Below are positions 1 through 64,000 of a DNA stretch of 64,000 bases, piece after piece; the stretch's first letter is position 1; each line of letters opens with the position of its first letter. The stretch is from an uncultured Acidobacteriota bacterium. Lineage in GTDB: Bacteria > Acidobacteriota > Vicinamibacteria > Vicinamibacterales > UBA2999. The position numbers and the translations under genes were made by a program. The stretch lies in NCBI GenBank assembly GCA_963734095.1, contig CAVTGK010000055.1, forward strand, positions 96,900 to 160,899, written 5' to 3'. The notes under the pieces were generated by a model that was given only the letters and a program-made list of their open reading frames with translations, was not told the origin of the DNA and did no database searches.

Positions 1-5
1 GGCTC

Positions 6-890
6 GTGGATTTCGTGATCAGCACGGGCGCCAACCTCTACCACGACTTGCACTACGCGCTGAACTTCACCTTGCACCGCGGGTCGCCGTTTCTGGATGA
101 TCGCGTGCTGTACGAGCACGGCGTCATTCGCATCTATGACGTATTGTTTCCGGCGAAGGTGCTGCTCGACACCGACGCGTTCATCCGTGATTTTCTGATT
201 GCGACCGATCTCGATGGTCCGGTGTCGACCGCCGAGCTGCACTACGCGCTGGGCGAGCACTTGAGAACGGCACGGCCAGGGTGCGAGGAATACTCGGTCG
301 TCGCCAGCGCGGCGAAGTACGGCGTGCCAATCTACACCTCGTCGCCGGGGGACAGCTCGATCGGTATGAACGTCGCCTTTCACGAGCTGATGCATGGCGG
401 CCGGTTGATGGTGGACCCCAACCAGGACGTCAACGAGATCTGCGCGATCATCCTGGCCGGCGAGAAGAACGGCTGCGTGATTCTCGGCGGCGGATCGCCC
501 AAGAACTTCTATTTGCAAGGGCAACCCACGCTGTGGGAGGTGTACGGCATTCCGAAGGGCGGCAACGACTACTTCATCCAGATCACCACCGATCAAGTCG
601 TCTGGGGTGGTCTCTCTGGTGCGACGCCGTCCGAGGCCGTGAGCTGGGGCAAGGTCAATCCCGGCGTCCTCCCCGATACCGTGGTGACCTACGCGGACTC
701 GACGATTGCGTTTCCCTTGTTCTGCGAGTACGCCTGCGGTCACAAGAACGGACGGAGGAAACGCAAGGGCCTGGTCCACAAGCGCAGCGCGCTGGTGGCC
801 GCGCTCAAATCCGAAGCGGTCAAAGCCCGCTCGACGGCTCCAGAGAAAACGAACCGTCGCAAGCGAAAGGCCGTGCTCACTCGGAGCTAG
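6..890 (+). CDS. Deoxyhypusine synthase family protein (5' part probably outside the window)
   Basis: ISTGANLYHD, GGGSPKN, GGLSGATPSEAVSWGK (catalytic Lys) and DSTIAFP motifs of the DHS family. Confidence 0.88.
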   Translation: MDFVISTGANLYHDLHYALNFTLHRGSPFLDDRVLYEHGVIRIYDVLFPAKVLLDTDAFIRDFLIATDLDGPVSTAELHYALGEHLRTARPGCEEYSVVASAAKYGVPIYTSSPGDSSIGMNVAFHELMHGGRLMVDPNQDVNEICAIILAGEKNGCVILGGGSPKNFYLQGQPTLWEVYGIPKGGNDYFIQITTDQVVWGGLSGATPSEAVSWGKVNPGVLPDTVVTYADSTIAFPLFCEYACGHKNGRRKRKGLVHKRSALVAALKSEAVKARSTAPEKTNRRKRKAVLTRS

Positions 891-908
891 GACACTAGTG
901 GGACGCGA

Positions 909-1352
909 GTGAAGGAGCCTATGGGAACGCTCTTCTCCGAGCTGGGTCCGCTGGCCGACGAAAGCACCGTTGGGCCACGTGTCTACGCCGATGCCAACGT
1001 GCCGGCGGGCCTGGTGACGTTCATGCGTCTGTCGCTTGGCTGGGATGTGTTTTTCGTGATGGAGCACGACGACCTTCGCCGCGCCCCCGACATCGAGCAC
1101 TACCGATTGGCACGGCGGCTGCGACGTACCCTGATAACGATGGATCGCGACTACCTCGACGATCGGGTGTTTCCGCCGCTCGAGACGTCCGGGGTGTTGG
1201 TGCTGTCGGCGCCCAATCAGCGAGGTCTCGAGCGTTTGCTGACGCGCGCCGACCGCGACATCTTTCGAGTCGGGGCGGGCGAGCTCGTCGCACTGCCGCT
1301 CGAGGGGACCAAGCTGCAGGTGTTCCCGGAATTCGGGGCGGGGCTCGCGTGA
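909..1352 (+). CDS. PIN-like domain protein (DUF5615-like)
   Basis: YADANVP...D.E...A....R.LITMDRDY pattern of small PIN-like proteins. Confidence 0.7.
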   Translation: MKEPMGTLFSELGPLADESTVGPRVYADANVPAGLVTFMRLSLGWDVFFVMEHDDLRRAPDIEHYRLARRLRRTLITMDRDYLDDRVFPPLETSGVLVLSAPNQRGLERLLTRADRDIFRVGAGELVALPLEGTKLQVFPEFGAGLA

Positions 1353-1398
1353 TGGCGGCCGGCGTCGAAGGCGCTCGTGCCGCGTTACTCCAGCGCCA

Positions 1399-2644
1399 AT
1401 GATCCTGCTCGCTGGCGCAGACCTCATTCTCCCCAATCAGGTCCTCTCCGGCGCCAGCCTCCTGCTGGACGACGATCGCATTGCGGCGATCGAGCCGAAA
1501 GTCATCGAGACGCCAACCGGCGCGACTCGGGTTGATCTCGCCGGGTCGCTGGTCGTGCCCGGCTTCGTCGACGTCCACGTGCACGGTGTCGAGGGATTCG
1601 ACGTGTTGGATGGCCCGCAGGCCATCGTCAGAAGTCGCGGCCAGGCTGCCGCGCTATGGCGTCACCGGCTTTCTGTCCGACGTCGATTGCCTGCGACCCT
1701 GCGACGCTTGCGGTGATGCTCGCGGGCGGTGAGCGCGTCGCAACGCGAGGCTCATGCAGGTCACGCTCGTGTATCTGCGGGCACATCTCGAAAGCAACTT
1801 CATCAATCCCGACTACAACGGCGCTCAGCCCCGCGAATGTTTGCGTCTCCCACCGTTTCAAGGTTCCAGGGTTCCAGGGTTCCAGGGTTCCAAGGTTCAC
1901 AATCACGATCAGGCCAACTTCACCGGCGCAGACATTCTTTCGGTCGTCGCCACACATCGCGAGCAAGTGGGGATCATCACGCTGGCACCGGAGCTCGATG
2001 GCGGAATCGACCTCGTGCGCCAGCTCGTGGCCGCTGGCCATCGCGTGTCGATTGGTCATTCCGGCGCCACCTACGAGACGGCGATGGCCGCCATCGACGC
2101 TGGGGTCTCGCACGCCACACATCTCTTCAACCGGATGACGCCGATGACGCAGCGCGCACCCGGCGTCCCGGGGGCTGTGCTTCGATCGGAGCAGGTGCGG
2201 GCGGAGATCATCTGCGATGGGTTTCATGTGCATCCCGCGCTGCTGACGGTCGCCTGCCGTGCGAAGGGCGCGGCGGGAATCATCGCGATCACGGACGGCA
2301 CGGCGGGCTCGGGTCTGCAGGGCGGGTCGAGGACCCGGCTCGGCGGTCGTTCCATCCTCGTGACAGACCGCAGCGCCGAGCTCGAGGACGGCACGCTTGC
2401 GGGCAGTATTCTCACCATGGATGGGGCATTCCGGTCGCTGGTCGGGCAGGCCGGCGTCAGTTTGGTGGACGCGGCGCGCATGTGCGCAACGACCCCTGCC
2501 GAGCAAGTGGGATTGACTGATGCCGGCCAGATTGCCGTCGGCAAGACCGCCGATCTCGTGGTGCTCGATTCGGCCCTGAGGGTTCGCCAGACCTATCTCC
2601 GCGGCCGGCTGTGGCGGAACACCCGGGAGGGGCCAAACGTCTAG
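1399..2644 (+). CDS. nagA: N-acetylglucosamine-6-phosphate deacetylase (frameshifted around 1630-1760)
   Basis: PGFVDVHVHG, HLESNFI, TLAPE, GHS, ATHLFNRM, DGFHVHP and LAGSILTMD motifs spread over ORFs 1399..1716, 1656.. and 1754..2644. Confidence 0.9.
1858..1897. repeat. 5 x 8-bp tandem repeat (CCAGGGTT) inside nagA
   Basis: TCAAGGTT CCAGGGTT CCAGGGTT CCAGGGTT CCAAGGTT read directly. Confidence 0.95.
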
Positions 2645-2741
2645 ATCTCCGTTGGATTCTGCCGTCATCCCGCCCCGCGGAGACCACCCCACCGCGCACA
2701 GTCCGCGCGGCGGGGACCCCGAGCTGGGGCAAGCCAATAGG

Positions 2742-2799
2742 GCCCTAGCGAAGCGGAGCCGCTCGTTTTGCGGCGATTTGAGGCGGAGCTTCGCTAGGG
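2742..2799. repeat. REP-like imperfect palindrome; its arm TTTGAGGCGGAGCTTCGCTA recurs at about 19974-19993
   Basis: CCCTAGCGAAGC...GCTTCGCTAGGG inverted arms and an identical 20-mer in the mntR upstream region. Confidence 0.7.
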
Positions 2800-2806
2800 G
2801 AGTGCC

Positions 2807-3732
2807 ATGAGCGTCCACGAATTCGCCCGGGTTGGTTCACGCGCGTTGCTCGTGGCGGCCGCTGTCGCGCTGACGGCCTGCGAGGTCAACCTGAACTCCG
2901 AGGGTATCGTCTCGCGCGAGACCAAGACCTTCAAGGTGTCGGGCGTGCCCAGACGTGCAGCTCGAGACGTTCGACGGGTCGATCGAAGTGCATTCGTGGG
3001 ATCGCAACGAGGTCGAGGTCGAGATCGAGAAGCGGGCGATGGAGCAGTCGATGGTCGACGAGATGGTCGATCTCCGCCGAACAGCAGGGCGATCGCATCA
3101 TTGTCAAGGTCACCCAGCCTCGGAATCGCGACTTCGACGGCATCCAGATTGGCGTCAACTTCAGCCCGACCGCTCGACTTCGTGTGGCCGTGCCGCGCAA
3201 CAGCCAGTTGGCCGCATCGAGCGGCGACGGGTCGATTACCGTCGAGGACGTCAATGGCAAGGTTGCGCTGACCACTAGCGACGGCAGCGTGCGGGCATCG
3301 CGGGTGACCGGCGAGCTGTCCGTGCGGTCCGGCGACGGATCGATTCGCCTCGACGCCGTCGAGGGCAAGCTCGATCTCGAGACTGAGGACGGCAGCATCG
3401 GCGTCGAAGCCAAGCCGACCGCTCTGCGGGCCCGGACGGCTGATGGCACCATTCGACTGCGAGTGGACGCCGACACCAAGATGACCGAGGACTGGGATGT
3501 TCAGACCGCCGATGGCTCGGTGACGCTGACCTTGCCGAGCGCATTTGACGGCGAGCTGGATGCCGAGACGCGCGATGGGTCGGTGCGCGCGAATCATCCG
3601 GCGGTCACGAACGAGAGCCGCGAAGGTGACGATCGAGAGGAGCGGCGTCGAACGCTCAAGGCGACGCTCGGTTCCGGCGGTCGCACGCTGCGCGTCCGAA
3701 CCGGCGACGGCACCATTCGTATCGAGGGCTGA
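2807..3732 (+). CDS. DUF4097 beta-strand-repeat lipoprotein (frameshifted)
   Basis: Lipobox LTAC and repeated (S/T)xDGS(I/V) units across ORFs 2807, 2955 and 3184. Confidence 0.8.
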
Positions 3733-3759
3733 TTCCTCCGGCGTCGTCGGCCTGCTTCG

Positions 3760-5068
3760 ATGACATCTCTTGCGATCGTATTACCCGTTCTGAAGTGTCC
3801 GACGTGTGCCACGTCGCATTGGCGGGTTGACTGAGACAACGGATCGGGCCGCGACCGTCACTTGCGTTGAATGTGCTCGCTCGCATCGGTTCGAGCGAGG
3901 CATTCTTTGGGTCAATGTGCTGGCTGAGCATGTCGACGCCGTTCGCGAGCGTCTCGCCGTGGCACCGACCGAGTTGGTGCCCGAGCTCGGAGGCTGGACG
4001 CAGCGGTATCAGGGCGTGGACGTGACCGATACCGCGCTCCTCAACGCGTACTTGTCCCTTCCGTACGGTGATGGGTCATCGCATTTCACCACCCCGGGTT
4101 ACTTCGCTAACGTGGGACGCTTCGCGAAGGAGTTCGACTTCATCGCCGGCCAGCTTCCGACACGTGGCTTGGGATTGGATATCGGCGCCGACGGGACCTG
4201 GTCTACCGCCAGGTTGGCGGCACGTGGCCTGACCTGTATAGCACTGGATATCACTGACCATCTGGTGCTCGGCGAGCTGTATCAGACGCAATACCCTGAA
4301 TACGCCCGGATGAACGTCGACATGCACGAGGACGTCTTCGTCGATAAGTCCTTTGACGTCGTCACGGCCTTCAATGCCTTGCATCATTCGAAACGGCTGA
4401 CCTCGATCGCTGAACGCATCGCGGCCGTTCTAAAGCCCGGCGGCACGCTTGGTTTCGTTGAGCCGTACGTTCAGAACGCCGCACAGGAGGACGCCTTTGG
4501 TGCCCCGCAGAGCGCAATCGGCATCAGCGAGAACATCCACACCATTCCGGAGTGGCATGATGCATTCGTCGCGGCTGGCCTGTCGCTGATTGCCTTCGCC
4601 ACGAGTGATGCGTTCAGTGCCATCTACCGGAAACTCGATAACGCTGAGATCGACAGGCGCGAGCCGCTGAGGATGGATGCCGACGGATGCTTCGTGCACT
4701 ATTATCAGGCGCTGCTCGACGCCGAACCGTCCGCCGTGTATGTGACGCCCGGTCAGGCGCAAGTCTTCCAAGTCAGGGTCACGAACAATAGCGCGGCGGC
4801 CTGGGCGACCCGTGGACCGCACCCAGTGGCCATCAGCTACCACGTCGAACGACTCGACGGCGACGGACCCCGGATGGTTGCGTTTGATAATCCTCGAACA
4901 TCGATTGATAGTTTCGTGGCGCCCAAGGACTCACAATTGTTCGAGGTACCCGTCCAGTTGCCGGAGCCCGGTGCCTATCGCATCGAGTTCGACCTTGTGC
5001 ACGAGTTGCGCTCGTGGTTCAAGGACAGAGGTGGCCGGACGGCGGTGGTGACATGCGAAGTGCGGTAG
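3760..5068 (+). CDS. Class I SAM methyltransferase with N-terminal Zn-ribbon and C-terminal Ig-like domain (frameshift near 3830)
   Basis: ATG at 3760 gives MTSLAIVLPVLKCPTC; the main frame has CVEC, LDIGADG, FDVV..FNALHH and LKPGG; C-terminal PGAYRIEFDLV. Confidence 0.75.
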
Positions 5069-5756
5069 CGCCACACAGCGCCATCACTCGATTGAGCGTC
5101 ACGCGCCGGTGCGAATCGCCGCAAACCGATCGAGAGCGTCGATGAGATCGGTCGGTTGATGACAAGACGTACGGCGTCTCCGGAGGAGCATCGTCGAACC
5201 GTGCGGCGCTGAAGCCATATCGTGCCCACGCAAACGCGCACCCCGCGGCGCGAGCCGTCGCCCAGTCGATGGGCGAGTCGCCGACCAGGATCACATCGCG
5301 GTCGTCATGCGCGAGCGCCCGTAGTCCCGCCGGGTCCGGCTTGCGGCCGTGTGGTCCGTCGCCGCCCACGACTGACTCGAAGTACACCGACAGGCCCAAC
5401 GCGTCGAGAATTTGCATCGACGGGGCCAGCGGTTTGTTCGTCAGGACCGCCATACGCGCCCGACGCGACGTCGTCCGCAGCACCTCTTCGATGCCTGGAT
5501 ACGCGACGGTGGTGTCCAGCAGCCGGCGGCGGTAGATCTCGAGAAACCGCTCGAGCACGTCCGACATCTTCGGCCGAAGGCCGGCGGCGTTCAGCGCCCG
5601 CTTCACGAGCAAGGCCGCGCCATCACCAACCATGCCGGCGACTTCGTCCTGCGAAAGCGGACGTCCGCCAAGGCTCGTCACCAGTTCGCTCACCGAGCGA
5701 GACAGGTCGGTCACCGAGTCGATCAGCGTGCCGTCGAGGTCGAAGATAACGAGCAT
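5019..5756 (-). CDS. gph: HAD phosphatase, phosphoglycolate phosphatase-like (3' end probably frameshifted)
   Basis: FDLDGTLIDS, LTNK, KPDP and GDS..D motifs. Confidence 0.8.
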   Translation of the reverse strand: MLVIFDLDGTLIDSVTDLSRSVSELVTSLGGRPLSQDEVAGMVGDGAALLVKRALNAAGLRPKMSDVLERFLEIYRRRLLDTTVAYPGIEEVLRTTSRRARMAVLTNKPLAPSMQILDALGLSVYFESVVGGDGPHGRKPDPAGLRALAHDDRDVILVGDSPIDWATARAAGCAFAWARYGFSAARFDDAPPETPYVLSSTDRSHRRSRSVCGDSHRRVTLNRVMALCGATALRMSPPPSGHLCP

Positions 5757-5767
5757 GTGAGGTTGAC

Positions 5768-6178
5768 TTACCTCGCCTCACCCTGATACGTCGCGAACGA
5801 CGTGGGCGTCTCCCACACCGTGACTTTAACCACGGGCAGCTTCTGCTCGCGAGCGTGATCGAAAATCAATCGCGCGATGCGCTCCACGGTCGGATTGCTG
5901 TCCACGATGAACACGGGCTCGTTCAACTGCTGGAGCGGCTTCACCAGCGGATCGTCGTGACGCAGGATCATCCGGTGGTCGAGCTCACGATCAATCCAAC
6001 CCTTGACGATTCGCTTGATGTCGCTGAAGTCGCACACCATGTTCCGGTTGTCGAGGGTTCCCGTGCGCACTTCGATTTCGGCCGTCGCGTTGTGGCCGTG
6101 CGGATGCTTGCAGATCCCGTCGTAATCGAGCAGGCGATGACCGTAACAGAAGTCGATTTTCTTCGTGACCGAATACAT
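5768..6178 (-). CDS. queD: 6-carboxytetrahydropterin synthase
   Basis: GHRL, CKHPHGHN, DF, LDH and PTVE motifs. Confidence 0.9.
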   Translation of the reverse strand: MYSVTKKIDFCYGHRLLDYDGICKHPHGHNATAEIEVRTGTLDNRNMVCDFSDIKRIVKGWIDRELDHRMILRHDDPLVKPLQQLNEPVFIVDSNPTVERIARLIFDHAREQKLPVVKVTVWETPTSFATYQGEAR

Positions 6179-6231
6179 GTGCCTCAGTGTATCCGCGGAT
6201 GTTCCGGGGATGTATTGTTATCGCCGGACCC

Positions 6232-6906
6232 GTGGATAATCTCGTGCTCCTCTCAGGTGGCCTCGACAGCGCGGTGCTGGTTGCCTTCGAGGCGCAGCAC
6301 AGCCGCGTACATCCCGTCTACGTGCGCGTTGGGCTGGCCTGGGAGGCCGCTGAACTGCGCATGGTGCACCACCTGTTGTCCTCGCCCGCATTTCGCGGAG
6401 ACATCGCAGATCTCGGGATCCTCGACTTCAACATGCGTGACGTCTACCCGTCCACTCACTGGGCGGTTCGAGGATCGCCGCCGGCATACGACACGCCGGA
6501 GGAAGACGTCTATCTCGCGGGCAGAAATCTCGTCCTCCTGACCAAGGCAGGTGTCGTCGCGGCGTCGCGCAAGATCAATCGCATCGCGCTCGGACCGCTC
6601 GCGGCCAATCCGTTCCCCGATGCCACGCCAGAATTCTTCAAGACGATGGCCAAAGCGCTCTCGCTTGGCCTGGACCATCCCGTCGATGTCGTCACGCCCC
6701 TGATTGACCTCCATAAAGACGACGTGATCCGACTGGGGGCGCGCCTGGGCGTGCCGTTCGAGTTGACGCTCTCGTGCATGAATCCGACCGACAGCGCGCT
6801 GCCACTCCACTGCGGGCAGTGCAGCAAGTGCCGTGAACGGCGAGACGCGTTTGTCGCTGCCGGCGTCGCTGACCCGACGGCCTATTCGCAGCCGAGCCCT
6901 CGGTGA
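6232..6906 (+). CDS. queC: 7-cyano-7-deazaguanine synthase
   Basis: LSGGLDS PP-loop, GRN, PFPD, TLSC...HCGQCSKC.ER Zn site; GTG start at 6232. Confidence 0.85.
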   Translation: MDNLVLLSGGLDSAVLVAFEAQHSRVHPVYVRVGLAWEAAELRMVHHLLSSPAFRGDIADLGILDFNMRDVYPSTHWAVRGSPPAYDTPEEDVYLAGRNLVLLTKAGVVAASRKINRIALGPLAANPFPDATPEFFKTMAKALSLGLDHPVDVVTPLIDLHKDDVIRLGARLGVPFELTLSCMNPTDSALPLHCGQCSKCRERRDAFVAAGVADPTAYSQPSPR

Positions 6907-7884
6907 AACGCTGGCCCCTGATTCTTGTGATCGCGAGTCTGCTCGGGGCCGCCGCCTTTCATCTGTTTGGCTCGCGACGTCGCCCTGAGTCCACTCACCC
7001 CATGAACGAGGCCGTCGCCCAGGACATTGCCGCCGCCGTTCGTGATGTTCCGAACGCTGGCCCCCGCCGATCGGTACGGACGGGTTGCAATGCTGTCGGC
7101 GGTGACGCCTGATGCCACCCGCGCGTTTACGGCTCTGAGTTGCGCTCGCGTGCACTACGCCGGCGGTACCGGTCTTTGCCTGGTCGAGGAACGGGAAGGC
7201 AACCAGGTGGTACAGGCGGCCTACGTCTTCGACAGCAGCTTTACGCGCGGCCAGCGCCTGCTCTTGTCCGGCATTCCCACCCGCGCGCGTGTTTCCCCGA
7301 ACGGTCGACGGGCGGCGATCACGGTGTACGGCGAGGAGCAGATGCCTGATGGCCAGGAGCGGCTCGCGACCGATTCGATCCTGATTGATCTGCCCGACGG
7401 CAACGTGCTCGCAAGGCTGCGAGAGTTCGTTGTGGATGGGCCCGGCAAGCCAGCTTCCGGTGTTGCGCTCGACTATTCCAGCGTCGCGTTCGCTCGAGAC
7501 CCCGATCGCTTTTACGCGACGCTGGGCACGACGAGCAACTGGTACATCGTCTCAGGATCGGTGGGCACACGTCGATTGACGATCGTTGCCGAAGGGCTGG
7601 CCAGCGAAGCGCTCTCTCCGGACGAGGCGCAGTTGGCCGTCAAGCAGCGCGTCGGGGAGCGTGGCTTCTGGCAGGCAATGGTGTTCGACATCGTATCGAA
7701 GTCCGCTCGGCCACTCAGCCACACGCGCAGCATCGACGACCAGATCGAGTGGCTCGATCGTGACCACGTCGCCTATCACGACGCGACGGAGCAGGGGACT
7801 GGAATCTGGACGCTCGCCATCGACGGCCGGTCGCCACCGCGCCTGCTGATCGCGGACGCCTATTCACCGGCGGTGCAGCACTGA
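6903..7884 (+). CDS. Secreted beta-propeller (TolB-like) protein (frameshift near 7020)
   Basis: Signal peptide in ORF 6903; RARVSPNG, LSPD, DDQIEW and AYSPA in ORF 7027..7884. Confidence 0.6.
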
Positions 7885-7973
7885 CGATGTCGTTGACCAG
7901 TTGCCGGTTCCAGTTACCAGTTGCCAGTTCAAAGCGTCGTCGGCACCGGCGACTCGGATCGCGCCTCGGCCCC

Positions 7974-8076
7974 GTGGCTTCCGCCTTAAGAGCCTGTGAA
8001 TTTATCCTCTCGTGGCTTCCGCCTTCAGGCGGAAGTTGGGCGCGGGCATGATCTTCCGGCTGACGCCGGAAGCCAC
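7974..8076. repeat. REP cluster GTGGCTTCCGCCTTCAGGCGGAAG with AGAGCCTGTGAATT module
   Basis: Palindromic core in both orientations; near-identical copy at 27048-27146 and core alone at 45154-45173. Confidence 0.85.
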
Positions 8077-8118
8077 GGCAGAAACTGCCGTCTGCAGTAA
8101 GATCAAAATCGAGGAATT

Positions 8119-8575
8119 CATGAGATTCGTAGCCGTTGCTTTTTCGGCGTGTTTGCTCGCCACAGTCACCATCGTCGCGCAATCATCAACGCCAACCCTC
8201 GAGGTTTTCAAGTCGCCGACCTGTGGCTGCTGCTCGAAATGGGTCGATCACGCCCGTGAACACGGCTTTACGGCGAAAGTCACGGACATGCCGGACGCGG
8301 CGCTCGACGAGCTCAAGACCAAGCACGGCATTCCACGCACCGCGCAGTCGTGCCACACCGTCCTCGTCGGCGGCTACGTCGTTGAAGGTCACGTGCCTGC
8401 CCCCGAGGTGAAGCGGCTGTTGAAAGAGCGTCCCGCCATCAAGGGCCTTGCCGTCGCCGGAATGCCGCTGGGCTCGCCCGGAATGGAAGTGGCCGGTCAG
8501 AAGCCACAGACCTACAACGTCATCTCGTTCGACAAGGCGGGCGAGGTCAAGGTTTTCGCGACCTACAATCGTTAG
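8119..8575 (+). CDS. DUF411 metal-binding periplasmic protein
   Basis: SPTCGCC..W, SCHT, EGHVP and GMP.GSPGME motifs; signal peptide; GAGG RBS. Confidence 0.9.
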
Positions 8576-8688
8576 ACGTCGCTCGATTGTCTGATTTCGA
8601 CCTTGGCCTGCCTAACCGGCCGAATCCTGAAGAAGCTGGCCGGTCGTGTCCTGATGAGGTTAGAATTCCAAGCTCAACAAGACTGATT

Positions 8689-10941
8689 GTGCCCCTCGCA
8701 CCCGGAGCAACGCTCGGCCCTTACGAAATTGTCTCGCCCCTTGGCTCCGGAGGGATGGGTGAGGTCTATCGCGCAACCGATCGGCGGCTCGGACGCCTTG
8801 TCGCGATCAAAGTCCTGCACGTGGGCACCCATGCGTCGACGAACAGTCTGCCGCTGATCGAACGCGAGGCCCGCGCGGTCGCGGCCAACAACCATCCGCA
8901 CATCTGCACGCTGTACGACGTCGGGCAACACGGCGACCTGGGATACCTGGTCATGGAGTATCTCGAGGGTCGAACGCTGGCCGACGTTCTCCGGGCAGGT
9001 CCGTTGCCGCCCACCACCGTGGCTGCCTACGCACGGCAATTCCTCAGCGCGCTGGCCGCGGCTCATGCCAAAGGCGTGATTCACTGCGACCTCAAACCGG
9101 CAAATCTCTTTCTGACCAACGACGGCGTGCTCAAAGTGCTCGACTTCGGCATTGCCAGGCTGGTCGTTGCCGCCGGTCCGCAAGGTGAAACGCGGCTGCA
9201 AACCGGGCACGGCACGTTTTCAGGTACGGTCGGCTATTCAGCGCCGGAGCAACTGCGGGGCGAAGTGCTCGACCACCGAGCCGATATCTTCGCCGCGGGC
9301 GCCGTGCTCTGCGAGCTGCTGACTGGCCGTCCGCCATTCGCGCGCCGCACCTCGGCGGACACGATCAGCGCCATCCTGCACGATCGACCGTCGCCCTTGC
9401 CGGCACACGTACCGCCGGCGCTTGCGGCCGCCATCGCGAGGTGTCTGGAGAAGATCCCGGCTCGCCGCTTCGAATCGGCGGCGGCGCTCCTTGCCGCGCT
9501 TGCGTCAGATGAGGCCACGCCGCCGCCGGCGAGCATCCCAACGACCGATTCGCCGTCGATCGCGGTTCTCCCGTTTGCCGACCTCAGCCCTGATCGTGAC
9601 CAGGAGTACTTCTGCGATGGGATGGCTGATGAACTGATCGCCGCACTCATGACCCTCGAGGGCGTCCGCGTCGCTTCGCGCACGTCGGCGTTTCAGTTCA
9701 AGGGCAACGCGCAGGACATCACCGAGATTGGGCGTCGGCTCAAGGTCCGCAACGTCCTCGAAGGCAGCGTGCGGCGCTCGGGCAATCGTTTACGCATCAC
9801 CGTGCAGTTGACGGACGTGAGCGAAGGGTTTCACCTCTGGTCCCAGCGCTACGACCGGTCGCTCGATGACGTGTTCGCCGTCCAGGACGAAATCGCACAG
9901 GCCATCGTCGATCGTCTGAAGGTGGAGTTGCCCGGAAGCTCCGTCGGCAGTCTCGTACCGACCGCCAGCCGCAACGTCGAGGCCTACAACCTGTATTTGA
10001 AGGGTCGCTACTCCATTCGCAAGCTCACGAAAGAAGGCTTCGAGAATGGCATGACGTACTTCCGGCAGGCGCTCGAGTTGCACCCGGATTACGCCGAGGC
10101 GCATGCGGCGACGGCTCAAGGCTACATGCTGCTTGCGATTTTCTCGGTGGCCCCGCCCCGCCATGTGATGCCAATCGCCATTCAGTCGGCGATGCGTGCG
10201 CTCGAATTGAACCCGCGGCTCGCCGAAGGACAACTCGGGATGGCGTGGGCGCGTCACTGGTATGACTGGAAATGGGCCGAAGCCGACGAGTTCTACCGGC
10301 GAGCCGTGGAGCTGACCCCCGGCGACAGCTGGCCCCGGATGTGTTATGCCACGTACCTCGGGTTGCGCGGCCGGTACGACGAAGCCATCGCGGAAGCGCG
10401 ACAGGCCACCGAGCTGGATCCCGTCTCCGCCATTATCAGTCGCGGTGTGTCTGACGTCCTGACGATGGGGCGGCGGTTCGACGAGGCGATCGAACACGCC
10501 ACGAAGGCGATTGCGTTGGAGCCGTCGTTCTCCTCGTTGTATTGGTCGCTGGCACTCGCTCAAGCTGGCAACGGACTCTACTCGGACGCCGTCGCGACGC
10601 TGGAGCAAGGTCATCGCTACGGTCAAGGCGACGCCACGCTGGAAAGTTTTCTCGGATGGGCCTACGGGCGCGCCGGCGCCCGCGACAAGGCGTTGGCCGT
10701 GGCGCGGGAACTCGAGACGCGCCGGCAGACGACCTACGTCAACGGCACCTGCATCGGACTGGTTCACCAGGGCGTGGGTGATCTGGACGAGGCGATTCGC
10801 TGGTATCGCCAGGCGTACCAGGATCGGGCCACGGACTGCTGTTCCTACGCCATTGCACCGCACTTCGATCTGATGCGCGAGGACACGCGATTCCAGGAGC
10901 TGATTCAATTGATCGAGGGCGGGGGCCACCGGACGTTGTGA
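8689..10941 (+). CDS. Hanks-type Ser/Thr kinase with TolB_N-like and TPR domains
   Basis: LGSGGMGEVY, VAIK, HCDLKPAN, DFG, APE; SIAVLPF..LS and TPR repeats. Confidence 0.92.
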   Translation: MPLAPGATLGPYEIVSPLGSGGMGEVYRATDRRLGRLVAIKVLHVGTHASTNSLPLIEREARAVAANNHPHICTLYDVGQHGDLGYLVMEYLEGRTLADVLRAGPLPPTTVAAYARQFLSALAAAHAKGVIHCDLKPANLFLTNDGVLKVLDFGIARLVVAAGPQGETRLQTGHGTFSGTVGYSAPEQLRGEVLDHRADIFAAGAVLCELLTGRPPFARRTSADTISAILHDRPSPLPAHVPPALAAAIARCLEKIPARRFESAAALLAALASDEATPPPASIPTTDSPSIAVLPFADLSPDRDQEYFCDGMADELIAALMTLEGVRVASRTSAFQFKGNAQDITEIGRRLKVRNVLEGSVRRSGNRLRITVQLTDVSEGFHLWSQRYDRSLDDVFAVQDEIAQAIVDRLKVELPGSSVGSLVPTASRNVEAYNLYLKGRYSIRKLTKEGFENGMTYFRQALELHPDYAEAHAATAQGYMLLAIFSVAPPRHVMPIAIQSAMRALELNPRLAEGQLGMAWARHWYDWKWAEADEFYRRAVELTPGDSWPRMCYATYLGLRGRYDEAIAEARQATELDPVSAIISRGVSDVLTMGRRFDEAIEHATKAIALEPSFSSLYWSLALAQAGNGLYSDAVATLEQGHRYGQGDATLESFLGWAYGRAGARDKALAVARELETRRQTTYVNGTCIGLVHQGVGDLDEAIRWYRQAYQDRATDCCSYAIAPHFDLMREDTRFQELIQLIEGGGHRTL

Positions 10942-11738
10942 GCGTCTCGCCTCGAGACCGTTCCTTGCTCATTGCCTGCGGGGCACTCCTTCTCGTCGCC
11001 GTTCTGGCTCACGTCTACTACCTCCTCGGCGGTGAAACGGCGTTCTGGATCGTTGTGACCGTGGCGATGGCGGCGTTCTGCTTCGTCAGTTGCATGCACG
11101 TGATGGGGCGGTCGGCGGCGCTGCGGTTCCTGGCGATTGGCGTCACCTTCGGTTTGTTCTTCGAAACGCTGTCGGTTCACACGGGGTTCCCGTTTGGTCC
11201 GTACTACTACACGGCGGTGTTTGGACCGGACGTGTTCGGTGTGCCGTACATCATCCCGCTGGCGTGGTACGTCATCGTCTACCTGTCGTTCATCATCGCG
11301 AATCTGATGGTCGAGCACCGGCCGATCGTCCATGGCAGGGTCGCGCAAGCCGTGTGGTTGTCCTTGATCGGCGCGGCGGTGGTGACTGCCTACGATCTTT
11401 CGCTCGACCCGTTCATGGTGACGCGCGTCCGGGCGTGGGTCATGGAAAACCCAGGCTCGTACTTCGGTGAGCAGTATCGAGGTTTCGCCGGGTGGATGCT
11501 GACGTCGTTTCTGATTTCCGTGACGTTTCGTCTGACGCAGCGTCAGGGTCAGTCGACTCCGGCGACGATTCCCCCGCTTGCCGCCGCCTATCCGGTTGCG
11601 GCGTATGGGCTGTGGTGCGTGTTCTTCGCGGTCGCCGGGGAACCGCCGGCGACGCGAGCCATTGCGGTGTTCGCGATGGGGATACCGACGCTGACCGCGA
11701 TTTCGGGATTTGCCAAGTGGACACAAGCCAAGGTATGA
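10938..11738 (+). CDS. CruF-like (DUF422) carotenoid biosynthesis membrane protein
   Basis: E.LSVHTGFPFGPYYYT, GVP..IPLAW and D...DP motifs; multiple transmembrane segments; GTGA overlap with the kinase. Confidence 0.82.
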   Translation: MSVSPRDRSLLIACGALLLVAVLAHVYYLLGGETAFWIVVTVAMAAFCFVSCMHVMGRSAALRFLAIGVTFGLFFETLSVHTGFPFGPYYYTAVFGPDVFGVPYIIPLAWYVIVYLSFIIANLMVEHRPIVHGRVAQAVWLSLIGAAVVTAYDLSLDPFMVTRVRAWVMENPGSYFGEQYRGFAGWMLTSFLISVTFRLTQRQGQSTPATIPPLAAAYPVAAYGLWCVFFAVAGEPPATRAIAVFAMGIPTLTAISGFAKWTQAKV

Positions 11739-14142
11739 CGTGGAGAACCTGCATCGCGGTGATCGTGGTGTGGCTCTCGTTCGCGCTCGTCAACGCTGTG
11801 GCTCAAACCCCAACGGCCGTTTCTGGCGAGGTGACACAGCGAGATGGGGCGCCGCTGGCGGGTGTGATGGTTCTCGTGCGCGAGACCGGCGCGCTCGAGT
11901 GGACGTCCAGCGACGGGCGCTACACGCTTGCCGCTCTGAGGCCCGGCACCTACACGCTGGTGCTGTCACTCGGCGGCTACACGGTCGAGGAGAAGGCAGT
12001 CGTGACTGAGGGTCAATCGATCCGGGTGACGACCCAGGTCGACTGGCCCTTGTCGTTCGTCGAAATGCTGGTTGTCAGGGCACCCTCGCGGCAGGTGGAA
12101 TCGCTTACCGATGCGCCGGCAGCGGTGACAACCCTGGATGCCGTCGACGTCGGCCGACAGTCGACGGGAAACCAGCTGCCGCTGCTGCTCGCGGCTGCGC
12201 CCGGCGTGCAAGTTGCCCAGAGCGGTCTCTACGATTTCGCGGTCAACGCGCGCGGATTCAATGACTTCAACAACCGGCGCGTCCGCACGGAAGTCGATGG
12301 ACGCGATGCGTCGATGCCGCAGGTCACGGGATACACCGATTGGGGGTCGCTGGCGTTCGGGCTCGGGGAAGTCGAGCGGATCGAGTTCGTGCGAGGACCC
12401 GGGGGCGCGTTATACGGCATGGGTGCGCTCAACGGCGTGCTGAGCATTCAGACCAAAGCGCCCGCAGACAGTCTCGGCGGGCGGGCGCGATTCACGTTCG
12501 GCGAGCTCGATACCGTTCGCGGCGATGCCCGGCTGGCCACCGAACTGGGGAGCGGCTGGTACCTGAGAGTGCTCGGCGGCTACCAGCGCAGCCGGGACTT
12601 TGCCCTGTCGCGTGTCTCGTCCGTCGAATATGCGCCAGGCACGTTACCCACGGAGGTGGTACCCCTCATCACCGATCACGCCACGCTCGCCTTCGGCGGT
12701 GTGCGCCTCGACCGGAATGCTGCGAACGGCCGCCGCCTCGTCGTCGAGGCCGGTGCGATGGCGAAAGAGGGTCAGGTGTCACTGACCAGCCTTGGAAGAT
12801 ACCAAGCGAGCGACCAGACCTTCCCCTGGCTGCGCGCATCGTATGAGTCCCCTCGCTGGAACGTGCTGACCGCCTACACGGTCGCGGACATCCAGGACCA
12901 GATCGGCTTGTCCGCGGGTCAGCCCACTTATCAGTTCGCGACGAACTTCCAGGTCGACGTGCAAACCAATCGCACGTTTGCCGCAGGTCGCGGTCGTTGG
13001 GTCGGTGGCGGGGCCTACGGCCGGCAGAAAGTCGACTCGGCGGACCCTCAAGGGGTGCAGACCAATTACGACCAGCCCGAGACAGCCGACAACGGAGCTG
13101 TATTCGGTCAGATGGATTACCGCCTGACCGACAGGCTGAAAACGGCGGTCGCGCTCCGGGTCGATGCGAGCACGCTCAGCCGGACGACGTTCTCGCCACG
13201 CGCGGCGGTTGTGTACGACCTCGCGGCCGCGCAGCATGCGCGATTTGGATTCAGCCGGGCCTACAAAGCGCCTACGATCGCCGAGCGCCGGCTGCGTGCG
13301 CCGATTGCACCACCGGTGGACCTGTCCGCGTTGGAACAAGCGTTGTCGCCGGTGCTGGGGGGCACGTCGCTTGGGTTTGCCAGCGTGCCCTGTTGGCCGT
13401 GGGGAACGAGGAACTGGACGTCGAAGAGATCACCAGCTTCGAGGCCGGCTACAGCGTCGTCGTGCGCAACCGCACGTTCGTGCAGGCCACCTACTACCGG
13501 AACCACGTGAATACCTTTACGAGCGGACTCTTGCCGCAGGTGGGAACGAGCCTCGGGCGCTTGAATCCAGCATTTGGTCCCTACCAGCCGCCAGCGTCGC
13601 TCTCTCCGACGGCTGCCGCGATCGTGACCACCGCGCTCGCCCAAACCTTGCCGCCGCCGCTCTTTGCCTCGATGTCGAATCGGGCCGACGGGTCACCCGT
13701 TTTCGCGGTTCTGTCGCTGGCCAATTTCGGCGAAGCCGACACACAAGGGATCGAACTGAGTGCGTCGACTCAAATCAATGCCTGGCGCTTTGACGCCAGC
13801 TACGGTTGGTTCGATTTCACGATCAAGTCCGAAGCGCCGGATGTTCCGTTGGCCCCCAACACTCCGTCGCAACAGGGCGCGCTCGGCGCCGCGTACGTCA
13901 CGCCGCGATTCGACGTCGGCGCGCGCGTGCGGCTGGTCGACGGCTTCGACTGGGTCTCAGGTATCTACGCCGGACCGGTGCCCGGCTACGGCGTCGTAGA
14001 TCTACAGGCGAACTACCAGGTGACGAGCGCGCTGCAAATCGGCTTCGAGGTCGCCAATGCACTCAACCATGTGCACTACGAGATTTTCGGCGGCGATCTT
14101 CTCAAGCGGCGCGCGCTGGGTCATGCCACGATTGGTTGGTAA
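11735..14142 (+). CDS. TonB-dependent receptor with carboxypeptidase-regulatory-like N-domain (frameshift near 13390)
   Basis: Plug motifs NARGFN and RIEFVRGPGGALYG; barrel strands; terminal W; ATGA overlap with upstream gene. Confidence 0.9.
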
Positions 14143-14879
14143 GCGCCCGTCACTGGCGCGGCTCGCAGCGCTCGCCAACGCTGGCGGTACAGGTAGATGT
14201 AGGTGAAATCAAGGATTGCGATACTCGCGTACAAGAAGTAGAGCAGATGCGAATTCGGGGGCTGTGCGATGTGAGGTGCACGAAGCAGCGTGCCAGCCTC
14301 GCTGAACTGCATTGGCCACCAGATGTAGCAGAACACCGCGCCGGCGACGCTTCCGACCATCTTGCTCCACGCGGCAGCGTGGGGCAGGCCCTCGAGGCGA
14401 GGCCGTGAAAACAGCAGCGGAATGAACAGCAAGCTGAGGACGAAATTGATCAGGAAGGACAGGGCGAGGCCGTAGATGTCGTTGAAATACGTCGCGAAGC
14501 TGTAGAGCCCGATCAGGCTGGCCGACAGCCCCGCGATGCAGATCGTGTGGAAGTGTTCACGCACCCACGGGTTGGTTTGCCACCGTCGTCCGTAGAGGAA
14601 CGCTTGCGTCACGATGATGCAGTCGGCCAGGAACCACAGACGGTTGCCCCAGACGAGGACGGTTGCCTCACTTGTAGTGACCAGGTTGAAGGAGAAGATG
14701 AACTCCCACGAGATGTTGAGAAAGATGCACGCGAGCGGCACGCCGTACGTCTTCTCTTTGAATCCAGCCCTGAGAATCTGGACGTATGCGAGCGTCCATG
14801 CGCCGAACATCACCGCGCCAATGGCCTGGAGTGTCGGGGTCAGATCATGCGACAGGCTGTAGAGAAATGCAGCTCTCAT
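14121..14879 (-). CDS. Pyr4/PaxB/XiaE-type transmembrane terpene cyclase-like protein
   Basis: W...Y.....G...KTYGVP.....LNISWEF and W...D pattern, about 7 TM helices, 252 aa. Confidence 0.75.
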   Translation of the reverse strand: MRAAFLYSLSHDLTPTLQAIGAVMFGAWTLAYVQILRAGFKEKTYGVPLACIFLNISWEFIFSFNLVTTSEATVLVWGNRLWFLADCIIVTQAFLYGRRWQTNPWVREHFHTICIAGLSASLIGLYSFATYFNDIYGLALSFLINFVLSLLFIPLLFSRPRLEGLPHAAAWSKMVGSVAGAVFCYIWWPMQFSEAGTLLRAPHIAQPPNSHLLYFLYASIAILDFTYIYLYRQRWRALRAAPVTGAYQPIVA

Positions 14880-14970
14880 CCGTCCTTCAATCTTCGTGAC
14901 TTCGAGACTCCGTGGCCTCTTCTCTCACTCAGTGCGGCCGTAGTCTATACGTGTTGACGCAGAAGTGGTG

Positions 14971-16193
14971 ATGTCATCCGCACTCTGGACGGATGAATTT
15001 CTCACGCAGCAGCGGCAGCTTGCCGACCCGCTCGGCGACGCCGTGATCCGCGAAGTGTTCGATCGCGGAGATATCGGCGCATTGAACGACTTCATGGGCC
15101 GTCTCGTGCGCGATGATGAGATTCCCGCCGATGTACCCGAGGAAGTCAGAACGTTTCTGCGGCAGACATCGGCCCTGCCGAAATGGGCATGTGTTGAGAA
15201 GATTCGCGTAGCCGAGCGTCTCTTCAACATCTACGGCGGCGTGTGTCTCACGGCGCTCGTCTGTGCCAGCCTTCCTGAGTGCTACACGATGCGGATTGGC
15301 GTGCGCATCCTCGACCTGACCAGTCAGCTCGGCGTACAAAACGACGGCTGCATCAAACGGCGCATGGTTGGCGGTATGGGCCTCTGGCTCGAGCAAGCGG
15401 ATTCGGCGTGCGCAGACGCAGAAAGTCCGCCTGATCACGCCGCAATCCGCTTCGGATCCTGAGCGCCTGCAGGCCGGAGCAACACCAGCCGCCTCCCAGG
15501 CAGTTTCCGGCCTCGTGCCAGGCGCCGTGAGATCGGTGAACGATGTCGTCGACCGGCACGGATTGGACTGGCAGATCGATCGCGATGGAATGCCAATCAA
15601 CCAGGAGGACCTCGCGTTCACGCTCCTGACGTTCGGCCATGTCATCCCACGGGGACTACGGACTTGCGGTGTGAAACTCTCGAGCGCGGAGTACAAAGCG
15701 TTTCTACACTGTTGGAACGTCGTCGGTTTCGGGCTCGGAGTCAAAGAAGAACTGATGGCACACACTGAGGCCGACGCCATCGAATTGTTCGCCCGAATCA
15801 AGTCACGACAAGCCGGCCCGAGTGGCGCGGGCGCCCGTTGACTGACAGCTTGCTGAGAGTGGTGGAGAAAGACATCCTCGAGCTGCCGCTGCTGCGGCCA
15901 GAGGCGCCGATCCTCACGCGAATGCTCGTCGGTGACGCGACGGCGCAGATGCTCGGCCTCGACGTGCGGCATCCGGGAGTGGTTCACGTGGTCCACCGCG
16001 TGACGGCCGTATGCCTGCGAACACTGCAGGTTCTACTCAGCCCCCTTCGCAGCCCTTTCAGCCCATGACGCCGCCGGCCGCCTGGCTCGGTCGTAAGTTG
16101 GTCACTCGCTTGTGCTTGATGACCGATGATGGCCGGCCGCGCCAAGTGGCAATCCCCCTGGCTGCAGTGAATCAGGTGATCAGTGAGCCGTGA
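14971..16193 (+). CDS. MpaB/Lcp (DUF2236) heme oxygenase-like protein, several frameshifts
   Basis: ADPLGD, LP.W, SLPECY, QKVRLI(H)AAIR across a frameshift, PINQEDLAFTLLTF, W...G..LGV. Confidence 0.75.
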
Positions 16194-16265
16194 TCAGGGC
16201 GGTCGGCTGAGGGCCTCGCCGACGGCTTGCTTGATCATCCGGTCGCTTTTCGGGTATTCTCCGGC

Positions 16266-16289
16266 GTGGTTTTGACTATTCAAAACCAC
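16266..16289. promoter_or_regulatory. Palindromic operator GTGGTTTTGACTATTCAAAACCAC, candidate DtxR/MntR box
   Basis: 24-bp inverted repeat with one mismatched pair, between -10 TATTCT (16255-16260) and ATG 16295; same core at 20503. Confidence 0.7.
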
Positions 16290-16294
16290 AATCA

Positions 16295-17434
16295 ATGAGA
16301 ATCCGAAACGCGATTCGGCTCGCCGCTGCTGCGTCGCTGGTGCTGTCAGCGCCGGCGGGCGCGCAGACGTCTGGGACGGATCAGCCCCGAACGGGACCGA
16401 TTTCCGGGTACATGGAGGTGCACCTCAACGCGCCAGTGGACCGCGCGGACGGCGATCCCACGTTGGACTTCCATCGGTTCGTGCTGCTCTTCAGCCACAG
16501 CTTCTCGGATCGTCTGCGGTTCGTTGGCGAGTTGGAGCTCGAACACGCCTTTGTCGAAGGCCTCGAGGAGGCGGGCGAAATCGAGCTCGAACAGGCGTAC
16601 ATCGATGTGCTGACGCGCCCGTGGCTCAACTTCCGCGGCGGAATGGTCCTGACGCCCGTTGGCATCATCAACGAGCGTCACGAGCCGCCGGTGTTCTACG
16701 GCGTCGAGCGGCCCTTCGTCGACACCGTCATCGTTCCAACGACGTGGTTCGAGGCCGGAGCGGGTGTACACGGCCGGGTCGGATCGGCCTGGAGTTACCG
16801 CGCGTACGTCATGGCGCCGCTCGATGCGACCGAATTCACCGCCGACGAAGGGCTCCGGGGCGGCATTCAAAAGGGGAGTCGCGCCAACATCCGAAATCCA
16901 GCGCTCACTGGGCGAGTCGAGTTTACCGGTGTCCGGTCGCTGACGCTCGGCATCAGCGGCTGGCGCGGTGATGCGGGCTTCAACGTGCCACGGCTCGATC
17001 CAAAGGTCGGCGTCATCGAGTTCGATGGCCGCTACCGGCGCGCCGGATTCGAAGCGCGCGGACAGTTTGCGTACGTGACCATTTCCGACGCCGGCCGGCT
17101 CAACGATGCGTTGACGTTGCAGATTGGCGTCGATCCCAACATCGCGCGAGCACTCAGGGGTTTCTATCTCGAGGGGAGTCGATTGTTTGGTCTGCCGAGC
17201 ATCGGGCACGAGGTTGGTGTGTTTGCCCGCTACGAGAACTTCGACACCCAGTTCAAGATGCCGGACGATCGTCTGCCGATTCCCGAGTTCGATCGGGCTG
17301 CCTGGGTGGTGGGTGCCAGCTACTTTCTCGATCCCGACGTAGCGATCAAGTTCGACTACACCCATCAGATGAGTGAAAGCACACTGCGTCGTGCTCCGCG
17401 CACCGTGAATGTCGGCTTGGGCTGGTGGTTCTAG
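16295..17434 (+). CDS. Outer-membrane beta-barrel porin (OprO/P-like, metal-uptake associated)
   Basis: Signal peptide, DFHRFVL, ELELEH, ELEQAY, NERHEP and C-terminal GLGWWF. Confidence 0.75.
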   Translation: MRIRNAIRLAAAASLVLSAPAGAQTSGTDQPRTGPISGYMEVHLNAPVDRADGDPTLDFHRFVLLFSHSFSDRLRFVGELELEHAFVEGLEEAGEIELEQAYIDVLTRPWLNFRGGMVLTPVGIINERHEPPVFYGVERPFVDTVIVPTTWFEAGAGVHGRVGSAWSYRAYVMAPLDATEFTADEGLRGGIQKGSRANIRNPALTGRVEFTGVRSLTLGISGWRGDAGFNVPRLDPKVGVIEFDGRYRRAGFEARGQFAYVTISDAGRLNDALTLQIGVDPNIARALRGFYLEGSRLFGLPSIGHEVGVFARYENFDTQFKMPDDRLPIPEFDRAAWVVGASYFLDPDVAIKFDYTHQMSESTLRRAPRTVNVGLGWWF

Positions 17435-17436
17435 GC

Positions 17437-17862
17437 ATGAGGCTTCAAATGAGAGCGGGTTCTTCAGTCACACGCGCGGCCGCCGTCGTGGGCGCGGCGG
17501 CAATGCTGGTCGGGGCGTCTCCCGCGCCACCGTCCGACCGCGCGTTCGCGAGCGTGTCTCAATCGACACGTGTGGTAAACGTGACCGCCGAGCGCTTCGC
17601 GTTTTTTCCGTCCGAGCTGTCGGTTGATGTGGGGACAGAGATCGAATTCCGGCTCCGGAGCGAGGACACCGCTCACGGCTTTCGCATCCTCGGACAGTCA
17701 GTCGAGGTCGTCATTCCCAAGCGCGGACGCGGCGAAGCCACGGCTCGGTTCGCACCGCTGACGCCCGGGACCTACACGTTCGAATGCTCGCGCATGTGCG
17801 GCGCGGGTCACAGCTTCATGCGCGGCACGATCAGGGTGCGCGCGGCAAGCGATCAGCCATGA
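17437..17862 (+). CDS. Secreted cupredoxin with CuA-like motif
   Basis: AHGF and CSRMCGAGHSFM (Cx3Cx3Hx2M). Confidence 0.8.
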   Translation: MRLQMRAGSSVTRAAAVVGAAAMLVGASPAPPSDRAFASVSQSTRVVNVTAERFAFFPSELSVDVGTEIEFRLRSEDTAHGFRILGQSVEVVIPKRGRGEATARFAPLTPGTYTFECSRMCGAGHSFMRGTIRVRAASDQP

Positions 17863-19157
17863 AAGCCCTTGTCATCGCCGCACTCGTCCTGACGGCGTCT
17901 CTCGCGGCGCGATCCGCGCTCATCGCGCAGTCTGTCCGGGTAGGCGAACCGCTCGCGGGAATCACGAGCAGCCAGTTCGAGGAGTTCCGGCTTGGCCTCG
18001 ACGATTTTCTCGAGGTTGAAACCTCCGAGGAAGGGCTGGGGCCAGCCTTCAACGGCACGAGCTGCGCCGTCTGTCACAACGTGCCATCGGTCGGCGGCGG
18101 CGGAACGATTGCCGAAATTCGAGCGGCTGGCCGCGATTCGGCCGGACGCCCGGTCGCGCTTTCACGCGACGGCGAAACGCTGTTTCAACTGTTCTCGATT
18201 CCCACCCACGGATGCCAGGTGATTATTCCGCCCGAGGCGGTGATTATCGCGAGGCGGATTCCGATTCCGCTTTTTGGCGCCGGACTGGTCGAAGCAATTC
18301 CCGACGCGACGATCCTGTCGCTTGCCGATCCAGATGATCGCGACGGCGATGGCGTGAGCGGTCGGGCGTCCGTGATCCGTGACGTCGAGACCGGCGACGC
18401 GCGCGTTGGACGCTTCGGGTGGAAAGCGCAGCATGCCACGCTGCTCACCTTTGGAGCCGACGCCTATCGCAACGAGATGGGCATCACGAACGATCTGTTC
18501 CGTGAGGAGCTCGGCTTCGGCGTGAGCGCCGAGCAATATCGCCACTGCGATCCGACACCCGATCCCGAAGACTTGATCGACCCTGCGACACGGCGGCGAG
18601 GCATCGACAACTTCGCGTCGTTCATGCGCTTCCTGGCGCCGGTCGCGCGCGAGTCGCAGACGCCGGCGGTTCAGGAAGGCCAGCGCCTGTTTTCTGCCCT
18701 CGGCTGCGCCGCGTGCCACACGCCGAGCCTGGTCACGGGTCCAAGTGCAGACCGAGTCTTCGATCGCCAGGTGGTGGCGCTCTTCTCGGATCTCCTGCTC
18801 CACGATATCGGGACAGGCGATGGCATCCCGCAAGCGGCGGCCAGCCCGGACGAGATTCGCACGCCATCGTTGTGGGGTCTGCGCCTTCGCCGACCGCTCC
18901 TCCATGACGGCCGCGCCGCCACCATCGACGAAGCGATTCGAAGTCACGCCGGGGAAGCGCTGTCCACGCGACGCCGGTTCGAGACCTTGCCGGATGTGTC
19001 AGTGCAGGCGCTGCTGGCGTTTCTCGGTCACTCAGAAATCAAGGACGGAAACACGGAACACGGAAACGTAGCCACGAAGGGCACGAACACACGCAGAGGC
19101 GAGGTCAACGCGTGCGAAAGCGCTTGCTGCGCCACGGGGGGCGCGCGTCAGCCGTGA
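17859..19157 (+). CDS. Di-heme oxidoreductase family (DUF1111) protein; the tail runs into repeats
   Basis: GLGPAFN..SCAVCH, P.FGAGL, GRFGWKA, GCAACH, SDLLLHD, RTPSLWG and HDGRA. Confidence 0.88.
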   Translation: MKALVIAALVLTASLAARSALIAQSVRVGEPLAGITSSQFEEFRLGLDDFLEVETSEEGLGPAFNGTSCAVCHNVPSVGGGGTIAEIRAAGRDSAGRPVALSRDGETLFQLFSIPTHGCQVIIPPEAVIIARRIPIPLFGAGLVEAIPDATILSLADPDDRDGDGVSGRASVIRDVETGDARVGRFGWKAQHATLLTFGADAYRNEMGITNDLFREELGFGVSAEQYRHCDPTPDPEDLIDPATRRRGIDNFASFMRFLAPVARESQTPAVQEGQRLFSALGCAACHTPSLVTGPSADRVFDRQVVALFSDLLLHDIGTGDGIPQAAASPDEIRTPSLWGLRLRRPLLHDGRAATIDEAIRSHAGEALSTRRRFETLPDVSVQALLAFLGHSEIKDGNTEHGNVATKGTNTRRGEVNACESACCATGGARQP

Positions 19158-19241
19158 TGGTTTTCGAAGATGGCTTCGGCGCACGCCTGGCTATCGCAAC
19201 GTCTAAGGCGAGTTTGTGAACCTGACGGCATGTCGTCGCCG

Positions 19242-19914
19242 TTACCGGACTTCAACGAGTAGCTTCGACGCAGCTCGCATGCCGATCGTGATCCGCTGAT
19301 CGTTCTTGCCCTTCAACCGCACGCTGTCGGACACGTCATCTCGCGCTTCGACCTCGATCGATTGTCCCGGTTTCAGCTCATGGCCTTCGATGAAGCGAAG
19401 AAAGGCCGCGTCCTGATCGGTGACGCGCGTGACGGTGACCGGTGTGTTCAGCGGGCACGTGAGCAGTGTGTCGAGCTGGGCGCGACACCAGCTCGCCTTC
19501 GCGGCTGGGGATTGGGTCGCCATGGGGATCGACTTCGGGGTGGCCCAGCAGCTCGTCGATCCGTTCGATCAGGCGTTCGGACACGACGTGTTCGAGCTGC
19601 TCGGCATCATCGTGCACCTCGTCCCACCGCATGCCGAGAACCTGCACGAGAAAGAGCTCGATCAGGCGATGTCGCCTCAGGACCAACGCCGCGAGGCGAG
19701 AACCCGCGGGCGAGAGCCGGACGCCGTTATAGGGCTCATACTCCACCAGGCCCGACTCCGCGAGCGCTTTGACCATCGTCGTGGCTGTGCCTGGGGCTAC
19801 TCCCAGCGCGGTCGCCAGTTGCCCCATCGGCAGGAGGCGCTGGGAGCGCGTCAGCTGCGCCTCGCCCTGAAAGATCGCCTTCAGGTAGTTCTCGACCGTG
19901 CTCGAGGGCAGCAT
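19242..19914 (-). CDS. DtxR/MntR family metal-dependent repressor with FeoA-like domain (frameshift near 19480)
   Basis: ENYLKAI, helix-turn-helix, RRHRLIELFL, EQLEH and DPHGDPIP; SH3/FeoA part in ORF 19242..19523. Confidence 0.9.
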
Positions 19915-19990
19915 GCTTCAGGGCATCTTACCTTAGCGTTCGGGGGTCACCAGGCCGCCCCGCTGCTCTTAGGTTTGAGGCGGAGCTTCG

Positions 19991-20299
19991 CTACGTTGCC
20001 CAGCGATCGACGATCCACCCGGCGATCGCGCCGAACACGATGCCGGTGATGAGGATGGGCGCGTACGCCGTGGTGATGATCGCGTCGGGCAAGCTCGTGA
20101 GAACGCCCACGAGAATGCCGGACGCAATCGCTGGCAGTGGAAGCGTTACCGTCGCCGCGAAAAAACCAAGAGCGAACCGCGAACAGAAGGCGCCAAGCAA
20201 TGCGGCTCGCTTATCAGGGAAGGCCAGCGGCAGCATCAGAAGCACGTCGACGATCCCAATCACGAGACCGAGCAGCACACCGAGATTAACCCGCGTCAT
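19991..20299 (-). CDS. Small multi-TM hypothetical membrane protein
   Basis: Hydrophobic 102-aa ORF with GGAG RBS. Confidence 0.6.
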   Translation of the reverse strand: MTRVNLGVLLGLVIGIVDVLLMLPLAFPDKRAALLGAFCSRFALGFFAATVTLPLPAIASGILVGVLTSLPDAIITTAYAPILITGIVFGAIAGWIVDRWAT

Positions 20300-20476
20300 G
20301 AGGCACTCCGTGGTTTGCCTTAAGCGCGATTCAAGCGGCGGTTCCCCCACTGCAATGCCGCGAGGCTGGCGACGACGATGAGAAACGGCATCACGGAGGT
20401 TTCCATCGGAATCTTTTGGCGGATTCTACTGTGAAGAAGTCGTTTTTCGGGACCTGACCCGACGCCCCGGCCAAAT

Positions 20477-20520
20477 TTGACGTTTTGAGCGTCCGGGGTA
20501 AGATTTTGACCAGTCAAAAT
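20477..20520 (+). promoter_or_regulatory. Sigma70-like promoter overlapped by palindrome ATTTTGACCAGTCAAAAT
   Basis: TTGACG 20477-82, TAAGAT 20499-504, perfect 8-bp arms at 20503-20520. Confidence 0.7.
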
Positions 20521-20589
20521 TATCCGCGGTTCCGCGGAAGACACTGAAGTCGCAGAAGCTGCCGCACTCTGGCGCCGAGACTAGACATT

Positions 20590-20640
20590 GGCACCGAGAG
20601 CACGTGGGCACCGACGGCACCTGCGGCACCCGAGGCACCT
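20590..20640. repeat. About 9-bp GGCACC-core tandem repeat (reverse form at about 56109-56155)
   Basis: ggcaccgac ggcacctgc ggcacccga ggcacct. Confidence 0.75.
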
Positions 20641-20646
20641 TAAACG

Positions 20647-21694
20647 ATGACACTTTCCCGTCGCTCCTGGCTCCATGCGGCCGGTTTCGGGTCGCTCGTA
20701 ACCGGCCTCACCGCCTGGACCCGGGCGGCCCTCGGCCAACCGGCCGAGATCCCTCATGAGGGGCACCAGGGCCATCACGGTCACCTGCTCGGGACCGTCG
20801 GACGCGTCGCACCGATCGCCGTCGATCCGGTTCGATACCTGCGGAGCTGGAACTTCAACCACCTGCCCCCCGACGAGCGCAGCCGTCTATCGCGAGACCG
20901 CGCGTCCTGATGGGACGATGCTCCGCGAGTATGAGATCTACGCGGTTGATCGAGAGATCGAGATCGCACCCGGCGTAAGGTTTCCCGCCTGGACCTACAA
21001 CGGCCAGGTGCCGGGACCTACGATCCGCGCGACCGAAGGGGATCGCCTCCGGGTTCGCTTCCTCAATCAGGGCACTCACCCGCACACGATTCACTTTCAC
21101 GGCTGGCATCCGCCGGAAATGGACGGCTCGCTGCCCGAGCACGAAGTGCTCCCCGGCGAGTCCTTTACCTACGAGTTCGATGCCGAGCCGGCCGGCCTGC
21201 ACCTGTATCACTGTCACGCGGTGCCGCTGAAGCGGCACATTCACAAGGGCCTGTACGGGACCTTCATCATCGATCCGCGCGGCGGTCGGCCGCCGGCCGA
21301 CGAGCTCGTGATGATGATGAACGGGTTCGACTCCAATTTCGACAACGAGAACGAGGTGTACGCGGTCAACACCGTGGCCCACGCGTACATGGCCCAGCCG
21401 ATCAAGGTAACGGTCGGACGTCTTGTGCGGATCTATCTCGTCAACATCACCGAATTCGATCTCATCAACAGCTTCCACCTGCACGGGATGTTCTTCGACG
21501 CCTATCGCCCGGGCACGCGCACGACCCCGAGTGATCACACCGACACGGTCACGTTGTGCCAGGGTGAGCGCGCGATTCTGGAGACGACGTTCCGCTATCC
21601 CGGGGACTTCATGTTCCACGCGCATCAGAGCGAGTTCGCGGAGCTCGGTTGGATGGGGCTTTTCAGGGCCGAGGGAGTGCGCCGTGAGTCCTGA
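20647..21694 (+). CDS. Tat-exported two-domain multicopper oxidase (frameshift near 20885)
   Basis: SRRSWL Tat motif, His-rich linker, HTIHFHG, YHCH...H, FHLHG and FHAH. Confidence 0.88.
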
Positions 21695-22931
21695 AGCCTC
21701 GAGCGCGGTCGCGACGAGCGTCGCGGGCTCCAGGTCTGGCGTCGGCGTCTGGCTGCTTGCGCTGATTCCGCTGATCTTGCTTGGCGGTCTGCTCGCGCTC
21801 ATTGTCGGAATCGGGCCCGCGAGTCTGCTTCAGAGTTCGGACGCGCCGCCGGTCGAACGCCTTGCCATCACACGCGTCGAGCTCGAGCCCAATCGCATCA
21901 TTCTGACGGTCCTGAACGACGGACCCGACGAGGTCACCATCGCTCAGGCGATTGTGGACGACGCGTTCTGGAGCTTCGAGGCGGAGGGTGGGACGACTCT
22001 GCCGCATCTGGGCAGGACACGCGTCTCGATTCCTTATCCCTGGGTCAGCGGCGAAGCGCACGTGGTGCGCTTGCTCACTTCGACGGGCGCTACGTTCGAC
22101 CGTCAGATCCCTGTCGCTCTGGAAACACCTCGTCCGAACGCGCGGTTCCTTGGTGTCTTCGCGCTGATCGGCCTCTATGTCGGGGTGATTCCTGTCGCGT
22201 TGGGTCTCTTGTGGTATCCGTTGATGCGGCAGATCGGACGCAGTGGACTGCAGTTCCTGATGGCGTTGACGATTGGCCTTCTCGCCTATCTGCTGGTCGA
22301 CTCGGCGCACGATGGACTCGAAGCGGCGGCGATGGTGCCTGGATCGCTTCAGGGGCCGGCCCTGTTCATCTTTGGCGCGATCGGCGCCTACCTCGCGCTC
22401 GACTTCGTTGGTGCCTGGTTGGTGAAACGCCGCGAGCACGTGGGGCTTGTCGCTCGGACGCCGAGCGGCTGGATTCTTGCGCTGTTGATTGCCGTCGGCA
22501 TTGGCCTCCACAACTTTGGCGAGGGGCTCGCCATCGGCTCGGCGTTTTCGCTGGGCGAGATGGCACTTGGCACGCTGCTGATCGTCGGCTTCACGCTCCA
22601 CAACACCACCGAGGGGCTGGCGATTGTGGCGCCGTTGGCGCGTCAGGGTGACGGCCAACGAGTAAGCCTCTGGCAGCTCGCTCAGCTCGGATTGGTGGGC
22701 GGCGTGCCAACCATCCTCGGCGCATGGATCGGGGCCTTCGTCTACTCACCGGTCGTGGCAGTTTTCTTCCTGGCGCTCGGCGTGGGTGGCATCGCGCAGG
22801 TGACGCGCCAGATTCTCGGTCAAACTGCCGCTTCCAGCGGTCTCACCCGCTATCTTCGTGAAGCTCCAGTTGTCGCCGGGCTCACCGCAGGCGTGCTGGT
22901 GATGTACGTCACCGGTCTCATCGTCGGATAG
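21684..22931 (+). CDS. ZIP family metal transporter with N-terminal soluble domain
   Basis: GLHNFGEGLAIG and LHNTTEG motifs. Confidence 0.88.
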   Translation: MSPEASSAVATSVAGSRSGVGVWLLALIPLILLGGLLALIVGIGPASLLQSSDAPPVERLAITRVELEPNRIILTVLNDGPDEVTIAQAIVDDAFWSFEAEGGTTLPHLGRTRVSIPYPWVSGEAHVVRLLTSTGATFDRQIPVALETPRPNARFLGVFALIGLYVGVIPVALGLLWYPLMRQIGRSGLQFLMALTIGLLAYLLVDSAHDGLEAAAMVPGSLQGPALFIFGAIGAYLALDFVGAWLVKRREHVGLVARTPSGWILALLIAVGIGLHNFGEGLAIGSAFSLGEMALGTLLIVGFTLHNTTEGLAIVAPLARQGDGQRVSLWQLAQLGLVGGVPTILGAWIGAFVYSPVVAVFFLALGVGGIAQVTRQILGQTAASSGLTRYLREAPVVAGLTAGVLVMYVTGLIVG

Positions 22932-22960
22932 GTGTCCGTGAAGCGAAAGCGGTAGACGGC

Positions 22961-23323
22961 GTGTGCGGCAAATTAGTGCTGCTAGCGCTGTCGCTTGCCC
23001 TCGCGACTGGCTGCCGCTCTGGATCTCCCCGCGAGGTCGTCGTGATCGCGCGCGGCATGACGTTCGTCCTCGCCGATGAGCCCAATGTCCCGAACCCGGT
23101 GATTGTGTTCAAAGCGGGCGAGCACGTTCGACTCGTTCTGAAGAACGAAGCGCCAGGACTGCTGCACAACTTCCGGATTCCCGCGTGGCTCGTGGAGGTG
23201 ACACAGATTCGCGCCGGTCAGACCGCCGACGTCACATTCACTGTTCCGAGCGAGCCAGGGCGATATGAATACCTGTGTCGTCCACACGCCGAGCTGATGA
23301 AAGGCGTGGTCGAGGTCAGATAA
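22961..23323 (+). CDS. Cupredoxin lipoprotein (type 1 Cu)
   Basis: LATGC lipobox, HNF and YLCRPHAELM. Confidence 0.8.
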   Translation: MCGKLVLLALSLALATGCRSGSPREVVVIARGMTFVLADEPNVPNPVIVFKAGEHVRLVLKNEAPGLLHNFRIPAWLVEVTQIRAGQTADVTFTVPSEPGRYEYLCRPHAELMKGVVEVR

Positions 23324-23343
23324 GATTCGTGACCTGACCCCGA

Positions 23344-24112
23344 ATGTCCAGACTCAACACCGCTTTCGATTCGCACGAGCACAAGCGGCGGTACGTGCGG
23401 TCTCTCTTTGCCACCATCGCGGACCGATACGACTTCATCACGGTCTTCTTGTCGTTCGGTCGCGACAAGTCCTGGAAACGGCGGCTGGTCCGCGAAGCGA
23501 TGCTGGCCGCGGGCGAGCGTGTGGTCGATCTCGCCTGTGGCACAGGTGATATCGCGTTCGAGGCCGCGCGGAGTGGCGGACGAGTGATTGGCCTTGACGT
23601 GACGAAACGCATGATCGAGCTGGCGCGCGCCAAGGCGAGCGATCGACGCAGAAACGGGGACGGTGCCGGTCTGCAATTCATCGTCGCCGACATGATGGCG
23701 TTGCCGCTGGAAACGTCGAGCGTCGACGTCGTCACGACAGGTTACGGTCTGCGCAATGTGCCGGAACTTGCGCCAGCGCTGGACGAGATTGCTCGCGTGC
23801 TGAAACCTGGCGGCCGTCTGTTGTCATTGGACTTCAATCGCCCGACGTCAGCGGCTGGTCCGCCACGTGTTTCTAGCCTACATGACCGCCGTGGGATCGG
23901 CGCTCGGCTGGGTGCTGCATCGCGATCCCGACACCTATCGCTATATTCCAGAGTCGATCAAACGATACCCCGGGGCCGAAGGGATCGCGTCGTTGCTTCG
24001 GGAGCGCGGCTTCGCGCACGTGCGGATCGTCCCGTTGTTCTTTGGGTTCATGACCCTGCACGTGGCGACCGGTTTCCAGCGGGCGGCTGTCTTCACCCCA
24101 GCCAGGGCCTGA
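23344..24112 (+). CDS. menG: UbiE/MenG quinone C-methyltransferase (frameshift near 23855)
   Basis: F..IA.RYD, DLACGTGD, GYGLRNV, RVLKPGG and Y.YIPESI. Confidence 0.75.
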
Positions 24113-24518
24113 TCTCCTCCATCACGCGATCAATCACATCGTCTTCGGTAATGCTCTCGATGGGCACGTGGTCCTTGACGGGTCGCTCGTGACGAACGAC
24201 TCGACTGCCTCTCGTGTAAGTGCTGACGATCATCGGCTGTGGCGGATCCACGCTGGCATCGAGCTCGATCCCAATGGCGTCCCGGTTGCGGTCCGACACG
24301 AGGCTCACGCCGTTCGACGGTGTCTGCACCTCGAACTGGAGATTTTCCGATCGCAACGCGTTGGCAATCTGGCGAAAAACGGGGACTGCAATCCCCATGA
24401 GAAAGAAATCGTACGCGCGCTCGGCTTCGCCGCTGCGCTGACGGCGCTCGGCGGCCGCCTTTCGGGCCGCGTCAATCTCGGTTCGGAGCCGCTTACGAAT
24501 AAGACTGATCTCCGCCAT
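24093..24518 (-). CDS. Hypothetical protein
   Basis: 141-aa ORF directly downstream of the CoA transferase. Confidence 0.6.
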   Translation of the reverse strand: MAEISLIRKRLRTEIDAARKAAAERRQRSGEAERAYDFFLMGIAVPVFRQIANALRSENLQFEVQTPSNGVSLVSDRNRDAIGIELDASVDPPQPMIVSTYTRGSRVVRHERPVKDHVPIESITEDDVIDRVMEEIRPWLG

Positions 24519-24519
24519 C

Positions 24520-25707
24520 TCAAATCACCGCTGTGGCTCGGAGGTTGGCAATCGCGGCGCGATCGTAGCCGAGCTCGGTCAACACTGTCTCGGTGTGTTG
24601 TCCCAGCGTCGGCGGCGCCGTCCGCACGCTGGGAGGCGTACCCGACAGCTTCAGCGGAGAGCCAATCACGCGGGTGCGGCCCACCGTGGGGTGGTCGACC
24701 TCCGCAATCATGTGGCGAGCGACGATTTGCGGATCGGCGAGCACTTCGCTGATCTCTCGAACCGATCCGCACGGGACACCGACTTTTGCCAGTCGTTCGA
24801 CCCACTCGGCGCGCGTGCGGGTCTTCAGCACCCGATCGAATATGGGACGAAGCTCGTCCCGGTTTGCCACCCGATCCTTGTTCGTCCGAAAGCGCGGATC
24901 GTCCGAGAGTCCGTCGAGATCGAGCGCCCCGCACAGGCGCCGCCAGATGTCGTCGTTGCCGCCCGCGATCACGAGGTCGCCATCTGCCGTTTCGAACGAC
25001 TCGTAAGGAGTAATCGTCGGGTGCCGGTTGCCCATTCGTGCCGGCACCTCGCCGCTGACGAAGTAGTTGCCTGCCTGGTAGGTGAGAAGGGCCGCTGTCG
25101 CATCGAGCATGCCGATATCGACACGTTGCCCGCGCCCCGTGGTCGCGCGGGCGACGAGCGCCGCGAGTACACCTTGCGCGGCAAACAGCCCGGAAACGAT
25201 GTCGGTGATGGCGACGCCGAGACGATACGGCGGCCCGTCGCGCTCGCCTGTGATGCTCATCAAGCCGCCTTCGGCCTGCATGACGGCGTCGTAGCCCGGC
25301 TCGTCGCGTCGAGGGCCGGTCTGACCGTACCCCGAAATCGAGCAGTAGATCAGTCGTGAGAAGCGCTGCGTGAGGGCTTCGGCGCCAAGGCCCGCGGCAT
25401 CGAGCGTTCCCGGCCTGAAGTTCTCGACCATCACATCCGCCGTGGCGAACAGACGCTCGAGAACGGCCAGACCCTCGGATTTCTTGAAATCGAGCGTCAC
25501 GCTCTCCTTGTTCCGGTTGATGCTGAGGAAATACGCACTCTCAGTCGCAACAAACGGCGGCCCCCAATGGCGCGTGTCGTCGCCACGCACCGGGTGTTCA
25601 ATCTTGATCACGCGGGCCCCAAGGTCCGCCAGCACCATGGTGCAGTACGGTCCGGAGAGCACGCGCGTGAAGTCGATCACGGTCGTGCCCGACAGCGGTC
25701 CAGGCAT
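24520..25707 (-). CDS. CaiB/BaiF family III CoA transferase
   Basis: GPYC...LADLGA.VIKIE, NRNKES, ENFRPG, GYD..MQA and APPTLGQHT. Confidence 0.93.
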   Translation of the reverse strand: MPGPLSGTTVIDFTRVLSGPYCTMVLADLGARVIKIEHPVRGDDTRHWGPPFVATESAYFLSINRNKESVTLDFKKSEGLAVLERLFATADVMVENFRPGTLDAAGLGAEALTQRFSRLIYCSISGYGQTGPRRDEPGYDAVMQAEGGLMSITGERDGPPYRLGVAITDIVSGLFAAQGVLAALVARATTGRGQRVDIGMLDATAALLTYQAGNYFVSGEVPARMGNRHPTITPYESFETADGDLVIAGGNDDIWRRLCGALDLDGLSDDPRFRTNKDRVANRDELRPIFDRVLKTRTRAEWVERLAKVGVPCGSVREISEVLADPQIVARHMIAEVDHPTVGRTRVIGSPLKLSGTPPSVRTAPPTLGQHTETVLTELGYDRAAIANLRATAVI

Positions 25708-25726
25708 CACGTTATTCTAGTAGTGA

Positions 25727-25960
25727 ATGCCAATCGTCGTTTTCAGCGGCCACGCCTGACGCGCCTGCGACATGGTGAAAGAGTTTCTTTCACGAGCGGG
25801 GAAGAGCTTCACGGTTCGCCTCGTCGACGAAGACGAGAAGGCGTATGACGATCTCATTGCTCTTGGATATCGCACCGTGCCGGTCACGGTGATCGGGGAC
25901 ACGGCGATCAAGGGGTTCGACCCGAAAGCCCTGGCTAAAGCTCTCGAAGCCGTCGACTGA
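25727..25960 (+). CDS. Glutaredoxin/NrdH-like selenoprotein (UxxC), in-frame TGA at 25757-25759
   Basis: ATG CCA ATC GTC GTT TTC AGC GGC CAC GCC TGA CGC GCC TGC gives MPIVVFSGHA-U-RAC, in frame with ORF 25772 (TVPV, GFDP Grx motifs). Confidence 0.8.
25760..25795 (+). promoter_or_regulatory. Candidate bacterial SECIS hairpin
   Basis: GTGAAAGA-GTT-TCTTTCAC stem-loop at 25775-25793 with GU in the loop, about 24 nt after the UGA. Confidence 0.6.
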
Positions 25961-26999
25961 TCCGCGTGAGGTCGCTCACGATGGCGTACGCGGTTTGGGT
26001 GACCGAGCTGGTGCGCTGAACGATGCCAATGTCGCCGAGCAGGTCGGTGTGCAGGTAGAGCGCGTTTTCCGAGGGGCCGAGGGCGGCCAACGGATCGCTG
26101 GCATCGATCAATTCCGGCTCGACGCGTGTTTCGAGCCGTCCACCGTGCCGGGTCGCCGACGCAATCAGACGGATTCGGCGGCCATGGGCAAGAGCCTCCC
26201 GGACTTCACCTTCGTCAATGTCGCGAATGCCGGAACGCGTCACCTGGTGCGGAGTAATCGAGCCGCCCATGAGGACGTTGACGAGCGCCGCCGTCTTGGC
26301 GGCGGCGTCCCAGCCGTCAATGTCGAGCGAGGGATCGGCTTCGGTGATTCCGCGCGCCTGCATGTCGGCGATGGCGGCATCGAGCGGCACGCCACGCTCC
26401 ATTTGCGACAGGATGTACTGGCAGGTGGTATTCACGACCCCGCGGAAGCCATTGACGAACACGGCCGGCATCGTCTCGCGAACGAGGTTGAACACCGGCA
26501 CGCCATCCATCACCGCGCCTTCGAACAAGAAGACGCGATCGACCGACTCCGCCAGGCCTTCGAGCTCGTCGTAGGCAAACGCCACCGGCGCCTTGTTGGT
26601 GGTCACGACGTGCGCCCGGCCTTCGAGCGATGACCGCACGTGCGCCGTGGCAGGCTCGCCGTCGTCGATGTCGAGGACGGTCGTCTCTATCACGGCCAGG
26701 CGACCGTCTGCGGCATCGTCGGCGAGCGCCTCGGTCACCTGGCGAATGACATCGATGCCGCTCCTTTCTCTCGGTGTGTCGTCCAGCCGCGCGAGCGATT
26801 CTCCGTCGTCAATGGCCTGAAGCGCCTCCGCGGGATCGACTCCCTGGGGCTCGACGACGCTTCCATGGCGGCGCGTGGCAATCGCGACGAGCCGCCAGTT
26901 GAAATCGAGCCGGTCGGCTGCTTCGTCGAGCAGCCGCAGAAATCGCCGCCCGACGTTGCCGAACCCGACGAGCGCGAGGGCTATTTCGGGATCGCGCAT
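25935..26999 (-). CDS. hom: Homoserine dehydrogenase (no ACT domain)
   Basis: GFGNVG, VVTTNK, EGAVMDGVP and EADPSLDIDGWDAAAK. Confidence 0.85.
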   Translation of the reverse strand: MRDPEIALALVGFGNVGRRFLRLLDEAADRLDFNWRLVAIATRRHGSVVEPQGVDPAEALQAIDDGESLARLDDTPRERSGIDVIRQVTEALADDAADGRLAVIETTVLDIDDGEPATAHVRSSLEGRAHVVTTNKAPVAFAYDELEGLAESVDRVFLFEGAVMDGVPVFNLVRETMPAVFVNGFRGVVNTTCQYILSQMERGVPLDAAIADMQARGITEADPSLDIDGWDAAAKTAALVNVLMGGSITPHQVTRSGIRDIDEGEVREALAHGRRIRLIASATRHGGRLETRVEPELIDASDPLAALGPSENALYLHTDLLGDIGIVQRTSSVTQTAYAIVSDLTRISRRLREL

Positions 27000-27047
27000 G
27001 GTGCTAGCGGACTGTAACAGCTGATCAGTAGCGACCAGCGCGCCGAA

Positions 27048-27146
27048 CTTCCGCCTGAAGGCGGAAGCCACGCGATATTGTGTTGGGATTCGTGGCTTCC
27101 GGCTTTAGAGCCTGTGAATTGATCCTCGTGGCTTCCGACTTCAGGC
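27048..27146. repeat. REP cluster, homologous to 7974-8076
   Basis: CTTCCGCCTGAAGGCGGAAGCCAC and GTGGCTTCCG..TT.AGAGCCTGTGAATT.ATCCTCGTGGCTTCCG. Confidence 0.85.
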
Positions 27147-27182
27147 TGAGTTAGGCGAGGCGGCACAAGCCGCCTGGTCGCG

Positions 27183-28322
27183 CTACGTAGTCGACACGTG
27201 CGCGGGCAGGGCACTGAGCAACTGGTGCAGCCGCTCGAGTCCCTGTTTCAAGTAGTCCGGCCGCTCGCCAAAACCGAGCCGAAGGTATCCGTCCATGCCA
27301 AAGTGGTCGCCCGGAACGATGAGGACGCTCTTTTCATCCCGCAGCCGCGTGACGAGCTCGGTCGAGTTGATCGGATAGTTGTAGCGGACGTACACAATCG
27401 CCCCCGCTTCAGGGGCCAGCCACGAGAACGTTGGCGCATGGTCGTGGAGCCACGATTCGATGATCGGCAGATTCGATCGCAGGATGCCGCGCGTCCGTTC
27501 GAGGAGGGCGGGCCGACGGGCCGGATCGAGCGCCACTCGAGCCAGTCGATCGCTGAGCGCGCCCGGCGCGATGGTCGTGTAGTCGTGATACGACCATGTC
27601 GAGGCGACGAAGGGCGGTGGTGCGACAATCCAGCCGATGCGAAGCCCGGGCAACCCGTAGGCTTTCGACAGGCCGCTGGTCACGATGACCCGTTCGCCAC
27701 GTCCCCACATCGACGCCGTTTCGTGTCCATCGAGCTCGGCCCCGCGATACACCTCGTCTGACAGCACCCAGGCGCCAACCCGGTCCGCGATGCGCCCAAT
27801 CGCGTCGAGCTCTTCGGGCTTCAACCGGGCGCCAGTGGGATTGTTCGGCGTGCAGATGATGATGAGCCGGGTTCGGTCCGAGACGACTCGCGACAACGCA
27901 TCCAGATCGGGGCGCCATCGCCCAGCCTCGCGGTCTTCAATCAGCGGCCACTCCTTGACCGTGGCCCCGAACGCGCGCACCAGTCCCCACGTCTGCATGT
28001 AGTTGGGCACGAGCATCGCGACCTCGTCGCCAGGCTCGATCAGGCGCCACGACACGATGTAGTTGGCCTCGGACCCGCCATTGGTGACCTCGATGTGGTC
28101 GGCCGTGCTGCCCGGATATTGCTGCGCGATCAGCGACCGCAGTGCCGTGGTCCCGTTCGACTGGGAGTAGACGAGCGGCTGGTCGAGGACGATGCCGAGG
28201 TCGGCGTGCGCCAGGAGCTCGCGGGGGGTCAGCGGATGAACGCCGCTTTCGGACAAGTTGAAGTCCACCAGGTTTTCCCACGTGGACTGCATGCGTTCCA
28301 TCGCGAACTGTTCCAGCTTCAT
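27183..28322 (-). CDS. PLP-dependent aminotransferase class I/II
   Basis: PNNPTG, DEVY and SGLSKAYGLPGLRIGW. Confidence 0.9.
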   Translation of the reverse strand: MKLEQFAMERMQSTWENLVDFNLSESGVHPLTPRELLAHADLGIVLDQPLVYSQSNGTTALRSLIAQQYPGSTADHIEVTNGGSEANYIVSWRLIEPGDEVAMLVPNYMQTWGLVRAFGATVKEWPLIEDREAGRWRPDLDALSRVVSDRTRLIIICTPNNPTGARLKPEELDAIGRIADRVGAWVLSDEVYRGAELDGHETASMWGRGERVIVTSGLSKAYGLPGLRIGWIVAPPPFVASTWSYHDYTTIAPGALSDRLARVALDPARRPALLERTRGILRSNLPIIESWLHDHAPTFSWLAPEAGAIVYVRYNYPINSTELVTRLRDEKSVLIVPGDHFGMDGYLRLGFGERPDYLKQGLERLHQLLSALPAHVSTT

Positions 28323-28356
28323 GGCCGGCAAGTATACTTTCGCCTGACGAGCGCTG

Positions 28357-29154
28357 ATGGCCGACGAACTGGCCCCCCGGTTCATTCGTGTCCCCGCAGG
28401 CGAGTTCGACATGGGATCGGAAGACGGTGACGAGGACGAGCGTCCCGTACACCCGGTCTCCGTCGACGCTGTCTATTTTTCTGTTCACGCGGTTACCCAC
28501 GAGCAGTACGCGGAGTTTGTTCGCGCCACCGGCCACCCGGCTCCCGGCGTCCGTGAGCTGCCGCGGGTAGTCACCGCCGCCGACGAGGCGTCGTTCCGCG
28601 AGCTTGCGGCCGACTACGTCTGGCGTGGCGACGTGCCGCCGGTCGATAAGGCCAATCACCCGGTGACGCTCATCGGATTTGGTGACGCCGTCGCGTACAG
28701 CGCGTGGCTGTCGACGCGGATCGGTCTACCCGTTCGCTTGCCGACCGAGGCGGAATGGGAACGGGCCGCGCGCGGTGGTCTCGAAGGCCGGCGCTATCCA
28801 TGGGGCGATGACATCGACCCTTCGCGCGCGAACTTTCTTGCCGACCCGAGCCTCAAGAAACATGCGAGCACGCGTCCGGTGGGCAGTTACTCGCCCAATG
28901 ACTTCGGGCTGTACGATATGAGCGGTAATGTGTGGGAGTGGGTGTCGGATTGGTATCGCGCCGACGCCTACCGCGACGGGATCATGCGCAACCCTCGAGG
29001 GTTGGCTGAGGCGGCACTTCGTGTGGTGCGCGGCGGGTCTTGGGTAACACATGACGTCGCCCAGCTGCGTTGTGCCCATCGGCACAAGGTGCCGAGCGAC
29101 ACCTACGCCTACAGCATCGGGTTCCGCGTCGCGTACTCGGATGAGGTCGGATAG
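28357..29154 (+). CDS. FGE-sulfatase (SUMF1) domain protein
   Basis: F.MGS, RLPTEAEWE.AARGG, GLYDMSGNVWEW, RGGSW and GFR. Confidence 0.88.
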   Translation: MADELAPRFIRVPAGEFDMGSEDGDEDERPVHPVSVDAVYFSVHAVTHEQYAEFVRATGHPAPGVRELPRVVTAADEASFRELAADYVWRGDVPPVDKANHPVTLIGFGDAVAYSAWLSTRIGLPVRLPTEAEWERAARGGLEGRRYPWGDDIDPSRANFLADPSLKKHASTRPVGSYSPNDFGLYDMSGNVWEWVSDWYRADAYRDGIMRNPRGLAEAALRVVRGGSWVTHDVAQLRCAHRHKVPSDTYAYSIGFRVAYSDEVG

Positions 29155-29190
29155 GTCGGCTGGTCCTTAGACCGGCCACCGGAGGACGCT

Positions 29191-29910
29191 GTGCATCAGT
29201 TCATCACTCGGGCGAGCCATGTGCTCGTGATCATCTGCTTCGCTTCGGTCGTCCACGCCCAGCAGCCGTCCTCCACACCCAGCGAGCCGGTGGTCGTTGT
29301 GTCAGGCGAAGGCCTTGTCCGCGCCGCGCCCGATCAGGCGTTTGTCACGCTCGCGGCCGAGAGCCGCAACCGGAATCCAAAAGAGGCGCAAGCGCAGAAT
29401 GCCACGGCGATGAGCGCTGTCCAACAAAAGCTGTCGGGTGCCGGCCTCGCCAAGGACGCGATCAGGACGTTGTCCGTTCAGCTCGATCTCGAATCCGACT
29501 GGGTGAACGGTCGCCAGGTTCCCAAGGGCTACGTCGCGCGCAACATGGTGGAGGTGCGCGTGGACGACGTCTCTCGGGTTGGCGAGATCATCGATCTCGC
29601 CGTGGGAAGCGGTGTGACCAATGTGCATGGCGTGCGGTTCGACGTCAAACAGCGCGACTCGCTCGAGCGTGAGGCGTTGAAGCGTGCAACCGCCGACGCG
29701 CGTGCCCGCGCTGAAGCCGCCGCGTCAGGCGCCGGACGGACGATCGACCGCGTGCTCCGGATCGAGGAGCCCGGCAGCCGTCCTTACCCAGTGCCCTCAA
29801 CGGTGATGATGGGGCGTGCGGTCGCCGAGGCGGCGGCACCGCCGACCCCGGTCGTGGCGGCCGAGATCGAAATTCGCGCGGCCGTCGTGCTCACGGCCAC
29901 GATCAAGTAG
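29191..29910 (+). CDS. SIMPL (DUF541) domain periplasmic protein
   Basis: V.GEG.V...PD.A, GY.A.N.V.V and A..DA.ARA patterns. Confidence 0.85.
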   Translation: MHQFITRASHVLVIICFASVVHAQQPSSTPSEPVVVVSGEGLVRAAPDQAFVTLAAESRNRNPKEAQAQNATAMSAVQQKLSGAGLAKDAIRTLSVQLDLESDWVNGRQVPKGYVARNMVEVRVDDVSRVGEIIDLAVGSGVTNVHGVRFDVKQRDSLEREALKRATADARARAEAAASGAGRTIDRVLRIEEPGSRPYPVPSTVMMGRAVAEAAAPPTPVVAAEIEIRAAVVLTATIK

Positions 29911-30583
29911 AACGTCGCTGGCGACGACCGTTCGTTGCCTTGATTGACGGCTCCCTGCCATTGTCGGGCAGCGAGAGACTTCGCCACAGATACCACGCCG
30001 CAACGGATCGATAAGGCCGCCATGCTTCGGCCATTCGCAGGAGTCGCTTCTTCGAAGGGCGCTGCCGCATGCGGTAGAGTCGCTGCGCGGCCTTGACCAG
30101 TCCAAGGTCATCGGCTGGGAACACGTCGGGGCGGCGCAGCCGGAACATCAAAAAGATCTCGGCCGTCCATGGGCCGATCCCTTTGACGGCCGTGAGTTGC
30201 TCCAGGACGTGAAGGTCTTCGCGTTCGTGCAAGGTGTCGAGGTCGAGGCGCCGATCGACGACACGCGAGGCCAGGTCTCGCAAGAACATGACCTTGGCGC
30301 GGCTGAATCCCACCCCACGAATGGTCTCGTCATCGAACTGCAAGAGGCGAACGGGCTCGGGGACGCCGTCGGGACCGAACAGGCCGCAGAACCGTCCGAA
30401 AATCGTGTCGGCAGCTTTCGTCGACAATTGCTGTGACGCGATGGCTTCTGCCAGGGCCATGAACGGCGGCGCTTGAGGAATGTCTGGCAAGCCACACGGG
30501 CCAACTTGTTTGATCAGAGTGGCGAGCCTGGGATCGACCCGCATCAGATGTCGCCGCGCTCGCTGATAGTCGGTAACGGTCAC
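29903..30583 (-). CDS. alkA: DNA-3-methyladenine glycosylase II (AlkA/HhH-GPD)
   Basis: I.SQQLS, VKGIGPWTA, FPADDLG and WRPYRSVAAWYLW. Confidence 0.88.
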   Translation of the reverse strand: MTVTDYQRARRHLMRVDPRLATLIKQVGPCGLPDIPQAPPFMALAEAIASQQLSTKAADTIFGRFCGLFGPDGVPEPVRLLQFDDETIRGVGFSRAKVMFLRDLASRVVDRRLDLDTLHEREDLHVLEQLTAVKGIGPWTAEIFLMFRLRRPDVFPADDLGLVKAAQRLYRMRQRPSKKRLLRMAEAWRPYRSVAAWYLWRSLSLPDNGREPSIKATNGRRQRRST

Positions 30584-30771
30584 GTGTTTGGGCTCTTTCG
30601 CAGGCCTATCTACCGCGCAGGGGCTCGCTCCCGGAGAGCCGCTCGGCTTCAGTCTGGCGGAAGACCGCTTCGCGGAAGGCGCTCGCCTCCGGCTCGCAAG
30701 GCTTCTGCCGTTCCGCGCAGAGCGGCCGTCCCGAAGCGGCCTTCCGCGCGTAGCGCGGCCCTGAAAGTGAT

Positions 30772-30796
30772 ATATTGGACCGTTCAGGTCGGATTT
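30772..30796 (+). promoter_or_regulatory. Candidate Rrf2 operator GACC-N5-GGTCGGATTT over extended -10
   Basis: TGaTATATTgGACCgttcaGGTCGGATTT immediately before ATG 30797; matches 33785-33809. Confidence 0.7.
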
Positions 30797-31768
30797 ATGA
30801 CGCTGTCGTGTGACGCCCTTCAAGCGACTGCGGGTCGCTCCATCCTCGACACGATCGGCCAGACGCCTCTCCTTCGGCTAACCCGGATTGAGCGGGACGT
30901 TCCGGGCATCGAGCTCTATGCCAAAGCGGAGTGGCTCAATCCTGGCGGATCCGTGAAGGATCGCCCGGCCGCGCGCATGATTTGCGAGGGGCTGAAGGCT
31001 GGGACACTCACCCGGGATCGACGCATCCTCGACGCGACATCCGGCAACACGGGTATCGCCTACGCGATGATTGGCGCCGCTCTTGGCTATGGCGTCACGC
31101 TGTGCGTGCCGTCGAACATCACTCCCGAGCGTCGGCGTATCCTGCGCGCCTATGGGCCGGAGCTGATCTTTACTGATCCGCTCGAGGGGTCGGATGGCGC
31201 CATTCGCGAAGCGCGACGGCGATTCGCCGCGGATCCCGGCGGCCTGTTCTATCCCGACCAGTACAACAACCGATTCAACTGGCTGGCGCATTACGACTCG
31301 ACAGGACCGGAGATCTGGGAGCAGACCGAAGGCCGCGTCACGCATTTCGTCGCCGGTCTTGGCACGAGCGGTACGTTCGTCGGCACAGGCCGAAGACTCC
31401 GGGAGTTGAGGCCGGCGATCACGCTCGCATCGGTGCAACCCGATTCGCCGCTGCACGGTCTCGAGGGACTCAAGCACATGGAATCGGCGATCGTGCCGGG
31501 GATCTATGACCCGTCGCTTGCCGACGTCGATCTGCGGGTGTCGACTGAAGCGGCGCACGCGATGACGCGCCGGCTCGCCGCCGAAGAAGGACTGCTGGTC
31601 GGCATTTCGAGCGGCGCCAATCTGGCTGGAGCACTGAAATTGCTCAACCGCGAGCGACCGGGCTTCAGTCAGGGAGCGGGCGTCAGCCCGGTCAAGGTCG
31701 TCGTGATGATCTTCCCCGACGGCGGTGAGCGCTACCTGTCGGAGAGCTTCTGGAACGAGGCGGAGTGA
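30797..31768 (+). CDS. cysM: PLP cysteine synthase (CysM-like)
   Basis: IGQTPL, NPGGSVKDR, TSGNTG, GTSGT and GISSGA. Confidence 0.88.
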   Translation: MTLSCDALQATAGRSILDTIGQTPLLRLTRIERDVPGIELYAKAEWLNPGGSVKDRPAARMICEGLKAGTLTRDRRILDATSGNTGIAYAMIGAALGYGVTLCVPSNITPERRRILRAYGPELIFTDPLEGSDGAIREARRRFAADPGGLFYPDQYNNRFNWLAHYDSTGPEIWEQTEGRVTHFVAGLGTSGTFVGTGRRLRELRPAITLASVQPDSPLHGLEGLKHMESAIVPGIYDPSLADVDLRVSTEAAHAMTRRLAAEEGLLVGISSGANLAGALKLLNRERPGFSQGAGVSPVKVVVMIFPDGGERYLSESFWNEAE

Positions 31769-32193
31769 TGGCCGTCACCTTGCGCGACGAGATCCTGGTT
31801 GCGATTCGGGATCACGGCGCTGATACCTATCCGAACGAATGCTGTGGTGCGCTGATTGGCCGCGATGCGATTGTCACCGAGTCGTTTGCGTTGCCCAACA
31901 CCACCGAAGAAGGACCCAGGCGCCGCTTTCTCGTGCGGCCGTCCGATTATCGTGCGGCGGAAGCACGCGCCGCTGAAACTGGCCGGGAGTTGATGGGCTT
32001 TTATCACTCGCATCCCGACCATCCGGCCCAGCCATCTCAGTACGACCTCGATCACGCCTGGCCATTCTTCTCCTATGTGATCGTGTCTGTACGGGACGGC
32101 CAGCCGCGCGAATTGCGCTCGTGGCGTCTTCGCGAGGACCGATCCCAGTTCGATGAAGAGCCTGTGAATACCGAAGTGAACGCCGAACGCTGA
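31768..32193 (+). CDS. M67/JAB metallopeptidase (Mec-like)
   Basis: YPNECCG and YHSHPDHPAQPSQYD JAMM motif. Confidence 0.9.
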   Translation: MAVTLRDEILVAIRDHGADTYPNECCGALIGRDAIVTESFALPNTTEEGPRRRFLVRPSDYRAAEARAAETGRELMGFYHSHPDHPAQPSQYDLDHAWPFFSYVIVSVRDGQPRELRSWRLREDRSQFDEEPVNTEVNAER

Positions 32194-32202
32194 GAGTGAA
32201 CC

Positions 32203-33696
32203 ATGCCAGTGAAGATTCATATCCCAACCCCGCTGCGCCCTTACACCGACAAGCTCGATGTCGTCGAACTCGAAGGGGCGACCGTGAGCGAAGTGCTCGC
32301 CAATCTCACGGCCCGCTTCTCCGGCCTGAAGCAGCACTTGTTCAATGAGGAGGGCAAGCTGCGAAGCTTCGTCAACGTGTATGTGAATGACGAAGATATC
32401 CGCTACCTGCAGAAAGATCGGACTCCTCTCAAGGCTGGCGACACGGTCAGCATCATCCCGTCGGTGGCCGGAGGGACGGGAACCATTGCCGAGGGCCGAC
32501 AACCTACGGCCGCCGCACCGTCGAAGACTCCGACGCGCGAACTGCCGCAGCTCTCGGCAGACGAGGTCAGACGCTACAGCCGTCACCTCATTCTTCCCGA
32601 AGTGGGGATGGACGGTCAGCGCGCGCTGAAAGCGGCTAAGGTCTTGTGTATTGGTGCTGGCGGGCTCGGATCTCCCGCGGCGATGTATCTGGCGGCCGCC
32701 GGCGTCGGCACGCTCGGCATCGTCGACTTCGATGTCGTGGACATGAGCAACCTGCAGCGGCAGTTGTTGCACGGTACCAACGACGTTGGCCGCCCGAAGC
32801 TCGACTCGGCAAAGGATCGGATCCTCGCGATCAATCCCAATGTCCACGTCGAGCCCTACGAGACCGCGCTCAGTTCCGAGAATGCGCTGCAGCTGTTCGA
32901 GCCGTACGACGTCATCCTTGACGGCACCGATAATTTCCCGACTCGCTATCTCGTGAACGACGCCTGCGTGCTGCTCGGCAAGCCGAACGCGTATGGCAGC
33001 ATCTTCCGATTCGAAGGGCAAGCCTCGGTCTTCGGAACCAGGCAAGGCCCGTGCTATCGGTGCTTGTATCCGGAGCCTCCTCCACCCGGGCTCGTGCCGA
33101 GCTGCGCCGAAGGCGGAGTGCTCGGCGTTCTGCCCGGCATCATCGGCACGATTCAAGCCACCGAGACCATCAAGTTGATCCTCGGCAGCGGCGAGCCGCT
33201 GATCGGCCGCTTTCTGATCTTCGATGCGTTGCGCATGAAGTTCCGCGAGCTGAAGCTTCGGAAAGACGAAGACTGCCCGGTATGCGGCACGCACCCGACC
33301 GTGACCGAGCTCATCGACTACGAGCAGTTCTGCGGCGTTGGGCCGCGATCGGAGAGTGACACAGTGGCTGGAACGACGACCGACGACATCACCCCACGCG
33401 AGCTGAAAGAGCGTCTCGATCGCGGCGAATCAATCGTCATAGTCGATGTGCGGGAGCCGCAGGAGTACCAGATCAATCGCATCGCCGGGTCGAAACTGAT
33501 CCCGCTGGGTGAGCTGCCGCAACGGTATGAGGAGCTCGACCTGAACGCGGCCATCGTGTGCCAGTGCAAGTCAGGGACGCGCAGCGCCAAGGCGACGGGG
33601 TTCTTGCGGTCGATCGGCTTCAAGAACGTGCGAAATCTCTCGGGCGGGATTCTGGGTTGGATTGATCAGGTTGATCCGTCCCAACCCAAGTACTGA
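32203..33696 (+). CDS. moeB: MoaD/CysO-like ubiquitin-like carrier fused to MoeB/MoeZ (ThiF adenylyltransferase plus rhodanese)
   Basis: N-terminal IPTPLR..IIPSVAGG; RYSRHL, GAGGLGS, SNLQRQ, two CxxC; rhodanese CKSGTRS. Confidence 0.9.
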   Translation: MPVKIHIPTPLRPYTDKLDVVELEGATVSEVLANLTARFSGLKQHLFNEEGKLRSFVNVYVNDEDIRYLQKDRTPLKAGDTVSIIPSVAGGTGTIAEGRQPTAAAPSKTPTRELPQLSADEVRRYSRHLILPEVGMDGQRALKAAKVLCIGAGGLGSPAAMYLAAAGVGTLGIVDFDVVDMSNLQRQLLHGTNDVGRPKLDSAKDRILAINPNVHVEPYETALSSENALQLFEPYDVILDGTDNFPTRYLVNDACVLLGKPNAYGSIFRFEGQASVFGTRQGPCYRCLYPEPPPPGLVPSCAEGGVLGVLPGIIGTIQATETIKLILGSGEPLIGRFLIFDALRMKFRELKLRKDEDCPVCGTHPTVTELIDYEQFCGVGPRSESDTVAGTTTDDITPRELKERLDRGESIVIVDVREPQEYQINRIAGSKLIPLGELPQRYEELDLNAAIVCQCKSGTRSAKATGFLRSIGFKNVRNLSGGILGWIDQVDPSQPKY

Positions 33697-33784
33697 CTGT
33701 CACGAAGGTCACGCACGCGGGGGCCTGTCCCCTGTGACGAGCGGTGGGACCGACGCCTGGGCGCCGATCCCCCATTGAGTGCTA

Positions 33785-33809
33785 AAATAAGACCTAGAAG
33801 GTCGGATTT
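33785..33809 (+). promoter_or_regulatory. Candidate Rrf2 autoregulatory operator over extended -10 (TGcTAAAAT)
   Basis: AAATAAGACCtagaaGGTCGGATTT. Confidence 0.7.
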
Positions 33810-33828
33810 CAACACGAGCTGAACGAAA

Positions 33829-34296
33829 ATGCTCAGGCTGTCAAAAAAGGCCGATTACGCACTGATGTCGATGAAACACCTGGCCGGCCGGCACGAGTCG
33901 GGCGGGTCGTCGAGCGCCCGCGAAATCGCGGAGTCGTACGAGATCCCGCTCGAACTGTTGGCGAAGGTCCTTCAACGGCTCGTGCGGGCCCGGCTGCTCG
34001 TGTCGGTGCAAGGGACGCGCGGTGGCTATCGGCTCGGACGCCCGGCGACCACGATTTCGGTGGCCGACGTGATTCAGGCAGTCGATGGACCGGTCACGGT
34101 CACGGCCTGCTCGCCGGACGACCACCGGTGCGAGCAGTATTCGAAATGCAGCATTCGCGACCCGCTGTGGAAGATTCGAGGCCGGATTCTCGAAACGCTC
34201 ACGACCGTAACGGTTGCGGATCTGGCACTCGATCCGCCGCCGGTTGCTCCTGAAACTCATTCCGTCTCGAGGATGACGTTCGTCACGGATCATTGA
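33829..34296 (+). CDS. Rrf2 family Fe-S regulator (IscR/SufR-like)
   Basis: KKADYAL, G.RGGY.L and three Cys (Cx6Cx5C). Confidence 0.9.
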
Positions 34297-34297
34297 C

Positions 34298-35446
34298 GTG
34301 ATTTATCTCGACTACCAGGCGACGACTCCAGTTGATCCGGCGGTGCTTGCGGCCATGTTGCCGTATTTCACCGAGCAGTTTGGAAATGCCGCGAGCCGGC
34401 AACATCGACTGGGATGGACCGCCAACGAAGCGGTGGAGGGGGCGCGAGCGTCGGTGGCTCGGCTGATCGGGGCCAATGCCAAGGAGATTGTCTTCACCAG
34501 CGGCGCGACCGAGGCGAACAACCTGGCGTTGAAGGGTCTCGCAGAGGTCCGACCGGCGGAACGCGATCACGTGGTGACGGTCGTGACCGAACACAAGTCG
34601 GTCCTCGACACGTGCAAGCGGCTCGAATCGTTCGGGTGTCACACCACGGTGCTGGCGGTCAATCGTGACGGAATGTTGGATCTCGACGCGTTGGGCGCGT
34701 CGGTGACCAGGAAGACGCTGGCCGTCAGCGTGATGGCGGCAAACAACGAGATTGGCGTGCTGGCGCCGTTGAAGCAGATTGCCGGGATCGCGCACGCGAA
34801 AGGCGCGCTCCTCCATACGGATGCGGTCCAGGCCGCCGGCAAGGTGCCGTTCGATGTGGAGGCGCTCGGCGTGGATCTCGCGTCGTTGACGGCCCACAAG
34901 CTGTACGGGCCCAAGGGTGTCGGGGCGCTCTATGTTCGGCGGCGCAATCCACGCGTTTCGATCGCCGCTCAGGTCGATGGCGGCGGTCACGAGCGCGGTA
35001 TGAGGTCGGGCACGCTGAATGTTCCCGGAATCGTGGGCTTCGGCGCGGCGGCCACACTGGCCAGCCAACAGATGACCGCCGAGGGCGATCGCCTGACGGA
35101 GCTGCGGTCGCGGCTTTTGTCAGCCCTCGCGCGAGAGGTGAGTGACCTTGTCGTGAATGGCACCCTCGACGCGCGGTTGCCCGGAAACCTGAACGTCAGC
35201 TTTCCAGGCGTCGATGGCGAGGCGTTGCTTGTGAGCTTGTGCGACGAAGTGGCGATTTCATCGGGCGCCGCGTGCACCGCGGCTGAGCCTTCGCATGTGT
35301 TGAAGGCGCTCGGACACAAGACCGAGCTGGCGCTCGCATCGTTGCGCTTTGGCTTGGGGCGTTGGACGACAGAGGCCGAGATCGATCGAGCGGTGATGCT
35401 CGTGGCCGGTGTGGTGTCGCGGCTGCGGGCGATGTCGCCCGTTTGA
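34298..35446 (+). CDS. iscS: Group I cysteine desulfurase
   Basis: [38 protein letters not shown] and SSGAAC. Confidence 0.9.
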
Positions 35447-35459
35447 GGTGGTGGCTGTG

Positions 35460-35852
35460 ATGAATTACTCCCCGGCGGTTCTCGAGCGCGTGCGCGACCC
35501 CAAGAACGTCGGGTGGTTGCCGCGTGACGCGCCGGACGTTGGAACGGGCGAGGCGGGAACTTTGGAGCGCGGAAGCATGACGCGGATTCAGGTTCGGGTC
35601 GATCGGACGACCCGACGGATCGGCGAGGCGGTGTTCAAGGTGTTTGGCTGCAGCGCGGCGATTGCGAGCGCCAGCCTGGTCACGGAACGGCTGCTCGGCG
35701 CCACCATCGACGACGCACGCGGGATGGAGTCGTTGGCCGTCGTCGCCGAGCTGGAATTGCCCATCGAACGGGCCAGCGTTGCCGCGCTGGCCGTCGAAGC
35801 CGCGAAGAGCGCGATTGAGGACTGGGAACGAAAGCATGATCGAGATCTCTGA
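35460..35852 (+). CDS. Degenerate IscU-like protein
   Basis: YS..V....PKNVG, FKVFGCSAAIASAS and ELELP; only one Cys retained. Confidence 0.8.
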   Translation: MNYSPAVLERVRDPKNVGWLPRDAPDVGTGEAGTLERGSMTRIQVRVDRTTRRIGEAVFKVFGCSAAIASASLVTERLLGATIDDARGMESLAVVAELELPIERASVAALAVEAAKSAIEDWERKHDRDL

Positions 35853-36165
35853 GAGCGCGGCGCGCGTCATCACGCGCCAGTTGGCGAAGAACAAGATCGA
35901 AGGCGGTGGATTGCGCGTGGCCGTCAAGGCTGGCGGCTGCTCGGGCTTCAGCTATGTCTTCGCCTGGGATCAGAGGCCGCGTGATACCGACCTGACGTTC
36001 GAAGGTCCCGGCGGTGCCAGGATCTTCGTCGATCCACGCAGCTTCAAGCTGCTCGACGGCACCGTGCTGGACTTCGACGAGAAGAACATGTTGGCGACGA
36101 ATTTCACGCTGCGAAACCCCCACGCGAAGTCCACGTGTGGGTGCGGGGAGAGCTTTAGCGCCTGA
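35836..36165 (+). CDS. iscA: A-type Fe-S carrier
   Basis: GGCSGFSY, NP.A..CGCGESF. Confidence 0.92.
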   Translation: MIEISESAARVITRQLAKNKIEGGGLRVAVKAGGCSGFSYVFAWDQRPRDTDLTFEGPGGARIFVDPRSFKLLDGTVLDFDEKNMLATNFTLRNPHAKSTCGCGESFSA

Positions 36166-36170
36166 CGGCG

Positions 36171-36253
36171 CAGTGACAAGTTGCAAGTTCCGAGTTACAA
36201 GTTCCAACGCCTGAACGCAACTTTGAACTTGTAACTTGTAACTTGTAACTGAC
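36171..36253. repeat. Inverted heptamer arrays (ACAAGTT)n...(AACTTGT)n
   Basis: Read directly; forms a long imperfect hairpin. Confidence 0.9.
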
Positions 36254-36268
36254 AGGGATCGAGAATTC

Positions 36269-37714
<1,446 letters not shown>

Positions 37715-37741
37715 GTCATCCTCCCGAAAGGGACAGACCAT

Positions 37742-37781
37742 GTCATCGGGGGACAGGCCCCGTCATCGGGGGACAGGCCCT
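37742..37781. repeat. Two tandem copies of GTCATCGGGGGACAGGCCC; related reverse copy at about 33720-33738
   Basis: Read directly. Confidence 0.85.
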
Positions 37782-37798
37782 GTTAAGTGGGAGTAAAG

Positions 37799-38561
37799 AT
37801 GCTTGAAGTCCGGAACTTGAGAGTACGTGCGGAGGACAAAGAGATCCTCCGCGGAGTGAGTCTGTCGGTGGGGAAGGGCGAAGTCCACGCCATCATGGGG
37901 CCCAACGGATCGGGCAAGAGCACGCTCGCGCGCGCGCTGTCCGGTCACCCGGGCTACGAGGTGACGAGCGGTGAGGTCCTCTACGAAGGGAAGGATCTGC
38001 TCGAGATGTCACCCGATGAGCGCGCCCGTGACGGCCTCTTCATGGCGTTCCAGTACCCGGTGGAAATCCCCGGTGTGAACAACGCCTACTTCTTGAAGGC
38101 GGCGTTGAACGCCCGCCGGAAGCAGCTCGGTCTCGAAGAGCTCGACGCCATCGACTTCATGCAATTCATTCGTACCAAGGCGAAGCTCCTGCAGGTGGAC
38201 GAAGCGATGCTGCAACGATCCGTCAACGAGGGTTTTTCCGGAGGAGAGAAGAAGCGTAACGAGATCTTTCATATGGCCGTTCTGGAGCCGAAGCTGGCGA
38301 TTCTCGACGAGACCGACTCGGGGCTCGATATCGACGCGCTCAAGATCGTGGCGAATGGCGTCAACGAGATGCGCGCTCCGGATCGATCGTTCATCGTCGT
38401 GACCCATTACCAGCGGTTGTTGAACTACATCGTGCCGGACTACGTGCACGTGCTGAGCGACGGTCTGTTGGTCCGTTCCGGCGGTCGCGAGCTGGCGCTC
38501 GAGCTCGAAGAGAAGGGCTACGTGTGGCTGGAGCCGTCGGCGGCGAGGGGCCAAGGCATGA
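37799..38561 (+). CDS. sufC: SufC ATPase (reads through into sufD in this sequence)
   Basis: GPNGSGKST, FQYP.EIPGV, FSGGEKKR and LDETDSGLDIDA. Confidence 0.93.
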
Positions 38562-39958
38562 CGTCAGTTGCTGAACGGCACGACGCGGTGCTGGCCGAGC
38601 AGGCTCGATTCGCTCAGGGGCGCGGGGCCACCGCGCCGCAGTGGCTGCGCGACCTGCGAGCTCGCGGCGCTGCGCGTTTTGCCGCTCTGGGCTTTCCCAC
38701 GGTGAGGCAGGAAGAGTGGCGGTTCACCAACGTCGGCCCGATCGCAGAGACGACGTTCCGTCTCGGCGAAGCCGCGCCAACGAACGCGTCGGAGTTGGCG
38801 TCGCGCGTGAGCATTCCCTCGGTCGCCGCGCGACTCGTCATTCTCAACGGGCGCTTCGCGCCGGAGCTATCTGATGTCCGCGCGCTTCCTGTGGGCGTCG
38901 TTGCCGGAAGCCTGGCGCGCCATCTCGCCGGCGACGCACCCGAAGCGGCACATCTTGGACAGGTCCCATGGGAGCAGGCGCCCTTCGTGGCGCTGAACAT
39001 CGCGTTCCTGGAGGACGGCGCGTTCATCGCCGTCCCCGCAAACACGATCGTCGAGCACCCGATTCACGTGGTCGTGATCAACGGGGGCGCCGGCAAGACG
39101 ATGGCCCATCCGCGGACGCTGATTGTCGTGGGTGCGAACAGTCAGGTGTGCGTCGCCCAAACCTTCCTGGGCGCGGCCGGCGAATGCCACTGGACAAACG
39201 TGGTGACCGAGGTGTCGCTGGGCGAGAACGCGACGTTGGATCTCGTCACCGATCAGCGCGAGACTGACACCGCCTATCACACCGCGGCTTTGCACGTGCA
39301 CCTGCAGCGCAGCTCGACGTTCCGCTCACGTACCGTGATTCTGGGCGGGAAGCTTCTCCGCAACGACGTCATGGCGGTGATGGGGGGCGAGGGCGCGCAT
39401 TGCGCCCTTGACGGGTGCTATCTCGTCGACGGCGAGCGCCTGGTGGACAACCACACGACCATCGACCATGCCACCCCGCATTGTACGAGCCACGAGCTCT
39501 ATAAGGGCATTCTCGACGGGCGCGCCCGCGCGGTGTTCAACGGCCGGATCATCGTGCGCGAGGATGCGCAAAAAACCGACGCCAAGCAGACCAATCGCGC
39601 GCTGTTACTGTCGGATGCAGCCATGATCAACTCGAATCCGCAGCTCGAGATCTTTGCGGATGACGTGAAGTGCACGCATGGTGCCGCGATTGGCCAGCTG
39701 GATGAAGAAGCGCTGTTTTATCTGAGAGCCCGCGGCCTGACCGTGAAGGACGCACGAGACATGCTGATCCACGCCTACGCGGGCGAAGTGCTGGAAGGCA
39801 TCAGCATCGAGTCGTTGCGGCATCAGCTCGAGCGAGAGCTGTTCGTACAGTTGGATCGGGACCTCGCGGATCATGCAATCCCGGCTAACCAGCCGTCGCC
39901 AGGGCTACGGCGGTCCGCCGAAGCTTCAGCGGAGGCGGAAGCCGGGTCCCTCAAGTGA
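38558..39958 (+). CDS. sufD: SufD
   Basis: EEWRFT, FNG.I.V...AQKT and PQLEIFADDVKCTHGA. Confidence 0.93.
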   Translation: MTSVAERHDAVLAEQARFAQGRGATAPQWLRDLRARGAARFAALGFPTVRQEEWRFTNVGPIAETTFRLGEAAPTNASELASRVSIPSVAARLVILNGRFAPELSDVRALPVGVVAGSLARHLAGDAPEAAHLGQVPWEQAPFVALNIAFLEDGAFIAVPANTIVEHPIHVVVINGGAGKTMAHPRTLIVVGANSQVCVAQTFLGAAGECHWTNVVTEVSLGENATLDLVTDQRETDTAYHTAALHVHLQRSSTFRSRTVILGGKLLRNDVMAVMGGEGAHCALDGCYLVDGERLVDNHTTIDHATPHCTSHELYKGILDGRARAVFNGRIIVREDAQKTDAKQTNRALLLSDAAMINSNPQLEIFADDVKCTHGAAIGQLDEEALFYLRARGLTVKDARDMLIHAYAGEVLEGISIESLRHQLERELFVQLDRDLADHAIPANQPSPGLRRSAEASAEAEAGSLK

Positions 39959-41241
39959 GCAAAGCAGTGGCTGTCATCAAAGAAGCTGCGCGGCTGGACA
40001 AAGCGGATGAGGGACCGGACAAGGTCTTTGATGTCCACAAGATCCGTGCCGACTTTCCGATTCTTTCGGAGCTCGTTCACGGCAAGCCGCTCGTCTACCT
40101 CGATAGCGCCAACACGAGCCAGAAGCCATCGTCTGTTCTCAGGGCGATGGAGGATTACTATCGACACGACAACGCCAACATTCACCGCGCGACGCATCTG
40201 TTGAGCGAGCGCGCGACCAAGGCCTACGAGGGGACACGATCGAAGGTCGCGCGTTTCATCAACGCCGCGGATGAGAAATCGATCGTCCTGACCACGGGGA
40301 CGACTGACGGCATCAATCTCGTGGCGCAAACGTACGGGCGAATGATCCTCGGCCCTGGCGACGAGGTCCTGCTGTCGTGGCTCGAGCACCATTCGAATAT
40401 CGTGCCCTGGCAGATCATCTGCGAGCAGACGGGCGCCACGTTGAAGGTGGCCCCGATCAACGAACGCGGGGAGATCGACCTCGACGCCTATCACTCGATG
40501 TTGTCCCGGCGAACGAAGATCGTGGCGATCGGGCACATCTCGAATGCGCTGGGCACGATTAACCCCGTGCGCGCCATCACCGAGGCAGCGCATGCGTACG
40601 GCGCGGCCGTCCTGATTGACGGCGCCCAGGCTGTGCCGCACCTGGTCGTGGACGTCACGGCGCTCGATTGCGACTTTTACGTGTTCTCGAGCCACAAGAT
40701 GTTTGGACCGACCGGCACCGGCATCCTGTACGGGCGCCGTGGGCTGCTCGAGGCGATGCCACCCTACCGCGGCGGCGGCGACATGATCGCGTCCGTGACG
40801 TTCGAAAAGACGACGTATAACGCCGTGCCCTACAAGTTCGAGGCCGGGACGCCCAACATTGCTGGCGTCGTTGGCTTGGGCGCCGCCGTCGATTATCTCG
40901 GCGCCATCGACCGCGCTGGGGCTCTCGCTCACGAGGATAGTGTCCTCGCCTATGGCACCGAACGGCTTCGCGAAGTCCCGGGGACGCGGTTGATCGGAGA
41001 AGCGCGCGAGAAGACCGGCGTAATGTCGTTCGTGATGGAAGGCGTTCACCCGCATGACGTCGGGACGATTCTCGACCGCGAGGGCATTGCGGTCCGCACC
41101 GGCCAGCACTGTGCGCAGCCAGTCATGGACCGCTTTGGTGTGCCGGCGACCGTTCGAGCGTCACTCGCGCTTTACAACACGAGAGAGGACGTGGACGCCC
41201 TCGTGACTTCGCTCCACCGCGTCCGACAGGTGTTCGGCTGA
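39955..41241 (+). CDS. sufS: Group II cysteine desulfurase
   Basis: YLDSANTSQKP, EHHSN, SHKMFGP and RTGQHCAQP. Confidence 0.95.
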   Translation: MSKAVAVIKEAARLDKADEGPDKVFDVHKIRADFPILSELVHGKPLVYLDSANTSQKPSSVLRAMEDYYRHDNANIHRATHLLSERATKAYEGTRSKVARFINAADEKSIVLTTGTTDGINLVAQTYGRMILGPGDEVLLSWLEHHSNIVPWQIICEQTGATLKVAPINERGEIDLDAYHSMLSRRTKIVAIGHISNALGTINPVRAITEAAHAYGAAVLIDGAQAVPHLVVDVTALDCDFYVFSSHKMFGPTGTGILYGRRGLLEAMPPYRGGGDMIASVTFEKTTYNAVPYKFEAGTPNIAGVVGLGAAVDYLGAIDRAGALAHEDSVLAYGTERLREVPGTRLIGEAREKTGVMSFVMEGVHPHDVGTILDREGIAVRTGQHCAQPVMDRFGVPATVRASLALYNTREDVDALVTSLHRVRQVFG

Positions 41242-41687
41242 TGTCGGAGCTGACGGATCTGTATCAGGAGGTCATCCTCGATCACAATCGACGCCCCCGA
41301 AACTTTCGTGCGATGGAAGGGGCCAGTCGTACACAGGAGGGTTACAACCCGCTGTGCGGCGATCGTTTGACGCTCTACGTCAGGCTGGATGGCGACCGGA
41401 TTGGCGATGTGTCGTTCCAAGGCACGGGCTGTGCGATTTCGAAGGCGTCGGCATCGCTGATGACGGACGCCGTGAAAGGAAAGACCGTCGAAGAAGCCCG
41501 CGCGATCTTCGATCGTTTTCACGAGATGGTGACGTCGTCGCCAGAGTCAGCGGTGCCGGAGATCGGTAAGCTGGCCGTGCTGGCGGGTGTGCGCGAGTTC
41601 CCTACGCGTGTGAAGTGCGCAAGTCTCGCATGGCATACGCTCAAGGCTGCCGTCGCTGGAGGCGAGGGGCCTGTCAGCACAGAATGA
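41241..41687 (+). CDS. sufU: SufU sulfur-transfer protein
   Basis: LYQEVILDH, NPLCGD, GCAIS and RVKCA. Confidence 0.93.
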   Translation: MSELTDLYQEVILDHNRRPRNFRAMEGASRTQEGYNPLCGDRLTLYVRLDGDRIGDVSFQGTGCAISKASASLMTDAVKGKTVEEARAIFDRFHEMVTSSPESAVPEIGKLAVLAGVREFPTRVKCASLAWHTLKAAVAGGEGPVSTE

Positions 41688-41760
41688 GTTACAAGTTACA
41701 AGTTACAAGTTCAAAGTGCGTCGTGAACCGTTTGTAACTCGTAACTTGTAACTGTAACTA
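41688..41760. repeat. Inverted heptamer arrays (GTTACAA)n...(TTGTAAC)n
   Basis: Same family as 36171-36253. Confidence 0.9.
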
Positions 41761-41776
41761 ACCCGATCAATCCTCC

Positions 41777-42187
41777 ATGTCCGACTACATTCCAGTGCAG
41801 AACATCTCAAACCGTCCAGAAGACAGCCCGGCCAACGAGCTGAGTCAGTCGATCGACGATATCGTGCCCGATCCGGTCAAGATGGCTGACCTCAGACCAC
41901 AAGTGCTCGAGGTGCTGAGCACCGTCTTCGATCCCGAGATCCCTGTCAACATTCGCGAGCTGGGGCTCATCTATGACGTCCTGGTCGACAAAGATGGTCG
42001 TGTCGGCGTGCGCATGACGTTGACCGCGCCAGCGTGTCCGGCAGCGCAGAGCCTGCCGGTGGAAGTGCAGCAAAAGGCGGCCGGTGTTCCCGGCGTCTCC
42101 GAGGCCAAGGTGGAAATCGTGTGGGATCCGCCGTGGGGCAAGGAGATGATGTCAGAGGCAGCGAAATTGCAGCTTGGACTCTGGTAG
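41777..42187 (+). CDS. sufT: DUF59/SufT Fe-S maturation protein
   Basis: DPEIPVNI.ELGLIY, MTLTAPACP and WDPPW. Confidence 0.9.
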   Translation: MSDYIPVQNISNRPEDSPANELSQSIDDIVPDPVKMADLRPQVLEVLSTVFDPEIPVNIRELGLIYDVLVDKDGRVGVRMTLTAPACPAAQSLPVEVQQKAAGVPGVSEAKVEIVWDPPWGKEMMSEAAKLQLGLW

Positions 42188-42275
42188 CCGGCCGCGGCGC
42201 ACGGCTGGGCGTCCAAACCAGAGTTGCGCACGAGTTTCCGCAGACAAGTGCGGTCGGGGTCCGGGGGCACAACTT

Positions 42276-42768
42276 ATGACAGCGGTCACGGCGGCGGTTC
42301 TGTTGGTCATGCTTGCGATGCCGTTCCAGGCGCAAGCCCAACAGTCGCCAGCCGATCCGGCGAAGACCGCCCGCGGCGCCCGTGGATCCCTCGAAGATGG
42401 GCGTGTCGCTCGACCGCATTCGTCGCGAGCTGGGGGAGGCCGAAGTGCGGGAACAGCGCGGCGACGCCCCGTTGAGACTCGAATTTCGTGTCGAGGTGTA
42501 CGGCACGGCCCCGAAAATCGACCTCCTCAAAGACTATCCGCTCGTCGGCCCGTCGCCGTATGGTGCGCCGACACACCGCGAAGTAATCGACTTCCTGACC
42601 CCTGAAGAGTTCCGTTCGCCACCCATTCCGTTTTCGAACCTGGCCGTGTGGGCGGCCCAGCAGCTGTGGAATCGCAGCAAGAAGCAGCGATGCGAAGCGG
42701 AGCTGGAGGAATACAAGCAGTTGGTGATGCAGGGCGTCAGCGTCGCGGCGCCGCGTTGCGCGCACTAG
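42276..42768 (+). CDS. Hypothetical exported protein (frameshifted)
   Basis: Signal peptide in one frame and a globular segment in ORF 42313. Confidence 0.5.
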
Positions 42769-42824
42769 AAATCTTGAAGGCCCAAAATTTAGCCCCCGCC
42801 CACGGGCTGTCATAGTCTTTCTTG

Positions 42825-43441
42825 ATGCACATTCTGGCCGTGGCGGCCACCGAGGCGGAGATTCCGCGCCTGACGACCGGGCGCCACGGCACCAATCATC
42901 TCGACGTGCTCATCACTGGCGTGGGCATGGTCGCGACCGCGGCCCACACCGCCCGTGCGCTGACGGCGAGGCGCTACGACTTGCCTTCAACTTTGGCGTG
43001 TGCGGGAGCTTCGACCCAGCAATGGCTCTGGGACCGTTGTACACGTGACGGCCGACCGACTCTCGGAGTTGGGCGCCGAAGACGGTGACCATTTCGTCCC
43101 GTTCGAAGTGCTTGGTCTGGACGGGACGACGGTCATCGTCAACGACGCCGCTCCCAAAAATGTGGCACTGTGCGAACTGCCGTCCGTCATCGGGATCACG
43201 GTGAACACGGTCCATGGGCACGAGCCGACGATCGCCGCGGTGAGAGATCGCCTTCGGCCTCACGTGGAAAGTATGGAGGGTGCGGCGTTTGCCTACGCCT
43301 GTTCGTTGAGTGGGGTGCCATACGCTCAAGTTCGCGCCATCTCGAACATGGTCGAACGGCGCAATCGCAAGGCTTGGCGAATGGACCTTGCCATTCATAA
43401 CCTCAACGACGATTGCGCTTCGCATCATCGAGCACGTATGA
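42825..43441 (+). CDS. mqnB: Futalosine hydrolase (frameshifted)
   Basis: TGVG, TVNTVHG, ESMEGAA, RAISN.VE.R and W..DLA; adjacent to mqnD. Confidence 0.85.
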
Positions 43442-44310
43442 CGCTCTCACTCGGCTTCTCGCCGTGTCCCAATGACTGCTTCATATTCGATGCGATCGTC
43501 CATCACCGCATCGACCTCGAGGGGCTGGAGTTCCGCGTCGTTTTGGACGATGTGGAGACGCTCAACCGTCGTGCCTTCAGCGGCGACATCGACGTCACGA
43601 AGCTCAGTTTTCACGCCTTCGCTCATTGTGCCGACCAGTTCGTGCTGCTCGACGCTGGCAGCGCACTCGGGCGAGGCTGCGGTCCGCTCCTGATCTCAAA
43701 GCGCGAAATCTCTCGGCACGAGGTGGCCGCCGGCCGATTACGAATCGCAATCCCTGGCATTTACACGACCGCCAACTTCCTGTTGCAGGTGGCGTTTCCC
43801 GCCGCCAGCAATCGTACGGAGCTGGTGTTCTCCGAGATTGAAGCCGCAGTGCTCGACGGGAGGTTCGATGCCGGACTCATCATTCACGAGAATCGGTTTA
43901 CCTACGAGGCCAAAGGCCTGCGTAAGATCGTGGACCTCGGCGAGTTCTGGGAAGAAACCACCGGCGCCCCCATCCCTCTCGGTGGCATCGCCATCAGACG
44001 GTCGCTGCCACGCGAGGTTCAGCACACGATGAATCGAGTGATGCGGCGAAGCGTGGAGTATGCGTTCGCGCACCCCGAGGCGAGCCGCGCGTTCGTCCGC
44101 GATCACGCCCAGGAGATGAGCGAGGACGTGATGCGGCGGCAAATCGAGCTCTACGTCAACGACTACTCGATTGACCTGGGCCGGGAGGGGCGCCGGGCAG
44201 TCGAGTTGCTGTTCGCTCGCGCCGCGGCAACAGGTGTCATCACGTCGTCGCCGCAGGTGTTTCTCGACGGGCTGGAGACCAGCCGGCAAAGATCCGATGC
44301 AGGGCGCTGA
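43438..44310 (+). CDS. mqnD: 1,4-dihydroxy-6-naphthoate synthase
   Basis: SPCPND, DVETLN, GSALGRGCGP, IHENRFTY, PIPLG and LYVN. Confidence 0.93.
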   Translation: MTLSLGFSPCPNDCFIFDAIVHHRIDLEGLEFRVVLDDVETLNRRAFSGDIDVTKLSFHAFAHCADQFVLLDAGSALGRGCGPLLISKREISRHEVAAGRLRIAIPGIYTTANFLLQVAFPAASNRTELVFSEIEAAVLDGRFDAGLIIHENRFTYEAKGLRKIVDLGEFWEETTGAPIPLGGIAIRRSLPREVQHTMNRVMRRSVEYAFAHPEASRAFVRDHAQEMSEDVMRRQIELYVNDYSIDLGREGRRAVELLFARAAATGVITSSPQVFLDGLETSRQRSDAGR

Positions 44311-45049
44311 TGCCTTCGGTCAACGCCGCCGGGCCCGGCTGCAGGATATAGGTGGATTTGACCTCGTAGATGTGACGGTATCGAACCGCCGGAATGACAT
44401 CCCAGCCGGGCCTTGCGACGATCCGTTCCTTGCGCACCGGCTTGCCGCACCACGAACCGACGATCACGTCCGGTGCCGCAGCGATCACGGCATCGCTCGT
44501 GACCACACGATCTTTTGCCAGTCGTGCCTGCCGTAGCTGTGGGAAGACGGGATCGCCACCAGCGATTTCGATCAGCTCTTCGACCCATTGGATGCCCGAG
44601 ATGAGCGGGTTGTCCCACTCTTCGAAGAAGACTCGCGGTCGTCGTGCGAAGGTGTCCGCGGTCCTGCGGATCGCGTCGAGGCCCGCTTGGAGCTCGTTCG
44701 CCAGCGCGTCGGCCTTGCCCGAGACGCCAACGATTGCGCCCAGCACGCGAATCATTTGAAAGATTTCGCCGACGCTCCGCTGGTTGAACGTGAACACCGC
44801 GTAGCCACGCCGGACCAGCTCGTTGGTGATTTCCGCCTGGAGATCGGAAAACGCCAGGATCAGGTCCGGCTCGAGGGCTTCGATCTTCTCGTAGCGCGCG
44901 TGAAGAAACGACGACACCTTGGGCTTCTGGCGCGCCTCGGGCGGGCGGACCGTGTAGCCCGAGATCCCGACCACCCGGTCGCCCTCACCAAGCAGGTACA
45001 GCGTCTCGGTCGTCTCTTCCGTCAGGCAGACGATTCGTTGTGGATACAT
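44240..45049 (-). CDS. Cytoplasmic BtuF-like cobalamin-binding protein (no signal peptide seen)
   Basis: RIVCLTEETTE, FEEW..P.I, SWCGK and ILQPGP. Confidence 0.8.
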   Translation of the reverse strand: MYPQRIVCLTEETTETLYLLGEGDRVVGISGYTVRPPEARQKPKVSSFLHARYEKIEALEPDLILAFSDLQAEITNELVRRGYAVFTFNQRSVGEIFQMIRVLGAIVGVSGKADALANELQAGLDAIRRTADTFARRPRVFFEEWDNPLISGIQWVEELIEIAGGDPVFPQLRQARLAKDRVVTSDAVIAAAPDVIVGSWCGKPVRKERIVARPGWDVIPAVRYRHIYEVKSTYILQPGPAALTEGISALHRIFAGWSPARRETPAATT

Positions 45050-45064
45050 TGCTCTAACGTACGG

Positions 45065-45252
45065 GCCTCAGAGACACAGAGACTCAGAGACACGGTGGTA
45101 AACGATAGCCACGAAGGGCACGAAGGCACGAAGTCACTGAGAATCAAGGTACACTTCCGCCTTCAGGCGGAAGATCGATCTCTTCGTGTTCTTCGTGGCT
45201 ACATTTTGTGGCGATGTTTTCTCATCTCTGTGTCTCTCTGAGTCTCTGAGGC
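45065..45252. repeat. Nested palindrome: 8-mer arrays, then 9-mer arrays, then REP core
   Basis: (CAGAGACA)n..(CACGAAGG)n..CTTCCGCCTTCAGGCGGAAG..(CTTCGTG)n..(TCTCTG)n. Confidence 0.88.
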
Positions 45253-45922
45253 GTGTTTGTTGGTCCCACTGAATGTCCGCAAACACAAACCCATCGCGAC
45301 TCACGACTTCCCCCACCGCGACGGCGATCGGATGGCGGAACATCGGGCCGTCCCAGACGAACGAGTGAAACTCGCCGTTCTCGCCACACGGGTCGACCGT
45401 GGCCGGCAGATCCGCGAGCAGCGACGTGTCGAAGGCGCGGCCGGCGAACGTCGGATCGAGCTTGCGGGGATCGACGCAGGTCAGGTAGGCCCGCAAGCCG
45501 CCCGTGATCATCTCGCGCGCCAGAGTGGACGTCGGCGTGGTCTTCCAGAGCGGAAAAAGCGGGATCAGGCCGGTGCCTGCGAGCCGGTCCTCGCGATAGC
45601 GCCGAACGTCTTCGAGAAAGAGGTCGCCAAAGGCGACATGGGTGAAACCGTCGCGAACGAAGCCGGCAACGGCCGCACCCATGCGCGCTTCGTAGTCGGC
45701 ATTCGAGCACGGCCATGGAATGTAGACGAGGTGAAGAGGCAATCCAGCGGCAACGGCTTGTGCCTCGAGCAGCTCGCGCCGCACCGCGTGCATCGCGACC
45801 CGGTCGAACGCCTCGTTGACGGTCGTGAGTAGTCCAGTAACCGCGTCAGGATGACGCTGCTGCAGCGTGTGGAGCATCCAGGCCGAGTCCTTGCCCGACG
45901 ACCAGCTCACGAGGATCTTCAT
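45134..45922 (-). CDS. Dph6/DUF71-like ATP pyrophosphatase (tail runs into the repeat)
   Basis: SWSSGKDS, FGDLFL, FPLW and DPCGENGEFH. Confidence 0.88.
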   Translation of the reverse strand: MKILVSWSSGKDSAWMLHTLQQRHPDAVTGLLTTVNEAFDRVAMHAVRRELLEAQAVAAGLPLHLVYIPWPCSNADYEARMGAAVAGFVRDGFTHVAFGDLFLEDVRRYREDRLAGTGLIPLFPLWKTTPTSTLAREMITGGLRAYLTCVDPRKLDPTFAGRAFDTSLLADLPATVDPCGENGEFHSFVWDGPMFRHPIAVAVGEVVSRDGFVFADIQWDQQTRLRDSERHRDEKTSPQNVATKNTKRSIFRLKAEVYLDSQ

Positions 45923-46819
45923 CGCGCCGGGTGCAGCACGGCTGCCATGCGCTCGGCGCCTTCGGCGACGCGCGGGCCAGGAACGACCAGCGATTTACCG
46001 GTGAGCACGTAGATTCGATTGGTCCGAACCGCTGGCAGACTTGCCAGCGCGCTTCCACGAGTCGATCTCGTAGCTCTGTCCGGCCGGCTGGTCCATCGAG
46101 TGCAACTCGAGGATCACCGCCGGCGCCCGGGTCAGAATCATCTCCGTGGAGGCCTCCACGGACTCGGCCTGCACATCCGCGAACACGTTGACGCCGCCCG
46201 CCGCTTCGAGCATGTCGTGGAGGAAGCCGCGTCCGCCGCTGGCGTAGATGCTTCGGAGCGAGCCACTTTCTCGACCGAAAACCAGCAGCGTGCGGGGCTT
46301 CTCGAGCTTCGCCGTTCGTTGCCGCAGCGCCGACAACCGCGATTCGATCGAGGTGGTCAGCGCGTTTGCCTGTGTCGCGTGACCGAGACGCTGGCCCAAC
46401 CGGCGAATGGTCTCCGTGACGCCGCTCAGCCCACTGTGTCGATACTCGAAGTATGGAATCGACGCGCGCGTCAGCTGCGTCATCAGGTCGGCCTGGCTGC
46501 CATAGAGCAGCACCAGGTCCGGACGAAGCGTGATGATGCGCTCCACATCCGGATCGATGAGGGCCCCGACCTTTGGCAGGGAGCGCACTTGTGGAGGGTC
46601 CTCGTCGTAGCTGCTGACGGCGACGACCCTGTCGCCCGCGCCGATGGCAAACACCATCTCGGTGAGGGCGGGAACGAGCGAGATGACGCGGGTCGGCGTC
46701 GGCTGAGCGGCGCCGGTTACGAGCAGTGCGAAAACGAGCGAGGTGCCGCGACGACCGCGGCGCCTGAGCAGACCAGCACGTCGACCGGCTGGACCGTGGA
46801 CCGTGGACCGTGCCTTCAC
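45919..46819 (-). CDS. btuF: Periplasmic cobalamin-binding protein (frameshifted)
   Basis: RVISLVPALTEMVFAIG, PDVERI..LRPDLV and AGG.NVF. Confidence 0.8.
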
Positions 46820-47863
46820 GGCTTCCTCACCAGCAGCCACAAAAAGAACGGGCCGCCAATGATGGCTGTCACGATGCCGACAGGAAGCTCGATGGGCGAC
46901 ATGACCGTGCGGGCAATCAGGTCGCAGATGACGAGGAACGCCGCGCCGAAGAACGTCGCTGCGGGCAGGACGATGCGATGGTCCGACCCCACGAGCAGCC
47001 GCACCAGGTGCGGCACGACGATACCGATGAATCCAATCGGCCCCGCGAGCGAGACAGCGGCGCCGGTCGCCAACGATGCGCTGAGAAACGCAATCCGCTG
47101 AGCCCGCACCACGTCGACACCTCGTGACCCCGCCACGTCCTCGCCGAGCGTCAGGAGATTCAGCGTGCGCGGCAGCATCGCGAACAGCACGAGCGACAGT
47201 CCGATCAGTGGTGTGGCGGCGAGAATCGGGTTGAAGCTGCTGACATCGAGATTGCCGAGCAGCCACCGAGCCGTGCGATACCAGTCGGCGGCATCCACGA
47301 GATACTGAACGAACGTGATCAGCGCCGAGAACAGCGTGTTCAGCGTGACGCCGGCGAGCAACAACACGTTGGTCGAAAGCCCACCGCTCATACGCGTTGC
47401 CAGAAAATAGACGAGCGCCGTACCGATGCATCGCGCCGCTGAAGCACATCACCGGTATTGCAGTGGCGCCGAGCGCCGTGAGATCGAGATGGAGTGCGAT
47501 CGCGCTCATCGCGCCTAGTGCGGCAGCCGCCGACACGCCGAGCGTGAAGGGCGTGGCAAGAGGGTTTCGCAGCAGCGCTTGCATCACGACGCCCGCAGCC
47601 GCGAGCGTGGATCCCACCAGGGCGCCCGCGAGCACGCGGGGAAGCCTGGCCACGAAGAAGATCTGGGCGTCGATGTTGTCGGCCCACGGGATCGATGGAT
47701 CAAAGGCTCGCCGCAGGCTGATGGGGGTGCTCCCTAGCGTCGGGGCGACGACCAGCACGAGTGCCGCGATGAGTCCGAACGCGGGAACGATGACGGCCAG
47801 TCGTCGCCGGACGGTTCGCGGGTCTGGGAGCGGTGCCGCCAGCGATCCGACCCTCGTGCTCAT
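46816..47863 (-). CDS. btuC: FecCD/BtuC permease (frameshift near 47420)
   Basis: RLPR, Q...RNPLA.P..LGV, GPIGFIG.VVPH and ELPVG. Confidence 0.88.
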
Positions 47864-48712
47864 TGTGCCGATCCACCGTGACCGGCGATCGGCGACCCGC
47901 GACCAGAGGCCGGCGACAGCCGATTGACGGGCACCACGACCAGATGACCGGTTGGCACGTGAGTCTGCACGTCGGCTTCGACGTCGTACAACTGCCGAAT
48001 GTTGTCCGACGTCAGGACTTCGGCGGTCGGTCCACTGGCGATGACACGTCCAGCGCGCAACATCACGATTTCCTGACAGATTGCCGCCGCCAGATTCAAG
48101 TCGTGCGTGGAGACGACGATCGTCACGCCTCGATCGCGATTGAGACGCGTGACGAGCGCCGCGACCTCGAGCTGATAGCCCAGATCGAGCGAGGCCGTCG
48201 GTTCGTCGAGCAGCAGAATCTCGGAGGATTGGGCCAGCGCCGAGGCGATGACCACGCGCTGCTTCTCGCCGCCGCTGAGTGTGCTGAATCGGCGATCTTC
48301 GAGGGCTGACGTGCCCGTGGCGCGGAGTCCATCGCGAGCGATCGCGAAGTCTTCGGGCCCCTCGAGCTCGAACAGCCCCAGATGTGGATGCCTGCCCATC
48401 AAGACCATCTCCAGCACGGTGTACTCAAAGGCCAGCTGCGTCTCTTGCGGCACGACTGCCAGACGTTGTGCGACGGCGCGTCGGGTCAAGTGGGGCAGTG
48501 GCGTTCCGTCGAGCCACACCTGCCCGGCAGTCGGCCGTCGAGTGCCGCTCAACAAGCGGAGGAGCGTCGTCTTGCCGGAGCCGTTGGGCCCGATGATGCC
48601 GACCACGGCGCCCCGACGGATTTCGAAGCTGACATGGTCGAGTACCTGGAGCGGGGCCGGCTGACGCCGGCCCCTTCAGATATCCGAACGAAACGTCATC
48701 GACGCGCAGCAA
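47860..48712 (-). CDS. btuD: ABC ATPase (frameshift near 5' end)
   Basis: GPNGSGKT, LSGGEKQR, LDEPT and HDLN. Confidence 0.88.
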
Positions 48713-50984
48713 TACGGACCCCGGCAAACGCCGTCCGGCCAGGCGACGGGTACCCCAACACCTCTTCGTAGTCTTTATCGAACAGGTTGAGGACGCGAGC
48801 GAAGACTTCGAGTCCCCTGACCAGCGTGTAACCACCACCCAGGTCCACCAGCGTCCGACCGGGATTCTCGTAAAGTCCGCCGCTTGGACCGAATGCCGGT
48901 TCGGCATCGAGCGTTTCGCCGCGTGCGTTCAGAGCCGCGAACACCGTCGCGCGACCCATCGTCCAGTCGAGAACCACCGACCCCTGATGCGTGGGCCGTC
49001 GCAGCAGGCGGTCGCCGACTTGGTACGGCGAGGGCGCTTGAGCGAGTCCGTCAACGGCACGAATCTCCGTGTCGAGGAAGGTGTAGGTGGCCTTCACGCC
49101 CAGGCCACTCGTCGCCTGCCAGGCGGCTGACGTCTCCAGCCCGCGTGCGCGGGCGTTGGAGATGTTGTCCGAGCTGAAGCTGCTGACATCACGCAACGAG
49201 CCAACGGTCACGATCAGGTCGTCGTACTGATTGAAGAACGCGGTGGCATCGAGATAAATCGCGCCACCGGCGAATGCCTGCGTCACGCCAAGCTCGAGAC
49301 TTCGACTGCGTTCCGGCTTCAGATCGGGATTGTTGGTGAACGCAATCTCAAACGCATCGGGCGGCCGAATCCCTGTGCCGCCAGCGGCGTGCACGCGGGT
49401 CCAGGCGTTGGCACTCTGGCCTGGACCGCCCGGGCTCAGCAGCCATGAGACCGACACCTTGGGATTCACGGAAACGACGGAGTCATCCTCGAAGGTGGGG
49501 CGCGGTGGGAACCCTGAAGGCTCACTTCCCAGCGCCTTGCGAGTGATGTACTCGGCGCGCAGCCCGGCCTGGATCGCGACGCGATCGTGGACCGCCCAGC
49601 GCGCTTCTCCGAACGTGCCGAAGACTCGCCGGTCGATGGGAACCTCGTTGCCATCCGACGTAATGAACGTGCTGCGGCCGCGTTCGGAGACCCACTCGAT
49701 TCCGCCTGACAGACCCAGGGCAGCGTTGACAACGCCGTCCGTTTGCACTCGCGTGTGGACGCGACGCGTGTCGGATTCGGATGGTCCGAACTCGTTGACG
49801 AACCGCAAATCGTAGTCGGCGACGTCGAATTCGACGCGTTGCCGGATGCGGCTCGACGGGCCGGTCCATGGATGAAGCACTCGCACTCCGACCGCGTTCC
49901 GTTCGGTAAAGCCACGCGCAATCCGATTGACGCCGGTAAAACGGTTCGCGGGATCCGATCCGTACGGCCCTGGCGCGCCGCGCTCGGTGTCGACGTACCG
50001 GAACGTTCCTTGAACGTCGGTGCCTCGTTCGCCGCGCCAGCCGCCACCGACCCAGGCCTGTTGCTCCTCGGCATCATCGTTCGAAACCGTTTCGCCGCTC
50101 GCCGGCGCAGTGCCGGTGTAGCCATCGTCCGCGAAATAGTCGCCGCCGCCCTGCCAGCGCCATCCGTTGCGCTCGCCGGTGGTCGATCCGACGAAGCGTC
50201 GAGTCGCGCGGCTGCCGCCCTCGATGCGCGCGCTCGCCGTCGGGCTGCCGCCGTTGCGTGTGATCACTTGCACGACTCCGCCGATGGCATCGGCGCCATG
50301 AATCGCACTTTGCGGCCCGCGCACGACCTCGATGCGATCGACGTCCGCGAGCGGCACCTGCGACAAGTCGAGGCCGCCGCCAAACGAGTTGGCTCGGATT
50401 CCGTCGATGAGGACCAGCGTGAAGTCCGACTCGCCTCCACGAGGGAACAACGAGGTGAGCGTCCCGGGGCCGCCGCTGCGTACGACAGTGAAACCGGGGA
50501 CGGTGCTGAGCGCATCACCAAGGGAGGTGATCTGGCGCGACTCCAACTCTCGTCCGCTAATCACCGTCACGCTGTCGGCCGTGCGCGACAGCGGCTGATC
50601 GATCTGCGACGCTGACACCACCAGGGTTTCGCTGATCGCGCTGACGCGCATCGTGATGTTGACGGTTGCCGGCTTGTCGCTGATGGTGACGCCGCGCGCT
50701 TCTCCAAGAAGACCGGGGGCCGAGGCGGTGAAGTCGTATTGCCCGGAGGCAAGCGATTCGACGACGAAGTGGCCGGACTCGTTCGACTGCGACGATACCG
50801 TGCCGGTCGTCGCACCGACCACCAGCACCGTCGCGTTGGCCACGGGTCGTCCCTGCGGATCGTTGACACGTCCTTCCACGCGTGTTTGCGCGGCGAGCGG
50901 TGCACTGCCCGCCAGCATGGCACTGACGATGATGAGGTGAAGGGAACAGGCGCGAGCGCGCGCCCAGAGGGCTGCTGTGGTCAT
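48696..50984 (-). CDS. btuB: TonB-dependent cobalamin receptor
   Basis: Plug (RGG....LVLIDG, RIEVVRGPQS) and barrel; lies downstream of a B12 riboswitch. Confidence 0.85.
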   Translation of the reverse strand: MTTAALWARARACSLHLIIVSAMLAGSAPLAAQTRVEGRVNDPQGRPVANATVLVVGATTGTVSSQSNESGHFVVESLASGQYDFTASAPGLLGEARGVTISDKPATVNITMRVSAISETLVVSASQIDQPLSRTADSVTVISGRELESRQITSLGDALSTVPGFTVVRSGGPGTLTSLFPRGGESDFTLVLIDGIRANSFGGGLDLSQVPLADVDRIEVVRGPQSAIHGADAIGGVVQVITRNGGSPTASARIEGGSRATRRFVGSTTGERNGWRWQGGGDYFADDGYTGTAPASGETVSNDDAEEQQAWVGGGWRGERGTDVQGTFRYVDTERGAPGPYGSDPANRFTGVNRIARGFTERNAVGVRVLHPWTGPSSRIRQRVEFDVADYDLRFVNEFGPSESDTRRVHTRVQTDGVVNAALGLSGGIEWVSERGRSTFITSDGNEVPIDRRVFGTFGEARWAVHDRVAIQAGLRAEYITRKALGSEPSGFPPRPTFEDDSVVSVNPKVSVSWLLSPGGPGQSANAWTRVHAAGGTGIRPPDAFEIAFTNNPDLKPERSRSLELGVTQAFAGGAIYLDATAFFNQYDDLIVTVGSLRDVSSFSSDNISNARARGLETSAAWQATSGLGVKATYTFLDTEIRAVDGLAQAPSPYQVGDRLLRRPTHQGSVVLDWTMGRATVFAALNARGETLDAEPAFGPSGGLYENPGRTLVDLGGGYTLVRGLEVFARVLNLFDKDYEEVLGYPSPGRTAFAGVRIAARR

Positions 50985-51044
50985 AGGTCCTCCCCGGCGT
51001 CATTCGCGCCGGTCGTCGCCCGTGGCGACGGTTGGGACGTCCCA

Positions 51045-51245
51045 GTGCAGCAGGTTTCCTGACTCGCGGATCGTTGCGCGTCGTTTGCGTCTTCCCGTCG
51101 CCGAGTGCGACAGTGACGGGTAGCCCGGGCAGTCGGCCTGCCTTGGCTACCGATTCAGGACGAAGCGCTCCTCGCTTACAGTGGCGAAACCGTGTGGGCT
51201 TTGCACCCAGCTTCCCTGGCTGCCCAGGTTTGCGTCGGTTGTGGC
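51045..51245 (-). ncRNA. Cobalamin riboswitch
   Basis: Minus strand AGGGAAgctGGTGcAAagCC..GCCACTGTAA..CACTG..GGGAAG..GAGTCAGGAAACCTGC (B12 box). Confidence 0.92.
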
Positions 51246-51371
51246 AATGAGTATAACAAGTTCGTTACAATTGACGTTCGTGGCCGCCATTCTGCTCTCG
51301 AGAAGGCCCGTCGGCGTTGCCGCCGCGGCCGAGCAGCCCACCTGGCGCGACGCCTTCGCCGAAAGGACCGC

Positions 51372-51874
51372 ATGAGCAAGAGTTCGACCGTGACCGTGCG
51401 GGAAACGCCCGTACAACATGTGGCCTCGGTGTCGGAAGGAGGTCTCGTCATCCACGGTGAGAATGTCGTTCTCGAATCCCACGATCGCATCGAGGTTGTG
51501 GACCTGACCGACCGACTGATGGACTACGTCCGTCGCTTCAAGATCCGCGAAGGGTTGGTGACGGTCTGGTCGATGCACACGACGTGTGCGCTCTTCATCA
51601 ACGAGTCGCAAAAGGCCCTGATCGTCGATATCAAGCGGTTTCTCGAGGACCTCGTGGCGCGCGATCGCTACTACATGCACAACGATCCGGAGCACTCGGA
51701 CTGCGATCGCATGAACGCTGACGCGCACCTGCGTGCGACGTTGCTGGGCCATTCGCTCACGCTGCAGATCAGCGGAGGCGAGGTCGTCCTCGGGCAGTGG
51801 CAGCGCGTTTTGATGGCCGAACTCGATGGTCCACGCCCCGCACGGTCCGCTTGCAGGTATTTGGCATCTCGTGA
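51372..51874 (+). CDS. yjbQ: YjbQ/UPF0047 family protein (frameshift near end)
   Basis: HTT...INE, Y.HN, NADAH, LGQWQ and ELDGPR. Confidence 0.88.
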
Positions 51875-52998
51875 CATCGTCTCGACTCCGCTCCGCGCGA
51901 CTGGACGACGTCGCCGCGAAAATTGAGCGGCGCGAGCGCCTTTCGTTTGATGATGGCGTGCGGTTGTTCAATGCCCCCGACCTCCTCGCCGTCGGGTGGC
52001 TCGCCAATCGCGAACGGGAGCGTCGTCACGGCGCGCGAACCTACTTCAATCACAACCTGCGCCTGGAAGCGACCAACGTGTGCGAGGCGTCGTGCCTGTT
52101 TTGCGCCTTCGCCCGGCTGAAGCCGACCGACGAAGGCGCACACACGATGAGCGTTGACCAGGTGCTGGGCAAGCTGAGGCAGCGCGCTCACGAACCGCTC
52201 ACCGAGATCCACATCGTGAACGGCCTTCACCCCGAGTTGCCGTTCGAGTACTACAAGGATCTGCTGCGCGGACTGAAGAGCATTCGTCCGGACGTGCACT
52301 TGAAGTGCTTCACTGCCGTCGAGATTGCGTACTTTGCGGATCTGTATCGACTGACCGACGAGCGCGTCCTCGTCGAGCTGCGCGAGGCCGGGCTCGACTC
52401 GCTGCCTGGCGGCGGCGCCGAGATTTTTGCCCCGCGGGTCCGGCGAAAGATCTGTCACGACAAGTGCGACGGCGATCGCTATCTCACCATCCACCGCACC
52501 GCTCATCATCTGGGAATGCGGACCAACGTCACGATGCTGTACGGTCATATCGAGACGATGGAGGAGCGCGTCGATCACATGTTGCAGGTCCGTTCGCTGC
52601 AAGATGACACGCAGGGCATCCAGGCGTTTATTCCGCTGGCGTTTCACCCCGACAACAATCAGATGCGCAAGCTGCCGCCGCCCTCGGCGAGCGATACGTT
52701 GCGCGTGCACGCGGTGGGCCGGTTGCTGCTCGACAACGTCGACCACATCAAGGCGTACTGGATATCGTCGGGGGTCGAAGTCTCACAAACCGCGCTGTGG
52801 TTCGGCGCCGATGATCTCGACGGGACCGTGCAGGAAGAAACGATTTACCATCAGGCGGGCGCCCGGACGCCCTCGGCGCTCTCGACCCACGAGATCGAGA
52901 CACTCATTCGCGATGCCGGACGCGAGCCGATCGAGCGCGACACGCTCTATAACGTGGTACGCGTGCCTTCGGCTTCGCCTCAGGCACGCTTCGCTTGA
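51871..52998 (+). CDS. mqnE: Aminofutalosine synthase (radical SAM)
   Basis: CEASCLFC, PGGGAEIF, IPLAFHP and HIKAYW (MqnE-type rather than MqnC). Confidence 0.88.
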   Translation: MTSSRLRSARLDDVAAKIERRERLSFDDGVRLFNAPDLLAVGWLANRERERRHGARTYFNHNLRLEATNVCEASCLFCAFARLKPTDEGAHTMSVDQVLGKLRQRAHEPLTEIHIVNGLHPELPFEYYKDLLRGLKSIRPDVHLKCFTAVEIAYFADLYRLTDERVLVELREAGLDSLPGGGAEIFAPRVRRKICHDKCDGDRYLTIHRTAHHLGMRTNVTMLYGHIETMEERVDHMLQVRSLQDDTQGIQAFIPLAFHPDNNQMRKLPPPSASDTLRVHAVGRLLLDNVDHIKAYWISSGVEVSQTALWFGADDLDGTVQEETIYHQAGARTPSALSTHEIETLIRDAGREPIERDTLYNVVRVPSASPQARFA

Positions 52999-53120
52999 CG
53001 GTCCACGGTCTCCGGTCTACGGTCCACGGTAAGTTTTCAGTTTCCAGTTAGCAGTGCAAAGCAGCCCTCAGCTAACAGCCGCTGAACGGTGGGCCGTGGA
53101 CCGTAGACCGTGGACTGTGT
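52999..53120. repeat. Inverted heptamer arrays (GGTCCAC)n...(GTGGACC)n between convergent genes
   Basis: Read directly. Confidence 0.88.
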
Positions 53121-53123
53121 CCG

Positions 53124-53612
53124 CTACTCGGGGAAGTGGCGGAACACGCCGTCAGGGTCGGTCCATTCCGCGAATTCCTCCCAGTCCATGTTGGCAAGCG
53201 AAAGATTGTTCTGCACCGACCACATCGCCGCGGGAATGACGCGGAAGGTCCGCCCCGGCTGTTCGTACAGATCGACGACCAGGACCGGATGATCGCTTCG
53301 GGTAATGGTTTCGCGATCGACCACGAAGATGAAGGTTTGATCGGAGCCCTTGCCTGCGATGCTCAGCAACGATTCCACCGACAGCCCTTCATGCCGACGG
53401 TCATTCACGAATGTCACCATCGCCCTGAAATCCCCCTGCGGTGCCGCGATGGCCGATGACACCTCGGACCAGGTTGCGTCGCTGCTGAAATCGGTGCGCA
53501 GCACGAGCGAGTGAAGATCATCATCGGGCGTAGGGAGCATGGGCATGGGTGGATTCCGCCTCTCAGCGCATGATGAGAAGAGCACAACCGCCAGAATGAT
53601 CACAGATCGCAT
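53124..53612 (-). CDS. DUF6924-like protein
   Basis: LVLRTDFS..W, FVVD, VDL...GRTFR, NNLSLANMDWEEF and DGVFR. Confidence 0.7.
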   Translation of the reverse strand: MRSVIILAVVLFSSCAERRNPPMPMLPTPDDDLHSLVLRTDFSSDATWSEVSSAIAAPQGDFRAMVTFVNDRRHEGLSVESLLSIAGKGSDQTFIFVVDRETITRSDHPVLVVDLYEQPGRTFRVIPAAMWSVQNNLSLANMDWEEFAEWTDPDGVFRHFPE

Positions 53613-53674
53613 CGACCCCAGATTCTAAGGGGCGTTCAGATCCCGACGTCATGAAACTGGCAACCCCAACCGTG

Positions 53675-54188
53675 TACCGGAGGCGAGCTGGCACACCGGC
53701 ATCGCCCGGGCGTCGGGCGCGCCTCAAGAGCGCGACGCACGGGCCAACCGGCTCGGGTGATCGCGATCGCGGACAAAGCGCAACAGCGGTTGTGCCGACG
53801 GTTTCGCGGATGCTGGCGGAACACAAGCCGGCGCCGAAGGTGGCGGTCGCGGTGGCGCGGGAGCTGGCTGGTTTCCTCTGGGCGCCTGCAACCACCCGTG
53901 GTGGCGTAGACGGTCGCGGGGGAACCCGTACCGGGCGCGCGCGCGTCGCGAAGGTGACGGATGCACATCGGCACGAATCAGAGGATCGGCGGGCTAGTTA
54001 TGCGATACGGATCTGGGTCCCAACTCGCGCCCCTAGATTGCACGTCCTCTCGACGAAGCACTGTCATGCGTGCTCTGCCTGGGCGACTGGGGTAACCACC
54101 GGATATCAGCGTGACTCGTCGTCGAAGCGTCCGATGTCGTCCGTCACCTTGGTGGCGCGTGGGACCGCGGCACTGGCAACCCACAACC
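53675..54188 (+). mobile_element. 5'-truncated IS110-family remnant (transposase C-terminus plus 3' non-coding end)
   Basis: Frames give EASWH..RPGVG, RVIAIADKAQQRLCRRF and KVAVAVARELAGFLWA; flanked by 16-bp direct repeats. Confidence 0.78.
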
Positions 54189-54351
54189 GGCAACCCCAAC
54201 CGTGCGACTGGCAACCGGCAACCCGCGCAATCTTTGATACAATCAAAGTTGACCAAGAGCTGATCCGGCGAGACGAGCCGGGGCGCAGCGCTTGGTTTTT
54301 TCGCGTCCCGAGATTGCGAAAAGTTTCACAAAGTCACTCGAGGGCAGGACC

Positions 54352-55494
54352 GTGGCCGGAACCTTTCTCCCCGTGCTGAACGAGGTCGAAAAGCAAAGCC
54401 TGCACGAACGGCAGCCGCTGCCCGACGCCTATCTCGGTCTCTCGGACGAGGACATGGAGCTGCGCATCGCTGCGGCGCGCGCCGCGCTGGGCGACCGACT
54501 CGTCATCCTCGGGCACCACTATCAGCGCGACGAAGTGATCAAGTTCGCCGACTACACCGGTGACTCGTTCAAGCTGTCTCGGGAGATCGCGAAACATCCG
54601 GCCGCCGACTACATCGTCTTTTGTGGCGTGCACTTCATGGCCGAGAGCGCGGACATCCTGGCGCTGCCGCATCAGCGGGTGATCCTGCCCGACCTGGCCG
54701 CCGGGTGCTCGATGGCCGACATGGTCGCGCCGGATCAGCTGGAAACCTGTTGGGCAGAGCTCGACCAGATGGGTGTGGCCTCACGCGTGACACCGGTCAC
54801 GTACATCAATTCCGCTGCCGCGATTAAGTCGTTCGTCGGCGTGCGCGGCGGGACGATTTGCACTTCGTCCAACGCTGCAGCGACGTTGAAGTGGGCCTGG
54901 CAGCAGCGCGACAAGATCCTGTTTCTGCCCGATCAGCACCTGGGACGCAACACGGCGTGGAAGATGGGCGTCCCACTTGACGAGATGGTGGTCTGGGATC
55001 CGTACCAGCCGTTCGGTGGTCTCACGAAAGGCGAGCTCGATCGCGCCCGCATGATTCTGTGGAAGGGACACTGCTCGGTTCATGTGCGCTTCACGGCCAA
55101 GCAGATCGAGGCCGTCCGTCAGCAGTATCCCGGCGTGCGCGTCATCGTGCATCCCGAGGTGCCGTTCGACGTCCTGCGCGCCGCCGACGATAGCGGCTCG
55201 ACCGAGTACATCCTGAAAGCGGTGCGCGACGCCGCGCCAGGCACCACGTGGGCTGTGGGCACCGAGATCCACCTCGTCCATCGTCTTGCCGAAGAGGTGG
55301 CGCCGGCCAAGACGGTGATCTCGCTCGATCAAATCGGATGCTTGTGCTCGACGATGTTCCGCGTGTCGCCGAATCATTTGTTGTGGGTGCTCGAAGGTCT
55401 GCTGGACGGCGAGGTGCACAACCGCATCACTGTTCCGGATGAGCAGAAGAAATGGGCTAGGATCGCGTTAGACCGGATGCTGTCGATCCACTGA
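54352..55494 (+). CDS. nadA: Quinolinate synthase
   Basis: LGHHYQ, GDS, FCGVHFMAE, AGCSMA, YINS, CTSSNA, GHCSVH, HPE and CSTM. Confidence 0.95.
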   Translation: MAGTFLPVLNEVEKQSLHERQPLPDAYLGLSDEDMELRIAAARAALGDRLVILGHHYQRDEVIKFADYTGDSFKLSREIAKHPAADYIVFCGVHFMAESADILALPHQRVILPDLAAGCSMADMVAPDQLETCWAELDQMGVASRVTPVTYINSAAAIKSFVGVRGGTICTSSNAAATLKWAWQQRDKILFLPDQHLGRNTAWKMGVPLDEMVVWDPYQPFGGLTKGELDRARMILWKGHCSVHVRFTAKQIEAVRQQYPGVRVIVHPEVPFDVLRAADDSGSTEYILKAVRDAAPGTTWAVGTEIHLVHRLAEEVAPAKTVISLDQIGCLCSTMFRVSPNHLLWVLEGLLDGEVHNRITVPDEQKKWARIALDRMLSIH

Positions 55495-55512
55495 CTAAGG
55501 AGACTGATCGCA

Positions 55513-56136
<624 letters not shown>

Positions 56137-56154
56137 GTGCTGGTGCCACGCACC

Positions 56155-57372
56155 TTAGAAAAGCTTCACCTCCACCATCTCACCCTTCTCGACGATATCC
56201 GTCTGCGCCGGAATTTCGATGTAGCCATCGGCCTGTGACATCGACGTGATGTCGCCAGAGGCTTTGAACGCCGGCTGCGCCTCGCCGTTGACGAGGCGCA
56301 CGGTGTAGAACTGGTGCCGACCGGTGGTTGACACGATGCGTTGCGACACGGGCGCTTGCACGGTCCGAATCCGGTGAGGCGGCAGGTGCGCCATTCGCCG
56401 CAGTGCGGGGACGAGCAGGATATACGCGTTCGAGAGGCAGGAGGTTGGATAACCGGGCAGCCCAAATACCGGCTTGCCGCTGACCAGCCCGAACGCCGTC
56501 GGCTTGCCAGGCTTGACCGCGAGACCGTGAAAAAGAATCTCGCCGCGTCGGGCGATGACGTCGAGAATCAGGTCGCGCTCGCCGACCGAACTTCCACCCG
56601 AAAAAACCAGCATGTCCTCGTCCAGACATCGATCGATCGCGCGGTCGAGATCGTCGATCGTGTCGTGTGCCGTTTGATAGGGGACCGGCAGGCCACCGTG
56701 TTCGGCGATGATCGTGGTGAGCGTGTAGCGATTGATGTCGTAGATCTGGCCCGGGGCGAGCGGCATGCCGGGCTCGACGATTTCGTTGCCAGTCGAGAGA
56801 ATCGCGACCGATGGCTTGGCAAACGCCTCGATCTCGATCAGCCCGAGAGCCGCGAGGGCCCCGATGCGACTGGGGTTGAGCGGATCACCGGCGGCCAGAA
56901 CGGTCTGACCGCTGGTGATGTCGGCACCTTGCCGTCCGACATTCTGACGTGGGTAGACGGGCGTGAGGATGCGCACGTCGGCGCCGCTCCGTTCGGTTTC
57001 CTCGACCATCACGACGGCGTCGGCACCCTCAGGCATTGGTGCGCCGGTCGCGATCTCGGCGGCCTCGCCGGCGCCCACTCCTGCCGTCGGTACCTCGCCC
57101 GTGTAGACCTTGCCGACCACGCGAAGCGTCTTGGGGTCGTGCCGGCTGGCGCCGAACGTGTCCTCGGCAACCACCGCATAGCCGTCCATCGCCGCGCGTG
57201 CGAAGGGCGGCACGTCACGATCCGCGACGATGTCTGCCGCCAGCACGCGGCCGTTCGCGTGCACGAGCGGCACGCGCTCTGTTCGGCGCAGGCTCGCGAT
57301 GGCGCCGTCGATCAGCACGCGCGCTTCGTCGAGCGAAATGGTGTCACGAATCGGCCGCATGGCTTGGGACAT
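56155..57372 (-). CDS. moeA: Molybdopterin molybdotransferase
   Basis: PPF.RAAMDGYA, TGAPMP.GADAV, STGNE, SGGSSVG and KPGKP. Confidence 0.95.
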   Translation of the reverse strand: MSQAMRPIRDTISLDEARVLIDGAIASLRRTERVPLVHANGRVLAADIVADRDVPPFARAAMDGYAVVAEDTFGASRHDPKTLRVVGKVYTGEVPTAGVGAGEAAEIATGAPMPEGADAVVMVEETERSGADVRILTPVYPRQNVGRQGADITSGQTVLAAGDPLNPSRIGALAALGLIEIEAFAKPSVAILSTGNEIVEPGMPLAPGQIYDINRYTLTTIIAEHGGLPVPYQTAHDTIDDLDRAIDRCLDEDMLVFSGGSSVGERDLILDVIARRGEILFHGLAVKPGKPTAFGLVSGKPVFGLPGYPTSCLSNAYILLVPALRRMAHLPPHRIRTVQAPVSQRIVSTTGRHQFYTVRLVNGEAQPAFKASGDITSMSQADGYIEIPAQTDIVEKGEMVEVKLF

Positions 57373-57410
57373 GTATCCCTTTTACCTCAGACCAGGACTC
57401 TTCAATACAA

Positions 57411-57577
57411 CACGAAGGTCACGAAGGTCACAAGGACGTACCTAACAAGCCCAAGCCACAGAGACTCCGAGACTCAGAGAAGGATGACGTTTGGAACCTT
57501 GTTCTGCAGCTCGTATCACTCTGTGACTCTGTGTCTCTGAGGCTTGGCTGTGACCGTGGACCGTGGGCCGTGGACCA
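57411..57577. repeat. Composite 9-mer, inverted 8-mer and 7-mer arrays
   Basis: (CACGAAGGT)n, CAGAGACTC..TCTCTG, (GACCGTG)n. Confidence 0.85.
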
Positions 57578-57583
57578 CTAGAA

Positions 57584-58087
57584 TCACCGCGAAGCTTGCT
57601 GCACCAAGTGCCCCAACTCCGGGATCAACAGCTTCGTCATGGCCAGCCGTACGGCCCCTTCGGACCCAGGCAGCGAGACGATGATCTTGCCACGCGCCAG
57701 GCCGGCCGTCGCGCGACTCATCATCGCCGCCGGTCCGATGTCTTGAAAACTCAACATGCGGAACAGCTCGCCAAACCCATCGAGGCGTTTCTCGAGCAAA
57801 TCGTCGATGGCTTCGTACGTGCGGTCACGCGACGTCACGCCGGTTCCACCAGTGGTGACGATGACTTGAACATCACCAGCATCGAGCTGTTCTGAGACCG
57901 CGCGCACGACATCCGCCGGCTCGTCCTTGACGATCGATCGTCCGGCCACCTTGTGACCGGCGGCGACCAAGAGATCGGCAATCGCTCGTCCACTCGTATC
58001 CGTTTCAAGCGTGCGCGTGTCGCTGACGGTCAGCACGTAACAGGACACCTGCGTCGGCGCCATCGACTTGTGCTGATCTTGCGACAC
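57584..58087 (-). CDS. moaB: Molybdopterin adenylyltransferase MoaB/Mog
   Basis: TVSDTR..D.SG, TTGGTG..RD.T.EA, GFGELFR and SLPGS. Confidence 0.92.
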   Translation of the reverse strand: MSQDQHKSMAPTQVSCYVLTVSDTRTLETDTSGRAIADLLVAAGHKVAGRSIVKDEPADVVRAVSEQLDAGDVQVIVTTGGTGVTSRDRTYEAIDDLLEKRLDGFGELFRMLSFQDIGPAAMMSRATAGLARGKIIVSLPGSEGAVRLAMTKLLIPELGHLVQQASR

Positions 58088-58104
58088 TGGATCGTGATTA
58101 TAGG

Positions 58105-58280
58105 TCTCGGTTGCCGGTTGCCGGTTGCCGGTTGCCGGTACGAGAGGTTCTCTCTCAGTCCCTCTTCAGTGGGTTGCTGTCTACGAGGTGTTCAGAGGAA
58201 CTGAGGGAGAACCTTCGTGCCGGAGACCGGAGACCGGAGACCGGGGACCGGGGACCGGGACTGGAGACCGGAGACTGGCG
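58105..58280. repeat. Heptamer arrays (CCGGTTG)n...(CCGGAGA)n around an inner palindrome
   Basis: Read directly in the divergent moaB/GH3 intergenic region. Confidence 0.88.
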
Positions 58281-58305
58281 GCCGGAAGGCCGCTACAATT
58301 CGGCG

Positions 58306-60118
58306 ATGCGTGCGCCACTAGTCATCTGGCTGCTCGTCCTCGCGGCCCTTCCGGCGGCCCAGTCGCCGCTCGATCGTGACGCACAGCGATGGGTCGATGC
58401 GACGATGAAGAAGCTGACGACCGATCAGATGGTCGGGCAGCTCCTGATGCCGCGGTTTGCGGGCGTCTATACCAGCTCCGACTCCGACATCTACGATCAG
58501 CTGGCGACGCTCGTCCGGCAGGCGCATGTTGGCGGCATCATCGGCTTTGGCGGTGAGGAGCCGGTTCCGCAGGTCCTGTTGAACCCCACCTACGGCCCCC
58601 TCATCCTCGGTCAACCGCTCGCGTTGGCTTCGATGATCAATCGTCTGCAGTCGATTGCGACCGTGCCGCTGCTGACCGCGGCCGACTTCGAGTGGGGCGT
58701 GGGCATGCGCATCCATGGCGGCACCCGCTTCCCGCGCGCGATGGCGTTCGGCGCTATCGGCGACGAGCAGCTGGCACTCGAAGCGGGACGGATCACCGCC
58801 CTCGAAGGTCGTGCGCTTGGCGTTCACGTCAACTTCGCGCCCGTCGCCGACGTCAACAACAACGCGCGCAATCCCGTCATCAACATCCGATCGTTCGGCG
58901 AGGATCCGTCGCGGGTTGGCGCTCTTGCCGCCGCCTGGGTGCGCGGCATCCAGCAGGGTGGCATGCTTGCCACGTTGAAGCATTTCCCGGGGCACGGCGA
59001 CACGGCGGTCGACTCACACCTCGGGCTGCCCGTGATTCAACATCCGCGCGAGCGCCTCGATCAGGTGGAGCTGCCGCCGTTCAAGGCGGGCATCGATGCC
59101 GCGGCAGCCGGCGTGATGGTCGCGCATATTGAACTGCCCGCGCTCGACAAGACCGCAGGTCCCGCAACCTTCAGCCGGCCCGTGATCACCGGGCTGCTGC
59201 GCGAGCAGATGCGTTTCGACGGCCTGATCTACACCGATGCCATGAACATGGACGCCGTCGTCAAAATGGGGTCGTCTGGGGACAATGCGGTGAAAGCGGT
59301 CCTTGCTGGTGTCGATGTCGTGCTCGACTCGCCGAATACGATGGACGCGTTCCGCGGCATCAAGGCCGCGGTCGAATCGGGGCGAATTTCTCGTGAGCGT
59401 CTCGAGACGTCCGTCCGTCGCGTCCTGGCCGCGAAGGCGCGACTCGGCCTCCATCGTGCGCGGGTCATCTCGCTCGATGCCGTGCCAGACGTGGTCGGGT
59501 ACTCGCCGGCACGCGGCGGTGGCGCGTCAAGTGAGTGAGCGGAGTCTGACGCTGATCAAGGACGAACGCGAGAGCGTGCCACTCAAGCTGGCGCCCTCGA
59601 GCAGCGTGTTGTTCCTGTCGGTGTTGGACTATCCGCGCGGATGGCGAATCGCGGCTCCAAGTCGGGCGATGCTGCCGGCACTGCGTGCGCGATGGCAGGA
59701 CCTGCAGGCCATCGAGGTGTCCGACGCCACGACGCCAAACGAGCTCGCGCTGGTTCGTGCCATGGCGCCGCGTTTCGATGCCATCGTCGCCGGCATCTTC
59801 GTCCGCGTGGCGTCTGGCACCAATCGTCTCGACCTGGCGCCGCCGGTCGTTTCGCTCCTACAGGACCTGGCGCGGATGTCCGGTCGCCGGAAGCAGCCGT
59901 TCGTCGCGGCGTTTTTCGGCAGCCCCTACGTGCCGCTGACCGTACCCGAACTGCCGGCGATGCTGCTGACGTACGACTTGTCGGATGTCGCCGAAGAATC
60001 CGCGGTGCGTGCGTTCGCGGGTGAGATTCCAATCGGCGGCAAGCTTCCGATCGCATTGCCTGGGATGTTTCCGGTGGGACATGGGCTCGTTCGGTCAGTC
60101 GCCCCTTCGACGCCGTGA
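58306..60118 (+). CDS. GH3 beta-N-acetylhexosaminidase (frameshift near 59500)
   Basis: DFEWG, FAPVAD, RSFGED, KHFPGHGDT..DSH and TDAM.M. Confidence 0.9.
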
Positions 60119-60423
60119 CACGTCGCCGCTATTCGGCGCGGGGTTGATGACGTCGGCTTCGTGATCCGCAGGCCGGTGAACAATCGTTTGGACGGCTGGC
60201 TCGTTTGAACGCTGGTGGCAGGCCGCCGCCACACCGTTTCGCTCCGCGACCGGTTTTCGGATCGAGAAACGCGGCGCGAAGAGGTCGTCGCTATCCGAGT
60301 GCCCGCGCCGGGCGGCGTCAACGAAGACGAGGCGGAGCGCTTGGTCGGCTCGCTATGCTAGGATCGAAGTTTCGGTCCGGTCGACGAGGCCGGGCCGTGG
60401 GCCATCGGCCCGCAATCACGTCC

Positions 60424-60500
60424 GCGCCCATAGCTCAGTTGGATAGAGCGTCTGGCTACGAACCAGGAGGTCGCACGTTCGAGTCGTGCTGGGCGCACCA
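60424..60500 (+). tRNA. tRNA-Arg(ACG)
   Basis: GCGCCCA..TAGCTCAGTTGGATAGAGC, anticodon arm TCTGG-CTACGAA-CCAGG, GTTCGAGTC, encoded CCA. Confidence 0.97.
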
Positions 60501-60504
60501 ATAG

Positions 60505-60517
60505 AATCAAAGAGTTA
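60505..60517 (+). promoter_or_regulatory. IHF-like site next to the tRNA 3' end
   Basis: AATCAA-AGAG-TTA matches WATCAA-N4-TTR. Confidence 0.55.
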
Positions 60518-60519
60518 CG

Positions 60520-60547
60520 GCCCGGTGGCCATCACCGGGCTTTTTTT
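60520..60547 (+). terminator. Rho-independent terminator
   Basis: GCCCGGTG-GCCAT-CACCGGGC followed by T7. Confidence 0.9.
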
Positions 60548-60613
60548 GTTTGCAACGAGATTGCAACAGGAGACGGGTCGCGACACCTCGTTGCCCGGCA
60601 AGTCGGCCTAACT

Positions 60614-60860
60614 GCGAGGTGGCGGGCCGACAGCCGCGAGCTGTACTTCACGGCGGGCAATATCATGAGGGCTGCGGGCATCCTCCCCGGGGCGACTCTC
60701 GCTCCCGGATCCCCGGCCGAACTGTTTGCCTCGCCTGGAGGAGACTCGGGACGTCACTCGTGACGGCTCGAAATTTCTCTTCGCAGTCCCGATCACGGAG
60801 ACGCTACCGACTATCTCGCTGATTCGGAACTGGTCACCGGCCAGCGAACGACAGCGAAAC
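60614..60860 (+). pseudogene. Orphan C-terminal fragment of a PD40/TolB-propeller (kinase-associated type) protein
   Basis: RWRADSRELYF...ELF and, after a shift, DVTRDGSKFLF...ISLIRNW; no start. Confidence 0.55.
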
Positions 60861-60954
60861 ACGACAGCACGAGGCGTTGACGTGCGCCCTCGATGACCTC
60901 GAGCATCGCCTCGCGGCGAGCGCCCTGCCCGATGAACACGCGTCGGCCACCGCG

Positions 60955-62076
60955 TCAGACGCGTTTGGGAAGTGACCAGGAAACATTCTTGATCCCTGTT
61001 TTGCCCCCGCCCATCAACTGATTGCTCAGATCCTCGAGCGAATCATGCGGGGCCAGAGTGGCCAGGTAGCGAACCGTCGCCTCTTCGCTCTGCTCGACCT
61101 CGCGCGGCTCGAACACGATGCGGTTGACGGCGAAGACTTTCTGCACGTGGTCGGCTGGGAAGTTGCGGCCCTCGGCCTGAACCGCGACCAGCATCTGTCG
61201 CGGCCGGTCCGAGGCGAACAGGTTGAGAATGGGAAACATCGCGCACAAAAACAGCGTTCCGAGCCCGGCGACGGCGAAACCGCCAAGGCCGGCGGCCATT
61301 CCCAGCGCCATCAGGATGAAGAGTACGGTGATATCGCGCGCGTCGTCGACTGGCGTCCGAAATCGAATGATGCTCGCCGCACCAGCGATGCCGAACGCGC
61401 GAACCAGCGAGGTGCCGATGATGATCATCATCAGCGCCCCCGAGACGCACAGCAGCACCTGCGCCTGATCGAGTGTCGGGTTGGGCGACCGATCCGCACG
61501 GTAATGCCGCTGCACGATCGTCACGAGCATCCCCACGACGGCAGCTACGATCAGCTTGGCCAATTCATAGAGCGGGCTTGGTCCGACCGCTGGAGACGTG
61601 GTGCCGACGCCAAACGGATCGCGTCCTTCTCCGGTGGTCAGATCGATAACCGCGCCCGGTGGCCACATGTACCCGGTGACCACGAGGCCGGCGCCGACGA
61701 TGATCACGAACACGACGGTCACGATCTGCGACCACGGCCACGGCCGTGTGCGCGCGAGCGGTACCGAATCGGACATCGTGAACACTTGATCCAGGTTGGA
61801 AAGGCGCAGCACGTCGATGACTCGTGAATGCGCGCCCGCGAGGCAGAAACGACGGCCAAGCCGCTCTGATGTCGTGTGGCCACGCACCAGCGCTCGCACG
61901 CCGGCGCTGTCGATCATCGGTACGTCTCGCAGATCGACGACGATGCGATGGACGCCGCCTTTGAAGCTGGTTTGGATCTGCTGTTCGAGCTGCTCCGCGG
62001 GCCCGCCGGCAACCAGCTCCTCCCGCGGCGTCAAGACCAGCTCACGCGGCTCGGAGCGCTGCGAGAACACAGGCAT
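60955..62076 (-). CDS. STAS domain fused to DUF4956/MgtC-like membrane domain
   Basis: VDL..V..IDSAG STAS motif; AFGIAGAASIIRFRTPV.D..D...LF...G.A.G.G. Confidence 0.75.
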   Translation of the reverse strand: MPVFSQRSEPRELVLTPREELVAGGPAEQLEQQIQTSFKGGVHRIVVDLRDVPMIDSAGVRALVRGHTTSERLGRRFCLAGAHSRVIDVLRLSNLDQVFTMSDSVPLARTRPWPWSQIVTVVFVIIVGAGLVVTGYMWPPGAVIDLTTGEGRDPFGVGTTSPAVGPSPLYELAKLIVAAVVGMLVTIVQRHYRADRSPNPTLDQAQVLLCVSGALMMIIIGTSLVRAFGIAGAASIIRFRTPVDDARDITVLFILMALGMAAGLGGFAVAGLGTLFLCAMFPILNLFASDRPRQMLVAVQAEGRNFPADHVQKVFAVNRIVFEPREVEQSEEATVRYLATLAPHDSLEDLSNQLMGGGKTGIKNVSWSLPKRV

Positions 62077-62374
62077 GGACGGCTCGAATTCTACCCCTCA
62101 AACGGCGAGTCGGTGGTTCTTCATCGGTGGTTTTCTCCTTGGTTTTTGGTGAGGTTCCGCCGAGGTTCCGCCAGGGCGGTTATAGTCGTGCGTCTGCCGT
62201 TTCCAACTCGCGACTTTGCGCGTCGTCAACCGCCAGCGCTGCGGATCCGCAGTGGCCACCAATGCCGATGCCGCGCAGCTGTCGTGGTCGGCGTTCGCGT
62301 GTTCCAAATTTGCAGCGATGGCTGGCGAGCCGCAGACCGAACACGACCGGCCGTCCACGCGTACGCTACCGTTG

Positions 62375-63000
62375 AGCAATGACTTTTCCAGGCACGCCGT
62401 TCTCATGTGACCACGACGAGTAGGTCCGCCGAAAAGTGAGCCACGTCGCCTTCGGCAACCCAAGTGTCTTGCACGCTGGGAAGATCGAACGACGTAACAC
62501 CGTTGTTCGGTGAGATCGACGTCCCCGCCCTGGTCGCGAACACCAGCGCATCCGAGTCGGTGCTCAAGGCGTGGCGCTTCCACTGCCCGATGAGGTCCAG
62601 TGCGAGCGCTGACAGCGGCACCCGCCTGTACACCCGCCGCTGTCTTGGGCGTGCTGAACGTCCCGTCGTACACCGCTTCGCGGACCGTGAGCGTTTGCCT
62701 GGACTCGTCGAGGTCTTTCCATCGCAAGGCGAACAGTTCGCCCCGTCGTAAGCCTGTCACGACGGCCAGACCGACCATCGTGCGCGGCAACGGCGACAGC
62801 CGCTCGAGCAGCTTCGCGGCTTGGTAACGGTCAGCGCCCACTTTGGTCGCACCGTCTTCAGCGTCGGCATCTCGACGCCACGCGTGGGGTTCTCCGAGAG
62901 GTGTCCCCACTTCACTGCGGTGCGGAGCACCGCGCTCAGCACATCAACTGTATGGTCGATGGACTTGGGCGCATACCCCCGCTGAATGAGATGGGCAACA
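62375..63000 (-). pseudogene. Truncated, multiply frameshifted tyrosine integrase
   Basis: AVKWG...NP, TGLRRGELFALRWKD, PKT..RRVPL, LVF and WLTFRRTYSSW; catalytic Tyr region and N-terminus missing. Confidence 0.82.
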
Positions 63001-63542
63001 TAGCACTACGTCCGATACATCACACGTCTGTTCCGTGAAAACAACGAGACGCTGTTCGACTACGCCGCGGCGAGTCCACCGAGCACGTGTTGAATCAGCT
63101 CGTGGACTCCGTCCTCTCGAAGGACCGCGAGTTTCAGCAATAGCGCGCCGAAAATCCCGAGTCGCAGGTGCCATCACCTGGCGCTCGCAAAGCGAACGTG
63201 ACCCGCAATTTCGATCCAGGGTCCGCAACCACTCCTTGAGCCCACCGCCCACGACTGACGAGGCAATCCGTGCGTCTGGCACTCCAATTCCGCGCACCGA
63301 TCGAATCTCGTCTTGGCTGCGGCATCAGTCGCGGCCGCCCTGCGTGCGTACCCTGCCACAATGACTTCCTGGTGTTGCTGTAAATGCGAAAGCCAGATTC
63401 GTGGCCCCGCGATCGAGTGTCGCATGATCGCGTTGCCGACGCTCTTTTGATCCATAGACCGACATACGACTTAGGGCGTTGCGCCTTCGCCGCTAGCAGT
63501 CATTGATATTGGCGGCGCAATACCGCTCTCACGCGCGTGTAC

Positions 63543-63920
63543 TTAGAGCATTGCCTTCGCGGAACCGCCACGAGTCGCCGAGCGCGTGACGTACGAAACC
63601 GCCAGCGACCCGAGCAACGCGACGGGCAGCAAGGACAAGGCCCCGTCGCCCGCCAGATAGTGCGCCACGACTGCCGCGATCCACATGAAGGTAAAGCCCG
63701 CATAGGCCCATTCCTTCAAGGTTGGCAGCCGTGGCAGGAGCAGCACGATGGCTCCGGCCAGCTTCCCGATGCCGAGCAGGACACGCAACTGCTGGGGATA
63801 TCCCACGTGCCGGAAGTTCTCGACCGCCTCGGGGGCGGTGGTCAGATAGCTGAAGCCGGCGAACAGCGTCGCGATCCCCACGAGACCTGTGGCTGCCCAG
63901 TACGCAATCTTTCGTGACAT
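63543..63920 (-). CDS. DoxX-like membrane protein
   Basis: YW..T, GYP, GIGKLAG and LKEWAYAG. Confidence 0.85.
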   Translation of the reverse strand: MSRKIAYWAATGLVGIATLFAGFSYLTTAPEAVENFRHVGYPQQLRVLLGIGKLAGAIVLLLPRLPTLKEWAYAGFTFMWIAAVVAHYLAGDGALSLLPVALLGSLAVSYVTRSATRGGSAKAML

Positions 63921-64000
63921 CTTGTCTCCTTTTTGGTGCGCGTGGGGCCCGAGCCCCACGCGCGCTCATCGCATTAGCGTCAGTTAGTCCGGCGGCTGGC

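Follow-up and report, generated by a model that had tools for sequence, protein, structure and literature searches.

Pyr4-like membrane proteins are described, in the available text of PMC13307353, as a family that uses an acidic residue as a Brønsted acid. As far as the accessible parts of PMC13307353 and PMC11109268 go, known members cluster with a prenyltransferase, a polyprenyl synthase and either an epoxidase or a P450, and the latter source describes how, in fungi, Pyr4 is paired with an FAD epoxidase. A 2026 survey (PMC13307353) kept 264 of 1107 bacterial candidates, those near terpenoid genes, with 69% Actinomycetota; MpaB, DUF2236, Acidobacteria and TonB go unmentioned in the portion of its text that was available. 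For the rubber oxygenase Lcp, the accessible sections of PMC5522427 assign roles to Arg164, Arg195, His198 (the proximal haem ligand) and Arg202. Arg164 and Thr168 are required for catalysis, not for haem binding, and conservation of Lys167 across Lcps is only 59%. The protein adopts a 3/3 globin fold resembling that of globin-coupled sensors (same sections of PMC5522427).

Here we analyze a locus from a soil acidobacterium, within a window of 64,000 nucleotides, by which we mean the whole stretch of DNA studied. In this organism, as in many phyla, a rubber-oxygenase-like haem enzyme and a fungal-type membrane "terpene cyclase" are encoded beside signalling genes. The enzyme pair in this setting suggests a so far undescribed device for lipid handling or lipid signalling.

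Gene order, conservation and integrity of the locus

The block opens with a Ser/Thr kinase gene (8587–10941, + strand; 784 aa). Its soluble product matches Pkinase (1.3e-50) and TPR families by Pfam and has a middle domain and C-terminal TPR repeats. This is the first gene of a kinase–DUF422–receptor operon. Its TGA stop overlaps, as GTGA, the GTG start of the gene for a DUF422/CruF-like (Caroten_synth) membrane protein (10938–11738, + strand; 266 aa, PF04240), whose stop in turn overlaps the ATG of the TonB-dependent receptor gene (11735–14142, + strand) as ATGA, placing the receptor start at 11735. The gene for the Pyr4-type 7-TM protein (TMTC; 14121–14879, − strand; 252 aa, PF25129) is convergent, and its 3′ end overlaps that of the receptor gene by 22 nt. 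On its other side, an 85-bp divergent intergenic region (14880–14964), in which a simple scan found no sigma-70-like site, separates it from the MpaB/Lcp-type haem oxygenase gene (14965–16193, + strand). The genes and places noted in the original prediction are confirmed, as are its translational coupling and 22-bp convergent overlap, with the receptor start corrected. Its four family assignments (CruF-like DUF422, TonB receptor, Pyr4-type and MpaB/Lcp) all hold by Pfam. It had also reported no prenyltransferase or polyprenyl synthase nearby, and the ORFs scanned in window positions 1–34000 include none.

Neighbourhood comparison identified all five genes, in unchanged order, in five related loci, L023–L027. 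The proteins are near-identical to the window's in L023–L024 and 49–63% identical in L025–L027, where full-length kinase orthologues (49–58% identity) occupy the equivalent position. These observations support the five-gene block as a conserved unit within the window's clade.

In the window, the oxygenase gene carries about 11 small deletions and is spread over at least four frames. The receptor is split over two frames near 13388–13391, a break missed in the original prediction that corresponds to a 1-nt deletion relative to genome G005, contig C21 and read contigs. If these breaks were real, the strain would be without module function and the locus a decaying pseudogene remnant. The deletions relative to G005 are concentrated: the 1.2-kb oxygenase gene has about 11, the receptor gene a single one, and the DUF422 and 7-TM genes are free of them, as decay could produce, and reads from other samples and related strains are no proof of the window strain's own DNA. 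However, the receptor and oxygenase are each one intact ORF in G005 and G007 (98% and 96% DNA identity), and short-read contigs from other samples contain the bases missing in the window. The real decay that the original prediction had raised against itself is not shown; the frameshifts are absent from these two relatives and from the short-read contigs. The assembly is 60.6% complete at 5.56 Mb, whereas equal-sized relatives reach 91–100%, and other genes are similarly shattered, such as SQS_PSY, in six pieces with stops, and a second MpaB on contig C48, in two frames. On contig C21 the assembly has a second copy of the locus, which contains the missing bases and, at other sites, single-base indels of its own (52 of 77 events). 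The most variable stretch has seven deletion events within 134 bp (15336–15469), which is a consensus-error pattern. The frameshifts in both genes are thus most likely assembly deletions, and decay in this strain appears very unlikely.

The 7-TM protein and its oxygenase partner

The 7-TM protein matches PF25129 (Pyr4-TMTC; 3.9e-19, 69.7 bits, cut-off 27) over profile positions 17–199 of 227, scores 68.1 bits in a genome-wide search, and has as its nearest Atlas clusters only PF25129 members. It is 100% identical in G005. The AlphaFold2 model (pLDDT 82.3, pTM 0.76) consists of seven long helices (residues 15–42, 49–66, 73–96, 110–131, 138–158, 167–191 and 210–240); there is no related solved structure for comparison. 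Across 13 sequences, down to 26% identity, W58, E59, G78, R80, D86, D134, N145, K173 and D224 are invariant. E59 lies within the NISWEF motif, and E59 and D224 presumably correspond to the catalytic Glu and Asp of Pyr4. E59, D86, D134 and D224 are kept also in P0181, a histidine kinase with the 7-TM domain as its membrane part and all invariant motifs retained.

Only the middle piece of the window's oxygenase matches Pfam (PF09995; 7.7e-07, 29.8 bits, cut-off 23), while the partners encoded in G008 and G004 reach 57.5 and 60.7 bits. The intact protein has 408 aa, as encoded in G005 (L019:10908-12134) and G007 (L020:8468-9694), and the G005 orthologue matches LcpK30 in the PDB by sequence (E 5e-17). 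The oxygenase model aligns with 5o1m_A over 393 columns, covering the whole Lcp fold (Foldseek E 2.6e-12, TM 0.72/0.78), and its second-best match is the haem-dependent t-anethole C=C oxygenase (E 0.013). R129, R160, H163 and R167 of the G005 orthologue align with Lcp Arg164, Arg195, His198 and Arg202, and these positions are invariant in 22 of 22 partner oxygenases. The distal Lys167 position is occupied by Gln. Thr168, which is kept in the window's clade, is replaced by Val in the clade that has two 7-TM genes. Judged by eye, the N-termini in the alignment of partner oxygenases show no hydrophobic or twin-arginine leader, and by the look of its N-terminus the protein is predicted to be cytoplasmic.

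To place this pair, 41 7-TM loci were gathered by two peptide patterns, and they are a biased sample for that reason. An MpaB homologue adjoins the 7-TM gene in 26 of them, spanning at least eight phyla (Acidobacteriota, Verrucomicrobiota, Myxococcota, Planctomycetota, Bacteroidota, Gemmatimonadota, Ignavibacteriota and Thermodesulfobacteriota). The same adjacency occurs in five of nine further carrier genomes from a PF25129-model-based sample of 401 Acidobacteriota genomes, in which the flanks extend only 1.5 kb. Since 15 of the 41 loci and four of the nine in the phylum sample have no adjacent MpaB, some of them on contigs that end near the gene, the pairing is frequent and not obligatory. 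The deepest split in the 7-TM tree has MpaB-adjacent rows on either side (8 changes vs 13.8 in shuffles), and the oxygenase tree recovers shallow clades matching those of the 7-TM tree. Six Bacteroidota loci have, in place of MpaB, a flavoprotein of 590–725 aa from the amine-oxidase/CrtI superfamily that resembles known families only in its dinucleotide-binding fold.

The DUF422 protein matches PF04240 (5.4e-34, 118.4 bits, cut-off 25) but scores far below the cut-offs of the NCBIfam CruF models (92.7 vs 154.7; 81.5 vs 400) and also below a further NCBIfam equivalog cut-off (54.3 vs 300). By hhalign it shows no detectable relationship with the 7-TM protein (probability 0.14%). It is restricted to the window's own clade (5 of 41 loci, L023–L027) and was found in none of the five other genomes with receptor/7-TM/oxygenase loci. 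DUF422 is a clade-specific add-on to the module. The original prediction had grouped three isoprenoid-acting families as one set expected to co-occur; the MpaB/Pyr4 pair does so frequently, but the triad is not conserved. The core kept across loci is the MpaB-like and Pyr4-like pair, together, in Acidobacteriota, with the dedicated receptor orthologue discussed below.

Among 190 neighbouring ORFs scanned in related loci there were no terpene synthases, polyprenyl synthases, UbiA prenyltransferases or P450s. In L029, L032, L033 and P0066, SRPBCC lipid-binding domains occur as fusions or as neighbours. The carriers probably have a C30 or C40 chain at hand, since their genomes contain two SQS_PSY genes in tandem.

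Import, signalling and possible function

Pfam places an N-terminal CarboxypepD_reg domain (4.4e-12), a Plug (9.7e-15) and barrel matches in both frames (2.4e-14 and 4.2e-19) on the receptor, and the chain terminates in IGW, with a C-terminal aromatic residue. Five genomes were searched for the best receptor match. In G008, G418, G060 and G004 it adjoins the 7-TM gene, with 41–49% identity vs 24–26% for other receptors; G302 is the exception. In some bacteria, proteins of 899–921 aa combine the 7-TM domain and a receptor in a single chain. Judged from these comparisons, the receptor is a dedicated orthologue belonging with the 7-TM gene.

This co-inheritance and the receptor/7-TM fusions are what would be expected of a catabolic or detoxifying uptake system, in which a terpenoid, quinone or carotenoid released by plants, fungi or other bacteria would enter through the receptor and be cleaved by the oxygenase. 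The membrane enzymes would then work up the fragments, either as a carbon source or to dispose of a toxic compound, and the kinase would only regulate expression. The nearest solved folds, Lcp and the t-anethole oxygenase, are catabolic C=C-cleaving enzymes, and the sequencing runs containing the window stretch are soil and rhizosphere metagenomes. Yet the receptor is present in only 11 of the 41 loci, and the 190 ORFs scanned beside the core include no dehydrogenases, CoA ligases, beta-oxidation genes or inner-membrane transporters. The oxygenase N-terminus shows by eye no secretion signal, unlike that of secreted Lcp, and the histidine-kinase fusion is hard to reconcile with catabolism. We therefore regard such a pathway as distinctly improbable.

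Signalling genes recur around the 7-TM gene. In 24 of 41 loci the neighbouring genes include at least one for a kinase, histidine kinase, cyclase or SpoIIE phosphatase. Ser/Thr kinases occur in 16 of 41, compared with about 14% of random 10-kb windows in the window's genome, a rough control that draws on one genome and sets it against related loci that are not independent. The proposed link of the locus to a kinase holds. Stress-related neighbours, namely a PspC-domain protein and a 1-Cys peroxiredoxin, recur in the Vicinamibacteria loci L047, L050 and L059.

Because the globin fold of Lcp is like that of globin-coupled sensors, and the oxygenase model aligns with that fold in its entirety, a sensing role for the haem protein in place of catalysis is conceivable. 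The MpaB-like protein would then be a globin-type gas or redox sensor, and the 7-TM protein a receptor or transducer for it or for an imported lipid ligand, feeding kinases with no lipid conversion. The signalling and stress-related neighbours and the use of the 7-TM domain as the membrane part of a histidine kinase are consistent with such a device. On the other hand, the catalytic Arg164 position is invariant and Thr168 is kept in the window's clade, the flavoprotein oxidoreductase of Bacteroidota fits a reaction step better than gas sensing, and the SRPBCC domains and CruF-like hydratase point to a small hydrophobic molecule. Pure sensing is unlikely, though worth keeping in view.

We instead favor, with moderate confidence, a two-enzyme membrane module, an oxygenase and an acid catalyst, that would act on a lipid, probably an isoprenoid, and be wired to signalling. 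The first enzyme would be a cytoplasmic haem b oxygenase of the Lcp/MpaB fold, whose solved relatives attack C=C bonds. The second would be the 7-TM protein, whose buried acidic residues may serve as Brønsted acid on the oxygenated or olefinic lipid in a cyclization or other rearrangement. The analysis shows family membership, gene order, conservation, the fusions and the conserved haem and acidic residues; isoprenoid chemistry we infer from the family names and from characterized members of the three families, and the substrate class, the order of steps and the signalling role are likewise proposals. With no precursor genes alongside the module, a common isoprenoid lipid, self-made or imported, is the most likely substrate. 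In the Vicinamibacteria-like clade the module would be extended by the dedicated receptor, which may import the lipid or a related compound, by the CruF-like membrane hydratase, which may add water to a remaining double bond, and by the TPR Ser/Thr kinase translationally coupled to the DUF422 and receptor genes. The product or its turnover would be coupled to signal transduction and would not feed a catabolic pathway. The interpretation in the original prediction is partly supported overall: import and remodelling of an external terpenoid fits the receptor, but its other suggestion, a signal sensed by the kinase, better fits the recurrence of kinases, histidine kinases and cyclases nearby and the fusion to a histidine kinase.

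Comparison with known systems

Like the Pyr4-like cyclases (fungal Pyr4; bacterial XiaH, TylF, GroF and ZigF), the 7-TM protein matches PF25129, is about 250 aa long with seven helices, has invariant buried acidic residues and is partnered by an oxygen-adding enzyme. In contrast to known Pyr4-like clusters, the locus supplies an Lcp/MpaB haem protein as this partner and has a TonB receptor and kinases nearby. The DUF422 protein resembles the CruF carotenoid 1,2-hydratases (PF04240; TIGR03460, NF045693) in its strong Pfam match, multi-pass membrane nature and equal length, but lies far under the NCBIfam equivalog cut-offs, and no carotenoid genes adjoin it. The oxygenase shares PF09995, the fold and His198, Arg164, Arg195 and Arg202 with Lcp (PDB 5O1L/5O1M) and fungal MpaB/MpaB′, the fungal MpaB being anchored to the ER according to the Pfam family title. 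However, only about 21–23% of residues are identical to Lcp, Gln replaces Lys167, and whereas Lcp is secreted and attacks a polymer, the oxygenase here shows no visible signal peptide and has an inner-membrane protein as its partner. A further parallel, in logic, is the fungal two-step system of FAD epoxidase and Pyr4 cyclase. In both, the gene for an oxygen-adding enzyme adjoins that for a membrane acid catalyst, and in Bacteroidota that enzyme is likewise a flavoprotein, while in most phyla the partner is instead a haem protein.

Gene organization and frameshifts

ORF listing and Pfam searches resolve five genes at the locus. On the forward strand, a Ser/Thr kinase with TPR repeats (784 aa; 8587-10941), a DUF422/Caroten_synth membrane protein (10938-11738) and a TonB-dependent receptor with CarboxypepD_reg, Plug and barrel domains (11735-14142) are coupled via GTGA and ATGA stop-start overlaps. 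The 7-TM protein (252 aa; 14121-14879) is encoded on the reverse strand, the 3' end of its gene overlapping that of the receptor gene by 22 nt, and 85 bp separate it from a divergent MpaB/Lcp-type gene (14965-16193, forward strand) that is broken over at least four frames. These results bear out the gene positions, order and family calls of the original prediction, which had proposed an undescribed isoprenoid-modifying system at 10938-16193. They also confirm the 14121 protein as Pyr4-like, with a match to PF25129 of 69.7 bits against a cut-off of 27. A single split in the receptor gene, near 13390, had been missed. A simple promoter scan of 8300-16400 gave no sigma-70-like site; terminator-like sites were uninformative.

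Copper- or redox-flavoured genes surround the cassette (8012-8575, 16295-19157 and 22961-23323). These comprise DUF411 upstream; a 379-aa barrel-like protein, a cupredoxin and a di-haem DHOR oxidoreductase downstream; and a second cupredoxin. The barrel-like protein is without a Pfam family and ends in GWWF. All five are retained in the close relatives G005 and G007 and on contig C21 of the same assembly, and not in more distant carriers. DUF411, the barrel-like protein, the first cupredoxin and DHOR, which are missing from the homologous loci L025-L028, are not counted as members of the system.

Nearby relatives of the window genome are Vicinamibacteria, and at the locus the same-genus genomes G005 and G007 are 98.0% and ~96% identical in DNA. 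The receptor and the 408-aa oxygenase are each one intact ORF in both. Aligned to G005, the window lacks 1 nt at 13391, 17 nt in seven events at 15336-15469 and single bases at 15839, 16047, 16154 and 16164; the DUF422 and 7-TM genes are free of indels. Contig C21 (10.6 kb; L008, 1-10613) is, over its whole length, a reverse-oriented copy of window 8581-19107 at 93-94% identity; the two differ by 717 mismatches and 77 indel events, 52 of them 1 nt. It holds the bases missing from the window and has single-base indels of its own elsewhere; of all the events, three fall in its 7-TM gene. It is more probably a strain variant binned together with the main genome, or an ill-polished duplicate, than a true paralogue. 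The insertions relative to the window are also seen in short-read contigs that are 90-99% alike (mostly at least 95%) and come from two DNA studies and one study of RNA libraries. Twelve of them are listed at 15338-15465; every record that crosses 13390 has one gap, and records spanning 15616-16158 have two. Contigs from RNA libraries (X3, X4) span DUF422, the receptor and the oxygenase, and the 7-TM gene in part. They give only a weak hint of expression, because DNA carry-over is possible, and stretches that they do not span carry no information.

Other genes of the assembly (5.56 Mb, 69 contigs, 64.6% G+C) are broken as well. The tandem SQS_PSY genes (C44, 181032-182579) are broken into six pieces that contain in-frame stops, and another gene of the MpaB family (C48, 57359-58064) is spread over two frames. 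This adds to the signs of many indel errors in the assembly and fits its completeness of 60.6%. From these alignments we read the window frameshifts as consensus deletions. The alternative raised with the original prediction, that the oxygenase frameshifts are real and the locus is decaying in the window strain, is disfavoured by the intact ORFs in both relatives and the presence of the missing bases in C21 and the short-read contigs; we consider it improbable. In annotation, frameshifts in this assembly should not be taken for pseudogenes. Protein analyses were run on the intact G005 orthologues, not on mended window sequences.

Conservation of the 7-TM gene and its partners

A pattern scan of one genome per species (185,579 species) yielded 41 loci around homologues of the 7-TM gene. 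An MpaB homologue lies beside it in 26 of these, either divergent from the 7-TM gene, co-directional with it, or downstream of a pair of 7-TM genes. A TonB receptor is present at 11 of the 41, and DUF422 at five, all in the clade of the window (L023-L027); none of five other carrier genomes has DUF422. L025-L027 have all five genes of the window block, with protein identities of 46-63% (7-TM protein 57-63%, oxygenase 46-63%). The predicted co-occurrence of isoprenoid genes thus stands for the oxygenase and, in L025-L027, for the whole block, whereas DUF422 is limited to L023-L027.

In an independent sample based on the PF25129 model, only 10 of 401 Acidobacteriota genomes carry the 7-TM gene, which is therefore a rare accessory gene. 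Within flanks of only 1.5 kb, five of the nine other carriers have the oxygenase and two the receptor. Oxygenase-adjacent rows fall on both sides of the deepest split in the 7-TM tree; shallow clades agree between this tree and that of the oxygenase, whose deep nodes are unresolved. These comparisons show a predicted haem protein of Lcp fold and a Pyr4-type, acid-residue membrane protein that are inherited together. In four of five other genomes searched (G008, G418, G060 and G004), the receptor adjoining the 7-TM gene is the genome-wide best match to that of the window, at 41-49% identity versus 24-26% for other receptors. By this measure, it is a specific orthologue tied to the 7-TM gene. 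Nearly identical loci with the oxygenase, the 7-TM gene and a giant kinase occur in MAGs labelled Ignavibacteria and Verrucomicrobiota (Didemnitutus) (L062 and L063), which reflects either recent transfer or a binning error.

Features of the three candidate enzymes

The 57 clusters closely related to the 7-TM protein are unnamed and belong without exception to PF25129, and an exhaustive search of 1.84 billion representatives with a profile of its clade matched 1248 protein clusters (E ≤0.001). In an alignment reaching down to 26% identity, W58 and E59 (in NISWEF), G78, R80, D86, D134, N145, K173 and D224 are invariant. E59 and D224 may correspond to the catalytic Glu and Asp of Pyr4. An AlphaFold2 model shows seven long helices (pLDDT 82). 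We make no fold assignment, because the 7-TM alignment, used as a profile against PDB sequences, gave a chance match only (E 0.49) and the Foldseek matches to the model were weak, with nothing at E ≤0.001 and SWEET and cystinosin 7-TM proteins as the best (TM 0.45-0.5). The idea that the 7-TM and DUF422 proteins are two homologous 'membrane protonases' was dropped (hhalign family-versus-family probability 0.14%).

The oxygenase matches the rubber oxygenase LcpK30 at 5e-17 by sequence. Its model (pLDDT 80.8, pTM 0.85) aligns with the whole Lcp chain at TM 0.72/0.78, followed by a haem-dependent t-anethole oxygenase. In Lcp, His198 is the proximal haem ligand, and roles of Arg164, Arg195 and Arg202 are also described in PMC5522427. 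All four positions are invariant in the 22 oxygenases adjoining 7-TM genes that were compared, while that of Lcp Lys167 is Gln. No leader peptide was visible by eye at the oxygenase N-terminus, so, unlike Lcp, it is probably cytoplasmic. The DUF422 protein is a clear member of PF04240, the family of CruF, but it scores far below the NCBIfam cut-offs for a CruF equivalog.

Signalling context, possible function and known systems

A signalling protein lies among the scanned neighbours at 24 of the 41 loci. Ser/Thr kinases occur at 16, often as giant Pkinase-AAA_16-TPR proteins, histidine kinases at five, and nucleotide cyclases or a SpoIIE phosphatase at three. As a rough baseline from one genome, that of the window has ~82 Ser/Thr kinase loci, so ~14% of random 10-kb windows would hold one. 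In six Bacteroidota loci, a flavoprotein of 590-725 aa (amine-oxidase/CrtI superfamily) takes the place of the haem oxygenase, and in three of these (L054, L056 and L058) a histidine kinase directly follows; L054 is from a cultured organism, Dyadobacter arcticus DSM 102865.

Gene fusions give these links a concrete form, and the exhaustive profile search recovered some that a word-indexed search for longer relatives had missed (a false negative). P0181 (806 aa) is a sensor histidine kinase (HisKA and HATPase_c) whose membrane part is the 7-TM domain with all invariant motifs kept. The 7-TM domain is also joined to an SRPBCC lipid-binding domain (L033 and P0066), to Lgt (P0186) and to a TonB receptor in one chain (L029, L032, P0059 and P0120). 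The receptor fusions, among them those of two Verrucomicrobia MAGs (L032, 8013-10766; L029, 786-3539), are each one ORF of ~900 aa with a hydrophobic, signal-peptide-like stretch between the two parts. A chain that joins inner- and outer-membrane proteins is topologically odd; it may be cleaved, or its second part may start internally. The L033 fusion adjoins polysaccharide genes and a GAF-cyclase; its source, titled 'uncultured Enterobacteriaceae', has 69% G+C, for which the label looks wrong.

Together, these comparisons show that in Acidobacteriota the predicted oxygenase/7-TM pair comes with a dedicated receptor, and that the pair is often wired to kinases. The original prediction had left two functions open, import and remodelling of an external terpenoid or lipid, or a signal sensed by the kinase. 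The kinase context and the histidine-kinase fusion make a signalling role likelier than catabolism. Catabolic or detoxifying uptake is unlikely, and so is a pure haem or lipid sensor device. A two-enzyme lipid module coupled to signalling stands at about even chances in our judgement.

In such a module, the oxygenase would attack a C=C bond in a hydrophobic chain, either adding oxygen or cleaving it. The 7-TM protein would then protonate the product or a neighbouring olefin, leading to cyclization or rearrangement, and in the clade of the window the CruF-like protein might hydrate a remaining terminal double bond. Terpene synthases, polyprenyl synthases, UbiA prenyltransferases and P450s are absent from the 190 ORFs around the core in related loci and from the window ORFs scanned in 1-34000, where the prediction of no prenyltransferase or polyprenyl synthase thus stands. 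Since no precursor genes travel with the module, it probably acts on an isoprenoid that is either a housekeeping product or imported. Two tandem SQS_PSY genes are present in the carriers; the model used for squalene-hopene cyclase gave weak matches only (best 32.7 bits) and no classical SHC.

Other genes recur near the pair. A PspC-domain protein and a 1-Cys peroxiredoxin are found in L047, L050 and L059. GTP cyclohydrolase I lies directly beside the oxygenase in L040 (6082-6687) and L041 (6073-6678), and a pterin-4a-carbinolamine dehydratase (6335-6781) and a dihydropteroate-synthase-like/DUF6513 gene (4872-6338) lie beside it in L027. Pterin genes in two unrelated clades hint at a pterin-dependent reaction. 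This link is not seen in the genome of the window, because there, as in G005 and G007, the pterin-4a dehydratase lies away from the locus.

More tentatively, the 7-TM protein might serve as the input module for a so far undescribed type of lipid signalling in bacteria, which we regard as possible though doubtful. The oxygenase, perhaps a monooxygenase fed by tetrahydropterin as the pterin genes of L040, L041 and L027 suggest, would activate a polyprenyl or other unsaturated lipid, either the cell's own or one taken up via the receptor. The 7-TM 'cyclase' would bind and convert this lipid in the membrane, and Ser/Thr kinases, histidine kinases or nucleotide cyclases would respond to its turnover; the histidine-kinase fusion would then unite these parts in a single chain. 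Should the pair prove to make or sense an oxidised lipid, it would provide a new signalling input for soil Acidobacteria and several other phyla, a first physiological role for bacterial DUF2236 outside rubber degradation, and a new enzyme pair for terpenoid chemistry.

To our knowledge, almost all Pyr4-type membrane cyclases described so far come from natural-product clusters of fungi and actinobacteria. Pyr4-like cyclases, Lcp/MpaB oxygenases, CruF and TonB receptors are all known families; the genomic context is not. The literature searched held no published description of the MpaB/Pyr4-type pairing, and a bioRxiv preprint (P422) merely names DUF2236 as a known haem family. A survey of such cyclases in bacteria, published in 2026, deliberately set aside every candidate that had no terpenoid genes in its neighbourhood, which left 264 of 1107 (69% Actinomycetota; PMC13307353). 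It makes no mention of MpaB, DUF2236, Acidobacteria or TonB, though the candidates in its supplementary Table S2 may include this clade. The present locus belongs to the majority set aside for want of nearby terpenoid genes. This neglected group has a conserved logic of its own, with a haem oxygenase partner, a dedicated outer-membrane receptor, kinase neighbours, and receptor and histidine-kinase fusions. By analogy, the oxygenase and the 7-TM protein may follow the same two-step logic as the fungal pairing of an epoxidase with Pyr4.
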